This document shows positions 1 to 64,000 of a stretch of 64,000 bases of DNA, piece after piece. Position numbers and translations under genes: made by a program. Each line of letters opens with the position of its first letter. Position 1 is the first letter of the stretch. The notes beneath the pieces were generated by a model that did no database searches, had not been told where the DNA came from, and saw nothing but the letters and a program-made list of their open reading frames with translations. Origin of the DNA: an uncultured Actinomycetes bacterium (lineage in GTDB: Bacteria; Actinomycetota; Actinomycetes; Streptosporangiales; Streptosporangiaceae); the NCBI GenBank assembly GCA_963790065.1, contig CAWBNK010000028.1, positions 36,312-100,311 of the forward strand, written 5' to 3'.

Positions 1-1961
1 GACAGCGGGACAAGCGCCTTGACCGCCCTGGCCCCGGATCGTTCCTCCATGGCCTGGATCTGGCCGCGGCGGCTGTTCAGGTCGCCGATCACGTCGCCCA
101 TGTAGTCCTCCGGCGTCCGGACCTCGACGGCCATGACCGGCTCGAGCAGCACGGGGTTCGCCTGGGCGGCGGCCTTCTTGAACGCCATCGAGCCGGCGAT
201 CTTGAAGGCGAGCTCGGACGAGTCGACCTCGTGGTAGGCGCCGTCGGTCAGCGTCACCTTGACGTCGACCATCGGGTAGCCGGCCAGCACGCCGAACTCG
301 GCGGCCTCCTGGCAGCCTGCGTCCACCGACGGGATGTACTCGCGCGGGATCCGGCCACCGTGGACCTTGTTCTCGAACTCGTACCCGCCGCCGTCGCCGC
401 CGGTGGGCTCCAGGTTGATGAGCACCCGGCCGTACTGGCCCGAGCCACCGGTCTGCTTCTTGTGCGTGTACTCGACCTTCTCCACCTTGCGGGTGACGGT
501 CTCGCGGTAGGCGACCTGCGGGCGGCCGATGTTCGCCTCGACCTTGAACTCGCGGCGCATCCGGTCGACCAGCACCTCCAGGTGCAGCTCGCCCATGCCG
601 GCGATGATCGTCTGGCCGGTTTCCTCGTCGGTCCTGACCTGGAAGGTCGGGTCCTCCTCGGCCAGCCGCTGGATCGCGGTGCCCAGCTTCTCCTGGTCGC
701 CCTTGGTCCTCGGCTCGATGGCCACGTTGATGACCGGGGCCGGGAACGTCATCGACTCCAGGATGACCGGCTTGTCCTGCGCGCACAGCGTGTCGCCCGT
801 GGTGGTGTCCTTCAGGCCCATCACGGCCACGATCTGCCCAGCCACCGCGGACGGGCGCTCCTCGCGCTTGTTCGCGTGCATCTGGTAGATCTTGCCGATC
901 CGCTCCTTGCGGCCCTTGATCGAGTTCAGCACGTTGCTGCCCGACTCCAGGGTGCCGGAGTAGACGCGGATGTAGGTGAGCTTGCCGAGATGCTGGTCGG
1001 ACATGATCTTGAACGCGAGCGCGGCGAACGGAGCCTCCGGGTTGGGGTCACGCTCCACGACCTTGTCCTCGTCGCCCACCGCGTGGCCCTTGACCGACGG
1101 GATGTCGGCCGGGCTGGGCAGGTAGTCCACGATCGCGTCGAGCATGGGCTGGACGCCCTTGTTCTTGAACGCGGTCCCGCACAGCACCGGGGTCAGCGAG
1201 CCGGCGACGGTGGCGCGGCGGATGGCCGCGATCAGCTGCTCCTCGGACGGCTCGGTGCCCTCCAGGTACAGCTCCATCATCTCGTCGTCGTTCTCGGCGA
1301 TGGTCTCGAGCAGCCGGTCACGCCATTCGCGCGCGGCCTCCTCGTGGTCGCCGGGGATCCCGACGACGTCGTACTTGTCGCCCTTGCCCTCGGTCTGCCA
1401 CAGCAGCGCGCGCATCTTGACCAGGTCGATGACGCCGCGGAAGTCGGACTCCACGCCCCAGGGCAGCTGCACGACGAGCGGCGTCGCCCCGAGCCGGTCG
1501 GTGATCATGTCCACGCAGCGGTGGAACTCGGCGCCGACGCGGTCCATCTTGTTGACGAAGCAGATGCGGGGCACGCCGTACCGGTTGGCCTGCCGCCAGA
1601 CGGTCTCGGACTGCGGCTCGACGCCGGCGACGGCGTCGAAGACCGCGACCGCACCATCAAGGACGCGCAGCGATCGCTCGACCTCCACGGTGAAGTCCAC
1701 GTGGCCGGGCGTGTCGATGATGTTGATGGTGTGGCCGAGCCAGCTCGTGGTGGTCGCGGCAGACGTGATCGTGATGCCGCGTTCCTGCTCCTGCTCCATC
1801 CAGTCCATGGTGGCTGCGCCCTCATGGACCTCACCGAGCTTGTAGTTGATGCCGGTGTAGAACAGGATCCGCTCGGTTGTCGTCGTCTTGCCCGCGTCGA
1901 TATGCGCCATGATCCCAATGTTGCGGACCTTGGCGAGGTCTACAGCGGTCTGGCTGGCCAC
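1..1961 (-). CDS. fusA: Elongation factor G (N-terminal ~653 aa; C-terminus lies beyond the window start)
   Basis: GTG at 1961 reads [65 protein letters not shown] (GTPase P-loop AHIDAGKTT). Sits 47 nt downstream of rpsG as in the str operon. Absent from the ORF track because it runs off the window edge. Confidence 0.95.
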
Positions 1962-2008
1962 AATTCCTCGTTCTCGTTGTTAGCAGTTCTGGCTGACCGG
2001 TCCCGCGC

Positions 2009-2479
2009 TCACCAGCGGTAGTGGGCGAACGCCTTGTTGGACTCGGCCATCTTGTGGGTGTCCTCGCGCCGCTTCACGCTGGCGCCGAGGCCGTTGCTCG
2101 CGTCGAGCAGCTCGTTCATGAGCCGCTCGGTCATGGTCTTCTCCCGGCGGTTCCTGGCGTAGGCCACGATCCAGCGCAGCGCCAGCGTGGTGCTGCGGGA
2201 CGCGCGGACCTCGACCGGGACCTGGTAGGTGGCACCGCCGACGCGGCGGCTCTTGACCTCCAGGGTCGGCTTGACGTTGTCCAGGGCGCGCTTCAGGGTG
2301 ATGACCGGGTCGTTGCCCGTCTTGTCCCGGCACCCCTCGAGCGCTCCGTAGACGATGTGCTCAGCCACCGAGCGCTTGCCGGCCTTGAGGACCTTGTTGG
2401 CCAGCGCGGTGACGAGCGGCGAGCCGTAGACCGGATCGGTGACTAGCTGCCGCTTCGTAGCGGGACCCTTGCGAGGCAT
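2009..2479 (-). CDS. rpsG: 30S ribosomal protein S7
   Basis: Internal ATG of ORF 2009..2593 gives [31 protein letters not shown]...[15 protein letters not shown] (156 aa), the canonical S7. Starts 1 nt after the rpsL stop. Confidence 0.97.
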
Positions 2480-2480
2480 C

Positions 2481-2855
<375 letters not shown>

Positions 2856-3229
2856 CCGCGTCTCCGTCTTTCCCGTCGCTGCGGCCCGCGCTCACACGCG
2901 AGCCCCGTCACGTTCTGTGCTAGCTAGCTTTTCCGAGGTCTCTGTCTTCCAAGACCTCTGTCTTCAGAGATCCCTGAGCGGCTAGGAGCCCCGAAATGGG
3001 GCCCCCGAATCCGCTCAGCCTGGGCTTTCTTGTCCTCCGCCGACCCCCGAGGTCGGGCGTGTCGCCGTGACCGGGAGTCAGCGGCTCGTGATGAGCCGAC
3101 TACTAGGAGGGAGAAAACCCATGCTGCCCGCCGGTCGGCCGCCCGGAGCCGGTCCGCAGACCGTCAGCCCCTGACCTGGCCATCAGCTGGCATGCGTACG
3201 TGCCCATGCGAACACGGACACGAATGAAG

Positions 3230-3257
3230 AACCTACCATGACACATCTCTCAAGCAA
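3230..3257 (-). promoter_or_regulatory. Candidate sigma-70-type promoter for the rpsL-rpsG-fusA operon
   Basis: Minus strand reads TTGCTT-N16-TAGGTT in the least GC-rich part of the 660-bp rpoC-rpsL spacer. This would give a ~365-nt leader. Sequence inspection only. Confidence 0.35.
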
Positions 3258-3454
3258 AATCGAGCCTCCACTGACCCGGCCCCTCCCGGAGCCGGCCGTG
3301 GCTGCTCGTACAGCATTGCTCGTATCTGTCCAACACCGTTCCCCCTCCTTTTAATCCCGTCCCGGTGAAGCAGGGCGGCCTAGCGGAGTGAAACAGGAGA
3401 CGGGAGGCCCAGAGGCAGTCCGGGGCGGGAGGCGGGCAGCACGGATCGTTCGGC

Positions 3455-3507
3455 CCAATAAATAGAGCACGGGCTGGCGGCACGCTTGGAGCGGCCGCCA
3501 GCCCGTG
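3455..3507 (-). terminator. Intrinsic terminator of rpoC
   Basis: Perfect 14-bp stem CACGGGCTGGCGGC / GCCGCCAGCCCGTG with a 12-nt loop, 15 nt after the rpoC stop. On the minus strand it is followed by CTCTATTTATT. Confidence 0.8.
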
Positions 3508-3521
3508 ACTGGCCTTGCTAA

Positions 3522-7394
<3,873 letters not shown>

Positions 7395-7416
7395 TGTGGT
7401 ATTTCCCCCTTCTCGA

Positions 7417-10899
<3,483 letters not shown>

Positions 10900-11018
10900 C
10901 AGGGGTCCTTCCGAACTTGTCGCGGAAATATCACCGCACGCACGCCAAACGCCCCGCGGCAAATGCCCCGTAGCGCGAGGTCGGAAACCGAGGACGTCAG
11001 AGTGCAGCGCAAACTAGC

Positions 11019-11048
11019 AGCATAGCCGTAAGGCACACTGCTTGTCAA
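11019..11048 (-). promoter_or_regulatory. Candidate rpoB promoter
   Basis: Minus strand reads TTGACA-N18-TATGCT, ~120 nt upstream of the rpoB start, in a locally AT-richer stretch. Confidence 0.45.
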
Positions 11049-11269
11049 CTATACGCTACTATGAGATTCACGGTTGCTCCGCAGCATCGCTCTTCGGCGG
11101 CCAAACGTCAAGTCCAAACCGGACACTCAGGGCAGATTGCTGGCGTGACAGAGACCACATGCGGTGTCAAGTGTAGGTTGTAACACCGCGGGGTAGGACT
11201 TTATTTCGCGCTTCCGCGCGATCATCGTGGGCGGCTCGCGCCGCCCCGTCCCGGTTTTTCACTTTTCTC

Positions 11270-11389
11270 CGCGTGTCACCGCAGAGCTTGCTTTGCGTGT
11301 CGCGGCAGGGCTGGCCCTGCGTGTCGCGGCAGGGCTTGTCCTGCGTGTCGCGGCAGGGCTTGCCCTGCGTGTCGCGGCGAAGCTTGCTC
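11270..11389. repeat. Tandem array of five 24-bp units carrying a 16-bp palindrome
   Basis: Units TGCGTGTCGCGGCAGGGCT(T/G)G(C/T)CC at 11294, 11318 and 11342, with degenerate copies at 11270 and 11366. Unit junctions create GCAGGGCTTGCCCTGC palindromes every 24 bp. Confidence 0.9.
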
Positions 11390-11415
11390 CGTCAAGCTGG
11401 CTCCGTGAACGACTG

Positions 11416-11460
11416 AGACCCGGCCTTCAAGCCACTGAGGTGACCTGAAGCCCGGGTCTC
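11416..11460 (-). terminator. Hairpin downstream of rplL (terminator or attenuator between rplL and rpoB)
   Basis: GAGACCCGGCCTTCA...TGAAGCCCGGGTCTC inverted repeat about 65 nt after the rplL stop. There is no clear U-tract, so it may be a partial terminator. Confidence 0.5.
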
Positions 11461-11526
11461 TCGTCGCGCGGCCCCGGCCTGAGAGCCGGGGACCGGGGAC
11501 CGGGGCCCGCCTAGCGCAGCCTGCGG

Positions 11527-11919
11527 CTACTTGACGGTGACGGTGGCGCCAGCGCCCTCCAGGGCCGCCCGCGCCTTGTCCGCGCTCTCCTTGTTGACCT
11601 TCTCCAGCACCGTCTTGGGCGCACCGTCGACCAGGTCCTTGGCCTCCTTCAGGCCCAGGCTGGTCAGGCTGCGCACCTCCTTGATGACCTGGATCTTCTT
11701 GTCGCCCGCGGCGTTCAGGATGACGTCGAACTCATCCTGCTCCTCGGCCTGCTCGGCCTCCCCGCCGCCGGCCCCGCCGGCCGCCGGAGCGGCCACGGCT
11801 ACCGGGGCAGCCGCCTTGACATCGAACGTCTCCTCGAACTGCTTGACGAACTCGGACAGCTCCAGGAGGGTCATCTCCTTGAAGGCGTCAAGCAGGTCGG
11901 CGCTACTCATCTTCGCCAT
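11527..11919 (-). CDS. rplL: 50S ribosomal protein L7/L12
   Basis: 130 aa: [34 protein letters not shown]...[33 protein letters not shown]. Confidence 0.98.
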
Positions 11920-11955
11920 GGTGGTGTATTCCTCGTTCCTTGAAAGTGGGTCTGG

Positions 11956-12621
11956 TCAGCCCTCGGCGGGCGTGTCATCGGCAGCGGGCGCGTCGTCCGC
12001 TTCGGCCGCGGGCGCGTCGTCCGCTTCGGCCGCGGGCGCGTTGTCCGCTTCGGCCACGGCTTGCGGCGCGGTCTCGGCGGCGGGAGCCGCCCCGGCCCCG
12101 GCCTCGGCCTCGCGCTTGGCGCGCAGTGCCTCGGCGAGCTGCGCCATCTGCACGGGCAGCGCGTTGAACGTGGCGGCCGCGCCGGCCAGCGACGCCTTCA
12201 TGGCGCCAGCCAGCTTGGCCAGCAGGACGTCACGCGGCTCCAGGTCGGCCAGCCTGATGATCTCCGCGGGGGAGATCGCCTGGCCGTCGAGCACGCCGCC
12301 CTTGATGACCAGCAGCGGGTGGGCCTTCGCGAAGTCGCGCAGGCCCTTGGCCGCCTCGACCACGTCGCCGTCGACGAACGCGACGGCCGACGGGCCGGTC
12401 AGCATCGCCGCCAGCTGGTCGGACAGTCCCGCCTCGGTGACCGCGATCTTGGTCAGCGTGTTCTTCACCACGGCGAACGTGGCGTTGTCCCCGAGTGACC
12501 TGCGCAGCTCGGCGAGCTGGGCCACGGTGAGTCCGCGGTACTCGGTGAGCACCGCGCCGGACGAGTCCCTGAACCGCCCGGTGAGCTCGGCGACCGCGGC
12601 TACCTTCTCGGCGTTAGGCAT
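11956..12621 (-). CDS. rplJ: 50S ribosomal protein L10 with an extended acidic C-terminal tail
   Basis: ATG at 12621 (RBS GAGAGGAGG) gives [44 protein letters not shown]... 221 aa. The tail contains three APAAEADD repeats. Confidence 0.95.
11984..12055. repeat. 3 x 24-bp tandem repeat inside the rplJ 3' end
   Basis: GCGGGCGCGT(C/T)GTCCGCTTCGGCC x3, encoding AEAD(D/N)APA octapeptides. Confidence 0.9.
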
Positions 12622-12760
12622 GTGCCTCCTCTCGGTTTGCGTAGCGATTGCATACCTGCCGGAGACACAAAAACAGCCCCGGCGCGAGGCGCACGGGGCT
12701 CTGCCAGCCAGCCTTCTCAAGAAGGCGAGCCGGTACAGCTCAGTTCACCTGCGCGGGATG
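12622..12760 (-). promoter_or_regulatory. rplJ 5' leader (L10-leader-like) with a terminator-like attenuator hairpin
   Basis: Minus strand AGCCCCG-N11-CGGGGCT is followed by GTTTTTGTGT (plus coordinates 12665-12700), directly upstream of the rplJ RBS. This position and architecture match autoregulatory L10 leaders. Confidence 0.5.
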
Positions 12761-12887
12761 TCCGGTCCGGATCTTGCGACCCGGGCCCGGAGCCTTCGGC
12801 CGCCGCGCGAGCGCGACAGCATCCAGCGGTCTTCGGCGTAAGTCAGCTTACTTGGTGCGCCACCTGCGGGCAAAACGATGGCGGCTT

Positions 12888-12940
12888 CATGATCGCGGGC
12901 AGTTCTGGTCGCTATGCGGTCCGAACTGCCCGCGATCATG
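12888..12940. repeat. Short, inverted copy of the CATGATCGCGGGCAGTT palindromic element core
   Basis: Perfect 18-bp inverted repeat CATGATCGCGGGCAGTTC / GAACTGCCCGCGATCATG with a 17-nt loop. The same core and a related loop occur at ~36100-36150 and ~52299-52349. Confidence 0.85.
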
Positions 12941-12971
12941 GCTCGAGGGGCTGAGGAAGCAGGGAACAGCA

Positions 12972-13022
12972 AAGATCGTGGCCGGAATTGGGCGATATGC
13001 GCCGCAATCTGGCCACGATCTT
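12972..13022 (-). terminator. Hairpin after rplA (candidate terminator)
   Basis: 12-bp stem AAGATCGTGGCC / GGCCACGATCTT, 15 nt after the rplA stop. Followed on the minus strand by TGCTGTTCCCTGCTTCC. Confidence 0.45.
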
Positions 13023-13036
13023 GGACAGGCGCGGGG

Positions 13037-13759
13037 TTACGCGGTGGCTTCCTCGAGCTCGTCGGCCAGGTTGCGGGTCTTGCTGGGGTCGACCGGGATG
13101 CCGGGGCCCATGGTGGTGGTGAAGGTGACCTTCCTCAGGTACCGGCCCTTGGCCGCGGCGGGCTTGAGCCTGATCACTTCGTCGATGGCGGCGGCGTAGT
13201 TCTCCAGCAGCGCGTTCGGCGCGAACGAGGCCTTGCCGATGATGAAGTGCAGGTTGCCGTGCCGGTCCACCCGGAACTCGATCTTGCCGCCCTTGATCTC
13301 GGTCACGGCCTTGGCCACGTCCGGGGTCACGGTGCCGGTCTTCGGGTTCGGCATCAGGCCGCGCGGGCCGAGCACCCGGCCGAGCCGGCCGACCTTGCCC
13401 ATCAGGTCCGGCGTGGCCACTACCGCGTCGAAGTCGAGGAACCCGCCCTGGATGCGCTCGATCAGGTCGTCGGAGCCGACGAAGTCCGCCCCGGCCGCGC
13501 GGGCCTCCTCGGCCCGATCGCCGGTGGCGAACACGAGCACCCGGGCCGTCTTGCCGGTGCCGTTCGGCAGGTTGACCGTGCCGCGGACCATCTGGTCCTG
13601 CTTGCGCGGGTCGACGCCGAGCCGCAGGGCCACCTCGACGGTGGGGTCGAACTTGGTCACCTGATTGGCCTTGGCGATCGCGACGGCCTCGGCCGGGGTG
13701 TACAGCCGGGCCCGGTCGACCTGCTCACTGGCCTCGCGGTAGGACTTGCTGCGCTTCAT
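13037..13759 (-). CDS. rplA: 50S ribosomal protein L1
   Basis: 240 aa: [31 protein letters not shown]...[19 protein letters not shown]...[15 protein letters not shown]. Confidence 0.98.
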
Positions 13760-13901
13760 TAGCTTTCTCCCATGGTCTGGAGTTCGTGGTCAGCGGGCCG
13801 CGCGAGGCCCTGCCACAGGTTGGAAATCCTGTTCTGTATAACCAGCCGCGGCGGCGGGTTGTTCCGGCCGCGGCCTGCCAGGGACCGCGGCCTGCCGGCG
13901 A

Positions 13902-14336
13902 CTAGCCCTCGACCTTGATGCCCATCGAGCGGGCGGTGCCGGCGATGATCTTCTCGGCCGCCTCGATCGTGGTGGCGTTCAGGTCCGGCATCTTGGTCTG
14001 CGCGATGTCGCGGACCTGCGCCTTGCTGATCGAGCCGACCTTGGTCTTGTGCGGCTCGGCGCTGCCCTTGTCCACCCCGGCGGCCTTCTTGATCAGCTCG
14101 GGAGCGGGCGGCGTCTTGGTGATGAAGGTGAAGGTCCGGTCCTCGTAAATGGAGATCTCGACCGGGATGATGTTGCCCCGCTGGCTGTCCGTCGCGGCGT
14201 TGTACTGCTTGACGAAATCCATGATGTTCACGCCGTGCGGGCCGAGCGCGGTACCCACCGGCGGCGCCGGGGTGGCCTGCCCGGCGGGCAGCTGCACCTT
14301 GACGATGGCGGCGAGCTTCTTCCTTCTTGGCGGCAT
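13902..14336 (-). CDS. rplK: 50S ribosomal protein L11
   Basis: 144 aa: [49 protein letters not shown]... Confidence 0.98.
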
Positions 14337-14365
14337 GCCTATTTCCTCACTTGCACGAAATGGTT

Positions 14366-15313
14366 CTAGATCTTGGTTACCTGGTCGAATGACAGCTCTA
14401 CCGGCGTCTCCCGGCCGAAGATCGACACCAGCACCTTGAGCTTCTGGGATTCGGGGTTGATCTCGTTCACGGTGGCGGGCAGGGTGGCAAACGGCCCGTC
14501 CATGACGGTCACCGACTCGCCGACCTCGAAGTCAGGCGTGGACGTCCGGGCCGCCTCGGCCTGCTTGGTACCAGGCTCGGGCTCCGGCGCGAGGAGGCTG
14601 GCCACCTCGCCGATCTGCAGCGGCGACGGCCGACTGGACAGCCCGACGAAGCCGGTCACGCCCGGCGTGTTCCGCACCACGGCCCAGGACTCGTCGGTCA
14701 GGTCCATCCGGACCAGGATGTAGCCCGGCAGCACCTTCTCCTGGACCTGCTGCCGCTTGCCGCCCTTGATCTCGGTCACCTGATGGACAGGCACCTCGAT
14801 CTGGTAGATGTAGTCCTCCATGTTGAGGGACTGGATGCGGCTTTCCAGGTTGGTCTTCACCCGGTTCTCGTAGCCGGCGTAGGAGTGCACCACGTACCAG
14901 TCGCCGGGCAGCATCCGCAGCTCGCGCGTGAACTCCTCCAGGACTCCGTCCGGGGACTCCTCGGCAGCCTCGGCCGCTTCCGTGTCGGCCAGCTCAGTGT
15001 CAGCCAGCTCAGGATCGGCCAGCTCAGGATCAGCCAGCTCAGGATCAGCCAGCTCAGCCTCGGCCGGCTCAGCCTCGGCCAGCTCAGCCTCGGCCAGCTC
15101 AACCTCGGCCGAGTCATCCTCGGCGGACTCAGCCTCGGCCGGCTCAACCTCGGCCAGCTCGGCGTCGGCCGGGATGGGCGCGTCGTCAGCCGGTCCGGCG
15201 GCGTCCTGCACGTCGGCTTCTTCGCTGTACTCGCTCACCTCATCGGCCTCCCCGGTTTCCGCGTCGGGTCCTGTCGTGCCCAACGCCACAGCATCGAGCT
15301 GGGTCTCAGACAC
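14366..15313 (-). CDS. nusG: Transcription termination/antitermination factor NusG with a long acidic repeat N-terminal extension
   Basis: C-terminal 190 aa: [39 protein letters not shown]...[43 protein letters not shown] (NGN plus KOW). The GTG at 15313 (VSETQLDAV) resembles Streptomyces-type starts. An ATG at 15358 is also possible. Confidence 0.93.
14990..15169. repeat. 12 x 15-bp tandem repeat within the nusG 5' region
   Basis: CAGCTCAG(G/C)(A/C)TC(G/A)GC-type units, encoding acidic pentapeptides ([15 protein letters not shown]). Confidence 0.9.
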
Positions 15314-15406
15314 GAATGCTCTCTCTTCTATCTCAGGCCACGACCATCTGGTGATCATGGCTGCCGCGCTCGGCGCGCGGCGCTACCCCGGCGACCCCGC
15401 AGGTGC

Positions 15407-15661
15407 CTAGCCGAACAACTCGAAGACCAGCTTGGTGAACCCGTAGTCCAGGCTCGTCACGAAGATCACCATGAAGATCACGAAGACCAGGCAGACGATC
15501 GTGTAGGTGATGAGCACGTTACGGGTCGGCCAGATGACCTTGCGCAGCTCCGCAACGATTTGCCGGAAGAACACGGCGGGGGTGGTCCGGTTGCTGCGCT
15601 TGGCAGTCCGGTCGCCTCCGCTCCGTTTCTCCGGGGCCTCACCGCGTGTCTGAGTCGCCAT
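15407..15661 (-). CDS. secE: Preprotein translocase subunit SecE
   Basis: ATG at 15661 gives MATQTRGEAPEKRSGGDRTAKRSNRTTPAVFFRQIVAELRKVIWPTRNVLITYTIVCLVFVIFMVIFVTSLDYGF (84 aa, single C-terminal TM). Lies between tRNA-Trp and nusG, as conserved in actinobacteria. Confidence 0.9.
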   Translation of the reverse strand: MATQTRGEAPEKRSGGDRTAKRSNRTTPAVFFRQIVAELRKVIWPTRNVLITYTIVCLVFVIFMVIFVTSLDYGFTKLVFELFG

Positions 15662-15712
15662 AACCTCACCTATACGTTCGCCGGCTTCACGGCTTTCGCC
15701 GGACCGCACTCG

Positions 15713-15786
15713 CAGGGCAGGAGGGACTCGAACCCCCAACCACCGGTTTTGGAGACCGGGACTCTGGCCAATTGAGCTACTGCCCT
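15713..15786 (-). tRNA. trpT: tRNA-Trp (anticodon CCA)
   Basis: Minus strand AGGGCAGTAGCTCAATTGGCCAGAGTCCCGGTCTCCAAAACCGGTGGTTGGGGGTTCGAGTCCCTCCTGCCCTG. Acceptor stem is 7 bp, the anticodon loop is CTCCAAA, and the T-loop is GGTTCGAGTCC. No encoded CCA. Confidence 0.93.
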
Positions 15787-16041
15787 TTGCGCTTTGCAAT
15801 ACTGCGTTGGCACACCTGCTTGGCAACACTGCTAGTCAGCAAACCACTGCTTCCAGCCTACGCCCCATCGAGCCTACGGGCACGCTGCCGCAGCGACAGC
15901 CTGGCTGCCGGTCCATGAAGTGTACGTCTGTTCGGCCGCCGCGTCGAACCGTCCGGTCGCCAAGGCTAGCCGGGCCCGGCGACCACCCGGTGACCAGCAC
16001 CGGAGGTAATTAATGCGCCGGCACGGCCGTCGTCTGGGACA

Positions 16042-17253
16042 ATGGAGTTCATGCCAACCAGAGTCTCCGCGCGGGTTTCCGCCATCTCAGAATCCGCCAC
16101 GCTGGCCGTGGACGCCAAGGCCAAGGCGCTCAAGGCGGCCGGCCGACCGGTCATCGGCTTCGGCGCGGGCGAACCCGACTTCCCCACGCCCGGCTACATC
16201 GTCGAGGCCGCCCAGGCCGCATGCGCGCAGCCGCGTTTCCACAAGTACACCCCCGCGGCCGGCCTGCCCGAACTGCGGCAGGCGATCGCGGACAAGACCG
16301 CGAGAGACTCGGGCTACCAGGTCGAGCCGGGCCAGGTGCTGGTCACCAACGGCGGGAAGCAGGCCGTGTACCAGACCTTCGCCACCCTGCTCGATCCCGG
16401 CGACGAGGTCATCGTGCCCGCGCCCTACTGGACCACCTACCCCGAGGCCATCGGCCTGGCCGGCGGCGTCATGCGGCCGGTGCCGACCGACGAGCGCACC
16501 GGCTACCTGGCCAGCATCGAGGCCCTGGAGGCCGCCCGCACCGACCGGACCAAGGTCGTGCTGTTCGTGTCGCCGTCCAACCCGACCGGGGCGGTCTACC
16601 CGCCGGACCAGGTGGCCGCGATCGGCGAGTGGGCCGCCTCCCATGGCCTGTGGGTGGTCACCGACGAGATCTACGAGCATCTGGTCTACGGCGACGCGGT
16701 GTTCTCCTCCATCCCGGTGCAGGCCCCGGCCGTGGCCGGCACCTGCGTGGTGGTCAACGGCGTGGCCAAGACCTACGCCATGACCGGCTGGCGGGTGGGC
16801 TGGATGATCGGCCCCAAGGACGTTATCGGCGCGGCCGCGAACCTGCAGAGCCATGCCACCTCCAACGTGAACAACGTGGCCCAGGCCGCGGCGCTGGCCG
16901 CCGTGTCCGGTGACCTGTCCGCGGTGGCGACCATGCGCGCGGCCTTCGACCGGCGCCGGCAGACGATGACCCGGATGCTGAACGACATCGACGGCGTGCT
17001 GTGCCCCGAGCCGCAGGGCGCCTTCTACTGCTACCCGAGCGTCAAGGGCCTGCTGGGCAAGGAGATCGCCGGGCGCCGACCGCAGACCTCGGCCGAACTA
17101 GCCGGGCTCATCCTGGACGAGGCCGAGGTGGCCGTGGTCCCGGGCGAGGCGTTCGGCACGCCCGGATATTTCCGGCTTTCCTACGCGCTCGGCGACGCCG
17201 ACCTCGAAGAGGGCGTGGCCCGGATGGCCAAGCTGCTCGCGGGCGCCCGCTAG
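16042..17253 (+). CDS. aspC: Pyridoxal-phosphate-dependent aspartate aminotransferase (class I)
   Basis: 403 aa with [23 protein letters not shown] and the PLP-lysine context [16 protein letters not shown]. Confidence 0.9.
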
Positions 17254-17286
17254 GGCCCTGCCATTTTTTTCGGGCACACTGAGCGG

Positions 17287-18306
17287 ATGTCGCGCTCGCT
17301 GGCCGCACTCCCGAAGGCGCACCTGCACCTGCACCTGACCGGGGCCATGCGGCACGCGACGCTGGTCGAGCTGGCCGCCTACCACGGCATCCGGCTGCCG
17401 CCCGCGCTGACCGAGGACTGGCCGCCGCACCTGAGCGGGACCGACGAGCGCGGCTGGTTCCGGTTCCAGCGGCTGTACGACATGGCCCGCTCGGTGCTGC
17501 GCACCCCGGCCGACCTGCGGCGGCTGCTGCAGGAGATCGCCGAGGACGAACGGGCCGAGGGCTCGGGCTGGCTGGAGATCCAGCTGGACCCGGACGGCTA
17601 CGCCGCGCGGTTCGGCGGAGTCACGGCCGTCCTGGAGCTCGTGCTCGACGCGGCCGCGGCCGCCTCGGCGGCCACCGGCGTCGGGATGGGCATCATCGTG
17701 GCGGCCAACCGGACCAAGCATCCGCTGGAGGCCAGGACCCTGGCCCGGCTGGCCGCGCAGTACGCGGGCCGCGGCGTGACCGGGTTCGGCCTGTCCAACG
17801 ACGAGCGCCGCGGTCCCCCGCACGAGTTCACCCGGGCGTTCCGCATCGCCGAGCAGGCCGGGCTGCTGCTGGTGCCGCACGGCGGCGAGCTGGTCGGCCC
17901 GGCCAGCGTGGCCGCCTGCCTGGATGACCTGCACGCCGACCGGATCGGCCACGGCGTCCGCGCCGCCGAAGACCCGGCCCTGGTCAAGCGGCTGGCCGCC
18001 GAGGCGGTTACCTGCGAGGTGTGCCCGTCTTCCAACGTGGCCCTGGGCGTGGCGCCGGGCCCGGCCCAGGTCCCGCTCCGGCTGCTGTTCGAGGCGGGCG
18101 TGCCGGTCGCGCTGGGCGCCGACGACCCGCTGCTGTTCGGCCCGCGGCTGGCCGCCCAGTACGAGATCGCCCGGCACGCGCACGGCTGCACCGACGCCGA
18201 GCTGGCCGACCTGGCCCGCACGTCGGTGCTGGCCTCGGTCGCACCCGAGCCGCGCCGGACCCTGCTGCTGGCCGGCATCGACGCCTGGCTCGCCGCCCCC
18301 GCCTAG
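17287..18306 (+). CDS. add: Adenosine deaminase family protein
   Basis: 339 aa: LPKAHLHLHLTGAM (metal-binding HxH), RIGHGV, CEVCPSSN, LGADDP. Confidence 0.85.
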   Translation: MSRSLAALPKAHLHLHLTGAMRHATLVELAAYHGIRLPPALTEDWPPHLSGTDERGWFRFQRLYDMARSVLRTPADLRRLLQEIAEDERAEGSGWLEIQLDPDGYAARFGGVTAVLELVLDAAAAASAATGVGMGIIVAANRTKHPLEARTLARLAAQYAGRGVTGFGLSNDERRGPPHEFTRAFRIAEQAGLLLVPHGGELVGPASVAACLDDLHADRIGHGVRAAEDPALVKRLAAEAVTCEVCPSSNVALGVAPGPAQVPLRLLFEAGVPVALGADDPLLFGPRLAAQYEIARHAHGCTDAELADLARTSVLASVAPEPRRTLLLAGIDAWLAAPA

Positions 18307-18394
18307 GTCCCTCTATTGGGCCGAACGCAGCGGGGTGCGTGCGGGGTGTAACGGTTATCGCGTCGCGGGAACAACGCGGGACCGGCTAGCCTTA

Positions 18395-18639
18395 GAGGCA
18401 CATGGCGTTGATCCGGCTATCACCGGGGAGCCCCCGGAAGAAAGGGCCGCGCGGCCTGAGTAGAACCGGGCGGGACTGGCCCGTCACAGCCGGCTGACGA
18501 GCGGTCGCCTGGACCTGGGTGCAGACCCGGGCCCGGCGGCAAGCGAGGTGGTACCGCGGTGGGCCCGCGCGGGAGCGGGCGCGTCGTCCTCGCGGCCCAG
18601 CCGACTTTGCCGCCCCGCCGCACCGCAAGGACACACCCC
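18395..18639 (+). promoter_or_regulatory. T-box leader (Ile specifier) controlling ileS, probably at translation
   Basis: T-box core GGTGGTACCGCG at 18547-18558, containing the UGGU that pairs with the tRNA ACCA end. Small stem-loop CCGG-CTATCA-CCGG presents ATC followed by A at 18419-18422. GTCGTCCTCGCGG (18591-18603) is complementary to CCGCAAGGACACA (18622-18634), which contains the ileS SD. Confidence 0.7.
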
Positions 18640-21600
18640 ATGGCCGTTTACCCGCGTTCCGCGACCGCCGACGTACCCGCCCAGCCGGATTTCCCCGCTC
18701 TCGAGCAGGACGTGCTCGCGTACTGGCAGGCGCACGATACGTTCCGCGCCTCGGTCGAGCAGCGCTCCGCGGGCCGCGAGTACGTGTTCTACGACGGGCC
18801 GCCGTTCGCGAACGGGCTACCGCACTACGGCCACCTGCTCACCGGCTACGTCAAGGACCTGGTGCCCCGGTACCGCACCATGCGAGGCGACCGGGTGGAG
18901 CGCCGGTTCGGCTGGGACTGCCACGGCCTGCCCGCCGAGGTCGAGGCCGAACGGCTGCTCGGCATCTCCGGCAAGGCCGACATCGTGGCCATGGGCATCG
19001 AGAAGTTCAACCAGGCCTGCCGCGAGTCGGTGCTGCGCTACACCCACGAATGGCAGGACTACGTCACCCGCCAGGCCCGCTGGGTCGACTTCGATCACGA
19101 CTACAAGACGCTCGACCTGCCCTACATGGAGAGCGTCATGTGGGCCTTCAAGCAGCTGTGGGACAAGGGCCTGGTCTACGAGGGCTTCAAGGTGCTGCCC
19201 TACTGCTGGCGATGCGAGACGCCGCTGTCCAACCACGAGCTGCGGATGGACGACGACACCTACGCCGAACGCCACGACCTCTCGGTCACCGTCCGGTTCA
19301 AGCTGGAGACCGGGGAATGGCTGCTGGCCTGGACCACCACGCCGTGGACGCTGCCGTCCAACCTGGCGTGCGCGGTCGGCGCGGACATCAGCTACGTCGT
19401 GGTCGAGAAGGACGGCGAGCGGTACATCCTGGCTCGGGACCGGCAGGCCGCCTACGAGCGGGAGCTCGAGGAGGCCGCCACGGTCGGCACGCTGACCGGG
19501 GCCGAGCTGGCCGGCCTGCGGTATGAGCCGCTGTTCGGTTACCTGGCCGACGCGGAGCGGTTCGGCACCGGCGACGCGTTCCGGGTCATCCTGTCCGACG
19601 ACGTGACCACCGAGGACGGCACCGGCGTGGTGCACATGGCACCCGCCTACGGCGAGGCGGACAACCTGGCCTGCACCGAGGCGGGCATCCCGACCGTGCT
19701 GACCGTGGACGAGCGGGGCGTGTTCACCAACCTGGTGCCCGACTTCGCGGGCCAGCACGTCTTCGACGCCAACGCGCCGATCGCGGCCAAGCTGCGCGAG
19801 CAGGGCAGCCTGGTCCGGCAGGAGACTTACACCCACTCCTACCCGCACTGCTGGCGCTGCCGGAACCCGCTCATCTACAAGGCGGTGTCGAGCTGGTTCG
19901 TGGCCGTGAGCACGTTCCGGGACCGGATGGTCGAGCTGAACCAGGAGATCACCTGGGTGCCCGGGCACGTCAAGGACGGCCAGTTCGGCAAGTGGCTGGC
20001 CGGGGCGCGGGACTGGTCGATCAGCCGGAACCGGTTCTGGGGCTCCCCCATCCCGGTGTGGCAGAGCGACAATCCCGACTACCCGCGCACCGACGTGTAC
20101 GGGTCACTGGACGAGCTCGAGCGGGACTTCGGCGTGCGCCCGGACGACCTGCACCGGCCGGCCATCGACGAGCTGACCCGGCCGAACCCGGACGACCCGA
20201 CCGGCCAGTCCGTCATGCGCCGGGTGCCCGAGGTGCTTGACTGCTGGTTCGAGTCCGGGTCGATGCCGTACGCGCAGGTGCACTACCCGTTCGAGAACCG
20301 CGAGTGGTTCGACTCGCACTACCCGGGCGACTTCATCGTCGAGTACATCGGCCAGACCCGCGGCTGGTTCTACACCCTGCACGTGCTGGCCACCGCGTTG
20401 TTCGACCGGCCGGCCTTCCGCACCTGCGTCAGCCACGGCATCGTGCTGGGCAACGACGGGGCGAAGATGTCCAAGAGCCTGCGCAACTACCCGGACGTGA
20501 ACGAGGTCTTCGACCGCTACGGCTCGGACGCCATGCGCTGGTTCCTGATGGCCAGCCCGATCCTGCGCGGCGGCAACCTGGTCGTCACCGAGCAGGGCAT
20601 CAGGGAAGCGGTCCGCCAGGCCATCCTGCCCCTGTGGAACAGCTATTACTTCTTCGCCCTGTACGCCAACGCCGAGTCCTACCAGGCCAAGCAGTCGACC
20701 GGGAGCCAGCACGTGCTGGACCGGTACATCCTGGCCAAGACCCGGGCCGTGGTCACCGAGATGGCCGGGCTGCTGGACGAGTGCGACGTGGGCGGCGCCT
20801 GCCAGGCGCTGCGCGACCACCTCGAGGTGCTGACCAACTGGTACATCCGCCGGTCGCGCAGCCGGTTCTGGGCCGGCGACACGGACGCGCTCGACACCCT
20901 GTGGACCGTGCTCGAGACCGTGTGCCGGGCCGCGGCCCCGCTGCTGCCGCTGACCACCGAGGCGATCTGGCGCGGGCTGACCGGCGAGCCCAGCGTGCAC
21001 CTGACCGCGTGGCCCGACGTGACCGGCTGGCCGGGCGAGGAGGACCTGGCCGGGGCCATGGACCTGGTCCGGGCGGTGTGCAGCACCGCGCTGGGCATCC
21101 GCAAGGCCCGCCAGCTGCGGGTGCGGCTGCCGCTGGCCTCGCTGAGCTTCGCCCACCCCGAGGCCGAATTGCTGGCCCCGTTCACCGACCTGATCGCGGA
21201 CGAGGTCAACGTGAAGACCGTCGAGCTATCCGCCGACCTGGCCAGCCTAGGCACCTTCGAGCTGGCGGTGAACCCGCGGGTGCTCGGGCCCCGGCTGGGC
21301 GGGCAGGTGCAGGAGGTCATCCGCGCGGTCAAGGCGGGTGACTGGGTACAGTCCGGCCACGGCATCACCGCCGCCGGGGTGGAGCTGGAGCCCGGCGAGT
21401 ACGAGCTGCGGCTGGCCGCCGCCGACCCGGACTCGACCTCGGCGCTGGCCGGCCACGCCGGCCTGGTCGCGCTGGACACGCGGGTCACGCCGGAACTGGC
21501 CGCCGAGGGCGCGGCCCGGGACGTGGTGCGGATCGTGCAGCAGGCGCGCCGGGACGCGGGCCTGCTGGTGTCGGACCGCATCCACCTGGCCATCGGCGCC

Positions 21601-21762
21601 GACGGCGCGGTGGCCGACGCGATCCGAGCGCACGCCGGGTTCGTGGCCGCCGAGACCCTGGCCGTGACCCTGGACGTGCGCCCGGCCGCCGAGCTGGAGG
21701 GCGACCCGCAGCCGGCCGGCGACGGCCTAGTCAAGGTGGCCCTGACCAAGAAGACCGCCTGA
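18640..21762 (+). CDS. ileS: Isoleucyl-tRNA synthetase (long, type-2-like form)
   Basis: ATG at 18640 (SD AAGGA) gives [30 protein letters not shown]... HIGH-type motif PHYGHLLTG and KMSKS are present. 1040 aa. Confidence 0.95.
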
Positions 21763-21856
21763 CCGGCAGCTGCACCCGGGCGGCCCTGGCGGGAGCAGCC
21801 CGGTTCGGCTGCGCCCGGCGGCCTGACCGCCAGCTGCGCCCCGAGCGGCCTGACGG

Positions 21857-22444
21857 TCAGCTGGGGGCTGCGGCCTGGCGGGCGGCGTGTTCCACGCGGT
21901 CCCGGTGGGCCGCCCACCAGGCCTGATCGCCGGGGGGCAGGTTGGAGGACCCGGGGGCCAGGCCGGTCTGACCGTCGATGAGCTCCCGGACGATGTCGGC
22001 GTGGCCGGCGTGCCGGTGGGTCTCGGTGGCCATGCGGACCAGGGCGCAGTGCAGCGTCAGCTGGTTCGCCTCGGCCGGCCACCAGGGCACGTGGCCGATC
22101 GCGTCGAGCGGCAGCGCGTCGATGGTGGCGTCGGCGTGGGCACAGGCCTGCCGGTACAGGCCGGTGATGAATTCGCGCGTCTCGTCCGGGGCGGCGTACA
22201 TATCCGACAGCGGGTCGGATTCGTCCCAGGCCAGCTGATCCGGGCAGGGGCGGCCGAAGACGTCGCCGAAGTACCCCATCTCGCCGCAGGCCACGTGCTT
22301 GACCAGGCCGAGCAGGTTGGTGCCGGTCGGCACGAGGGGGCGGCGGATGTCGTATTCGGACAGGCCGTCGAGCTTCCACAGCAGGGCATCACGGCCTCGC
22401 TGCAGGTAGTGGCACAGGTCGGCTTTATAGTCAGCGTCGGTCAT
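21857..22444 (-). CDS. DinB-like (DUF664 / mycothiol-transferase-like) protein
   Basis: 195 aa: ADLCHYLQRGRDALLWKLDGLSEYDIRRPLVPTGTNLLGLVKHVA...HRHAGHADIVRELIDG. This is the four-helix DinB-fold His-triad pattern. Confidence 0.7.
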   Translation of the reverse strand: MTDADYKADLCHYLQRGRDALLWKLDGLSEYDIRRPLVPTGTNLLGLVKHVACGEMGYFGDVFGRPCPDQLAWDESDPLSDMYAAPDETREFITGLYRQACAHADATIDALPLDAIGHVPWWPAEANQLTLHCALVRMATETHRHAGHADIVRELIDGQTGLAPGSSNLPPGDQAWWAAHRDRVEHAARQAAAPS

Positions 22445-22490
22445 GCCGGGATGCTACGCCGGGGTTACGACAAACTGGCCTGACCTGGGC

Positions 22491-23204
22491 TTACTCGCCG
22501 GACGGGCGCACGCGGGGGCCGCGGAGGGTGAAAGCGGCCAGGCCGACCGCGAAGACGATCAGGGCCGCGATCCAGCCGCCCCGGTCGGTCGCCGGGCGGG
22601 CCGCCCAGGTCAGCGGCTCGGAGTAGTTCGCGATCAGCGCGAACTGGCAGATGGCCATGAAGCCGAGCGGTCCGGTCCAGGCGAGGAGGCCGCCGGTGAC
22701 GAGCGAGAAGATCAGGCCGACGCCGGCGAAGCCCATGACGTTCTCGGCCACTCCGAGGATGCCGCCGGCCAGGTAGACGCCGGTCTGCGGGTGGTAGGCG
22801 GCCGCCGCGCCGAGGGCCAGCAGGCCGATGGCGGCCCCGCACAGCGCCAGCGCCATCGACAGGCGCAGGAACGGCAGCCAGCGGCCGGTGGCCCGCTCCG
22901 GCTCGCCGAACGGGCTGTGCGTGGTCACCGCGATGATGGCCGCCGCGCAGCCCTCGATGAGCATCGGCAGCTCCGCGGCGGCGGGACCGGTGCCCAGCCA
23001 CCAGTGGTAGTTCAGCGCCGCCCACAGGACCACGCCGCAGCCGGCCAGCGCCACCAGGGCGGCCGGGACCTGGCGGCTGCGCAGGTGCAGCCAGGCCAGC
23101 TGGGCGGCGGCCAGGACGGCCGCGCCGGTCGCGGGCGGGGCCACGTGGCGGGCTCCGGCGGCGCGCACGGGGTCGGCGGCGCGCACGGGGTCGGCGGCGG
23201 TCAC
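22491..23204 (-). CDS. Polytopic membrane protein, last gene of the ECF-sigma/ABC operon
   Basis: 237 aa with about 6 hydrophobic segments. The GTG start overlaps the upstream stop (GTGA). No recognisable catalytic motif. Confidence 0.6.
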   Translation of the reverse strand: MTAADPVRAADPVRAAGARHVAPPATGAAVLAAAQLAWLHLRSRQVPAALVALAGCGVVLWAALNYHWWLGTGPAAAELPMLIEGCAAAIIAVTTHSPFGEPERATGRWLPFLRLSMALALCGAAIGLLALGAAAAYHPQTGVYLAGGILGVAENVMGFAGVGLIFSLVTGGLLAWTGPLGFMAICQFALIANYSEPLTWAARPATDRGGWIAALIVFAVGLAAFTLRGPRVRPSGE

Positions 23205-24766
23205 GGGATCTGCGCCAGGGTGAGGCGGCCAGCCTTGAGTGCCGCCAGGTTCGCGGCCAGCCAGGCGTGCCGCGTCGCGGCCGGCAGCGCCGCGAACCGG
23301 GCCGCGGCGGCGGTGATCCGGGCCTGCTGCTGCTCGGCCTGCTGAGCGGAAGGACCGCTGACCTGCCCGGTGGGGTAGGGCTGCGAGCCGATCGCCTTGA
23401 GCAGCCCGTTCACGACGGCCTGCTGCGCGGGGGTGCCGGTGTCCGGCTGGAACGTGTCGCCGCCGCCCTGCATCGGGACCACCGTTCCGATCGGTCCGAC
23501 GATGACCGCGTGCACGATGTCCTGCTCGAAGCCGTCCCGGAGCTGGGTCGGGTCCGGCTGCAGGCCGACGTTGTCCATGGTGAACTCGTACACCGGCGGC
23601 GTGCCCGCTACGACGCCGTTGCCGGTCCCGGCGGCCACGATCGCGGGCAGCGCCTGGTCCGGGACCTCGGCGGCCCGGACTGGCGCGCCCGGCAGCCCGG
23701 CGACCTCAGGCATGACCAGGTCAAGCGACGTCACGACCTGGCTCAGGTAGCTCTGGTAGGCGGGGTGCAGGCACACAGGGAACGACGCGCTGCCGCCGCA
23801 GACCGGGGTGTACGGGAGCGGCTGGCCGGAGGCGGAGTCGTCCAGGAGCGGGATCTTCAGACCCGTGAACGTGGACCCCGTCGCGGTCCCGGCCAGCGTG
23901 AACCCGGCCACGGCCAGGGCGACGCCGACCGCGAAGACGGCGGTGGCCACCGTGCGCAGCCGCGCCCCGCCCCCGCTCGCGGCGTCGAGGGCACCGCGCC
24001 ATCCGACCCCCCCGGTGCGCGGGGACAGCCCGAGCAGGCCGATCGCCCCGAGGGCCGCCCCGGCGAAGAACATGACCTGGACGATCGACACGCCGGATGC
24101 CACCGGGTAGAAAACGCCCGCGTCGTTGGGCGGCACGGCGCCGTCCGGCGACAGTATGCCGACCGGGCCGCCGCTTCCGGAGACCGCCTGGCGGAACGCG
24201 ACCAGGGTGACCACGAGCAGGCCCACCGCGACGATCGGGGCGATGAACCGGCCGGGGAACAGCGCCCCCAGGGTGAACGCGAACGCGCAGACCGCGGTCA
24301 GCGCCACCACGCCGACCACGACCGGCCAGAGCGGCGGGCCGCCCCAGGTCGCCACCGTCGCGGTCTTGATGTACACCGCGGCCGTTCCGGCCAGGAACGC
24401 GGCCAGCACCCAGGCCAGGGTGCCCGCGAGCGAGCACAGCTGCCGGGTCCATGCAGGCCTGGCGGTGGTCCCCAGCAGGTCACCGATGTGGCGGCGACCC
24501 TCGCGCGACCCGGCCCAGGCGGAAAAGCCAGCGGCGAAGGGCACGCAGTCCGGCCAGAACTTGTTGAGGACCACGGACGTGCGCACGGTCCACAGGCCGG
24601 GGTAGCCGGCGGCCGTCCGGAACGGGTCATAGATGAACAGCACCGCCAGCAGCGGGATGGCCCAGACGAAGGCGCTGTGCCTGATCTCCATCCGCAGGAT
24701 GCGGGCCAGCAGCGGCGACGGGCGGCGCCTGACCGGCGGTGCGTCCCGGGCGACGACGGCGGTCAT
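23201..24766 (-). CDS. ABC-2-type permease-like membrane protein with a large extracytoplasmic C-terminal domain
   Basis: 521 aa: about 6 TM segments in the first 260 aa, then a ~250-aa soluble domain. ATGA overlap with the ATPase gene. Confidence 0.65.
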   Translation of the reverse strand: MTAVVARDAPPVRRRPSPLLARILRMEIRHSAFVWAIPLLAVLFIYDPFRTAAGYPGLWTVRTSVVLNKFWPDCVPFAAGFSAWAGSREGRRHIGDLLGTTARPAWTRQLCSLAGTLAWVLAAFLAGTAAVYIKTATVATWGGPPLWPVVVGVVALTAVCAFAFTLGALFPGRFIAPIVAVGLLVVTLVAFRQAVSGSGGPVGILSPDGAVPPNDAGVFYPVASGVSIVQVMFFAGAALGAIGLLGLSPRTGGVGWRGALDAASGGGARLRTVATAVFAVGVALAVAGFTLAGTATGSTFTGLKIPLLDDSASGQPLPYTPVCGGSASFPVCLHPAYQSYLSQVVTSLDLVMPEVAGLPGAPVRAAEVPDQALPAIVAAGTGNGVVAGTPPVYEFTMDNVGLQPDPTQLRDGFEQDIVHAVIVGPIGTVVPMQGGGDTFQPDTGTPAQQAVVNGLLKAIGSQPYPTGQVSGPSAQQAEQQQARITAAAARFAALPAATRHAWLAANLAALKAGRLTLAQIP

Positions 24767-25521
24767 GCGGCCACGCCGCCCTGGCGAGCGGCCTGCAGGA
24801 CGGCGCTGTAGCCGCGCTCCAGCGGGGCGTCGCCCACGTCATGGCCCTGGCCGCGCTCGACGAGGTCCGCCGGGGTGCCGCGGAACACGATGTGCCCGGT
24901 GTCCATCAGCGCCACCTCCGAGCAGGCCGCGCCAACGTCCTCGACCAGGTGCGTGGACACCACGACGGTCGCGGCCTGGCCGAGGTCACGCAGCAGCACG
25001 CGGAAGCCGACCCGCTGCTCGGGGTCCAGGCCCGCGGTCGGCTCGTCGAGCAGCAGCAGGTCCGGGTCGTTCACGATGGCCTGCGCGATGCCGACCCGGC
25101 GCAGCATGCCGCCGGACAGGGTGCGCAGCCGCGCCCTGGCCCTGGCGCCGAGGTCGACGCGCTCGACCGCGGTCGCCACGGCCTGCGGCACGCGCGCCGG
25201 CGGCACCTCCTTCAGCAGCGCGAAGTACTCGATGTACTCCACGACGGTGAACGCCGGGTAGTAGCCGAGGTTCTGCGGGAGGTAGCCGAGGCGGCGGCGG
25301 ATCTCGCGGCGCTGGGCGGCGCTGTTCGGATCCCGGTCCAGCAGCCGGATATGGCCTGATGACGGCGGCAGGACGGTGCCGATCATGCGCAGCAGCGAGG
25401 TCTTGCCCGCGCCGTTCGGTCCCAGCAGGCCGAGCACGCCGGGACCCACCTCCAGGCTCACGCCGTCGACGGCCTTGTTTCTCCCGAACGACCGGGTAAC
25501 GTTCGTCAGCTCAATATTCAT
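24763..25521 (-). CDS. ABC transporter ATP-binding protein
   Basis: Walker A GPNGAGKTS, signature LSGGMLRR, Walker B LLLLDEPTAGLD, H-loop STHLVED. Confidence 0.92.
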   Translation of the reverse strand: MNIELTNVTRSFGRNKAVDGVSLEVGPGVLGLLGPNGAGKTSLLRMIGTVLPPSSGHIRLLDRDPNSAAQRREIRRRLGYLPQNLGYYPAFTVVEYIEYFALLKEVPPARVPQAVATAVERVDLGARARARLRTLSGGMLRRVGIAQAIVNDPDLLLLDEPTAGLDPEQRVGFRVLLRDLGQAATVVVSTHLVEDVGAACSEVALMDTGHIVFRGTPADLVERGQGHDVGDAPLERGYSAVLQAARQGGVAA

Positions 25522-26291
25522 TGGGTCCCTCGTTGCGGATGGATGGCGAAGCCGATGGCGACGATCGCGCAGGCCGCGACGGCCAGGTACGCCAGGTAGG
25601 TAGAGCTATCGGTGACGGCGGCGGTGAACTGGCCGCTGGCCGAGCTGTTGGCCAGCACCGTGGCCGTCCAGGCGAAGACCCCGGCGAACGCGCCGGCGGT
25701 GGCTGACCTGGCCACGACCGCGACGGCCAGGGTGAGGGCGCAGACCGCGGTCATCGGCAGCAGCCAGGCCACGGTGATCGCGACGGCGTGCGCGTTGGCC
25801 GGGCGGGCGCCCAGCGTGCCCGCGGCGTAGGTGATGGCGCTGACCACCAGGCCGAGGAACGCGTTGACGGCGAACACGGAGACCGCGCGGACGAGCAGGA
25901 CCATGCGCTCGCTGACCGCCATGCTGCAGGACAGCTCCCAGGTCGGGTCGATGCCGGGGCCGTAGGCGTAGGCGATGCCGATCGCGGCGATGGCCGGGGC
26001 GAGCAGCCAGACCAGCGGCTGCCCGCCGGCGAAGTTGATGACGCCGCCCGCGACGAAGACCACCAGCGTCGAGATCAGCCACGGGAGCGTCAGCGACGGC
26101 GAGGTCAGCAGGGCGCGGGCCAGGCCGGGCGAGCGCAGCAGCCGCGCGGCGATCCGCTCGACCGGGCCGGGGTGACGCCGCCAGACCTCGGCGGCGACGC
26201 CGGTCCAGACCCGGCCGAGGTCAATACCACGCAGGTCAAGCTCACCGTCGTAGGCACTGTTGTCGTAGGCACTGTTCTCGCGCTCGGTCAT
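25518..26291 (-). CDS. Membrane protein in the anti-sigma position (candidate anti-sigma factor / transporter accessory)
   Basis: The ATG at 26291 overlaps the sigma stop (TGATG). A ~60-aa cytoplasmic N-terminus (MTERENSAYDNSAYDGELDL...) is followed by about 6 TM segments. No zf-HC2 motif seen. Confidence 0.55.
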   Translation of the reverse strand: MTERENSAYDNSAYDGELDLRGIDLGRVWTGVAAEVWRRHPGPVERIAARLLRSPGLARALLTSPSLTLPWLISTLVVFVAGGVINFAGGQPLVWLLAPAIAAIGIAYAYGPGIDPTWELSCSMAVSERMVLLVRAVSVFAVNAFLGLVVSAITYAAGTLGARPANAHAVAITVAWLLPMTAVCALTLAVAVVARSATAGAFAGVFAWTATVLANSSASGQFTAAVTDSSTYLAYLAVAACAIVAIGFAIHPQRGTQ

Positions 26292-26818
26292 CAGGAGCCA
26301 CCTCCCAGGGCGGCGCGCAGGAGACGGCGGGCACGGTGCGCGCGGCTCTTCACCGTGCCCTCGGGAACGCCGGTCAGCTCCGCCACCTCGGCGAGCGGGC
26401 GATCCTCGACGTACATGAGCTGCCACACCTGATGCTCAGCCGGGCTGAGCGTGCGCACCGCCGAGGCCAGCTGAACCTGGTTGACCACCGCCGCCGCGGG
26501 GTCGCCAGCCAGCGTGAGCACGTCGGGCAGGGACGCCAGGGCGGGCCCGCGGCGGCGCAGCAGCAGCGCGGCCTGGCGGCGGGCGATCCCCCACAGCCAG
26601 CCGCCCGCCTTCGAGGCGCCGGCCGGGCCGTGCGGCTGGTAGGAGGCCGCGCCCCGCCAGGCCGCGAGGAAGGTCTCCTGGAGCACGTCCTCGACGTCGG
26701 ACGGCGGCAGCACGGTCCGCAGCCGGGCGGCCAGGATCGGCGCGTGCCGTCTGAACAGCTCACGCAGGGCCCGGTCGTCGCCACCGGCCAGGCGAGCGAT
26801 CAGCTCGTCATCGTCCAT
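26291..26818 (-). CDS. ECF-family RNA polymerase sigma factor
   Basis: 175 aa. Region 2 reads DVEDVLQETFLAAWRGAASY. Region 4 HTH reads LSPAEHQVWQLMYVEDRPLAEVAELTGVPEGTVKSRAHRARRLL. Confidence 0.9.
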   Translation of the reverse strand: MDDDELIARLAGGDDRALRELFRRHAPILAARLRTVLPPSDVEDVLQETFLAAWRGAASYQPHGPAGASKAGGWLWGIARRQAALLLRRRGPALASLPDVLTLAGDPAAAVVNQVQLASAVRTLSPAEHQVWQLMYVEDRPLAEVAELTGVPEGTVKSRAHRARRLLRAALGGGS

Positions 26819-27128
26819 CGCCCCTCTATTGCACCCGGCGGCGGAAAGGTTCGCGAATGACGGCGTTTCCTAAAAGTTATTACGACTGTCTTACGCGCGT
26901 CCCGGGCGTTGAGCCGGAGGACGCCGCCATGCGTAGACCAAGGTGACGGCCGGTGTCCGCGGGCGTCAGGAAGATCATCAGGCCGTGGCCCGTGAGGGTT
27001 GCGGATCTGGTGAGCCGTGTCCTTCCCGCACCCGCGGCACTGGTCTTCAGCCATGCCCCGAACCGATCCGCTCTCCGGCACGTGCTTCCCAGTGGAGACA
27101 TTTCTTCACGGAAGGAAGCGGCACCGCA

Positions 27129-28256
27129 ATGAAACCAACAAGACGGTTCGCGGCTGGCCTGGCCGCGGTCATCACCACCACCGCCGGGTTGCTGGCCGGC
27201 ACCACCCTGATGGCGGGCAGCGCCAGCGCGGGAGGATTCCCGGCGTTTGTCGGCCCGCTGCACAAGACGAGCGTGATCGCGTCCACGGTGCCGGGCAACG
27301 GCGACGTCAACCCGTACGGCGTGTTCGTCGTCCCGCGCAGCACCGGCGACCTGTTCCAGGGCAACGTCCTGGTCAGCAACTTCAACAACAAGGCGAACGT
27401 GCAGGGCACGGGGACCACGATCGTCGAGGTCACCCCGTCCGGTCACCAGTGGGTGTTCGCCAGCATCAACCGCAACCTGCGCGGCTGCCCGGGCGGCGTC
27501 GGCCTGACCACCGCGCTGACCGTGCTGCGCAGCGGCTGGGTGATCGTCGGCTCGCTGCCCACCAGGAACGGCAACGTCTCCGGCGCTGGCTGCCTGATCG
27601 TGCTTGACCAGTGGGGCCACGTCCGGGAGACCTTCCACGGCCACGGCATCAACGGGCCCTGGGACATGGGCAGCCTGGACCTGGGCAACCAGGCCGTGCT
27701 GTTCGTCACCAACGTCCTGAACGGCACGGTCAAGGCCAACGGCAAGACCGTCTTCGGGGGCACGGTGCTGCGGCTCGTCATCAAGATCCCGCACTTCGGG
27801 CTGCCGTTCATCTGGTTCAACACCACGATCGGTTCCGGCTTCCCCGAGGCGCTGAACTCCGCTGCCCTGGTCGTCGGACCCACCGGGGTCGGCCTGGGCC
27901 GTAACGGCGTCCTGTACGTGGCCGACACGCTGACCAACAGGATCGCCGCCATCCCGGACGCGCTATTCCGCTCGTTCAGTGCCGGGACCGGCTTCACCGT
28001 CACCCGGGGCGGCCACCTGAACAACCCGCTCGGCCTGGTCATCGCGCCCGGCGGTGACATCCTGACCGTCAACGCCGGCGACGGGAACCTGGTCGAGGTC
28101 ACCCCGTTCGGGGCTCAGATCGCCGTCCGCCAGCTGGACAGCTCAGGTTCCCCGCCTGGGTCCGGTGCGCTGTTCGGCCTGGCCGTTAAGCCCGGCCACG
28201 ATGCCGTCTACTACGTCGACGACGCCACCAACACGCTCAACCTGCTGCACCACTAG
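27129..28256 (+). CDS. Secreted beta-propeller (NHL-repeat-like) protein with a Tat-type signal peptide
   Basis: ATG at 27129 after GGAAGGAAG. MKPTRRFAAGLAAVITTTAGLLAGTTLMAGSASA has a twin-arginine TRRF. Repeated GxxxVxDxxNxxI / GDILTVNAGDGNLVEV blades follow. Confidence 0.7.
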   Translation: MKPTRRFAAGLAAVITTTAGLLAGTTLMAGSASAGGFPAFVGPLHKTSVIASTVPGNGDVNPYGVFVVPRSTGDLFQGNVLVSNFNNKANVQGTGTTIVEVTPSGHQWVFASINRNLRGCPGGVGLTTALTVLRSGWVIVGSLPTRNGNVSGAGCLIVLDQWGHVRETFHGHGINGPWDMGSLDLGNQAVLFVTNVLNGTVKANGKTVFGGTVLRLVIKIPHFGLPFIWFNTTIGSGFPEALNSAALVVGPTGVGLGRNGVLYVADTLTNRIAAIPDALFRSFSAGTGFTVTRGGHLNNPLGLVIAPGGDILTVNAGDGNLVEVTPFGAQIAVRQLDSSGSPPGSGALFGLAVKPGHDAVYYVDDATNTLNLLHH

Positions 28257-29315
28257 CTAGAGCGCGACACCGATCAGGACGGGTTCCGGGGTGAGCGACA
28301 CGCCGAACGTGTGGCTCACCCCGTCCCTGATCTCCCTGGCCAGCGCGATCAGCCCGGCGGTGCTGGCCGAGCCGGAGTTGACCAGGGCCAGGGTGTGCTT
28401 GGCCGAGATGCGGGCGCCGTCGCTCGGGCCGTCGCTGGGCCCGTAGCCCTTGCCGTAGCCGGCCCGCTCGATCAGCCAGGCGGCCGGGACCTTCACCAGC
28501 CCGTCCCCGGCGTCGAACCGGGGCACCCGGACCTCCGGGCCGTACCTGGCCCGCGCCGCGGTCTCGACGGCGGCCAGCGCGGCTGCGTCAAGCACCGGGT
28601 TGACGAAGAACGAGCCCACGCTGCGGCTGTCCGGGTCGGCCGGGTCGATGACCATGCCCTTGCGCTGCCTGAGCTGGATCACGGCCGAACGGGCCTCGGT
28701 GCCGGGCACCCGGTCCCCGACCTCGACGCCGAGCGCGTCGGCTAGCTCGGGGTAGCGGACCGGCGCCGACAGCGGCCCCACGGCGAGCCGGAACGTCACG
28801 CCCAGCACGATCAGGCGGTGCGTCTCATCCCGTTTGAACATGCTGGTGCGGTACCCGAAGCCGCACGATTCGTTCGGTAGATAAAGGGTCTCCTTGGTCA
28901 GCCGGTCGTAGACCCGCACTCCGGTGATGACCCGGGAGACCTCCTGGCCGTAGGCGCCGACGTTCTGGATCGGGGTCGCGCCGGCGCGGCCGGGGATGCC
29001 GGACAGACACTCCAGGCCGGCCAGGCCCTCGGCCAGGGTCCTGGCCACCACCTCGTCCCAGTCCTCGCCGGCCGCGACGGTGACCGTGCCCGGCTCGCCG
29101 TCGCGGGCCAGGCCCCGGGTCGCCACCTGGACGACGGTGCCGTCGAAGCCGGCGTCGGCGATGACCAGGTTGCTGCCGCCGCCCAGGATCAGCACCGGCT
29201 CGCCGCTGGCGTCGGCGGTGGCCACGGCGTCGATCAGCTCATCGTCGGTGCCGGCCCGGATGAAGGCGCGGGCCGGGCCGCCCAGGCCGATAGTGGTGAG
29301 GTCGGACAGGTTCAC
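28257..29315 (-). CDS. murB: UDP-N-acetylenolpyruvoylglucosamine reductase
   Basis: The GTG at 29315 (VNLSDLTTIGLGGPARAF...) overlaps the hadB-like stop (GTGA). Contains LILGGGSNLV, GIPGRAGATPIQNVGAYGQEV and SVGSFFVNP. 352 aa. Confidence 0.92.
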   Translation of the reverse strand: MNLSDLTTIGLGGPARAFIRAGTDDELIDAVATADASGEPVLILGGGSNLVIADAGFDGTVVQVATRGLARDGEPGTVTVAAGEDWDEVVARTLAEGLAGLECLSGIPGRAGATPIQNVGAYGQEVSRVITGVRVYDRLTKETLYLPNESCGFGYRTSMFKRDETHRLIVLGVTFRLAVGPLSAPVRYPELADALGVEVGDRVPGTEARSAVIQLRQRKGMVIDPADPDSRSVGSFFVNPVLDAAALAAVETAARARYGPEVRVPRFDAGDGLVKVPAAWLIERAGYGKGYGPSDGPSDGARISAKHTLALVNSGSASTAGLIALAREIRDGVSHTFGVSLTPEPVLIGVAL

Positions 29316-29734
29316 AGCTGGATGACGGCGCGGGCCCGGGTCAGCACCTTGGTCCCCTCGGACCGGGCGGTGACGTCGACCGCCACCCGGCGGCCGTCGA
29401 GCTTCTCGGTCACCGTGCCGGTGACCTCGACCGTGGCGCCCTTGTCGTCGTCGTGGACCACGACCGGGGCGGAGAACCGGACGCCGTACTCGGCCACCGC
29501 TCCCGGGTCGCCGGCCCACTCGGTGAGGAACCGGCCCGCGAGGGCCATGGTGAGCATGCCGTGCGCGATCACGTCGGGCAGGCCGACCGACTTGGCGATG
29601 CGCTCGTTCCAGTGGATGACGTTGAAGTCGCCGGAGGCCCCGGCGTAGCGCACCAGGTCACGCCGGGTCACCTGGTACTGCCGGGGCGCGATCTCGGTCC
29701 CGGCCTGGATGTCGTCGTAGCTGGGGCTGCCCAT
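29312..29734 (-). CDS. hadB: MaoC-like (3R)-hydroxyacyl-ACP/CoA dehydratase, HadB-type catalytic subunit
   Basis: 140 aa: LVRYAGASGDFNVIHWNERIAKSVGLPDVIAHGMLTMA (hydratase-2 motif). Confidence 0.85.
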   Translation of the reverse strand: MGSPSYDDIQAGTEIAPRQYQVTRRDLVRYAGASGDFNVIHWNERIAKSVGLPDVIAHGMLTMALAGRFLTEWAGDPGAVAEYGVRFSAPVVVHDDDKGATVEVTGTVTEKLDGRRVAVDVTARSEGTKVLTRARAVIQL

Positions 29735-29755
29735 CGCCGTGCCCTCTTCCTGGCC

Positions 29756-30199
29756 CTAGGCGCCGCGTTCGACGAGCACCGACCGGGCGGTGCACACGTG
29801 CTCGCCGCCGGTGGTGCTGATCTGGGTGACGGTGGTCAGCGTGGTCATGCTGCCGATCGACCTGATGGACTCGATGGTGGACTGCGAGGTCACGACGTCG
29901 CCGGCGTGCAGCGGGCGGGCGTGGCTGAAGCTCTGCTCGCCGTGCACGATCATGGCGTAGTTCACGCCCAGGTCCGGGTCGTGCGTGACCCGGGCGCTGT
30001 TGGCCGCGCTGACCACGATGGCGAAGGTGGGCGGGGCGATCACGTCCGGGTAGCCGGCCACCTGGGCCGCCGCCTGGTCCCGGCACAGCGGGCTGGGCTC
30101 GCCGATCGCGTCGGCGAACTCGGCGATCTTGACCCGGCTGACCTCGTACGGCTCAGACGGCTCGAAGGTCCGCCCGATGTAGTCGGTGTTGATCGCCAC
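29756..30199 (-). CDS. hadA: MaoC-like dehydratase, HadA-type subunit
   Basis: GTG at 30199 gives VAINTDYIGRTFEPSEPYEVSRVKIAEFADAIGE..., 5 nt after the rpmG stop. The order rpmG-hadA-hadB matches mycobacteria. Confidence 0.8.
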   Translation of the reverse strand: MAINTDYIGRTFEPSEPYEVSRVKIAEFADAIGEPSPLCRDQAAAQVAGYPDVIAPPTFAIVVSAANSARVTHDPDLGVNYAMIVHGEQSFSHARPLHAGDVVTSQSTIESIRSIGSMTTLTTVTQISTTGGEHVCTARSVLVERGA

Positions 30200-30204
30200 G
30201 TGGG

Positions 30205-30369
30205 CTATCGGGTCTCGCGGTGGGCCCGGTGGCAGCGGCACCACGGGCAGTACTTCTTCAGCTCGAGCCGGTCCGGGTCGTTACGCCGGTTCTTCCTGGT
30301 GATGTAGTTCCGGCGCTTGCATTCCTGGCAAGCCAGCGTGATCTTCGGCCGGACGTCGGTGGCAGCCAC
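30205..30369 (-). CDS. rpmG: 50S ribosomal protein L33
   Basis: Too short for the ORF track. GTG at 30369 gives [54 protein letters not shown] (54 aa, CxxC...CxxC zinc ribbon). Confidence 0.93.
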
Positions 30370-30410
30370 GGTGCAGCGCCTTTCTCATCTTCAAGGGGAC
30401 TGACAAAGTG

Positions 30411-30484
30411 TAGCGGAGGCCGGACTTGAACCGGCGACACAGCGATTATGAGCCGCTTGCTCTGCCTGTCTGAGCTACTCCGCC
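30411..30484 (-). tRNA. metT: tRNA with CAT anticodon (elongator tRNA-Met; tRNA-Ile2 not excluded)
   Basis: Minus strand GGCGGAGTAGCTCAGACAGGCAGAGCAAGCGGCTCATAATCGCTGTGTCGCCGGTTCAAGTCCGGCCTCCGCTA. The anticodon stem lacks the three G-C pairs of initiators. Its position upstream of rpmG matches metT in mycobacteria. Confidence 0.85.
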
Positions 30485-30584
30485 ATTGCTAACCCAGAAA
30501 GGTTACCCGATCTTCGGGCGCTGAGCTCAACGGAAAACGTCAGGCCGGCCGTTTTGACCGGCCTCGGCCGGGCCGGGCAAGATC

Positions 30585-32918
30585 GTGACCGTGAGCATTC
30601 TCGGTACCAGGGTCATACGGACCGAAGACCCCCGCTTCCTGACCACCGGCGGCGTATACACCGACGACCTGGCTCTGCCGGGCGCGTGTTACGTGCACTT
30701 CGTGCGTTCGGCGGTGGCGCACGCGCGGATCACCGCGGTCGACGTCAGCGCCGCGCTCGAGGCCCCCGGCGTGATCGCCGCGTTCACCGGCGCGGACCTG
30801 GCCGACCTGGACGACCTGGCCCCGTCCATGGGGGGCATGATCAACGCGCAGATGATCCAGCAGCCGCTGGCCCGGGACGTGGTGCGGTTCGTGGGCGAAC
30901 CGGTGGCCGTGGTGGTGACCGAGGCCCGCTACCAGGGCGAGGACGCCGTCGATCTGGTCGACGTCGACTACGACCTGCTGCCGCCGGTGGTCGAGATGAC
31001 CGACGCGGCCGCCGATGGTTCGACGGTGCTATTCCCGGCCGCGGGCAGCAACGTGGCGGCTACGTTCGGCGACCGCGCGGCGCTGAAGGCCGACCTGTTC
31101 GACGGGTGCGAGGTGGTCGTGTCCCGCACCATTCTTAACCAGCGGGTCGCCCCCGCGCCGATGGAGACCCGGGCCGCGCAGGCGCAGTGGGGCCCGGGCG
31201 GCAGGCTGACCGCGTGGATCCCCAACCAGGGCGCGCAGGGCACCCGGGCCAGCCTGGCCAAGATGCTCGGCATCGACCGGGATCAGCTGCGGATCATCAC
31301 CCCCGATGTCGGCGGCGCGTTCGGGGCCAAGTTCGGGGCCGACCCGGAGCACGCCCTGGTGTGCTGGGTGGCCAGGCGGCTGGGCCGGCCCGCCCGCTGG
31401 TCCGAGACCAGGAACGAGAACCTGCTCGGGATGACGCACGGCCGGGCGCAGCGGCAGACGGTCACCATCGGCGGCCGCCGGGACGGCACGGTGGAGGCCT
31501 ACCGGCTGGAGGTGCTGCAGGATTGCGGGGCGTACCCGAGGATCGGCGCGTTCCTGCCCGCGCTGACCATCTTGATGTGCCCCGGACCGTACGCGATCGG
31601 CCGGGCCGAGGCGGTGGCCACGTCGGTGGTGACGAACACCACGCCGGTGGGCGCCTACCGGGGCGCGGGGCGGCCCGAGGCCACCGCCGCGGTGGAGCGC
31701 GCCCTGGACCTGTTCGCGGCCGAGACCGGGGTGGACCCGGCCGAGGTGCGGCGCAAGAACCTGCTGCCCAAGTTCACCGACCCGCACACCACGGCGTTCG
31801 GCGCGGTGTACGACAGCGGCGACTACGCCACCGCGCTTTCAGCGGTGCTGGACGCGGCCGGCTACGCGGATCTGCGCGAGGAGCAGGCCAAGCGGCGGGC
31901 CAGCGGGGACGTGGTCCAGCTAGGCATCGGCCTGTCCTGCTACGTGGAGATCACCGGCGCCGGCGGGGAGGCGGGCGGTCCCCAGGAGAACGCCACCGTC
32001 GAGGTGCACCCGGACGGCAGCGCCACCATCTTGACCGGGACCTCGCCGCACGGCCAGGGCCATTCCACGGTGTGGGCCATGCTGGCCAGCGACGAGCTGG
32101 GCATCCCGATCGACAAGATCACCGTGAAGTGGGGTGACACCGACCTGATCCCCGAGGGCGGCGGCACCGGCGGGTCCCGCAGCCTGCAGCTGGGCGGCGC
32201 GGCCGTGCAGCAGGCGTCCCAGGAGCTGATCGACGTGGCTCGCGAGCGCGCGGCTGCCTCGCTCGAGGTCAGCCCGGCCGACCTGGTCTACGACACCGCG
32301 CTGGCCGGGTTCGCGGTGGCCGGCGACCCGGACATCTCGGTGTCGCTGGCGCAGCTGGCCTCCTCGGAGCAGCTGCTGGTGCGCGCGGTGTTCGGCGCGC
32401 CTGGCGCCACGTTCCCGTTCGGGGCGCACGTGGCCGTGACCGAGGTGGACACCGAGACCGGCAAGACGGTGCTGCGCCGGATCGTGGCCGTCGACGACGC
32501 GGGCACGGTGATCAACCCGCTGCTGGCCGAGGGCCAGCGGCACGGCGGCATCGCCCAGGGCGCGGCGCAGGCCTTCCTGGAGGAAGTCGTCTACGATGCG
32601 GACGGCAACCCGCTGACCTCGAGCTTCGCCGACTACGCGTTCCTGACCGCGACCGAGGTGCCCAGCTTCGAGCTGGCCGAGATGGCCACGCCGACCTCTT
32701 ACAACCCGCTCGGGGCCAAGGGCATCGGCGAGGCCGGCACGATCGGGTCCACCCCGGCCGTGCAGAACGCGATCATCGACGCGCTGGCCCACCTCGGCGT
32801 CAGGCACATCGACATGCCCGCCACGCCGCAGCGCGTCTGGGAGGCGCTGCGCGCGGCCGGCGCGGCCGGGGCGGTCGGGGCGGTCGGGGCGGGCGGGGCT
32901 TCCGGGGCGGTCGGCTAG
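30585..32918 (+). CDS. Molybdopterin-binding xanthine dehydrogenase / CoxL-family large subunit
   Basis: 777 aa: [70 protein letters not shown]. Confidence 0.85.
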
Positions 32919-34307
32919 CCGGGCCTGCGGGGGTCGGCTGCTGGGGTGGTCTTGGGCGGGGTGACGGCGAGCCAGTGGGTGACCGTCACCGGGCGGGCCG
33001 GGTCGGTCAGGGTACGGACGTGGTCCAGGTTGTCCTGGTCCCGCTTGGTTACCCGCTCGTGCTGGCGGAGGTGCTCGTCCCAGGACGCGACGACGAACTG
33101 CTCCAGGATCCGGCTGCTGTCGCTGGCGTCCCGCCAGGCCCGCCAGGAGGTCGCGCCGGTGCGCCGTCGGCCGTTTCTCGTGCGTCGCAGGGCGGCCATC
33201 AGCTCGTCCTGGCCGCCGGGGCGGGCCCAGTACTCGACGGTGACCAGCACCGGGCCCTCCGGGGCCTGATCGGTGGTCAGCTGCGGTGCGGGCCAGTCGC
33301 CCGCCGGGAGCAGCTCCGCGGGTGGTATGGACTTGAAGCGCCAGCGGAGGGCGGATGTAGGCCAGCAGCAGGTCCACCACCGCCATGCCGAGCGACCCGA
33401 CCGTGAGCAGGACGTCCGGGGACAGCCGGTCCCGCAGCCGGGGCAGCAGGGCGGCGCCGGCCACGGCGCCGATCCCGACGCTGCCCAGCAGCAGCCCGTA
33501 GCCGCCCGAGCCCAGATGCAGCGCGGACTGGGCGGTCAGCGGCAGCAGCGCCCAGATGGCGCTGGCGAAGAAGATGAACAACCCGGCCCGGGCCAGGATC
33601 ACCCGCAGCACCGGGCTGGCGGCGACGAACCGGCCGCCGGCCCGGACGGCCTCGCCGACGTGCTCCCGCGGCAGCGCGTCCGGGGTGCGGCTGGAGTGCC
33701 ACATGATGAGCACCCCGATCACGGCGGCGAAGCTGGCCGCATTGATCAGGAAGACAGCGCCGGCGCTGCTGGCGGCCAGGATGACGCCGCCGATGGCCGG
33801 GCCCACGGCCCGGGCCAGGTTCTGGTTCACCGAGCCGAGCGAGATGGCCTGGGTCCGTTCGGCCGGGGTAACCAGTTCCGGCTGCAGGGTCTGCCAGGTG
33901 GGCGAGGTCAGCGCCTGCCCGGTACCGACCGCGAAGATCAGCGCGAGCAGCACCCAGGGCGTGACCAGGCCGGCGATGGCCAGCGCGCCCAGCGCGGCTG
34001 CCGCGACCAGCATGAACGTCTGGGTGATGAGCAGGAAATGCCGCCGGTCCACCAGGTCGCCGATGGTTCCGGCCAGGATGGCGAACAGCACCACGGGCAG
34101 CCCCGCGGCGGTCTGCACCAGCGCGACGTAGGCCGCCGAGCCGGTCAGGGTCAGCATCAGCCACTGGGCGGCCACGGTCTGCATCCAGCCGCCGATGTTG
34201 GACACGAACTGGGCGCCCCACATGGCCGCGAACTGGCGGTGCCGGAACGGCGCCCATGCCGATGCCGCGGGGGCGGGCTCAGTCAGGGCAGGCTGCGCGG
34301 GCGGCAC
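32915..34307 (-). pseudogene. MFS_3 (EntS-like) transporter with a C-terminal ABM-like domain, interrupted by an internal deletion plus frameshift
   Basis: The upstream frame carries FRHRQFAAMWGAQFVSNIGGWMQ... through about 9 TM segments and ends at LLAYIRPP (~33350). The +1 frame then continues LRWRFKSIPPAELLPAGDWPAPQ...VLVTVEYWARPGG...FVVASWDEHLRQHERVT (ORF 32915..33250). TM10-12 (~100 aa) are missing. The start (GTG 34307) is approximate. Confidence 0.5.
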
Positions 34308-34482
34308 GGAGCCAGAGCCTACGCCCGGCCGTCCGGACCCCGGTAGCCCGAACGGACCGTTTCCGCCGTCGACTCGGCCAGGCGCGTGCGGGCCACTGGT
34401 GCGAAGCCAGGCGCGTCGGCCCTGTGTACGGGACCTTTCCCGGCGGTCGTACGATGTGCGGACAGCAAGAGGAGGTACGGCG

Positions 34483-35316
34483 ATGACCAGCGGCGAGCCA
34501 TCCGGGATCCGGTCCGCGGCGGCCCGTGTCCCGGCCCGCTTCGACGCCAGCATGGCCCATCCGGCCCGGGTCTACGACTACTGGCTGGGCGGCAAGGACA
34601 ACTTCGAGGCGGACCGGATCGCGGGCGAGGCGACCATCGCGGCCTATCCGGCCATCCGTGCGTCGGCACGGGCGAACCGGGCCTTCCTGGCCCGCACCGT
34701 CCGGTACCTGGCCGCCGACCAGGGCATCCGCCAGTTCCTGGACATCGGCACCGGGCTGCCGACCGTCAGCAATACCCACCAGGTGGCCCAGGACGTGGCG
34801 GCGGACAGCCGGATCGTCTATGTCGACAACGACCCGCTGGTCCTGTCGCACGCCCGCGCGCTGCTCACCAGCACCCCCGAGGGCGTGACCGCCTACCTCG
34901 ACGCCGACCTGCGGGATACGGACGCCATCCTGGCCGAGGCGGCCGAGACCCTGGACTTCGGCCAGCCGGTCGCGATCATGCTGCTGGCCATCCTGCACTA
35001 CATCCCGGACCTGGACGAGGCCGAGCAGATCGTGGCCCGGCTGACCAGCGCGGTGCCCGCGGGCAGCTTCCTGGCCATCTCGCACGCGGCCAGCGACATC
35101 TCCCCCGATGAGATGGCCGAGATGATCCGGCGGATGAACGAGCACCTAGCCGAGGGCAACCACGTCGGACGGCCGCGCGAGGTAGTGGCCCGGTTCTTCA
35201 CCGGCCTGGACCTGGTCGACCCGGGGGTGGTGAAGGTCACGCAGTGGCGCCCCGCATCGGATATAGAGGCCGCGGGACCGACGTCGCTGTGGGGCGGCGT
35301 CGCGCGCAAGCCATGA
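34483..35316 (+). CDS. SAM-dependent methyltransferase (DUF574 / Methyltransf_19-like)
   Basis: ATG at 34483 after AGAGGAGG. Contains AHPARVYDYWLGGKDNFEADR and FLDIGTGLPT (SAM motif I), then VYVDNDPLV. Confidence 0.8.
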   Translation: MTSGEPSGIRSAAARVPARFDASMAHPARVYDYWLGGKDNFEADRIAGEATIAAYPAIRASARANRAFLARTVRYLAADQGIRQFLDIGTGLPTVSNTHQVAQDVAADSRIVYVDNDPLVLSHARALLTSTPEGVTAYLDADLRDTDAILAEAAETLDFGQPVAIMLLAILHYIPDLDEAEQIVARLTSAVPAGSFLAISHAASDISPDEMAEMIRRMNEHLAEGNHVGRPREVVARFFTGLDLVDPGVVKVTQWRPASDIEAAGPTSLWGGVARKP

Positions 35317-35663
35317 AGTACATGCTGATGATCTGGGTCGACGAGACGGGCGAGTCGACCGCGGACGAGGACGCGGCGATGCTGATCGCGGTCAAGTCCT
35401 GGGTGGAGAAGCTGACCGAGCAGGGCGTCCGGCTGACCGGCGGCCCGCTTCGGTCAGTCGCCGAGGGCCGGATCGTCCGGATCAGGGACGACGAGCTGCT
35501 CGTGTCGGACGGCCCCTTCGCCGAGACCAAGGAGCAGATCGGCGGCTACGACGTGATCGAGTGCCCCGACCTGGACACGGCGATCCAGGTCGCCGCCGGG
35601 CATCCGCTGGCCCGGACGGCCAGCGTCGAGGTGCGGCCGTTCTGGTCCGCCCCCTGGGACTAG
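35313..35663 (+). CDS. YCII-related (DGPF) domain protein
   Basis: The ATG at 35313 overlaps the methyltransferase stop (ATGA). MKYMLMIW...DGPFAETKEQIGGYDVIECPDLDTAIQVAAGHP. Confidence 0.8.
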   Translation: MKYMLMIWVDETGESTADEDAAMLIAVKSWVEKLTEQGVRLTGGPLRSVAEGRIVRIRDDELLVSDGPFAETKEQIGGYDVIECPDLDTAIQVAAGHPLARTASVEVRPFWSAPWD

Positions 35664-35849
35664 CAAGTGCCCAGCGGACAACGTTCGCCCCGGAAATCGA
35701 GCCGCGGAGCCAGTTGCCTATTACCGGTGCGATGGACCACCGGACCGGCTAGCTCGAGCAAGTAGCGGATACCGGCATCGTCCGTTTCTGGCGCTCTCGC
35801 CCCGTCGGGCTGTTCTGTCACCGCCAGCAACAGGCGCGGAAGGGGCGCT

Positions 35850-35912
35850 CAACGACGTCGTTGTCACAACGACGCGCACCCAACGACATCGTTGTCACAA
35901 CCACGTCGTTGC
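35850..35912. repeat. Direct repeat of a ~25-bp unit containing an AACGAC(G/A)TCGTT palindrome
   Basis: CAACGACGTCGTTGTCACAACGACG at 35850-35874 and CAACGACATCGTTGTCACAACCACG at 35881-35905, followed by a third half-unit TCGTTG. Confidence 0.85.
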
Positions 35913-35984
35913 CGTCGAACCCAGGCCACGCCTCAGCATCATCCGCCTCACAGGCAGCGGGTCCGGCCCGCAACTCGCCGGCCC

Positions 35985-36258
35985 GATGGACCATGGGTGC
36001 GGGTCTTGTGAGGTGACAGCCCGGCGGCCAGGCCTGGAACCTCGGTCGTTGCTCCCGCCCCAGCCGCCGCGCCCCCGGCCTCGGGGCCCGTGCCATGTCC
36101 ATGATCGCGGGCAGTTTGAGCTAAATACCGACCGAAACTGCCCGAGATAATGAGGCCAGCCCATTTCGGGCGTGATCATGATGGACCGCCGCTGCGGCGC
36201 GGCCGTCGGCAGGCGCAGCCTCACTCCACCAGAGCCGCACCCCATGGTCCATCGTCCC
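35985..36258. repeat. MITE-like long palindromic element, copy A
   Basis: Terminal inverted repeats CGATGGACCATGGGTGCGG / CCGCACCCCATGGTCCATCG. Central hairpin CATGATCGCGGGCAGTTTGAGCTAAATACCGACCGAAACTGCCCGAGATAATG. Alignable along its length with 52188-52444 (many matching blocks read by eye). Confidence 0.8.
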
Positions 36259-36716
36259 GGTCCGCGAGGCGGTGCCGCGGGCCGGATAGCGGCCGGACGG
36301 GGCCCGGCGGCGGGGCAAACGTCACCTGCGGCAGCACTAGCCCAAGGATCGTGGGCACTTACTGCCCGTATGAGGTAAGCAACGGCCCGCGTTAAGTGGA
36401 TCATCAACAGTGGCCCGCTGAGGTCCATGAGCCCGCGGAGGTCCATTAGGGGGATTCCCGTCCGACGTCTTGGTGACAGATACCGGCGAGAACGCGGGAC
36501 GTGATCAACGTGAGGTCTTACTCACTGAACCTGCTGTATCAAGTCGAACGGCGCCCGACCGAGGCCGAGCGGCGGCAGGCCGACCTCGAGCTCGGCCTGA
36601 TGGCGGCGCGGGTGTCGAGCCGGTGGCGGCGGGTCACCCGGCCGGTGCGCGCGCTGCGCGCAAGCCGGGCCCGGCCTTCGCGCGTGGCCCGCGGCCCGCA
36701 ATGACACAATCGGCTG

Positions 36717-37190
36717 GTGACCGGAGCGGAGCGCCCTGACGCCCAGACCCCGCCCGAGCCCGACGAGGCGATGCGGGCCCGGGTACAGGCCAGCATCGAA
36801 CGCCAGGGGATGATGAAGACGCTGGGCGTGGAGCTGATCGCCGTCCAGCGCGGCCGGGTGGAGCTGGCCCTGCGGCATGACGAGCGGTTCACCCAGCAGC
36901 ACGGGTTCCTGCACGCCGGGGCGGTCGCCGCGGTGCTCGACAGCGCCTGCGGCTACGCGGCCTACAGCACGATGCGGCCCGGGGCCGAGGTGCTGACCGC
37001 GACGTACACCATCAACCTGCTGGCGCCCGCCGCCGGGGACAGGTTCGCGATCACCGGCCAGGTCATCCGGGCGGGCCGGACCCTGGTGGTCTGCCGCGGG
37101 GAGGCGTTCGCCGAGGGCGCCGCGGCCCCGTTCGCGGTCATGCAGGCCACCATGATGGCGCTGTACGACCGGCCCGGCCTCAGCGGCTAG
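36717..37190 (+). CDS. PaaI-family (hotdog fold) thioesterase
   Basis: 157 aa: GMMKTLGVELIAVQRGRVELALRHDERFTQQHGFLHAGAVAAVLDSACGYAA...GQVIRAGRTLVVCRGEAF. The start could be GTG 36717 or ATG 36771. Confidence 0.8.
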   Translation: MTGAERPDAQTPPEPDEAMRARVQASIERQGMMKTLGVELIAVQRGRVELALRHDERFTQQHGFLHAGAVAAVLDSACGYAAYSTMRPGAEVLTATYTINLLAPAAGDRFAITGQVIRAGRTLVVCRGEAFAEGAAAPFAVMQATMMALYDRPGLSG

Positions 37191-37969
37191 GCGCCGCGGT
37201 CGGCCAGAGTCGGGGCGGAGCGGTCGGCCAGAGTCGGGGCGGAGCGGTTTGCCAGAGCCGGGGCGGACCAGCGCAGGGCGGCGGCGACCAGGCGGTCGGC
37301 CCGCTCGCGGGCGGCCGGCTCCTGGCGGATGGTCTCGGCCACGAGCTGGTCGGGATCCACCCCGGCGCGTTCGGCGTCGCGGCTGCTGCCCGCGTCCAGC
37401 CAGCGCTTGACCCGGGCCCCGTCGACCTCCGGGTGGAACTGGACGGCCAGGTGCCTGCCGATGCCGAAGGCCTGCACCCCGACCGGGTTGCGGGCCAGCA
37501 CGGTGGCGTGCGGCGGCGGGAGGCAGCGGTCACCGTGGAACTCCAGCCAGGGGCCGGCCGGGATCCCCTCGGAGCTGGCCGGGATCGCTTCGGGGCCGGA
37601 CGGGATCGTCTCGGGGCCGGCCGGCTCGACGGTGTACCAGCCGATCTCCTTGCGTGCCATGGCCTCGACCCGGCCGCCGAAGGCGGCGCAGATGGCCTGG
37701 GCGCCGAAGCAGATGCCCAGCAGGGGCACCCCGGCCTGGTCGGCCGCGCGCAGCCAGTCCAGCTCGCGGGCGATCCAGGGGTCCGGGTCGTTGACCGAGC
37801 TGACCGCGCCGAGCACCACCACGTAGTCGGCGCCGTCCAGGGCGGGCAGCGGCGCGGCGCCGTCGGGGTACAGGTGGACGTCCAGTTCGGCGCCCCGGGC
37901 GGCCAGCGCGTCCGCCACGAAACCGGCCGAGTCGATGTCGTGGTGCCGGATGACGAGGACCCGGCTCAT
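37187..37969 (-). CDS. Class I glutamine amidotransferase-like protein with a repeat C-terminal tail
   Basis: ATG at 37969 gives MSRVLVIRHHDIDSAGF...VPLLGICFGAQAI (nucleophile elbow)...QFHPE. The tail has three SAPTLADR repeats. Confidence 0.8.
   Translation of the reverse strand: MSRVLVIRHHDIDSAGFVADALAARGAELDVHLYPDGAAPLPALDGADYVVVLGAVSSVNDPDPWIARELDWLRAADQAGVPLLGICFGAQAICAAFGGRVEAMARKEIGWYTVEPAGPETIPSGPEAIPASSEGIPAGPWLEFHGDRCLPPPHATVLARNPVGVQAFGIGRHLAVQFHPEVDGARVKRWLDAGSSRDAERAGVDPDQLVAETIRQEPAARERADRLVAAALRWSAPALANRSAPTLADRSAPTLADRGA
37196..37267. repeat. 3 x 24-bp tandem repeat at the amidotransferase 3' end
   Basis: GCGGTCGGCCAGAGTCGGGGCGGA x2 plus a diverged third copy. Confidence 0.9.
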
Positions 37970-38244
37970 GACGTGCCGTACCCCGCCTGGCTCAGCATGC
38001 GGCGCAGGTCGACGACCATCTGGGCGTCGATGTCCTTGCCGGCCGGCGGCTCGAGGAACGCGGCCTCGGACCCGACCCGGACGGATACCTTGCCGTCGTG
38101 CCGCGCGTCGACCGTGCCCACCGCCTCGAGCAGCGAGATCACCGCGTGCCATTCGATGTTGTGGCTCGCGGGATGGGCGAAGATCTGGTGCAGCGTGTTC
38201 CGGTGACGGTTGTCAAGGTGCTGTGATTCCGGCGAGGATGACAT
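37966..38244 (-). CDS. Hypothetical 92-aa protein translationally coupled to the amidotransferase
   Basis: MSSSPESQHLDNRHRNTLHQIFAHPASHNIEWHAVISLLEAVG... High GC3, and an ATGA overlap with the downstream gene. No function recognised. Confidence 0.55.
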   Translation of the reverse strand: MSSSPESQHLDNRHRNTLHQIFAHPASHNIEWHAVISLLEAVGTVDARHDGKVSVRVGSEAAFLEPPAGKDIDAQMVVDLRRMLSQAGYGTS

Positions 38245-39077
38245 TCGTGCTCCCTTCTGGGCCGACCCTATGCCGGGGCGGCCATGTACTGGTGATCGGG
38301 GTCGACGGCGTGCGGTTCGACGTGCTCGGGCCGGAGGCCACCCCGTGGATCTGGGCGTTCGGCCGGGCCGGCTTCCTGGTCCCGGTGCCCATCGACGAGG
38401 ACACGCCCACCTGGTCGGGGCCGTGCTGGGCCACGATCGTGACCGGCCGCAGCGTGGCCGAGCACGGCGTCACCGGCAACGACCTGACCGGCCACCGGCT
38501 GGCCGAGTACCCGGACTTCGTCACGCTGGCCACCCGGGCCGGGCTGCCCACGCTGCTGGCCATCGGCGGCTGGCCGCCGCTGGCCCTGGCCGAGGACGGC
38601 GGCCCGCTGTTCGCCGAGGCCACCCGGCGTGAGTTCGTGCCCGTGACCGAGCGCAGCGTGGCGGGCTGGGACGCCGCCGACGAGACGGCCACCGCGCTGG
38701 CCACAGGGGTGCTGGCCGGACCCGGGGTGCCCCGGCTGTCCTTCGTGTACCTAAGCGCGGTCGACATCACCGGGCACGTCACCGGGGCCGGGGCGGCCTA
38801 CCGGGCGGCGGCCCAGGTCGCCGACGAGCGAATCGGGCGGCTGCTGGCCGCGGTCCGGTCCCGCCCGGCCGAGGAGGCCTGGACGGTCGTGATCGTGACC
38901 GACCACGGTCACCTCGACGGCGGCGGGCACGGCGGCCGCGAGCCCGAGGTGACGATGGCCTGGGCCGCCGCGGCCGGGCCGGGCATCGACCCGGGCGGTC
39001 CGGCGCCGGTCACCCGCCAGGTTGAGATCGCGCCGATGGTGCTGGCCGGACTCGGTTGGCCACCAGGTCCAGGCTGA
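38238..39077 (+). CDS. Alkaline-phosphatase-superfamily nucleotide pyrophosphatase/phosphodiesterase-like protein
   Basis: VLVIGVDGVRFD, PTWSGPCWATIVTG, YLSAVDITGH, IVTDHGH. The start is uncertain: ATG 38238 would overlap the divergent gene's start by 7 nt. Confidence 0.7.
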   Translation: MTFVLPSGPTLCRGGHVLVIGVDGVRFDVLGPEATPWIWAFGRAGFLVPVPIDEDTPTWSGPCWATIVTGRSVAEHGVTGNDLTGHRLAEYPDFVTLATRAGLPTLLAIGGWPPLALAEDGGPLFAEATRREFVPVTERSVAGWDAADETATALATGVLAGPGVPRLSFVYLSAVDITGHVTGAGAAYRAAAQVADERIGRLLAAVRSRPAEEAWTVVIVTDHGHLDGGGHGGREPEVTMAWAAAAGPGIDPGGPAPVTRQVEIAPMVLAGLGWPPGPG

Positions 39078-39711
39078 ACGCGCCGGCCAGCACCACCGCG
39101 GTGCCGACCGCCGCGCCCGCCACGATATCGGTGACGTAGTGCGCGCCGTTGGCCACCATCGCGGCGGACACCGCCGCCGCCAGCAGCAGCGCGGCCAGGA
39201 CCGCGACCAGGCGGACGGATCCCGGCACCCGGCCCGCCGGGCCGGCCAGCAGCAGCGCGCAGAGCGCGGCCAGCGCGAACGAGCTGGTGGCGTGGCCGCT
39301 GGGGAAGCCCTGGCCGAGGGCGTTGCCGACGGTGGGCTTGAGCACGTACTCGGTCAGGCCGATTGCCACGAGCGGGGCCAGGGCGGCCAGCACGGCGCCG
39401 GTCCAGCGGCGGGCGGCCAGGAACGCGAAGACCAGGGCCAGGGTCATCAGGGTCACCGGGACCTTGGTGCCCAGGTCGGGCAGCCAGTTCAGCAGCAACG
39501 GAAACCGGCTCAGGGCGGAGGCGATCCGCGGGTCGAGCGCCGAGTCCGGCCAGGCTGGCTTGGGCCGCCCGGCCAGGTAGAGGGCCAGGCCGCACGGGAC
39601 TACCACGCACGCCGCCAGCAGCACGGCGACCCGCCGCCGCAGGTGCCCCGGCAGCAGAAGCCGCGGCACGGGCTCACGCGGCGGAACGCGGTGCCGGGTC
39701 CCCAGCTGCAT
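39010..39711 (-). CDS. PAP2-family membrane phosphatase
   Basis: Motifs KPTVGNA, PSGHATS and GAHYVTDIVAG, with multiple TM segments. The 3' end overlaps the convergent gene by 68 nt. Confidence 0.8.
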   Translation of the reverse strand: MQLGTRHRVPPREPVPRLLLPGHLRRRVAVLLAACVVVPCGLALYLAGRPKPAWPDSALDPRIASALSRFPLLLNWLPDLGTKVPVTLMTLALVFAFLAARRWTGAVLAALAPLVAIGLTEYVLKPTVGNALGQGFPSGHATSSFALAALCALLLAGPAGRVPGSVRLVAVLAALLLAAAVSAAMVANGAHYVTDIVAGAAVGTAVVLAGAFSLDLVANRVRPAPSARSQPGG

Positions 39712-39757
39712 TAACTCAGCGTATGCGGCCGCGCGACTGCCCGGGGCGGGCGCGGGC

Positions 39758-40955
39758 TCAGCCCGCCGGGCGCAGCGGGATGAAGCGCCTGGCCTTGCCG
39801 GTCAGCCGGTCGCGGTCGAGCGCCTCGACCCGGCGCAGGCTGACCTGCGGGCCTGGCACTCCGGCCTGGCGCAGGGCGTCCTCGACGGCGGCGGTCACCG
39901 CGGTGTCGTCGAAGTCACGATCGGCCACGGCGGTGACCTCGGCACCGGCCTCGGTCTGCCGGACCTGGAACTCGCGGATGGCGGGGGCCCGGGCCAGGAC
40001 CGCGCCGATCACGAAGGGGTGCACGCTCACGGTGGCGTAACGGAACAGGTCGTCGGCGCGGCCGTCGACTCGGGCCCGTAGCAGGCCGCCGCCGGTGGGC
40101 CGGGCGGGCGTGAACCGGTCAGTCAGCTCGTACCTGATGAGCGGCTGGGTCAGGTTATGCAGGTTCGTGACCAGCACCTTGGACGAGGCGGTACCGGCCG
40201 GGACGGGATGGCCCTGGTCGTCCACGCACTCGGCGATACAGGTATCGCTGGCGAAAGTGAACGCGGGCCAGTTCGGCCAGCTTGGCCGCGTAGCCCATCA
40301 GGATGGGCGGCTGGGCGGCGTTCAGGCGGCGGACGATCTCGGCGGTGGGCAAGCCGGCCGGCGCGGAGACCATCCGGAGCGGGGGCGCGGTCGCCGTCGC
40401 CGCGGCCAGGCCGCTGGAGTGAACCGGCGAGCCCGCGCCCACGATGCCGATGACCAGGCCTTCCGGCGGCGCACCGCCGGCCATGAGCCTGCGGATGATC
40501 GTGCCGACGAAGTCCGCGTACTCGCCGAGGGCCTGGACGAAGATCCCGCGCAGCCCGGAGCTTCCGCCCGATACCAGGCAGACGTACTCGCCGAGCAGCA
40601 GCGACGGCTCGGCCACCGATCCGGCCAGGTGCCGCTCGACCAGGTCGCGGCTCAGCCGCGGGTCGGTGAGGGCCGAGTCGAAGTTCTCCATCATTTCGGC
40701 CTTGGTCATGACCGGCAGGCGGGCCAGGTCGGCCAGCTCGAACCGCGCCGGGTCGACACCGCGCAGGCGGGCAGCGTGGAAGGGCGAACACTCGATGGCG
40801 CGGGCCAGCAACTCCCGCAGCCGGCCACGCTGGAAGGCGGCCAGCTGCGCGGAACTCCAGCCGGCGCGCTGGAGATGGCCGGGCAGCCGCCCGCCGATGG
40901 CCCCGGACACGCGGCCCCGGAGCAGGTCAAGTTTGGTAACCGTGGCAGCGGTCAT
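39758..40955 (-). pseudogene. Phenylacetate-CoA ligase / F390-synthetase-like adenylating enzyme with an internal deletion and frameshift
   Basis: The N-part (ATG 40955, ATGA overlap with tetR) contains VSGGSSGLRG and runs to MGYAAKLAELA. The C-part (ORF 39758..40225 frame) resumes at FASDTCIAECVDDQGHPVPAGTASSKVLVTNLHNLTQPLIRYELTD. About 65 aa expected between them are absent and the frames differ. Confidence 0.55.
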
Positions 40956-41578
40956 GTTTCCTCCCGGGTGAGGACGGGTGCCAGGGCGAGCCGGGTGGCC
41001 AGCCAGCGGATCACGGGCAGGTCCGGACCGCCCAGGGCGTCCGGGTTGGCCTGCTGCTCCAGCGCGAGGCCGTTTTCGACCGCCAGCAGGAGCTCGGCCA
41101 GCTGACGCGGCGGGAGCGGGAGGCCCTGCTCGCCCCCCTCGCTGATCATGATCAGCGACCTGGCGATGCCCTCGACCGTCCGGCCGTGCACGGCCGCGTA
41201 CCGGCGGTTGAGCTCGGGATCCCGGGCGGCGTGGATCCGGAACTCGGTCAGCAGCAGCCGCCAGCCGGGCGCGGCCCCCTCGGCCTGCTGCACCAGGTCG
41301 ACCAGGGCGGCGAAGTTCCCCGTGCCCGCCAGGTCGCGGGCGGCTTGCGCGTTCTGCGCGGCCCGCTCGGTGATCCGGTCCTCGAGCAGGGCCAGGAACA
41401 TGTCGGCCTTGCTGGCGAACCGCGAGTACACCACGCCCTTGGAGAACCCGGCCTCGTCGGCGATCTGCTCCAGGGTGGCGGCGTAATAGCCCCGGGCCAG
41501 GAAGACCCGGCGGGCGGCGGCGAACAGGAGCGCGCGGTTGCGGTCGTTCTGTTCGGCCCGGGACAGGCGAGGGCTCAT
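40952..41578 (-). CDS. TetR/AcrR-family transcriptional regulator
   Basis: 208 aa. N-terminal HTH: RNRALLFAAARRVFLARGYYAATLEQIADEAGFSKGVVYSRFASKADMF. Confidence 0.9.
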   Translation of the reverse strand: MSPRLSRAEQNDRNRALLFAAARRVFLARGYYAATLEQIADEAGFSKGVVYSRFASKADMFLALLEDRITERAAQNAQAARDLAGTGNFAALVDLVQQAEGAAPGWRLLLTEFRIHAARDPELNRRYAAVHGRTVEGIARSLIMISEGGEQGLPLPPRQLAELLLAVENGLALEQQANPDALGGPDLPVIRWLATRLALAPVLTREET

Positions 41579-41604
41579 ACCGATGATATTTAAATACCAT
41601 CGGT
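41579..41604. promoter_or_regulatory. Candidate TetR operator
   Basis: 26-bp imperfect palindrome ACCGATGATATTTAAATACCATCGGT, immediately upstream of the tetR start codon. Confidence 0.5.
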
Positions 41605-41702
41605 ATTCTTGTCAAGAGCGAGGCAGGGAAAGGGCAGCGCGGGGAGACAGATACCACGGACCGTTCGGCCCAATAAGTAAGGAGCCCGGCCGGGGCGGGC
41701 GG

Positions 41703-42470
41703 TCAGGGGATGGTCAGGACCTGCGGGCCGCCGGCGGTGATGGCCACGGTGTGCTCGGCGTGGGCGGCGCGGCTGCCGTCGCCGCTGCGGATGGTCCAGC
41801 CGTCGTCGTCGATGAAGTAGCTGTCCTTGCCGCCGGCCAGGAACCAGGGCTCGATGGCGATGACCAGCCCGGGGGCCAGGCGGCGGCCGCGGCCCGGCGC
41901 GCCCTCGTTGGGGATGTGCGGGTCCTCGTGCATGGCCCGGCCCACGCCGTGGCCGCCGAAATCGGTGCAGATGCCGTAGCCGCCGGCCCGGCCCTCGGCG
42001 CCGATCGCGGCCGAGATGTCCCCGATCCGGGCGCCGGGCACGGCCGCCGCGATGCCCGCCCGCAGGGCGGCCTCGGTGACCGCGATCAGCTTGGCGTCGG
42101 CCGGGCGCGGCGGGCCGATGGTGAACGAGATCGCGGCGTCGGCGGCCCAGCCGTCCAGCACCGCCCCGCAGTCCACGCTGAGCAGGTCGCCGTCGGCGAG
42201 CCGGTACCGGTCCGGGATGCCGTGCAGCGCGGCGTCGTTGACCGACGTGCAGATGACCGCGGGGAACGGAACCGAGGCGAAGGACGGCCGGTAGCCCAGG
42301 AACGGCGAGGTGGCCCCGGCTGACGCGAGCACGTCGCGGGCCACCTGATCCAGCTCGGTCAGCCGCGTCCTGGCCTTGGCCTGGTCCCGGACCGCGGCCA
42401 GGATCTGCGCGACCACCCGGCCCGAGGCGCGCATGGCCTGGATCTCCCCCGGCGTCTTCATCTCGACCAC
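41703..42470 (-). CDS. map: Type I methionine aminopeptidase
   Basis: 255 aa: MKTPGEIQAMRASG...AVICTSVNDAALHGIP...DLLSVDCGA...GGHGVGRAMHEDPHIPN...IAIEP...HAEHTV (metal ligands D, D, H, E, E). Confidence 0.93.
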   Translation of the reverse strand: MVEMKTPGEIQAMRASGRVVAQILAAVRDQAKARTRLTELDQVARDVLASAGATSPFLGYRPSFASVPFPAVICTSVNDAALHGIPDRYRLADGDLLSVDCGAVLDGWAADAAISFTIGPPRPADAKLIAVTEAALRAGIAAAVPGARIGDISAAIGAEGRAGGYGICTDFGGHGVGRAMHEDPHIPNEGAPGRGRRLAPGLVIAIEPWFLAGGKDSYFIDDDGWTIRSGDGSRAAHAEHTVAITAGGPQVLTIP

Positions 42471-42520
42471 GGCGTGCCCCTCTCGTTGCGGTATAACTAT
42501 ACCGGTATTATTATCACGCT

Positions 42521-42793
42521 ATGGTCCGACCGCCACTGAGCCGTCTCGAGCACGCACGCGGGGAGCGGCTCGGCCTGCTGCTGCGGGAGGCCCGCGGGCC
42601 GCTCAGCATGGCCGAGGTCGCCGCGTTGTCCGGCGTTCCCGCGGAAACGCTGCGCAAGATCGAGACCGGCCGCATCGCCACGCCGGCGTTCTTCACCGTC
42701 GCCGCGCTGGCCGCCGCGCTCGGCCTGGACCTGGAACAGGTCGTCCGGCACTGCGCCGAGCCTGAGCAGACGCTGGCCGCCCGGGCCGGTTAG
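42521..42793 (+). CDS. XRE-family helix-turn-helix protein
   Basis: 90 aa: LGLLLREARGPLSMAEVAALSGVPAETLRKIETGR. The palindrome CGGTATAACTATACCG (42489-42504) and TATTAT lie 9 nt upstream of the ATG, so the transcript may be leaderless. Confidence 0.75.
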   Translation: MVRPPLSRLEHARGERLGLLLREARGPLSMAEVAALSGVPAETLRKIETGRIATPAFFTVAALAAALGLDLEQVVRHCAEPEQTLAARAG

Positions 42794-42851
42794 GCCTGCA
42801 CCGCCCGGGCAGGTTAGGCCAGCACCGCTCGGGCGGGTTAGGCCTGCAGGA
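42780..42851. repeat. 3 x 24-bp tandem repeat spanning two convergent stop codons
   Basis: CCCGGGC(C/A)GGTTAGGCC(T/A)GCACCG x2 plus CTCGGGCGGGTTAGGCCTGCAGGA. Copy 1 holds the XRE stop (TAG). Copy 3 holds the stop (TAA, reverse) of the M50B-like gene. Confidence 0.9.
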
Positions 42852-43491
42852 TCAGCATCCGGCCGCCGACGGCCACCGCAGCCAGGGTGGCGGCCAGCCA
42901 GATCAGGAACCAGATCAAGCCCGGGACGCCGGTCTTGCCGCGCAGCTTGTCGCCGTCGTCGGAACCGGTGCCGACCTCCAGCACCCGGCGGACCGCGGAC
43001 AGCAGGAGCAGCCAGGTGATGGCGTAGGCGGCGGTGACCTGGACTCCCATCGGGGTGAAGCGGACCAGGCCGAACACCAGGGCCCCGGTCAGGATGACGG
43101 TGATCAGGCCGAACGACAGGCGCAGCCCGACCAGCAGGAACGCCAGCAGGAAGAACACGATCCACAAGACCGTGGCGCTGTACCCGAGCACGATGAGCTT
43201 GGCCGCGCCGAGGCCGAACAGGCTCGGGCCCACGTAGCCCGCCAGGTGGATGAAGACGCCGCCCAGGCCGTTGGTCGGCACGTAGGTGCCGCCCTGGGCC
43301 TTCGCGTCCAGTTCGATGCCGTCGAAGTCGCGCAGCAGCAGCGCCGCGACCAGCGCGTGCGCGCCCTCGTGGGCCATCACGGTCAGGTGATGGATGATCC
43401 GCCAGCCCGCGTCCAGCAGGAGCAGGCCGAACGCGACCAGCCCGATCAGCGCGGCTTCCGCCCCGGGCAGCGGGGCCTGCGTCATGCCCAC
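42838..43491 (-). CDS. Peptidase M50B-like membrane protein
   Basis: 217 aa: HHLTVMAHEGAHALVA (HExxH inside a TM region), about 6 TM segments. Confidence 0.75.
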   Translation of the reverse strand: MGMTQAPLPGAEAALIGLVAFGLLLLDAGWRIIHHLTVMAHEGAHALVAALLLRDFDGIELDAKAQGGTYVPTNGLGGVFIHLAGYVGPSLFGLGAAKLIVLGYSATVLWIVFFLLAFLLVGLRLSFGLITVILTGALVFGLVRFTPMGVQVTAAYAITWLLLLSAVRRVLEVGTGSDDGDKLRGKTGVPGLIWFLIWLAATLAAVAVGGRMLILQA

Positions 43492-43542
43492 GCTTATGAC
43501 GCTAAATCGCAGATTACCGCCCGTCCAGAGCCGGCCGGGCGG

Positions 43543-44046
43543 TCAGCAGGTCAGGCTGACGGTCTGGTTCACGGGCGGCATGCCTTCGTCCTGGAACAAG
43601 CCCTGGTTAGTGCCGGCCGCGGGCACGCCCTGGAACGGCGAGCCGTCCGGGAACGCGTAGTGCAGCGAAGAGTACGCCTTGGTGTTCTTGCTGCAGGCCA
43701 CGATCTTGGAGGCGGTCACCCGGATCGGGACCGAGACCAGGTCGGCGGCGGCGCAGTCGTTGTAGGCGCACAGGTCGACCGTGGCCGAGCCCTTGGCGGT
43801 AGTGTCCGCCGTGCCCCAGCCGGACCAGACCAGGTTCCTGGCCGTGATGTCGTCGGTGCCGCAGACGACCAGCACGACATCCGGCTTGACCTGCAGGTTA
43901 CTGCCGCAGAAGCCCAGCGTGACCGACGGCGGAGGGGGTTTGGGGACCGGCTTCGGGACCGGCTTGGCGGCCTGGCTGCACGCGGTGAGCAGCAGCAGCG
44001 GGAGCAGCAGGATGGCCCAGGCCATGCGCTTCCTGGCTATCGGCAC
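43543..44046 (-). CDS. Lipoprotein of unknown function
   Basis: Signal peptide with lipobox LLLTAC, a PKPVPKPVPKPPPP linker and a Cys-rich ~120-aa domain. The start may be the second ATG (MAWAILLL). Confidence 0.65.
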   Translation of the reverse strand: MPIARKRMAWAILLLPLLLLTACSQAAKPVPKPVPKPPPPSVTLGFCGSNLQVKPDVVLVVCGTDDITARNLVWSGWGTADTTAKGSATVDLCAYNDCAAADLVSVPIRVTASKIVACSKNTKAYSSLHYAFPDGSPFQGVPAAGTNQGLFQDEGMPPVNQTVSLTC

Positions 44047-44138
44047 GCTTCCTGATTAGCATCCGGGAGACCGGAATGCGGTAACGGCGCGGTCACGATC
44101 GGGTCGCTACGGCGCCGGGGCTGGCCGGTGCTCGCGGA

Positions 44139-44537
44139 TCATGCTGCCGGTTCCGGATGCGGTGACAGGTGTTCGTGCACGGCGACCCAGCGGTCACCGT
44201 CGCGCTGGAACACGATGGTCTCTCGCTCGCTGACGGCCTGTTCACCAGCGCGGGTGCGGATCACGGTCGTGACGTCGTGGCTGAAGACGGCGGCATCGCC
44301 GAGGTCCTGGACGACGGGCTGCGCGGAGGTGCAGGACTGGACGCGGAAGTCATCTTGGTGTTCCCACTGCCTCCATAGCCGCTGGTATTCGTCCCGGGAT
44401 GCCAGCCTGGCGGCGCTGGTGTAGAAGATGAAGGTCGCGTCGGGGGCGAAGCAGTCGAAGTAGGCGGCGGTGTCGTGCCGCCCGAACGCCTGAACTAGGT
44501 GCCGCGCAGCGGCAAGGACCTCGTCGGTCGTGCTCAT
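44139..44537 (-). CDS. SnoaL-like / NTF2-fold (DUF4440-like) protein
   Basis: 132 aa: [30 protein letters not shown]...[14 protein letters not shown]-type overlap with the upstream arginase-family gene. Confidence 0.65.
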
Positions 44538-45511
44538 GGGGCGGCCTTCCTGGCGGCGAGGGCGGACAGGAGCTCGTAGCCGACGTGGGCGGCGGCGATG
44601 CCGGTGATCTGGGCGTGGTCGTAGGCAGGCGCGACCTCTACGATGTCGGCGCCGATGAGGTTCAGGCGGGCGAAGGATCGCAGCGTGGCCAGCAGTTCCC
44701 GGCTGGACAGGCCGCCCGCCTCCGGAGTGCCGGTGCCGGGAGCGTGCGCCGGGTCGAGCACGTCGATGTCGACCGAGACGTACACCGGCCGGTCACCGAC
44801 CCGCTGCTGTATGCGTTCCACCATGCCGGCCACGCCGAGCTGGTCCACGTCGGGCGCCGATATCACCTGGAAACCCAGATCGGTGTCTTCGGTGAGGTCG
44901 GCATCGGTGTACAGGGGGCCGCGGATCCCGGCGTGCAGGCAGCCGGTCCGGTCCAGGAGGCCTTCCTCGGACGCGCGGCGGAACGGGGTGCCGTGGGTGT
45001 AGGGGGCGCCGAAGTAGGTGTCCCAGGTGTCCAGGTGCGCATCGAAATGGACGACCGCCACCGGGCCGTGCACCGCCGACAGGGCCCGGAGCATCGGCAG
45101 CGCCACCGTGTGATCGCCGCCCAGCATCAGCACGAACCGCGCGCGTTCCAGCAGGGCACGCGCTCCCCGCTCGATGGTGGCGATCGCATCGTCGATGCTG
45201 AACGGGTTCACCGCGAGATCCCCCGCGTCGGCCACCTGCTGGACGGCGAACGGCGATACCTGCAGGGCCGGGTTGTAGGGGCGGAGCAGGCGGGATGATT
45301 CCCGGATGTGGGAGGGGCCGAAGCGGGCGCCTGGCCGGTAGCTGACCCCGCTGTCAAAGGGCACGCCCAGCACGGCGACATCGGCCTGCGGCACTTCATC
45401 GATCCGCGGCAGGCGGGCAAATGTGGCCTCCCCGGCGTAGCGGGGTACCACGGTGGCGTCCACCGGCCCGACGGTCTCGCCGGCGATGATCCGCGGAACA
45501 GGCTCGGTCAT
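44534..45511 (-). CDS. Arginase-family ureohydrolase (agmatinase / guanidino-acid hydrolase)
   Basis: 325 aa: [39 protein letters not shown] (Mn ligands). Confidence 0.88.
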
Positions 45512-45524
45512 GTCATTCCACCTC

Positions 45525-47243
45525 TTAGTTTCTCGTCTTGCGTGCGCCAGGCCGGCCTGTGGCGTCAGTGTTACCGGCGGGCCTGACCTGGAGTCGATGG
45601 TCTCGCTGCAGTCTCCTGGCTAGGCGGCCGGGGCGCTGAGCGATCTGGCGTCCGGCCGCGCCGCGCGCCAGCTGCTGACCTGCGCCCCGGCCACGCGATA
45701 ACGCGGGCTCGGGTGCCTGCCCGTCGGGATGGCCGTCCTCGGCGACGGCCGCGGCCTCGGCGACCACGTCGATCGCCTGCAGCTCCCGCTCGCTGGCGTC
45801 GATGGCGGACCGCTCGGCGGCCAGGTTGAGGGAGCGTGAAAGCAGCAGGTACACCAGGCCGGAGACCGCCAGGCCGACCAGCCAGGAGTAGTCGACGCCG
45901 TTAGTCACGTGGGCCGGGAAATAGCCGGTGTAGGACAGGCCAGCGATCGGCGGCAGCACCATGAACGGGATCTCGGCGGCGAAGCCGACGAAATAAGCGG
46001 TTAGGCCGCGCCAGCCCCAGGCGCCGTAGACCCCGTCCGGGCGGAAGATGTCGGTGATCGCGTAGTGCCCGCGGCGGACGAAGAAGAAGTCCACCAGGTT
46101 CAGCGCGGTCCACGGCACCAGCAGGTACAGCATCAGCGTCAGCGAGTTGAGGACGGCGGACACGGCGCTGGTGCTCGAGGAGAGGCTGGCCCCGATCACG
46201 TACCACACGATGGCCAGCGCGATGACCGTCACGACGCGCAACATCCGGCTGGTCTTGATCGTCTTGAAGCAGTCGATCCCGGTCAGCACGGTCAGCATTC
46301 CCCCGTAGGCGTTCATGCCCATCGTGGCCAGCAGCGCCGTCGCCGACAGGACCGCCGTGATCGAGCCGAGCGGCGCGACCACGTTATCGCCGACGACCTG
46401 CAGGCCGACCAGGCCGTCGCTGATGTTCAGCCGGGTGGCCAGCCAGGCGCCCAGCGCGATCAGCCAGATCGCCGACGTTGACGCGCCGAAGAACACCGCG
46501 GTGATAATCCCGCGGGCCGGCGTCTTGCGCGGCATGTAACGGGAGTAGTCAGAGACGTACGGCGCGTAGGTGATGTTGTAGGCGGCGGCCACCGAGAACT
46601 GAGCCATGAACGCCGCGAACAGGAAGCCGGAGTGATGGGGTGCGTGCCCGCCGGCGTGCCCGATGAGGATGGCAACCGAGATGATCGCGTAGCACGGGAA
46701 GGAGATGACCAGCAGGAACCGGAAGACCCGGTGCACCCAGTCGTAGCCGAAGATGGCCAGCAGCGCCGCGAGCACCGCGGTGCCGGCCGCCACCAGGTGG
46801 GCGTTCCAGCCGAACGCGCCGTGCAGCCCGGTGCTCATCAGCACCTGGTCGGCGACGTTGAAGGCCATGTAGGTGAACAGCACCGCGAACAGCGCCACCA
46901 CCACGCCGCGATAGCCCATCTGGGCCCGGGTCTGGATCATCTGCGGCAGCCCGAACACCGGGCCCTGGGTGGCGTGGAAGGCCATGAACAGCGTGCCGAA
47001 CCAGATGCCCAGCGCGCCGCCCAGGATCGACCAGCCCAGCGACAAACCCAGCGCCGGGCCGACGAAGCCGATGGGGATCGTGAAGTACTGGAAGTTCCCC
47101 AGGAACCACAACATGGCCTGCTGCCAGGTCTTGCCGTGCCGTTCGGTGTCCGGGATCCAGTCGATCGAGTGCACCTCGATCTGGCCGAGCAGCCCGCGCT
47201 CTTGTTCTTCGTTGACCGTAGGTTCCCGGGCCTGTGTGGCCAT
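45525..47243 (-). CDS. NCS1-family purine/cytosine-type permease
   Basis: ATG at 47243 after [34 protein letters not shown] and 12 TM segments. The last ~70 aa are Arg/Gly-rich and of doubtful reality. Confidence 0.82.
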
Positions 47244-47315
47244 GGCCGCCTCCCTGGTAGATGTGACCTGCCTCACGAGCTATACTCTCTAAGTGTTTCC
47301 TGATAGTCAACCTTT

Positions 47316-47342
47316 GTTTCATAAAAAATCCTGTAGTTTCAT
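47316..47342. promoter_or_regulatory. Direct GTTTCAT repeats in an AT-rich divergent control region
   Basis: GTTTCAT at 47316 and 47336 (20-bp spacing), within the most AT-rich stretch of the window. They lie between the permease operon and the XRE-cupin regulator gene. Confidence 0.45.
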
Positions 47343-47392
47343 GATTGGCAGCGGGCCGCGGGCCCCGCGCCCAGGATCAGGGAGGAGGACTG

Positions 47393-48040
47393 ATGCCCAG
47401 CTCCAGCAGGGGGAACAGCAGTCCGGATGCGGTACCTGACGGCACGCGGATCGGCGCGCAGCTGAAGACGGCCAGGCTCGCCGCCCGCAAGAGCATGGCC
47501 GAGGTGGCCGATCAGGCCGGGCTGACCAAGGGATTCGTGTCCAAGCTTGAGCGGGATCTCGCGAACGTCTCGGTGGCCTCGCTCATCCGGCTCTGCGAGG
47601 CACTGGACATCTCCGTCGGCTCCCTGTTCGAGGCCTCGATCGGGGAGGTAGTCCGGCGCGGTGACCGCTCGCCGATCAATTTCGGCGGCCGGAAGATGGC
47701 GGAGTACCTGCTTACGCCGTCTGGCGAGAAACGAGTGCAAGCCATCCTCAGCGACATCGAGCCGGGCGGCGGCAGCGGGGACGAGCCCTACTCGCTGCCG
47801 GCCGACGTGGAGTTCGTCTTCGTCCTGGCCGGCCAGCTCCAGATCGCCGTCGCCGGAGAGCAGATCACCCTCGAACAGGGCGACGCCTTCACCTTCCCGG
47901 CCAGCACCCAGCACACCTTCCGCGTGGCCCCGCCAGCTGGCCGTGCTCAGGTGCTCTGGGTGTTCTTGCCCGCCCTGCCCGATAGCGGCCCCGACGTACA
48001 GCAGCCCGCCAGCCCGCCGCCGCGCCAAGGAACGGGATGA
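47393..48040 (+). CDS. XRE-family HTH regulator with a C-terminal cupin domain
   Basis: ATG at 47393 after GGAGGAGG. HTH: IGAQLKTARLAARKSMAEVADQAGLTKGFVSKLERD. Cupin: VEFVFVLAGQLQIAVAGEQITLEQGDAFTFPASTQHTF. Confidence 0.85.
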   Translation: MPSSSRGNSSPDAVPDGTRIGAQLKTARLAARKSMAEVADQAGLTKGFVSKLERDLANVSVASLIRLCEALDISVGSLFEASIGEVVRRGDRSPINFGGRKMAEYLLTPSGEKRVQAILSDIEPGGGSGDEPYSLPADVEFVFVLAGQLQIAVAGEQITLEQGDAFTFPASTQHTFRVAPPAGRAQVLWVFLPALPDSGPDVQQPASPPPRQGTG

Positions 48041-48194
48041 TCACGGCGGCGGACATCAACCGCGAAGGCCGGCCAGCCCCGGTTAGCCGCCGGCGCGCCT
48101 GCCGGCGCGCCGTTGCTGGTGGCTTCGGCGAAGATCCAGGACGGGGCCGCCTCGATCGCGTCCTCCTCGGACTGGCGTTCTGCCAGGTACTCGG

Positions 48195-49082
48195 CTAGTC
48201 GAGGAAGTCCCGAAGGGCTTCGATGACCAGGTCCGGTGCTTCCTCGGGCAGGAAGTGACCGGTGGGCAGCGCGGTGCCGCGGGCGGCGGCGGCGTACTCC
48301 TGCCAGACGGCCAGCGGCTGGTAGCCGCGGCCGACGAATCCCTGCGTGCCCCACAGCACCAGGACCGGGCAGCCGATCCGCTGCCCGGCGGCGAAGCTCT
48401 CGTCGTCGTCGGCCAGGTCGGTGCTGGCCGCGGCGCGGTAGTCGGCACAGGAGGCCGCGATCGTACCCGGGTCGCTGAAGCAGCGGATGTAGTCGGCCAG
48501 CACGTCGGGCTCGATGCTGGCGCCCGCGCCGAGCAGCGGGCCGATCAGCGAATTGAGCCAGAAGGCGGGGTCGGCGCCGATCATCTGCTCGGGGATGCCG
48601 TTGGGCGCGGCCAGGAAGAACCAGTGGTAGTAGGCCAGGCCCATCTCCCGGCTCACGTTACGGAAGACATGCCGGGTGGGCACGATGTCCAGCACGGCCA
48701 GCCGCTCGACCGCCTCCGGGTGGTCCAGCGCCAGCCGGTGCGCGACCCGGGCCCCGCGGTCGTGGCCGGCCAGGGCGAACCGCGCGAAGCCGAGCTCACG
48801 CATCAGGCCGACCTGGTCGCGGGCCATGAGGCGCTTGGAGTACACGCGGCCTTCGGCGTCCGGGACGGGCTTGGCCGAGTCGCCGTAGCCGCGCAGGTCG
48901 GCGGCCACCACCGTGTGGTCCCGGGCCAGCGCGGGGGCGACCTGCCGCCACATCAGGTGGTTCTGCGGGTAGCCGTGCAGGAGCAGCAGCGGCGGGCCCG
49001 ATCCCGCGATGGCGCAGTTGATGGCGATGCCGTCCACGTCAACGTGGCGGTAGCCGAAGCCGGGCAGCACGGGCGGGGTCAT
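48195..49082 (-). CDS. Alpha/beta-fold hydrolase (haloacetate-dehalogenase / epoxide-hydrolase-like)
   Basis: 295 aa: PPLLLLHGYPQNHLMWRQVAPAL, nucleophile elbow LAGHDRGARV, ...GHFLPEE. Confidence 0.82.
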   Translation of the reverse strand: MTPPVLPGFGYRHVDVDGIAINCAIAGSGPPLLLLHGYPQNHLMWRQVAPALARDHTVVAADLRGYGDSAKPVPDAEGRVYSKRLMARDQVGLMRELGFARFALAGHDRGARVAHRLALDHPEAVERLAVLDIVPTRHVFRNVSREMGLAYYHWFFLAAPNGIPEQMIGADPAFWLNSLIGPLLGAGASIEPDVLADYIRCFSDPGTIAASCADYRAAASTDLADDDESFAAGQRIGCPVLVLWGTQGFVGRGYQPLAVWQEYAAAARGTALPTGHFLPEEAPDLVIEALRDFLD

Positions 49083-49121
49083 GGCATGGCTCCTGTTCCG
49101 GCGGGTGTTTTACGAGCGCTG

Positions 49122-51993
49122 TTACGACCTGTCTTCCAGGCTGTTTTCCAGGTTGTCTTCCAGGCGGGCGGCCAGCAGCTCGGCCAGGTGGGTGGCGCGG
49201 ACCTGAGCCAGCTGGTCGAGCTGGGTGCGGCAGGAGAACCCGTCGGCCAGCACGGTGGCGCCAGGCGGCGCGGCGCGGACGGCGGGCAGCAGGGCGGTCT
49301 CGGCCACGGCCCGGGACACGTCGTAGTGGCCGCGCTCGACGCCGAAGTTGCCCGCCAGCCCGCAGCAGCCGCCCACCGCGGTGACCTGGGCCCCGGCCCC
49401 GGCCAGCAGCGCGGCGTCGGCCTGCCAGCCCATGACCGCGTGGTGGTGGCAGTGCGGCTGGGCCACCGCGGACAGGCCGGACAGGTCGGGCGCCGACCAT
49501 CGCTCGGTCGCCGTGAGGAGCTCGGCCAGGGTCTTGATGGCCGAACGGACCTGCCAGGCCCGCGGGTCGTCAGGCAGCAGCTCGGCGGCGTCGGCGCGCA
49601 GCACGGCGGTACAGGAGGGTTCCAGCCCGACGATCGGGGTGCCAGCGTCCAGCGCGGGAGCCAGGGCGTTCAGGCTGCGCCGCAGCTGGCGGCGGGCGCC
49701 GTCCAGCTGGCCGGTGGAGATCCAGGTCAGGCCGCAGCAGGTGGGTTGTCCGGTGACCTCGACGGCATAGCCGGCCGCCTCGAGGACCTGGACGGCGGCC
49801 CGGCCGGTTTCGGGGGTGAAGTGGTCGGTGAAGGTGTCGACCCACAGCAGCACGGGGGTCTGGCCCTGGCCTTTCTGGTGCTGGTGCTGGGCGAACCAGT
49901 CGCGGAACGTCTGGGGGGCGAACTCGGGGAGCGGGCGGCGGGGGTCGATGCCGCCGAGTCGTTTGGCCAGGCCGGCCAGGGTTTGCTGGCGCAGCGCGGC
50001 GTTGGCCAGTTTCGGCGCGCGGGCGGCGAGCCGGGCCCAGCGGGGCAGCCAGCCCAGCGAGTAGTGGGCGGGCGGGCGGAGGCGGCGCCGGTACCGCTGG
50101 TAGAGCACCTCGGCCTTGTAGGTAGCCAGGTCCACCCCGGCCGGGCAGTCAGACGAGCAGCCCTTGCAGGACAGGCACAGGTCCAGCGACTCGTCCAGTT
50201 CTGGGGCGCGGAAGCTGCCGACCAGGGTGCCGTTGGCCAGCTCCTGCAGGACGCGGGCGCGGCCGCGGGTGGAATCCTTCTCGTCCCTGGTGGCCAGGTA
50301 GGACGGGCACATGACGCCGCCGGCGGCCGTGGTATCGGCCCGGCACTTGCCCACGCCGGTGCAGCGGTGCACCGCGACGGACAGGTCGCCGCGGTCCTGC
50401 GGGTAGGCGAACCCGAGGCCCTTGGTGATCGGCCGGGCCAGCGGCAGTCGCAGGTCGGCGTCGATGGGGGCCGGGTCGACCAGCACGCCGGGGTTGAGCA
50501 GGTTGCCCGGGTCGAAGATGGCCTTGACCGCGGCCATGACCTCGATAGCCTCGGGTGAGTACATGTAGGGCAGCAGCTCGCCGCGGGCCCGGCCGTCGCC
50601 GTGCTCGCCGGACATCGAGCCGCCGTACTGGCCGGCCAGCTGCGCCGCGGCCAGGGCGAACTCCCGGTACCGGCCGGGCGCGGTGGCCAGCGGGAAGTCG
50701 ATGCGGACGTGCACGCAGCCGTCGCCGAAGTGCCCGTACAGCAGGCCGTCCAGGTCGTGGCCGGCCAGCAGCGCGGTGAATTCTCTTAGGTATGAGCCCA
50801 GGTGGGCGGGCAGGACGGCGGAGTCCTCCCAGCCGGGCCAGGCCGGCGCGCCCGCCGGGGTGCGGCCGCCCAGGCCGGCGCCGTCCTCGCGGATGCGCCA
50901 CAGGGCCCGGGCCGGGGCGCCGGTGACGACGCTGGCGTCGAGGGCGCCGGAGTCCTTGATGAGCCGTTCGGCGGCCGGCCCGGGCCTCGGCCTCGGTGTC
51001 GCCCGCCGTCTCGGCGAAGATCCAGGCCTGGCCGCGCGGCAGGTCCGGGACGGCGGCGGCGCCGCGGCGGTTGCGTACCACGTCGACCAGCCGGGCGTCC
51101 ATCCCCTCCAGCGCCACCGGCCGGTGCGGCAGCAGGCCGGGCACGGCGTCCGCGGCCTCCGGCATGCCGGGGTAGCCGAGGACGGCGAGGGCCACGGCGT
51201 TCGGCGACCGGACCAGGCGCACGGTGGCGGCGGTGACGATGCCCAGGGTGCCTTCGCTGCCGGCCAGGAACCGGGCCAGGTCGGCGCCGTTCTCCGGCAG
51301 CAGGTGCTCCAGGCTGTAGCCGGACACCTGCCGGGTGAACCGGCCGAACTCGGTGCGGATCAGGGCCAGCCTGTCGTTGACCAGGCTGGCCAGGGCGGTG
51401 CCGATCGGCCCTGCTGTGTCTTTGGATGTGTCTTTGACTGTGTCTTTGGCTGTGTCTTTGCGGCTCGCTGGCAGCTGCTCACCGGCGGCGGTCAGCAGGT
51501 CCAGGCTGACTACGTTGTCGGCGGTGCGGCCGTAGCGCAGCGCCCGCGAGCCGCAGGCGTTGTTGCCGATCGAGCCGCCGATGCTGGCCCGGGCGTGCGA
51601 GGAGGGGTCGGGGCCGAACCGCAGCCCGTACTTCGTGGCGGCCGCGGTGATGTCATCCAGGATCGCGCCCGGTTCGGCGGTCGCGGTGCGAGCCTCGGCG
51701 TCGACGGCCAGCACCCGGTTGAGGTGGCGGGAGAAGTCCAGCACGATGCCGGGGCCGACCGAGTTGCCCGCGATGGAGGTGCCGCCGCCCCGGCTGGTGA
51801 CCGGCACTTGGTACTGTCGCGCCACGGCCAGCGCGGCGGCGGCCTCCTCGGCATGCCGGGGGAAGGCCACCACGGCGGGCACGACCCGGTAGTTGGAGGC
51901 GTCGGTGGCGTACTCCGCCCGCCGCCGCGCCGAGTCGTCGGCACTGGTCAGACCGGCGGCGCGCAGCGCGGCGGCCAGCTCCCGCGGCGGCAC
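49122..51993 (-). pseudogene. FAD-binding oxidase fused to an (Fe-S)/CCG-domain protein (GlcD/GlcF-like), interrupted by a 1-nt frameshift near 50975
   Basis: The N-part (GTG 51993) has VTSRGGGTSIAGNSVG and runs to AETAGDTEAEARA. The +1 frame continues AAERLIKDSGALDASVVTGAPARALWRIREDGAGL...GWEDSAV...YGHFGDGCVHVRIDFPL, then CxxCxxC clusters and CCG motifs. The total length fits a ~956-aa single protein. Confidence 0.65.
51415..51462. repeat. 4 x 12-bp tandem repeat inside the FAD-oxidase gene
   Basis: TGTGTCTTTG(GA/AC/GC/CG) x4, encoding KDTAKDTVKDTSKDTA. Confidence 0.9.
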
Positions 51994-52187
51994 CGCGTTC
52001 TGGGCGGCCTCTTGCCGCGCTGCCTCTTTCTGAGCGGCCTCTTCTGAGCGGCCTTTTGCTGTGCAGCCTCCGCCGGTTGTGCCGTCATGATCCCGGATGC
52101 TATCCGGCGGGGGCGGGCAGCCGCGGGATCACGAGGATGCGCGGCGAGCGCTCCGCGGCCTTAAGCCCCAGGACAGGACGGGTGGCT

Positions 52188-52444
52188 TACGGGTGCGGCT
52201 CTTGCGGAGTGACTGCCCGGCGGCCAGGCCCCTGGAACCTCAGTCGTTGCTCCCGCCCCAGCCGCCGCGCTCTCAGCCCCGGGGCCTGTGCCGCTTGCAT
52301 GATCACGGGCAGTTTGAGCTAAATACCGACCAAAACTGCCCGCGATCATGAAGCCAGCCCCTTCCGGGCGTGATCATGAAGGACCGCCGCCGCGGCGCGC
52401 CCTCCGGGCAGGCTCAGCCTCACGCCACAAGAGCCGCACCCGTG
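52188..52444. repeat. MITE-like long palindromic element, copy B
   Basis: Terminal inverted repeats ACGGGTGCGGCTCTTG / CAAGAGCCGCACCCGT. Central hairpin CATGATCACGGGCAGTTTGAGCTAAATACCGACCAAAACTGCCCGCGATCATG. Same orientation and block order as copy A. Confidence 0.8.
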
Positions 52445-52446
52445 GT

Positions 52447-53892
52447 TTACCAGCCTCGGAACTGGCCATTGGCGGTCCAGAAGGCGGCGAGGGCGATCAC
52501 GACGGCCAGCAAGGCCGCAGCGGCCTGCAGCCGGCGGGCGGCCCGGCCTCCGGACCAGTGCAGGCCGGCGGTGACCGCCCGCCGGACCAGCCCGGTGATG
52601 ACATAGGCCGAGCCGGCCAGGGACACGCCCAGCAGGGCGGCGCCCACGGCGGCGACCGCGGCGGTTGCGTAGCGGTGGCCGCCAACGGCGGCGGTCATGA
52701 GGTGGGCCTGCACGCTGGCCGCGCGCCACAGGGAGCGGTCGATCGCGGGCAGGCGCAGCAACATGTATCCGAAGCCGGCCAGCAGCAGCGGGAGGACGCA
52801 CATCACCCAGCCGGTCACCACGATCCGGGCGTGCCGCCGCAGGCCGGCCACGCGCGGGTCCGGGCGCCCCCGGCGGGTGGCCCGGTTTGCGGCCCAGTCT
52901 GCGGCACTGCGCAGGATCGGCACGATGCGGGCGAACAGGTCCGGCACGCCGACCAGGTCGCTGAGGATGAAGTACCCGTCGAAGCGGACGAACGGCAGCA
53001 GCTGTTCCAGCATCTCCAGGTGCGTGACGGCGATGACCAGGAGCAGGATCTCGGACGAGGTGGCCGAGTAGACGGCCGCCAGGGCCAGCATGAAGATCAG
53101 GTTGAAGTACAGGCCGCCGAGGTCGGTGCGCAGCCGGCCAGCCCGGCTGAGCCGGTAGGAGTCGGTGACGTTGGTGAAGAACGCCGGCCACATCACGTAG
53201 ATGCCGACGCCGATCACGCCGGGCCGCGCGCCGCCGTAGCGGCAGCCGGCCGCGTGGCCGCACTCGTGGAACGCAGCGGAGGCCAGGGACAGGCCGATCA
53301 CGACGAGAAAGTCCACCGGGTTGTGCAGGACCTGCCGGATCCCCCCGCCCAGCCCATGCACGGCGAACAGCCAGTAGTCGACGGCCAGGACGCTGGCCAC
53401 CACGGCCACGATGACCGGCCACCGGAACAGCGGCCGCAGCAGCGTCCCGACCGCGTTGGACGCCCGCTCCGTGAGGAGCGTGCCCCGGGCCCGCAGCGCG
53501 AGCAGCGGGTTGGCCGTCGGCAGGCCGGGCTCCGGCAGGCCGGCCGGGACATCCGGCCCGGCCACGACGCCCAGCGGCAGCAGCTTGGTGGTGATGAGGT
53601 AGCGGACCTGGTCGGCGTTCAGCAGCCGGCCGAGGTCGGCGCTGACCTGCTGGGCGATGGCGACCGGGCCGCGGGTGCCGTCGATCCGGCAGGTGACCTG
53701 GTACAGCAGCGCGGACATCTGGATGACCTGGCCGTCGGCCCGGCGGACCAGGGAGGGCGGCTGGCTGTAGCCGGAATCCTGGTACTCGCCGAGCAGCTCG
53801 ACCCCGTCGGCCAGCCGGGGCAGCTCCACAGCAGCAGACGTGTCCGCGGCGGCCGGGAGCCCGCCGGCTTGGGCCTGCACGGTCAGGGTCAT
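52447..53892 (-). CDS. Polytopic membrane metalloprotease, M50/site-2-protease-like (HExxH...DG)
   Basis: 481 aa. A ~150-aa soluble N-domain (PRLADGVELLGEYQDSGYSQPPSLVRRADGQVIQMSALLY) is followed by TM segments carrying AAFHECGHAAG and VRFDGYFILSDL. RBS GAGGAG. Confidence 0.75.
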   Translation of the reverse strand: MTLTVQAQAGGLPAAADTSAAVELPRLADGVELLGEYQDSGYSQPPSLVRRADGQVIQMSALLYQVTCRIDGTRGPVAIAQQVSADLGRLLNADQVRYLITTKLLPLGVVAGPDVPAGLPEPGLPTANPLLALRARGTLLTERASNAVGTLLRPLFRWPVIVAVVASVLAVDYWLFAVHGLGGGIRQVLHNPVDFLVVIGLSLASAAFHECGHAAGCRYGGARPGVIGVGIYVMWPAFFTNVTDSYRLSRAGRLRTDLGGLYFNLIFMLALAAVYSATSSEILLLVIAVTHLEMLEQLLPFVRFDGYFILSDLVGVPDLFARIVPILRSAADWAANRATRRGRPDPRVAGLRRHARIVVTGWVMCVLPLLLAGFGYMLLRLPAIDRSLWRAASVQAHLMTAAVGGHRYATAAVAAVGAALLGVSLAGSAYVITGLVRRAVTAGLHWSGGRAARRLQAAAALLAVVIALAAFWTANGQFRGW

Positions 53893-53962
53893 CGCGGTCT
53901 GCTCCTCATCGCGCGTGTGCTCTGGGAAAGCGGCCCGGCCCGGGTGGGGGTTCCGGGCCGGG

Positions 53963-54004
53963 CAGCAAACGGAGGGGCCGCCCGTCAGGGTGGGCGGCCC
54001 CTCC
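53963..54004 (-). terminator. Strong hairpin between the peptide gene and the protease gene (terminator or attenuator)
   Basis: Minus strand GGAGGGGCCGCCC-ACCCTGA-CGGGCGGCCCCTCC is followed by GTTTGCTG, ~105 nt after the peptide stop and ~70 nt before the protease start. Confidence 0.6.
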
Positions 54005-54110
54005 TTGCCCGCTGCACGTCCCCCTCGGGTTGAAAATGCGCAGCGGACCGGCTGTGCGAACTATCCGATGCCGTGGCCGATGACAGTCATGGCGGACCGG
54101 GTCCGTGGTC

Positions 54111-54284
54111 TTACAGGCAGATGCCGATGTTGACGTTGATGCACACGCTGACGTCGAAGCACGGCGGCGGGCAGCACGGGTGGCACGGCTGGCACGGGGA
54201 GACGCAGAGCGTTTCCCGGCTGGGGAGCAGTTCGGCGCTCTCGAGGTCGAGGTCTTGCATCGTCACGGCGGTAGCGGTGGACAT
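54111..54284 (-). CDS. 57-aa leader plus Cys/Pro-rich core peptide (candidate RiPP/bacteriocin-like precursor)
   Basis: ATG at 54284 lies 5 nt after GAAGGAGG. MSTATAVTMQDLDLESAELLPSRETL-CVSPCQPCHPCCPPPCFDVSVCINVNIGICL. 53 of 57 codons end in G/C, which is native codon bias. The last 31 aa hold 8 Cys. Confidence 0.65.
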   Translation of the reverse strand: MSTATAVTMQDLDLESAELLPSRETLCVSPCQPCHPCCPPPCFDVSVCINVNIGICL

Positions 54285-54403
54285 GGTGCCTCCTTCAGGG
54301 ACGGTCTGCCTCCTGGCCAGGCATCCCGGGTCTGCCTGCGGTTCGGGGGCCGTTCGGGCCTTCGGTACCGCCCGGCATCGCTGTGGCGCCAGGCCACGGT
54401 TCT

Positions 54404-54449
54404 GATGTACGCTAATTGACGTACATCTTGTACGGTCACCACCGTACAA
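54404..54449. promoter_or_regulatory. Operator-like array of four TGTACG/CGTACA hexamers
   Basis: GATGTACG-N8-CGTACATC at 54404-54427 is immediately followed by TTGTACGG-N6-CCGTACAA at 54428-54449. The array lies in the divergent spacer between the peptide gene and the XRE gene. Confidence 0.55.
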
Positions 54450-54481
54450 CAAAACCGGGATTCAGTCAACGTTGAGGAACC

Positions 54482-54997
54482 GTGACTGAGCTCGTCCCAG
54501 GAAGACGGGTTAGGTTGGTGGCTATGACGGCGCACGCGACGGGAGACAGGCGAGACCGCCCTGATGAGCGTCCGCCGGCCGCCGCAGCAGCAGCGCCGGA
54601 GCAGATCATGAACCCGCTGCAGCGCCTGATCCAGCAGCGGCTGAGCGAGCGGGCCTGGTCCTACGGTGAGGTCGCCCGGCGGGGCGGACTGCCCCGGTCG
54701 ACCGTCTACACCCTGGCCACGACCCGGAACCTGGCCCGGCCGCCCCGTCCGGCCACCATCGACGCGCTGGCCAAGGGCCTCGACGTACCGGTCTCGGCGG
54801 TCCGCGCCGCCGCCGCCGAGTCCACCGGCCTGCACTACTACGACGACGGTCCGTCCGAGCGGAAAGGCCCGGCCGATCAGGAGCGGGAACTCCTGATCGC
54901 CAGCATCGACGAGCTGACACCCGAGGACCGGAAGCACGTGGCCGCGCTGGTCGAATCGCTGCGCAACCGGTCCACGCCGGGCCCAGCCGATCGCTAG
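54482..54997 (+). CDS. XRE-family HTH regulator
   Basis: HTH: LIQQRLSERAWSYGEVARRGGLPRSTVYTLATTRNLARPPRPATIDALAKGLDV. The start is either GTG 54482 or ATG 54608 (GGAG 8 nt upstream). Confidence 0.75.
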   Translation: MTELVPGRRVRLVAMTAHATGDRRDRPDERPPAAAAAAPEQIMNPLQRLIQQRLSERAWSYGEVARRGGLPRSTVYTLATTRNLARPPRPATIDALAKGLDVPVSAVRAAAAESTGLHYYDDGPSERKGPADQERELLIASIDELTPEDRKHVAALVESLRNRSTPGPADR

Positions 54998-55131
54998 CAC
55001 GCCCGCCGACGCGGCGGCCGTGGCCGGCCTTCCGTGGTGAAACCCGGGTTTCACCGCCGTGGAGCGGGCTGATAGCCGGGTTTCACCACCTTGGTCGGGT
55101 GCGACATCGCGAGTCATTACCGCAGGTACCT

Positions 55132-56508
55132 CTATTCCATCGGCCAGCTGGGGGGCACCCCCAGCTGTTCGGCCAGTTCTCCGTAGGAGCCCTCCGGCAG
55201 GACCAGGCGGGCGGCGCGCAGGACATTCCTGGGGTCCTCACCTGGTGGCCGCAGCACGTAGACCGTGTCGTCGCGCTTGTTGCAGGTCACGACCAGCCGG
55301 TCGTGGTCGGCCAGCACGATCGGCCAGCTGGCGGGCAGCCCCAGCTGCTCGGCCAGCGCCCGGTAGGGACCTTCGGGCAGCACCAGGCGGGCGACCCGCA
55401 AGATGGCCCGGGGTTCGGCGTCAGGCGGCCGTAGCACGTACACCGTGTCGTCTGACTGGCTGTAGGTGACGACGAGCCGGTCGTAATCGGCCAGGACCAC
55501 GTTGGCCTGCTCCGCGGCGGGCGGCGCGGAGGCCGGTTCCCGGCCGGGATCAGCCGTGCTGAGCCGGGTGGCCGCCGCGGCCTCGACTGCTTCGGCTGCT
55601 TCGGCGGCTTTGGCGGCCTGAGCTGCGCGCGTTGCCTGGGCTGCTTCCGCCGCCTGGGCTGCGTCGGTCGCCTGGGCTGCGTCGGTCGCCTGAGCCGTGT
55701 CGGCCGCTTGAGCCGTGTCGGGCGCCTGGGCTGTGTCGGGCGCCTGGGCTGTGTCGGCGGCCTGGGCGGCGTGCCGATGGCGGCGCCTGACCATGAGCAC
55801 CGGCTCGACCAGGAAGGCCAGGCCGATGATCAAGCCGGCCACCAGCAAGACCGTCTTCAGCCACTGCGGCATGCCAGTGGCGGCCGGAGCCGGTATGGGC
55901 GCCGGCGACGGACGGTGCTGGCTACCGGGCGGCGGCGAAGCCCGTGACGGCTGGGGCGGGCTAGGAGTTGACACCGGCGGCGATGCCACCGGCCGAGAGA
56001 TCACGAGCACGATGCCGGGACGGATCGTGTTCGGATCGGGACCGATGACCCGCCGGTTAGCCGCGTACAGCGCGGGCCAGCCGCCGCGCACGGCGAACCG
56101 CGCGGCGATGCCCGACAACGTATCCCCGGCCACCACCGTGTAGCGGGCCGGCATCTTCACGCCGGGCAGTACCAGGATGGTGCCAGGGCGGATCGTGTCC
56201 GGATCGGGGCCGATAACCGGCCGGTTGGCGGCATACAGCGCCGGCCAGCCGCCGCGCACGGAAAACCGCGCGGCGATGCTGGACAGCGTGTCGCCGTCTT
56301 GCACGACGTATCTCGTGCTGGGACTGGGCGCCGCGGCTGCTGCCGGGACGACGCTCAGCGCGCTGGTCAAGATGACCTCGCTAGTACTACCCGCCATGCG
56401 GGTGCTCGCTTGGGCGGGGCGGACGGATCCTCTCAGACCGACCGCCGCCAGGATGATCAGAACGCTCCAGGCGAGCACCACGCATGCGGACTTGGTCCAC
56501 ATACGCAC
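55132..56508 (-). CDS. Bitopic membrane protein: 2 x LysM (outside), hexapeptide repeats and 2 x unknown ~58-aa domain (inside)
   Basis: GTG at 56508 after GGAAGGAAAG. TM1, then LysM YVVQDGDTLSSIAARFSVRGGWPALYAANRPVIGPDPDTIRPGTILVLP and a second copy, a Pro-rich linker and TM2. AQAxDT repeats follow, then two copies of VLADxDRLVVTxxxxDDTVYVLRPPxxxPRxxLRxARLVLPEGxYxxLAEQLGxPxSWP. Confidence 0.8.
   Translation of the reverse strand: MRMWTKSACVVLAWSVLIILAAVGLRGSVRPAQASTRMAGSTSEVILTSALSVVPAAAAAPSPSTRYVVQDGDTLSSIAARFSVRGGWPALYAANRPVIGPDPDTIRPGTILVLPGVKMPARYTVVAGDTLSGIAARFAVRGGWPALYAANRRVIGPDPNTIRPGIVLVISRPVASPPVSTPSPPQPSRASPPPGSQHRPSPAPIPAPAATGMPQWLKTVLLVAGLIIGLAFLVEPVLMVRRRHRHAAQAADTAQAPDTAQAPDTAQAADTAQATDAAQATDAAQAAEAAQATRAAQAAKAAEAAEAVEAAAATRLSTADPGREPASAPPAAEQANVVLADYDRLVVTYSQSDDTVYVLRPPDAEPRAILRVARLVLPEGPYRALAEQLGLPASWPIVLADHDRLVVTCNKRDDTVYVLRPPGEDPRNVLRAARLVLPEGSYGELAEQLGVPPSWPME
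55651..55758. repeat. 6 x 18-bp tandem repeat (degenerate flanks to ~55585 and ~55776) inside the LysM-protein gene
   Basis: CGCCTGGGCTG(C/T)GTCGG(T/G)-type units, encoding AQA(P/A/T)D(T/A) hexapeptides. Confidence 0.85.
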
Positions 56509-56598
56509 AGTGCTGTCACTTTCCTTCCGAGGGGGATCAGCGCCGGGACGCTGCTGGCCCGGACGCCGAAGGCACGAACCAGGGGGGAAGGAAAGGAC

Positions 56599-58537
56599 TT
56601 ACGCGGGCGGTACCTCAGGGAGGTAGGCACGCCAGATAGGACGAGCGGCGGCGCGACGCGCCAGCCGCAGCAAGAGCAGACTCATCAGCGCGAACAGGGC
56701 GACCGCGAGGCCACCCTGCACTCCGCCGCCGTTGTTGCCGCCGCTGCTGCCCGAACCGCCGACGCCGTTCGCGCCGCCAGCGCCACCACCAGCGGCGGCG
56801 GGCAGTTGGGGAAGCCCGGGGGCAGGCGAGGCCGGCGCTTCGCCGCTGCCCGATCCCGGCGACCAGGCCGGCAGCGAGGAACCGCCAGAGCCAGGCGCGG
56901 CCGAAGCGGTGCTGGAACCGGCCGGAGCGGTGGAAGCGGCCGAGGTGCCGCCGGAGGTGGCGGGTACGCTTCCGGCTGAGAGCACCGCACTCAGACCCGT
57001 CAGGCTGGGACCGGACGGGTCCTGCGGACCGGCGGTCCCGAGGAGCGCGGACAGCACCGGGGCCAGCGCGCCCGTGACCGGGGCCAGCACATCGGTGACC
57101 GGGGCCAGTGCGCCCGTGACGGGGGCCAGCGCGCCGGTGACGGGGGCCAGTGCACCGGTGACCGGAGCCAGGGCATCCGTGACGGGAGCCAGCACATCGG
57201 TGACCGGAGCCAGCGCGCCCGTGATGGGGGCCAGCGCGCCGGCGACCGGGGCCACCACGGTGGACACGACCGGAGCCACGGCGGCGGTGACTGGGGCCAG
57301 CGCGCCGGCGACCGGGGCCACCACGGTGGACACGACCAGAGCCACGGCGGCGGTGACAGGGGCCAGCACGCCGGCGACAGGGGCTACTACGGTCGACACG
57401 ACCGGGGCCACCACGGTGGAGACGACCGGAGCCACGGCGGCGGTGACTGGGGCCAGCGCGCCGGCGACCGGGGCCACCACGGTGGACACGACCGGAGCCA
57501 CGGCGGCGGTGACTGGGGCTACCGCGCCGGTGACCGGGCTCAGTGCGCTGGCGACCGGAGCGGCGGCGGCGGAGACCACCGGGGTCAGCGTGCTGGTGAC
57601 GGTGGAGACCGGACCCAGACTGCTGGCGGTGGCGGCGACGTTCGAGATGGGCGAGAGCGTGACGGCCGAGGTGACCGGGGCCAGCGTCTCAGCAGGCGCG
57701 GCGAGCGCGCTGGTGGCGGTGGCAGCGGGCGCTGTGGCAGTGGTCGTGACCGGCGCCATGGCTGCGGCGGCCGTCGAGGTGACCGAGGTGACCGCCGACG
57801 TGACCGGGGCGACCGCCGAGGTGACCGGGGCGACCGCCGAGGTGACCGGGGTGACCGTCGACGTGACCGGGGCGACCGCCGAGGTGACCGGGGCGACCGA
57901 TGCTCGAGGTGACCGGGGCGACCGAGGTGACCGCTGACGTGACCGGTGCCGCTGCCGAGGTGACCGTCGACGTGACCGGTGCTGCGGCCGAGGTCACCGG
58001 GCTGGAAGCGGTGGTGACCGTAGCGGAACCGGTCGGCGACGAGGACGTCGTGGCCGAGGTGACCGGCGCCGTGGCGGGGGCGACGGCCGACGTGACGGTC
58101 GCGGTCGCCGACGTGGCTGGCGTGGTCGCTGATGTGGTCGGCGTGGGCGTCGATGCGGCGGTGGAAGTCGCGGCGCTGGTGGCGGAGGTGCTGGTGACTG
58201 ACGCCGAGGTAGCCGGGGCGACGGCCGACGTGACCGGCGCGGTTGCGGTCGCGACGGTCGAGGTGACAGTCGACGTGACCGAGCCGGAGCCGGTGGTCAG
58301 GCCGGGAACGGCCGGGACGGCCGCGGCGGTCGCGCTGCTCGTGCCGGAGCCGGGGACGGACGGCGCGGAGGTGGCCTTCGAAGTGGCAGACGCAATGGCC
58401 GAAGTGAGCTTTGACGTGGGCAAGGTGGCTGCTTGCGCCTGCCGCGAGGACAGTAGGAGGAGGACCAGAATCCCGGCAGCAGCGATCACGACTTGCACCA
58501 CCCGGAGGGCGATGCGTCGCACGATCGGCTGCGGCAT
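56599..58537 (-). pseudogene. Large Ala/Pro/Val/Thr/Ser-repeat surface protein gene (signal peptide ... C-terminal TM anchor), split by a frameshift near 57897-57910
   Basis: N-ORF (ATG 58537): MPQPIVRRIALRVVQVVIAAAGILVLLLLSSRQAQAA, then APVTS-type repeats. C-ORF frame: (S)VAPVTSAVAPVTS...APVVSTVVAPVAGALAPVTAAV... Gly-rich ...GGLAVALFALMSLLLLRLARRAAA. At the junction, GACCGATGCTCGAGGTGACC replaces the unit GACCGCCGAGGTGACC, a net +4 nt. Confidence 0.55.
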
Positions 58538-58757
58538 AGCGGCTCCCGAATTGGCCGGGACAGGCCAGACCCGGCCTCTACTGCCCCACCATCATGGACC
58601 CAAACCACTACCGAGCGGACTTTTTCCGGTCGATCTAGCCGCAGTTATCACCTGTCGGGAATTGCCGGAAAATCACCTGTTAACCCGACCGATTTACTGG
58701 TTAATAATTCCTCGATAATGACGATTATTTAGGATAGGTCCGGGGCACTGTTGAATC

Positions 58758-59810
58758 ATGGACAGGCGTCCCTTCGCGGGGCCGGCTCTCGTGACGGCAG
58801 CGGCCGATGCTGATCCGGTGACTCTCCTGGTGCTCGGCTGGCTCGCGACGAAGCGGTCAGCGAACACCCGTGCCGCTTACGCTCGTGATCTCGGCATCGC
58901 GCCGACCCGCCGGGCCAGCCGCGCGCCGGAGTGGCTGGCGTGGTGCCGGGAACAGGGGGTGCATCCGGTCACCGGCGTGACCGGATGGCACGTGACGCGG
59001 TACACCATGAAGTTGGAAGCCACGGGATTGTCCTCGGCGAGTGCGGCCCGCAAGCTGGCCGCCATCTCGAGCTGGTACGACTGGTTGACCCTACGTGGGC
59101 ATATCAGTGCGAGCCCCGCCACCGGCCTGGCCCGGCCCAGGCCCGACCCGGGTGCCCGGCCTGGGCCAGCCCTGACCCGGGAGCAGGCCCTCGCCCTGGT
59201 CTACGCGGCCGACACCGCGCCCGGTTCGCAGCGGGCCCGCACCGCAGCCGTGATCGCGGTCCTGGTCTTCACCGGCGTCCGGGTCGGCGAGGTGATCGGC
59301 GCGGACGTCGCCGACCTCGGCACCGACCGAGGGCACCGGGTGCTGTGGGTCACGCGCTCTGACGGCCAGCGCGAGGGCCTCATGCTCCCCGGCGCGGCCG
59401 CTTCACGGATCGACGCCTACCTCGCTGAGCGAGCCGACCTGGCCGACGGGTCGGTGTTGTTCGCCTCACGGACCGGGGGTCGGCTGTTCGCTGCCGACGT
59501 GGGACGATCCGTACGCCGCCTGGCCGAGCGAGCCAGGCTGCCCGCCGACCTGATCCGCCGGCTGGGACCGCGGCTGATCCGGCGCTCGTTCGCGGCCCTG
59601 TACCTCGAGGCCGGCGGATCGCTCCGCGGCCTGCAGGGCGCCATGGGGCACGTCGACCCGCGCACCACCCGGCGATACGACCGGGCCGGGCCCAGGCCCG
59701 TCATTCACCCGGCCCGGCCGCAGCGCGAGCACTCGCCGGGTGCGGCGCAGCGGCCGGGAAGCAGGCCGCACTGCCGGGCTCGCGGGCCACACCGGCCGGC
59801 TGCGCCCTAG
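58758..59810 (+). CDS. Tyrosine recombinase / phage-integrase-family protein with atypical box II
   Basis: SAM-like N-domain: NTRAAYARDLG...KLAAISSWYDWL. Box I: VLVFTGVRVGEV. Box II reads PRLIRRSFAALYLEAGGSLRGLQGAMGHVDPRTTRRYDR, i.e. the Arg and Tyr are kept but both canonical His are Arg. An AT-rich upstream region precedes it. Confidence 0.75.
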   Translation: MDRRPFAGPALVTAAADADPVTLLVLGWLATKRSANTRAAYARDLGIAPTRRASRAPEWLAWCREQGVHPVTGVTGWHVTRYTMKLEATGLSSASAARKLAAISSWYDWLTLRGHISASPATGLARPRPDPGARPGPALTREQALALVYAADTAPGSQRARTAAVIAVLVFTGVRVGEVIGADVADLGTDRGHRVLWVTRSDGQREGLMLPGAAASRIDAYLAERADLADGSVLFASRTGGRLFAADVGRSVRRLAERARLPADLIRRLGPRLIRRSFAALYLEAGGSLRGLQGAMGHVDPRTTRRYDRAGPRPVIHPARPQREHSPGAAQRPGSRPHCRARGPHRPAAP

Positions 59811-59905
59811 CGGCGCCACGCCGGTGTCTCCTCGGCTGCGCCCTAGCGGCGCCACGCCGATGTCTCCTCGGCTGCGCCGTAGCGGCGCCACGCCGGTGTC
59901 TCTGG
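59798..59905. repeat. 3 x 36-bp tandem repeat at and after the integrase stop
   Basis: GGCTGCGCC(C/G)TAGCGGCGCCACGCCG(G/A)TGTCTC(C/T)(T/-)C x3. The first copy contains the integrase TAG stop. Confidence 0.9.
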
Positions 59906-59955
59906 CCACCAGGCCTGATCCGCGGCGTGACAGCACTGGCGTCTAGCGTGGAGCG

Positions 59956-60795
59956 GTGCGCTTTGCCGTCAAGACCTCGCCGCAGGACACCACGTGGGAC
60001 GCCATCCTGGCGGTGTGGCGGGAAGCCGATGACATCGGTGTGTTCGAGTCCGGGTGGGTCTCTGACCACTTCTACCCGATGCACGGGCTGGCGCCCGGCG
60101 CCGGGCGGCTCGAGGGGTGGATCACCCTGGCCGCGCTGGCCCAGGCGACCCGGCGGCTGCGGCTGGGCACCCTGGTCACCGGCATCCATTACCGGCACCC
60201 GGCGGTGCTGGCCAACATGGCCGCCACGCTGGATGTCATTTCCGGCGGCCGGGTGGAGCTCGGCATCGGGACCGGGTGGAACGAGGAGGAATCGGGTGCC
60301 TACGGCATCGAGCTGGGCACGCCCCGCCAGCGCAGTGACCGGTTCGAGGAAGCCTGCCAGGTCCTGACCGGACTGCTATCCCCGCAGGAAACCACCACTT
60401 TCACCGGCCGCTATTACCAGCTGGTCGAGGCCCGGTGCGATCCCAAGCCGGTCCAGCGGCCGCACCCGCCGGTCTGCATCGGCGGCAGCGGCCGCCAGCG
60501 CACCTTGCGCACCGCCGCCCGGTTCGCTCAGCACTGGAACTTCGACGGTGGCTCCCTGCAGGAGTTCAGCCAGGCCAGGGACGTACTGCATGAGCACTGC
60601 GCGGCCATCGGCCGCGACCCGGCCAGCATCCTGCTCTCCAGCCGGGTCCGCTACACCGGGGACCCCGCGCAGACCGCCGCAATCGCCGCAGATTTCGCCG
60701 CGGCAGGTGCCAGGCTGGCCATCATCTCCCTGCCGCCGCCGCACTCTCCCGCCGTCCTGGGGCCGCTGGCCAGCATGCTATCCCAGGTGCCGTGA
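59956..60795 (+). CDS. Luciferase-like (LLM class) F420-dependent oxidoreductase
   Basis: 279 aa: GWVSDHF...LGTLVTGIHYRHPAVLANMAATLDVISGGRVELGIGTGWNEEE...PHPPVCIGGSG. Confidence 0.85.
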   Translation: MRFAVKTSPQDTTWDAILAVWREADDIGVFESGWVSDHFYPMHGLAPGAGRLEGWITLAALAQATRRLRLGTLVTGIHYRHPAVLANMAATLDVISGGRVELGIGTGWNEEESGAYGIELGTPRQRSDRFEEACQVLTGLLSPQETTTFTGRYYQLVEARCDPKPVQRPHPPVCIGGSGRQRTLRTAARFAQHWNFDGGSLQEFSQARDVLHEHCAAIGRDPASILLSSRVRYTGDPAQTAAIAADFAAAGARLAIISLPPPHSPAVLGPLASMLSQVP

Positions 60796-60828
60796 ACCCG
60801 GCCGGTCAGTCGCCGGCCGGCGGCCGGG

Positions 60829-61836
60829 TCAGGAGGTCCAGCCGGCGGCGACCTCGATCAGGCTGAGCTCATTGGCGTGGATGCGCTCGGGGTCGACGCC
60901 GTAGTGCGGCGGGTACAGCAGCGCCCAGTCCACCGCGCCCTCGTACCGGCGCAGCTGGGCGGCGACGTCTTCCGGGGTGCCGAACACGGCCCGTTCCTCG
61001 ACCATCGCCTGGCCCGCGGCGGTCAGGCCGGCCAGGTCGCCGCGGGTCAGGGCCGCGCGGGCCGCGGCGCGCTCGGCGGTGAACTGGCCGCCGGGGAACA
61101 GCGCGTCGTAGCCCTTCGGCGTGGCGTAGAACCCCACCTGGGTCGCGGCGTCCCGGCGGGCGGCGTCCGGGTCGGGGGCGGCCGCGGCGACGATCTGCGT
61201 GGTCATCAGCAGCTGCGCCGGGTCGCGGCCCGCCTTGGCCGCGCCCTTGGCCAGCAGCGGCCGGGCGACCTCGCGCAGGTAGGCGGCCGAGGCGATGGTG
61301 TGCCCGACGAACCCGTCGGCGCACTGGCCGACGGCGTCGACCATGTACTCCCCCACGCCCGCGGCCAGGATCGGCATGCGGTCCGGCAGCGCGGTGCGGT
61401 CGTAGTGGGCCATCGAGACGCGGTCGAACCTGCCCTCGTAGCCGAACGGGCCGGTGCGATGCGCGATCAGCCGCCTGATCAGCTCGATCCGCTCGCGGAC
61501 CTGCGGGGCCGGATGCTGCAGCGCGGTGCCGTACCAGTCCTGGTTCATCCGGCGCGTGCTGCTGCCCACGCCGAGCACGAACCGGCCGCCCGCGATGGCC
61601 TGGATGTCGGCGGCCGCCGCGGCCAGGGCCAGCGGCGCGCGGGCGAACAGCGGGGTGACGCTGGTGCCGACGATCGCGTGCTCGGTGATCGCGGCGAACG
61701 CCGAGGCGCGGGTCAGGCTGCTCCGGTTGTAGTAGTCGATCGACCAGACCGAGTGCACCCCGGCCCGTTCGGCAGCCCGGACGATCTTCAGGGCCTCGGC
61801 CGGGTTCTCGTCCATGACGACCAGCCCGATCTGCAT
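60829..61836 (-). CDS. Luciferase-like (LLM class) flavin/F420-dependent oxidoreductase
   Basis: 335 aa: GVHSVWSIDYY...IAGGRFVLGVGSS...PILAAGVGEYM. Confidence 0.82.
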   Translation of the reverse strand: MQIGLVVMDENPAEALKIVRAAERAGVHSVWSIDYYNRSSLTRASAFAAITEHAIVGTSVTPLFARAPLALAAAAADIQAIAGGRFVLGVGSSTRRMNQDWYGTALQHPAPQVRERIELIRRLIAHRTGPFGYEGRFDRVSMAHYDRTALPDRMPILAAGVGEYMVDAVGQCADGFVGHTIASAAYLREVARPLLAKGAAKAGRDPAQLLMTTQIVAAAAPDPDAARRDAATQVGFYATPKGYDALFPGGQFTAERAAARAALTRGDLAGLTAAGQAMVEERAVFGTPEDVAAQLRRYEGAVDWALLYPPHYGVDPERIHANELSLIEVAAGWTS

Positions 61837-61866
61837 GAGCCCTCCCTTCGCCGTGGTCGGCGGCCG

Positions 61867-63024
61867 TCACTTTTCGCGCAGGCCGAGGTCGCGGCCGACG
61901 ATCTCTTTCATGATCTCGGTGGTGCCGCCGTAGATGCGGGTAATGCGGGCGTCGGCCCAGGCTTGCGCGATCGGGAACTCGGCCATGTAGCCGTAGCCGC
62001 CGTGCAGCTGCACGCCGAGGTCCACGGCGCGGCCCTGCAGCTCGGTGCACCACCACTTGGCCTTGGCCGCGTCGGCGGGTGACAGCTCGCCCTCGTTGAG
62101 GGCCAGCACGCACTGGTCCACGAAGGCCTGGGCGATGTCGACCTCGGTGGCCAGCTCGGCCAGCCGGAACCGGGTGTTCTGGAACGAGCCGAGCGGCCGG
62201 CCGAACGCCGTCCGCTGCTGCACGTACTTCAGGGTCCAGTCCAGCGCGGCCCGGGCGGCCGCGACGCCGTAGCCTGCTATCGAAAGGCGTTCCTGGGGCA
62301 GGTTGCTGGTCAGCTGGCCGAATCCCTCCCCCTCCGCGCCCAGCAGGTTGGCCGCGGGGACCCGGGCGTCGTCGAAGAACAGCTCGGCGGTGTCCTGCGC
62401 GTGCTGGCCCAGCTTGGCCAGGTTGCGGCCGCGCTCGAAGCCCGCGGTGCCGCGCTCGATGACCAGCAGGCTCATGCCGCGGTGCTTCTGGGCGGGGTCG
62501 GTCTTGACCGCCGTGATGACCAGGTCCGCGTTGATGCCGTTGGTGATGAACGTCTTGGCCCCGTTGACGACGTACTCATCACCGTCGCGCCGGGCCGTGG
62601 TGCTCATCGAGGCCAGGTCGGAGCCGATGCCGGGCTCGGTCATGGCGATGGCCGTGATCAGCTCGCCGGAGGCCACGCCGGGCAGCCAGCGCCGCTTCTG
62701 CTCCTCGTTGGTGAGGCGGAGGAGATAGGGGGTGCAGATGTCGGTGTGCAGCGTGAGGCCGAGCCCGGCGGCCGCGGCGCCGACCCGGGCCGATTCCTCG
62801 CTGAGTACCAGGTTGAACCGGAAGTCCGGAACTCCGCCGCCGCCGTATTCCTCGGGGATGGCCGTGGACAGCAGGCCCGCGGCGCCGGCCGTGGTGAACA
62901 GCTCGCGGGGCACGATGCCTGCCTCGGCCCACTGCCCGGTGTACGGGACGATCTCCTTCTCGACGAACTGCCGCACGGCGGCCCGGAAGTCGTCGTGCTC
63001 GGTCTGGAAGAGTGTGCGGCGCAT
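61867..63024 (-). CDS. Acyl-CoA dehydrogenase
   Basis: 385 aa: AIAMTEPGIGSDLASM, KTFITNG, GGYGYMAEFPIAQAWADARITRIYGGTTEIMKEIV. Confidence 0.92.
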   Translation of the reverse strand: MRRTLFQTEHDDFRAAVRQFVEKEIVPYTGQWAEAGIVPRELFTTAGAAGLLSTAIPEEYGGGGVPDFRFNLVLSEESARVGAAAAGLGLTLHTDICTPYLLRLTNEEQKRRWLPGVASGELITAIAMTEPGIGSDLASMSTTARRDGDEYVVNGAKTFITNGINADLVITAVKTDPAQKHRGMSLLVIERGTAGFERGRNLAKLGQHAQDTAELFFDDARVPAANLLGAEGEGFGQLTSNLPQERLSIAGYGVAAARAALDWTLKYVQQRTAFGRPLGSFQNTRFRLAELATEVDIAQAFVDQCVLALNEGELSPADAAKAKWWCTELQGRAVDLGVQLHGGYGYMAEFPIAQAWADARITRIYGGTTEIMKEIVGRDLGLREK

Positions 63025-63041
63025 GATGCCCTTCCCTGTGG

Positions 63042-63842
63042 TCAGTCTTGCGCGGAGGGGAAGGCGGGCGCGCGCTTCTCGCGCAGCGCGGCGACGCCTT
63101 CGGTGACGTCGGGGCCCATGAAGGTGAGCATCTCGTAGGCGGCGGACTGGTCGAAGGTGGGCCCGGCGGCGCGCAGCCAGTTGTTCAGCACCCGCTTGGT
63201 CAGCCGGATGGCCGGCTGGGAGCCGGTGGCCAGCTGGTCGGCGACCCGCAGCGCCTCGTCAAGGACCTGGTCCTTCGGCAGGGCCTTGGCCACCATCCCG
63301 ATCCGCTCGGCCTCGGCGCCGGTGATCATCTCGCCGGTGAGCAGGTAGTAGCGGGCCTTGGCCATGCCCGCCAGCAGCGGCCAGATGATGGCCGCGTGAT
63401 CGCCGGCCGCCACGCCGAGCTTGACGTGCCCGTCGCCGATCCTGGCGTCCTCGGCCACGATGGCCACGTCGGCCAGCAGCGCGGCGACCGTGCCCGCGCC
63501 CACGGCAACCCCGTTGATAGCCGACACGATCGGCTTGTCGCAGTTGATCATGTTGTAGACGAGCTGGCTCATCTCCTTGAGCATGTGCGAGACCCGGTCG
63601 TAGTCGCCGGCCATCCGCTTGACCATGGCCAGGTCGCCGCCCGCGGAGAAGGCCTTGCCCGCTCCGGTGATCACGGCCACCCTGGTCTCCGGGTCGGCGG
63701 CGACGTCGTTCCAGACCCGGGCCAGCTCGCCGTGCAGTTCCTCGTCGGCGGCGTTGTACTTCTCCGGCCGGTTGATCGTGATGAGCAGCACGCCGTGATC
63801 CAGGCGCGAGAACGTCAGCTGCTTGTAGTCGTCGAGGCTCAC
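63042..63842 (-). CDS. Enoyl-CoA hydratase/isomerase (crotonase) family protein
   Basis: 266 aa: LITINRPEKYNA, ITGAGKAFSAGGDL, PIVSAINGVAVGAG. Confidence 0.9.
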   Translation of the reverse strand: MSLDDYKQLTFSRLDHGVLLITINRPEKYNAADEELHGELARVWNDVAADPETRVAVITGAGKAFSAGGDLAMVKRMAGDYDRVSHMLKEMSQLVYNMINCDKPIVSAINGVAVGAGTVAALLADVAIVAEDARIGDGHVKLGVAAGDHAAIIWPLLAGMAKARYYLLTGEMITGAEAERIGMVAKALPKDQVLDEALRVADQLATGSQPAIRLTKRVLNNWLRAAGPTFDQSAAYEMLTFMGPDVTEGVAALREKRAPAFPSAQD

Positions 63843-64000
63843 CGTGGCTCCTCCGGTCGGTCGCGGCCCGTTCGCAGGTCTCCTGTGTCGTCTCCGACTT
63901 ATTCAACGTAGACGAACCGACCTGCCAGGCTGCTAGTCGACCGATGATACGAATTCCGGACCGGCTGGATTGCGGCCGGCTGAGGGTTCGAGTTCCACCG

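Follow-up and report, generated by a model that had tools for sequence, protein, structure and literature searches.

The window, by which we mean the whole 64,000-nucleotide stretch of DNA analysed, carries a short peptide gene followed on the same strand by the gene of a membrane protease, with a structured spacer between the two and a divergent regulatory gene beyond a putative operator. The features of this region, with their coordinates in the window, are as follows.

52447-53892, reverse strand: gene of an intramembrane zinc metalloprotease with an N-terminal leader-binding-like domain, 481 aa
52972-53004, reverse strand: QLLPFVRFDGY, aa 297-307, read directly, with Asp305 as predicted third zinc ligand
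53254-53268, reverse strand: zinc-binding and catalytic motif HECGH, aa 209-213, read directly, within membrane helix 192-219
53581-53817, reverse strand: predicted RRE/PqqD-like domain, aa 26-104 (AF2 secondary structure and Foldseek)
53893-54110, reverse strand: structured spacer between peptide and protease genes, three hairpins (RNA fold)
53971-54004, reverse strand: main terminator- or attenuator-like hairpin, GGAGGGGCCGCCC-loop-GGGCGGCCCCUCC, a 13-bp G+C stem followed by GUUUG
54111-54284, reverse strand: precursor peptide gene, 57 aa, stop codon at 54111-54113
54114-54206, reverse strand: core-coding part, aa 27-57, CVSPCQPCHPCCPPPCFDVSVCINVNIGICL, with a Cys/Pro-rich head and an alternating hydrophobic tail
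54207-54284, reverse strand: leader-coding part, aa 1-26, MSTATAVTMQDLDLESAELLPSRETL
54289-54295, reverse strand: ribosome-binding site AAGGAGG, 4 nt 5' of the ATG, read directly
54406-54425, no strand: putative operator palindrome 1, TGTACG-N8-CGTACA, kept 5' of the peptide gene in related loci
54429-54448, no strand: putative operator palindrome 2, TGTACG-N8-CGTACA, TTGTACGGT-N4-ACCGTACAA, kept in related loci
54441-54446: possible -10 element TACGGT, overlapped by palindrome 2
54464-54469, reverse strand: possible -35 element TTGACT of the peptide promoter, from direct reading
54482-54997, forward strand: divergent helix-turn-helix (HTH) regulator, longest ORF 171 aa, weak Pfam HTH matches
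55132-56508, reverse strand: LysM membrane protein, syntenic with the pair and possibly an accessory part (Pfam LysM, E 1.8e-17)

Several features of the sequence argue that the 57-aa ORF is a real gene and not a product of chance. Its product reads as MSTATAVTMQDLDLESAELLPSRETL followed by CVSPCQPCHPCCPPPCFDVSVCINVNIGICL, the aaggagg stands 5' of the peptide ATG in nearly all related loci, and its GC content by codon position (0.55/0.50/0.91) is typical for genes of the source genome, in agreement with the near-ideal ribosome-binding site and native codon bias reported in a preliminary description of this DNA. The division into leader and core proposed there is borne out by the identities between relatives, which range from 0.73 to 0.96 in the leader against 0.33 to 0.75 in the core (0.62 to 0.93 in the protease). 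On recount, the 31-residue core of the window indeed contains eight Cys in the pattern C-x3-C-x2-C-x2-CC-x3-C-x5-C-x7-C, besides one His, but six Pro and not seven, the seventh belonging to the leader.

A first search returned 28 peptide homologues and a profile search 278 clusters. The leader, …MQDLELExAELLPSRETL, is near-invariant in 75 of 80 related genome loci as well as in the clusters inspected among the 278, where it stands on many different cores; 17 of its columns are invariant in alignment A1, and its invariant L, E, P, R and T are each encoded by two to four synonymous codons among 74 loci. Together with pairwise codon differences of 13104 synonymous vs 7671 non-synonymous, this indicates that the leader is under purifying selection at the amino-acid level; conservation of the small ORF at that level, a check named beforehand, is thus found across synonymous codon changes. 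The occurrence of homologous peptide-protease pairs in other genomes had also been named beforehand, and in those same 75 of 80 loci the protease gene is preceded, at a distance of 100-400 nt, by an ORF with the leader. Conservation of ORF, hairpin and operator in about 75 related genomes shows that the locus is no chance feature.

Sequence C-terminal to RETL is highly variable, with wholesale replacement of the core between close relatives, and one core type is common to about 35 species. Most cores are rich in Gly, Ser and Asn (16, 14 and 13 % of core residues), and most family members with the same leader and protease have only one to three Cys. The Cys/Pro type of the window, with its conserved Cys positions and F-D-[IVL]-S-V-C-[IV]-x-[IV]…C-L tail (P0001-P0012, L007, L008, L052, L061, L068 and L073), is a minority of the family, so that the earlier emphasis on Cys/Pro, disulfide or metal chemistry suits this subfamily and does not extend to the predominant Gly/Ser/Asn-rich cores. 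A Cys lies within six residues of RETL in 76/81 cores and the C-terminal residue is Leu in 58/81 and Thr in 0/81; the cores are almost uncharged (K+R 2.0 %, D+E 1.7 %) and show alternating hydrophobic residues and a hydrophobic end, seen in the window as a strand-like alternation in the core tail FDVSVCINVNIGICL. No Pfam match was obtained for full-length peptides, nor for 22 cores of the dominant type at E <= 10; no NCBIfam peptide model matched the peptide at E <= 1, and we found no curated family or searchable paper describing the peptide-protease pair, in line with the preliminary description, which matched the peptide to no described RiPP or metallothionein family.

Motifs and profile matches identify the product of 52447-53892 as a site-2-protease-type intramembrane zinc protease. 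The HECGH and FDGYF motifs, from which a YydH-like HExxH intramembrane protease had been proposed, are in place: the HExxH lies inside a predicted transmembrane helix, as in M50 site-2 proteases, and FDGYF falls inside QLLPFVRFDGYF (nt 52972-53004), where we take QLLPFVRFDG to be the second site-2-protease signature, N/Q-x-x-P-x4-D-G, its Asp being the third zinc ligand in the M50 family. Among 67 sequences H209, E210, G212 and H213 are invariant, as are Q297, P300, R303, D305, G306 and Y307 of the second motif, Q-x2-P-x4-D-G (alignment A3). The best curated match is NCBIfam daptide_HExxH (NF041824; E 1e-25, residues 46-400), for which homologues from Trebonia kvetii and Thermoleophilia score 97-111 bits; since the protease of the window reaches 90.7 bits against a family cut-off of 300, it is homologous to this equivalog but outside it. 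The NCBIfam YydH/LiaK model (NF058609, 246 positions) matches with E 2.5e-11 and 43.7 bits (cut-off 225), aligning with residues 193-313 only, the catalytic core. There was no Pfam Peptidase_M50 or PqqD match and no PDB sequence match. In an AF2 model (pLDDT 82.4, pTM 0.73) the protein resembles the M. jannaschii site-2 protease 3b4r_A by Foldseek (prob 0.92, TM(target) 0.45, 195 columns), with a weak E of 0.36.

The first membrane helix begins after about 145 residues, in keeping with the 150-aa cytoplasmic domain described before, which can now be given a more specific predicted fold, that of a RiPP recognition element (RRE). In the AF2 model three strands (32-36, 47-50 and 56-59) are followed by three helices (61-69, 76-87 and 93-104) at a local pLDDT of 84-95, and this order, as in RREs, is accompanied by Foldseek matches to TbiB1 5v1u_B, a lasso RRE with bound leader (prob 0.95, TM(target) 0.59, rmsd 3.3), and to PqqD 5sxy (prob 0.94, TM(target) 0.64, rmsd 2.8), whose E-values are weak (0.6-1.0 for the RRE matches, 0.3-1.0 overall).

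Between the two genes, the spacer folds at -127.5 kcal/mol (z = -4.5), with 0/200 shuffles as stable. An equivalent hairpin stands 3' of the peptide stop in 59/59 loci tested, at a median of -40.8 kcal/mol as against -27 to -30 kcal/mol in control stretches of those loci. The attenuator-like hairpin noticed earlier is therefore a conserved structure, from which we infer termination. Consensus scans detected no canonical sigma-70 promoter and no U-tract terminator; in many loci a 'ttgact' stands some 17 nt ahead of the first palindrome. The claim of an operator near the divergent regulator gains from the two TGTACG-N8-CGTACA matches in 64 kb, where 0.05 would be expected, and from their conservation in related loci. 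As for the regulator itself, formerly called XRE, the HTH gene is real and divergent (alternative starts at 54524 and 54608, HTH at about aa 48-106), whereas XRE membership is at most suggested by matches to HTH_31 (E 1.7e-4) and HTH_3 (E 4e-3), both below Pfam cut-offs, and to SinR (E 0.6). The protein is short (129-171 aa), and no peptide-binding domain can be recognised in it.

ORF clustering over 10 kb on each side of 82 loci returned only the protease, HTH, LysM and peptide genes as widely shared, with no conserved tailoring enzyme in those intervals and no exporter or immunity gene in the conserved module. In the window, no LanB/C/M/KC, YcaO, radical-SAM, ATP-grasp or ABC gene occurs between 44.5 and 63 kb, which agrees with the earlier remark that no known RiPP tailoring or ABC gene lies nearby, and the integrase gene mentioned with it was located at 58758-59810. 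The HTH gene adjoins the pair in at least 62 of the 82 loci, and does so still after rearrangement in T. kvetii (L065) and in L039; the LysM gene is adjacent in at least 51, and in T. kvetii it has changed place along with the HTH gene, the composition of the locus being retained despite the rearrangement. At L014, L023, L041, L044, L048 and L068 the protease gene has additional precursor genes beside it, some copies lying downstream, and homologues in Gaiellales and Solirubrobacterales have two to four tandem precursors with the related leader …LAGEELPERAAMS, relatives being widespread in Thermoleophilia. The hosts are a family of mostly uncultured Trebonia-like soil actinomycetes, in which the locus has a conserved chromosomal position and is present in essentially every related genome, not patchily. 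It is also carried by the cultured T. kvetii 15TR583, which makes the module directly testable.

Among characterised systems, the daptides come closest. [quoted passage not shown] Here, likewise, an RRE-like domain is followed by an HExxH membrane protease, the NF041824 match spans both the N-domain and the membrane core, short and sometimes several precursor genes adjoin the protease, and the acidic, Pro-ended leader (D/E)LELExAELLP resembles ELExMEAP by eye, being one residue longer. In evolutionary terms we take the locus to be a relative of the leader/RRE-protease pair of daptides. The defining features of daptides are missing: the protease falls far below the cut-off, no core ends in Thr, and neither within 10 kb of the 82 loci nor at 44.5-63 kb of the window is there a DUF-RRE protein/alcohol dehydrogenase, PLP aminotransferase, methyltransferase or ABC transporter, so that no daptide tailoring enzymes are co-located. 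Moreover, the HTH gene and operator belong to the module here, and the cores are Gly/Ser/Asn- or Cys/Pro-rich where those of daptides are rich in branched-chain aliphatic residues. The resemblance of DLDLE to the FxLD box of class I lanthipeptides that had been suggested finds no support, the likeness to the daptide motif being closer; with no Phe at the FxLD position (DLDLE/DLELE) and no LanB/C in the flank or in the shared neighbourhood, class I lanthipeptides were rejected.

The epipeptide system EpeX/EpeP (YydF/YydH) and LiaK also combine a membrane metalloprotease with a small leader-bearing peptide, and YydH/LiaK matches over the catalytic core. The present protease differs by its RRE-like N-domain and extra C-terminal helices, no radical-SAM epimerase or ABC genes lie near the locus, and YydH/LiaK membership was rejected on the sub-cut-off score and the lack of a radical-SAM gene nearby. 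EpeP, an M50 protease, is thought both to cleave and to export (PMC10885120), and a dual role of this kind would explain the lack of an exporter here. In TMcin biosynthesis the DUF3267 site-2-protease-like TmcP removes the leader in the membrane, disulfide formation being the only other modification (PMC13252029). Leader removal inside the membrane by an S2P-clan HExxH protease would be common to both systems, but TmcP belongs to PF11667, with four helices and no RRE described, and the TMcin precursor, of a Firmicute, has a transmembrane helix and is encoded on a plasmid in a cluster with DsbA-like, ABC and escort genes. Rgg/SHP and enterococcal pheromones are matured by the M50 site-2 protease Eep. 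A small peptide gene divergent from an HTH regulator gene and an M50-type protease are found in these systems too; in our locus, however, the protease is encoded within the module and has the RRE-like domain, the regulator is too short for an Rgg-type peptide-binding domain, and the leader is acidic and cytoplasmic-type, not signal-like and hydrophobic.

We consider it probable that the locus is a self-contained, repressor-controlled module of precursor and leader peptidase, by which an uncharged peptide with a Cys head and a Leu tail is set free at the membrane. The central claim of the preliminary description, a leader-core peptide with an HExxH membrane protease, a hairpin and a regulator with its operator, is supported; binding, cleavage site, export and regulation we infer from the sequence. 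The RRE-like domain would bind the leader segment (D/E)LELExAELLP, which would bring the invariant SRETL spacer to the HExxH/Asp305 active site within the membrane; the peptide would be cut at RETL or just C-terminal to it, and the nearly uncharged core, with its N-proximal Cys and hydrophobic C-terminus, usually Leu, would be released into or across the membrane by a protease that may double as exporter, as proposed for EpeP. The divergent HTH protein would bind the two tandem palindromes overlapping the peptide promoter, and the hairpin would stop most transcripts, a minority reading through to the protease gene. Since daptide chemistry is absent, the product would be unmodified, or modified at Cys only.

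The strongest of the other explanations, though one we think unlikely, is that of a true multi-step RiPP, whose leader also recruits distant tailoring enzymes, for instance Cys-directed ones, with the protease as the last step only. The Cys close to RETL hints at a chemical handle that has been conserved, modified peptides typically follow an RRE-type leader logic, several enzymes share one leader in daptide clusters, and our neighbourhood survey spanned 10 kb on each side per locus. Against it stand the lack of a conserved tailoring gene over that span and in the window, the composition retained after rearrangement in T. kvetii, and cores too diverse for most site-specific enzymes, the N-proximal Cys excepted. 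An antimicrobial, bacteriocin-like peptide serving competition seems less likely still, although the closest characterised relatives, systems with related proteases, yield membrane-active antimicrobials (the daptide hominicin, the epipeptide EpeX and TMcin), and hypervariable cores and several precursor genes at some loci would fit; the conserved module has no immunity or ABC gene, it occupies a conserved chromosomal position in essentially every related genome and is not patchy, and the cationic charge often seen in such peptides is missing from the cores.

As in pherotype systems, the processing part is conserved and the core variable, and the core could be a pheromone, sensed directly or indirectly via the HTH regulator, its variation representing pherotypes. 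We regard this as improbable: while the HTH gene adjoins the peptide gene in a linkage that survives rearrangement, tandem operators lie at the peptide promoter and presence is family-wide, as for a chromosomal trait, the HTH protein is short and without a peptide-binding domain, no oligopeptide importer or sensor kinase belongs to the module, uncharged cores of 40-55 residues far exceed known pheromones in length, and one core type in about 35 species argues against strict pherotype divergence. Just as doubtful is an envelope or surface-active peptide that self-assembles, amyloid-like, and has a morphogenetic role like that of chaplins or SapB, acting jointly with the LysM and Ala/Thr-rich surface proteins encoded nearby. 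Almost uncharged Gly/Ser/Asn-rich cores with alternating hydrophobics and a hydrophobic end, such as the tail of the window core, would suit this role in a trait chromosomally fixed across the family, as would the LysM cell-wall-binding protein that relocates with the module; but the LysM link may be plain synteny, wholesale core replacement among close relatives is unusual for a structural protein, and the curlin, chaplin and hydrophobin families were rejected, with no Pfam match and with fungal hydrophobins as best PDB profile matches at an insignificant E of 0.65. A metallothionein-like, metal-binding product, suggested by the Cys and His of the window core, is very improbable given the few Cys of most members, the lack of Pfam or NCBIfam matches and of metal-resistance genes nearby. 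Equally hard to sustain, and already disfavoured, is the view of the small ORF as a regulatory upstream ORF or chance ORF with a functionless peptide, which draws on its short length and its place ahead of the structured spacer and protease gene but conflicts with selection on its amino acids, its strong ribosome-binding site and GC3, its extra copies downstream of the protease and the conserved Cys of its Cys/Pro subfamily.

Returning to the self-contained module, a wider reading is possible, if on balance doubtful: the RRE-protease fusion may be the only dedicated enzyme of a lineage-wide system, recognising a universal leader, cleaving within the membrane and delivering the product itself. 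Freely exchangeable cores, uncharged, Cys-headed and Leu-tailed, unmodified or modified at Cys only, might then act at the envelope as self-assembling or signalling molecules, and the leader/RRE-protease pair, which daptide clusters combine with tailoring enzymes, would exist here in its smallest form, standing by itself, and would make a new class of leader-dependent actinobacterial peptides, extending, with tandem precursors, to thousands of homologues in Gaiellales and Solirubrobacterales.

Leader-guided maturation by a fusion of recognition domain and intramembrane protease has so far been known from daptides, where it completes a pathway of several enzymes. Here the pair for recognition and cleavage stands by itself, chromosomally fixed across Trebonia-like soil actinomycetes, with a leader of 26 residues that hardly varies and with cores that differ in their hundreds. 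Should maturation and export of the peptides both be the work of the protease alone, this would be a new and very simple route to secreted peptides in Actinomycetota and would offer peptide engineering a portable leader/protease pair tolerating almost any core; it would also raise the question of what role uncharged Gly/Ser/Asn- or Cys/Pro-rich peptides play in soil bacteria.

The system consists of a translated leader-core peptide that is physically and evolutionarily linked to a site-2 protease (S2P)-type protease with an N-terminal domain like a RiPP recognition element (RRE); the operator and hairpin are conserved, and no conserved tailoring gene lies nearby (10 kb on each side, 82 loci). 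The source of the window is a high-G+C actinomycete and, since the first 16 kb of the window hold the fusA-rpsG-rpsL-rpoC-rpoB-rplL-rplJ-rplA-rplK-nusG region, the context is chromosomal. The module contains the following elements.

54482-54997, divergent from the peptide gene: HTH regulator gene, weak Pfam matches
54406-54425 and 54429-54448, between the HTH and peptide genes: palindrome pair of the same design, TGTACG-N8-CGTACA
54111-54284, minus strand: precursor peptide gene, encoding MSTATAVTMQDLDLESAELLPSRETL-CVSPCQPCHPCCPPPCFDVSVCINVNIGICL
218 nt, 3' of the peptide gene: peptide-protease spacer, fold of -127.5 kcal/mol, z = -4.5
52447-53892: protease ORF, 481 aa, HECGH at residues 209-213 and QLLPFVRFDGYF at residues 297-308

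The near-ideal ribosome-binding site and native codon bias attributed to the peptide ORF in the preliminary description are borne out by an AAGGAGG 4 nt ahead of the ATG and a GC3 of 0.91, and the Cys spacing given there for the 31-aa core is correct, although the core holds six Pro and not seven. A HECGH-bearing protease gene does lie beside the peptide, and nothing resembling a RiPP tailoring enzyme or an ABC exporter was found in 44.5-63 kb of the window, in agreement with the earlier view that the pair has no known tailoring enzyme near it. The neighbours in this interval are genes for an arginase, a permease, a cupin-HTH protein, an alpha/beta hydrolase, a frameshifted FAD/FeS oxidase, a LysM protein, Ala/Thr-rich repetitive ORFs, an integrase, two luciferase-like monooxygenases and an acyl-CoA dehydrogenase.

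Some of these neighbours have features of their own. The FAD-binding/4Fe-4S/CCG oxidase (GlcD/GlcF-like; 49122-51993, minus strand) is split over two reading frames, ORF 50149-51993 having a proper N-terminal FAD domain before running out of frame and ORF 49122-50714 holding the C-terminal part; in the close relative L001 the gene is one unbroken ORF of 977 aa, and the split in the window stems from a frameshift, pseudogene formation or an assembly error. At 56599-58537 (minus strand), two repetitive ORFs of 282 and 386 aa overlap. Both are rich in Ala, Thr, Val and Pro, have no Pfam or NCBIfam match, start with a signal-like stretch and end in a membrane helix, and long mirror ORFs face them on the opposite strand; they are probably a surface protein, perhaps frameshifted in the window, and their counterpart in L001 is one 609-aa gene. 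The LysM protein (55132-56508, minus strand) contains a pair of LysM domains, a Pro-rich linker, a membrane helix and Ala-rich repeats of the AQAxDT type, along with an unannotated domain of about 60 aa that is duplicated (VLADxDRLVVT…DDTVYVLRPP…LVLPEGxYxxLAEQLGxPxSWP). The tyrosine recombinase/integrase (58758-59810, plus strand) borders the module and is found in only about six related loci, L001 among them. The module is therefore not, in general, carried on a mobile element, and the integrase is a trait of the sub-lineage, not of the peptide-protease system.

The protein search returned 28 homologues of the peptide, near-invariant at positions 6-26 and unalignable beyond RETL, and the peptide profile gave 278 clusters at E <= 1e-3, 88 of them at E <= 1e-10, among 1.84 billion representative proteins. 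Of the 147 further sequences inspected, nearly all carry M(Q/E)(D/E)LELExAELLPxRETL, and the sequences after this leader are very different. Among 74 genomic copies, each invariant leader residue (L, E, L, L, P, R, E, T, L) is encoded by two to four synonymous codons, the last Leu by CTC 36 times and by CTG 34 times, and pairwise codon differences are 13104 synonymous versus 7671 non-synonymous. Because the invariant residues vary in their synonymous codons, selection is on the protein and not on the DNA, which contradicts the possibility raised beforehand that the DNA is conserved without the amino acids. Genome pairs with 70-75 % identical proteases show 79 % identity in the leader and 33 % in the core; between the window and L007, a related locus, identity is 90 % for the protease, 88 % for the leader and 52 % for the core. 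The peptide and five relatives had no family match in Pfam and NCBIfam, and among the papers open to searching, none had the leader sequence or an orphan RRE-protease system, only daptide papers coming up. Two of the homologues, P0001 and P0008, were considered as transcript evidence; they are short contigs (1424 and 527 nt), uninformative on expression.

A scan of one genome per species retrieved 214 protease relatives. Among the best 80 of these loci, 76 are MAGs labelled Streptosporangiaceae, Trebonia or uncultured Actinomycetes/Actinomycetota, together with the cultured Trebonia kvetii 15TR583, and the remaining four are Gaiellales, Rubrobacteraceae and Solirubrobacterales MAGs. Homologous peptide-protease pairs, whose absence would have counted against the earlier view, do exist in other genomes, a leader-bearing ORF lying directly upstream of the protease in 75 of the 80; of the other five, one is on a contig that breaks off there and four lie outside the Trebonia-like group. 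When all plausible ORFs within 10 kb on either side were clustered for 82 loci, only four families were widely shared near the protease: the protease itself (81 loci), the HTH protein (at least 62), the LysM protein (at least 51) and the peptide (51 by the 70-aa ORF filter, 75/80 by the leader-motif scan). Other neighbours reflect sub-clade synteny and are missing from the window, such as a downstream SDR gene (35 loci) and an MFS gene (31 loci). In T. kvetii (L065), with its peptide gene at 9552-9791 and its protease gene at 9881-11362, the HTH (11451-11930) and LysM (12022-13500) genes lie downstream of the protease and not upstream, still adjacent to it, and the tandem GTAC-N10-GTAC operator (9487-9527) is still ahead of the peptide gene.

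Some genomes hold two or three precursor genes, placed upstream of the protease in L014 and L023 or, with Pro/Tyr-rich cores, downstream of it in L041 (4467-4634), L044 (11462-11653), L048 (5592-5979) and L068 (11457-11579); these downstream precursors have an N-terminally extended leader (…APAVTAQDLELEHAELLPARETL) and a short core, e.g., MVGPLYPRYYNPGGPMHHYPGPVHATFA. The whole locus is also present twice in some genomes, on different contigs, as in L026 and L027 (one MAG) and in L014 and L034 (separate contigs within one MAG). Two to four tandem precursors occur in three of the four distant loci, namely Gaiellaceae L081 (1645-2520), Gaiellales L084 (9222-9909) and Solirubrobacterales L085 (9368-9826), with a related leader, (S/T)REELNxLAGEELPERAAMS, and a conserved core, LINANVAAPVNAAVAANVLSD…Q(S/T)N; their protease homologues have 580-700 aa and a C-terminal tail that is Thr/Pro-rich or Ser/Gly/Ala-rich. 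In L084 and L085, a neighbouring gene encodes a secreted protein with two CxxC motifs. The Thermoleophilia-type protease branch yielded at least 5471 matches at E <= 1e-10 among 8000 metagenomic candidates scored.

The protease had no match in Pfam, and its profile drew only spurious GPCR matches from PDB sequences. Two NCBIfam models matched it significantly, though below their cut-offs, the daptide intramembrane metalloprotease (E 1e-25, 90.7 bits, cut-off 300; residues 46-400) and the YydH/LiaK epipeptide protease (E 2.5e-11, 43.7 bits, cut-off 225). AlphaFold2 with a shallow 10-sequence alignment gave a pLDDT of 44.8, usable for the N-terminal domain only, and was repeated with 67 sequences from both branches (pLDDT 82.4, pTM 0.73). 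This second model predicts three strands and then three helices at residues 26-104, followed by a polytopic helical domain with the HExxH within helix 192-219 and residues 227-240 as a short hairpin. The best relevant matches of the model in the PDB by Foldseek were to the M. jannaschii site-2 protease (prob 0.92), to the complex of the lasso-peptide RRE TbiB1 with its leader (prob 0.95, TM(target) 0.59) and to PqqD (prob 0.94, TM(target) 0.64), all with weak E-values (0.3-1.0) because each match spans one part of a two-domain query.

The main hairpin, a 13-bp G+C stem at 53971-54004, occupies the centre of the spacer. The hairpin reported between the two genes in the preliminary description is well founded, with z = -4.5 in the window and recurrence 3' of the peptide stop in 59/59 loci analysed, where the median best local energy is -40.8 kcal/mol (none weaker than -33) against medians of -27 to -30 kcal/mol for equal-length control stretches of the same set. 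The stem GGGCCGCCCG is mostly conserved and the loops are variable, with paired stem changes in some loci (e.g., GCCGTCCGG/CCGGACGGC). Consensus scans for sigma-70 promoters and U-tract terminators found none, the hairpin being missed because it carries at most a short U run. Hairpins after precursor genes usually act in partial termination, and the one after the peptide gene may do the same. Rfam families gave only sub-threshold chance matches in 52200-55200.

The palindrome TGTACG-N8-CGTACA has two matches in 64 kb, versus 0.05 expected, both between the HTH and peptide genes, and GTAC-N10-GTAC is present in 75 of 85 loci, nearly always as one or two copies directly ahead of the peptide gene, the roughly 20 kb of each locus being otherwise almost free of it. 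Of the divergent XRE regulator and tailored operator proposed earlier, the HTH gene and the operator stand, and the XRE assignment is as weak as the Pfam matches. Many loci have a TTGACT some 17 nt 5' of the first palindrome (54464-54469 in the window), and the palindrome would overlap a candidate TACGGT -10 element, an arrangement that would point to repression. The peptide 5' untranslated region of about 150 nt (54296-54400, minus strand; same place in L002-L083) holds conserved hairpins, e.g., GGCCTGGCGCCACAG…GCCGGGC, and in a sub-clade (L039, L043, L046, L054-L058 and others) this region is much shorter, so that only 40-90 nt separate the operator from the ATG. Below the protease stop, an 18-nt inverted repeat (CATGATCACGGGCAGTTT, 52298-52315; AAACTGCCCGCGATCATG, 52333-52350) and a third copy (CGTGATCATG, 52369-52378) sit in a less G+C-rich spacer (52298-52378) and may be another operator or terminator.

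The daptide protease is described as an intramembrane site-2 protease with an RRE joined to its N-terminus, and the daptide leader motif as ELExMEAP (PMC10036551), which by eye resembles the (D/E)LELExAELLP found here. The module is not a daptide system, because the protease score falls short of the equivalog cut-off (90.7 vs 300 bits), the cores lack the C-terminal Thr and the tailoring-enzyme set is absent within 10 kb on either side; nor is it an epipeptide system, because these flanks hold no radical-SAM enzyme. It is not a lanthipeptide system either, and the FxLD-box likeness first seen in the leader was rejected, given that the motif is without Phe and Lan enzymes are absent. For the M50 protease EpeP, both cleavage and export of its epipeptide have been proposed (PMC10885120), and TmcP takes the leader off inside the membrane (PMC13252029), precedents that make a module without a transporter plausible; the module described here works like the final maturation step of daptides, epipeptides and TMcins. 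We propose that the RRE-like domain would bind the acidic helix-Pro segment of the leader, that the invariant SRETL spacer would then reach the active site near the cytoplasmic membrane face, that the cut would fall at or just after RETL, and that the uncharged core may partition into or across the membrane.

Among 81 cores, a Cys follows RETL within six residues in 76, the core starts with Cys in 36 and with Trp in 28, and the C-terminus is Leu in 58, Trp or Phe in ten more and Thr in none. Charged residues are scarce (K+R 2.0 %, D+E 1.7 %), and 43 % of residues are Gly, Ser or Asn. The commonest core type, …FTQVGYGNTAQSGLLNVAVANGSLNNILSLGSGNIL, is common to about 35 species; the Cys/Pro type of the window is a minority, in which the Cys scaffold is conserved and the tail alternates, F-D-[IVL]-S-V-C-[IV]-x-[IV]…C-L. 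A curlin-repeat likeness of the dominant core (Q-x-G-x-G-N-x-A, spotted by eye) and a chaplin likeness were unsupported by Pfam and PDB profile searches. Bacteriocin-like, signalling and envelope or self-assembly roles of the product are comparably likely, each by itself being rather improbable. Since most cores are Cys-poor, metallothionein fails as a family-level explanation, a metal-binding role for the family as a whole is unlikely, and the early emphasis on disulfide or metal chemistry suits a minority of its members.

We file the system as a leader/RRE-site-2-protease module that stands alone and has a leader family and a regulator of its own. Its maturation logic is already known; what is new is the stand-alone form, the breadth, which takes in a whole actinomycete family and a large Thermoleophilia branch, and the extreme plasticity and odd composition of the core. 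These novel points are directly testable, since the cultured strain T. kvetii carries the locus.
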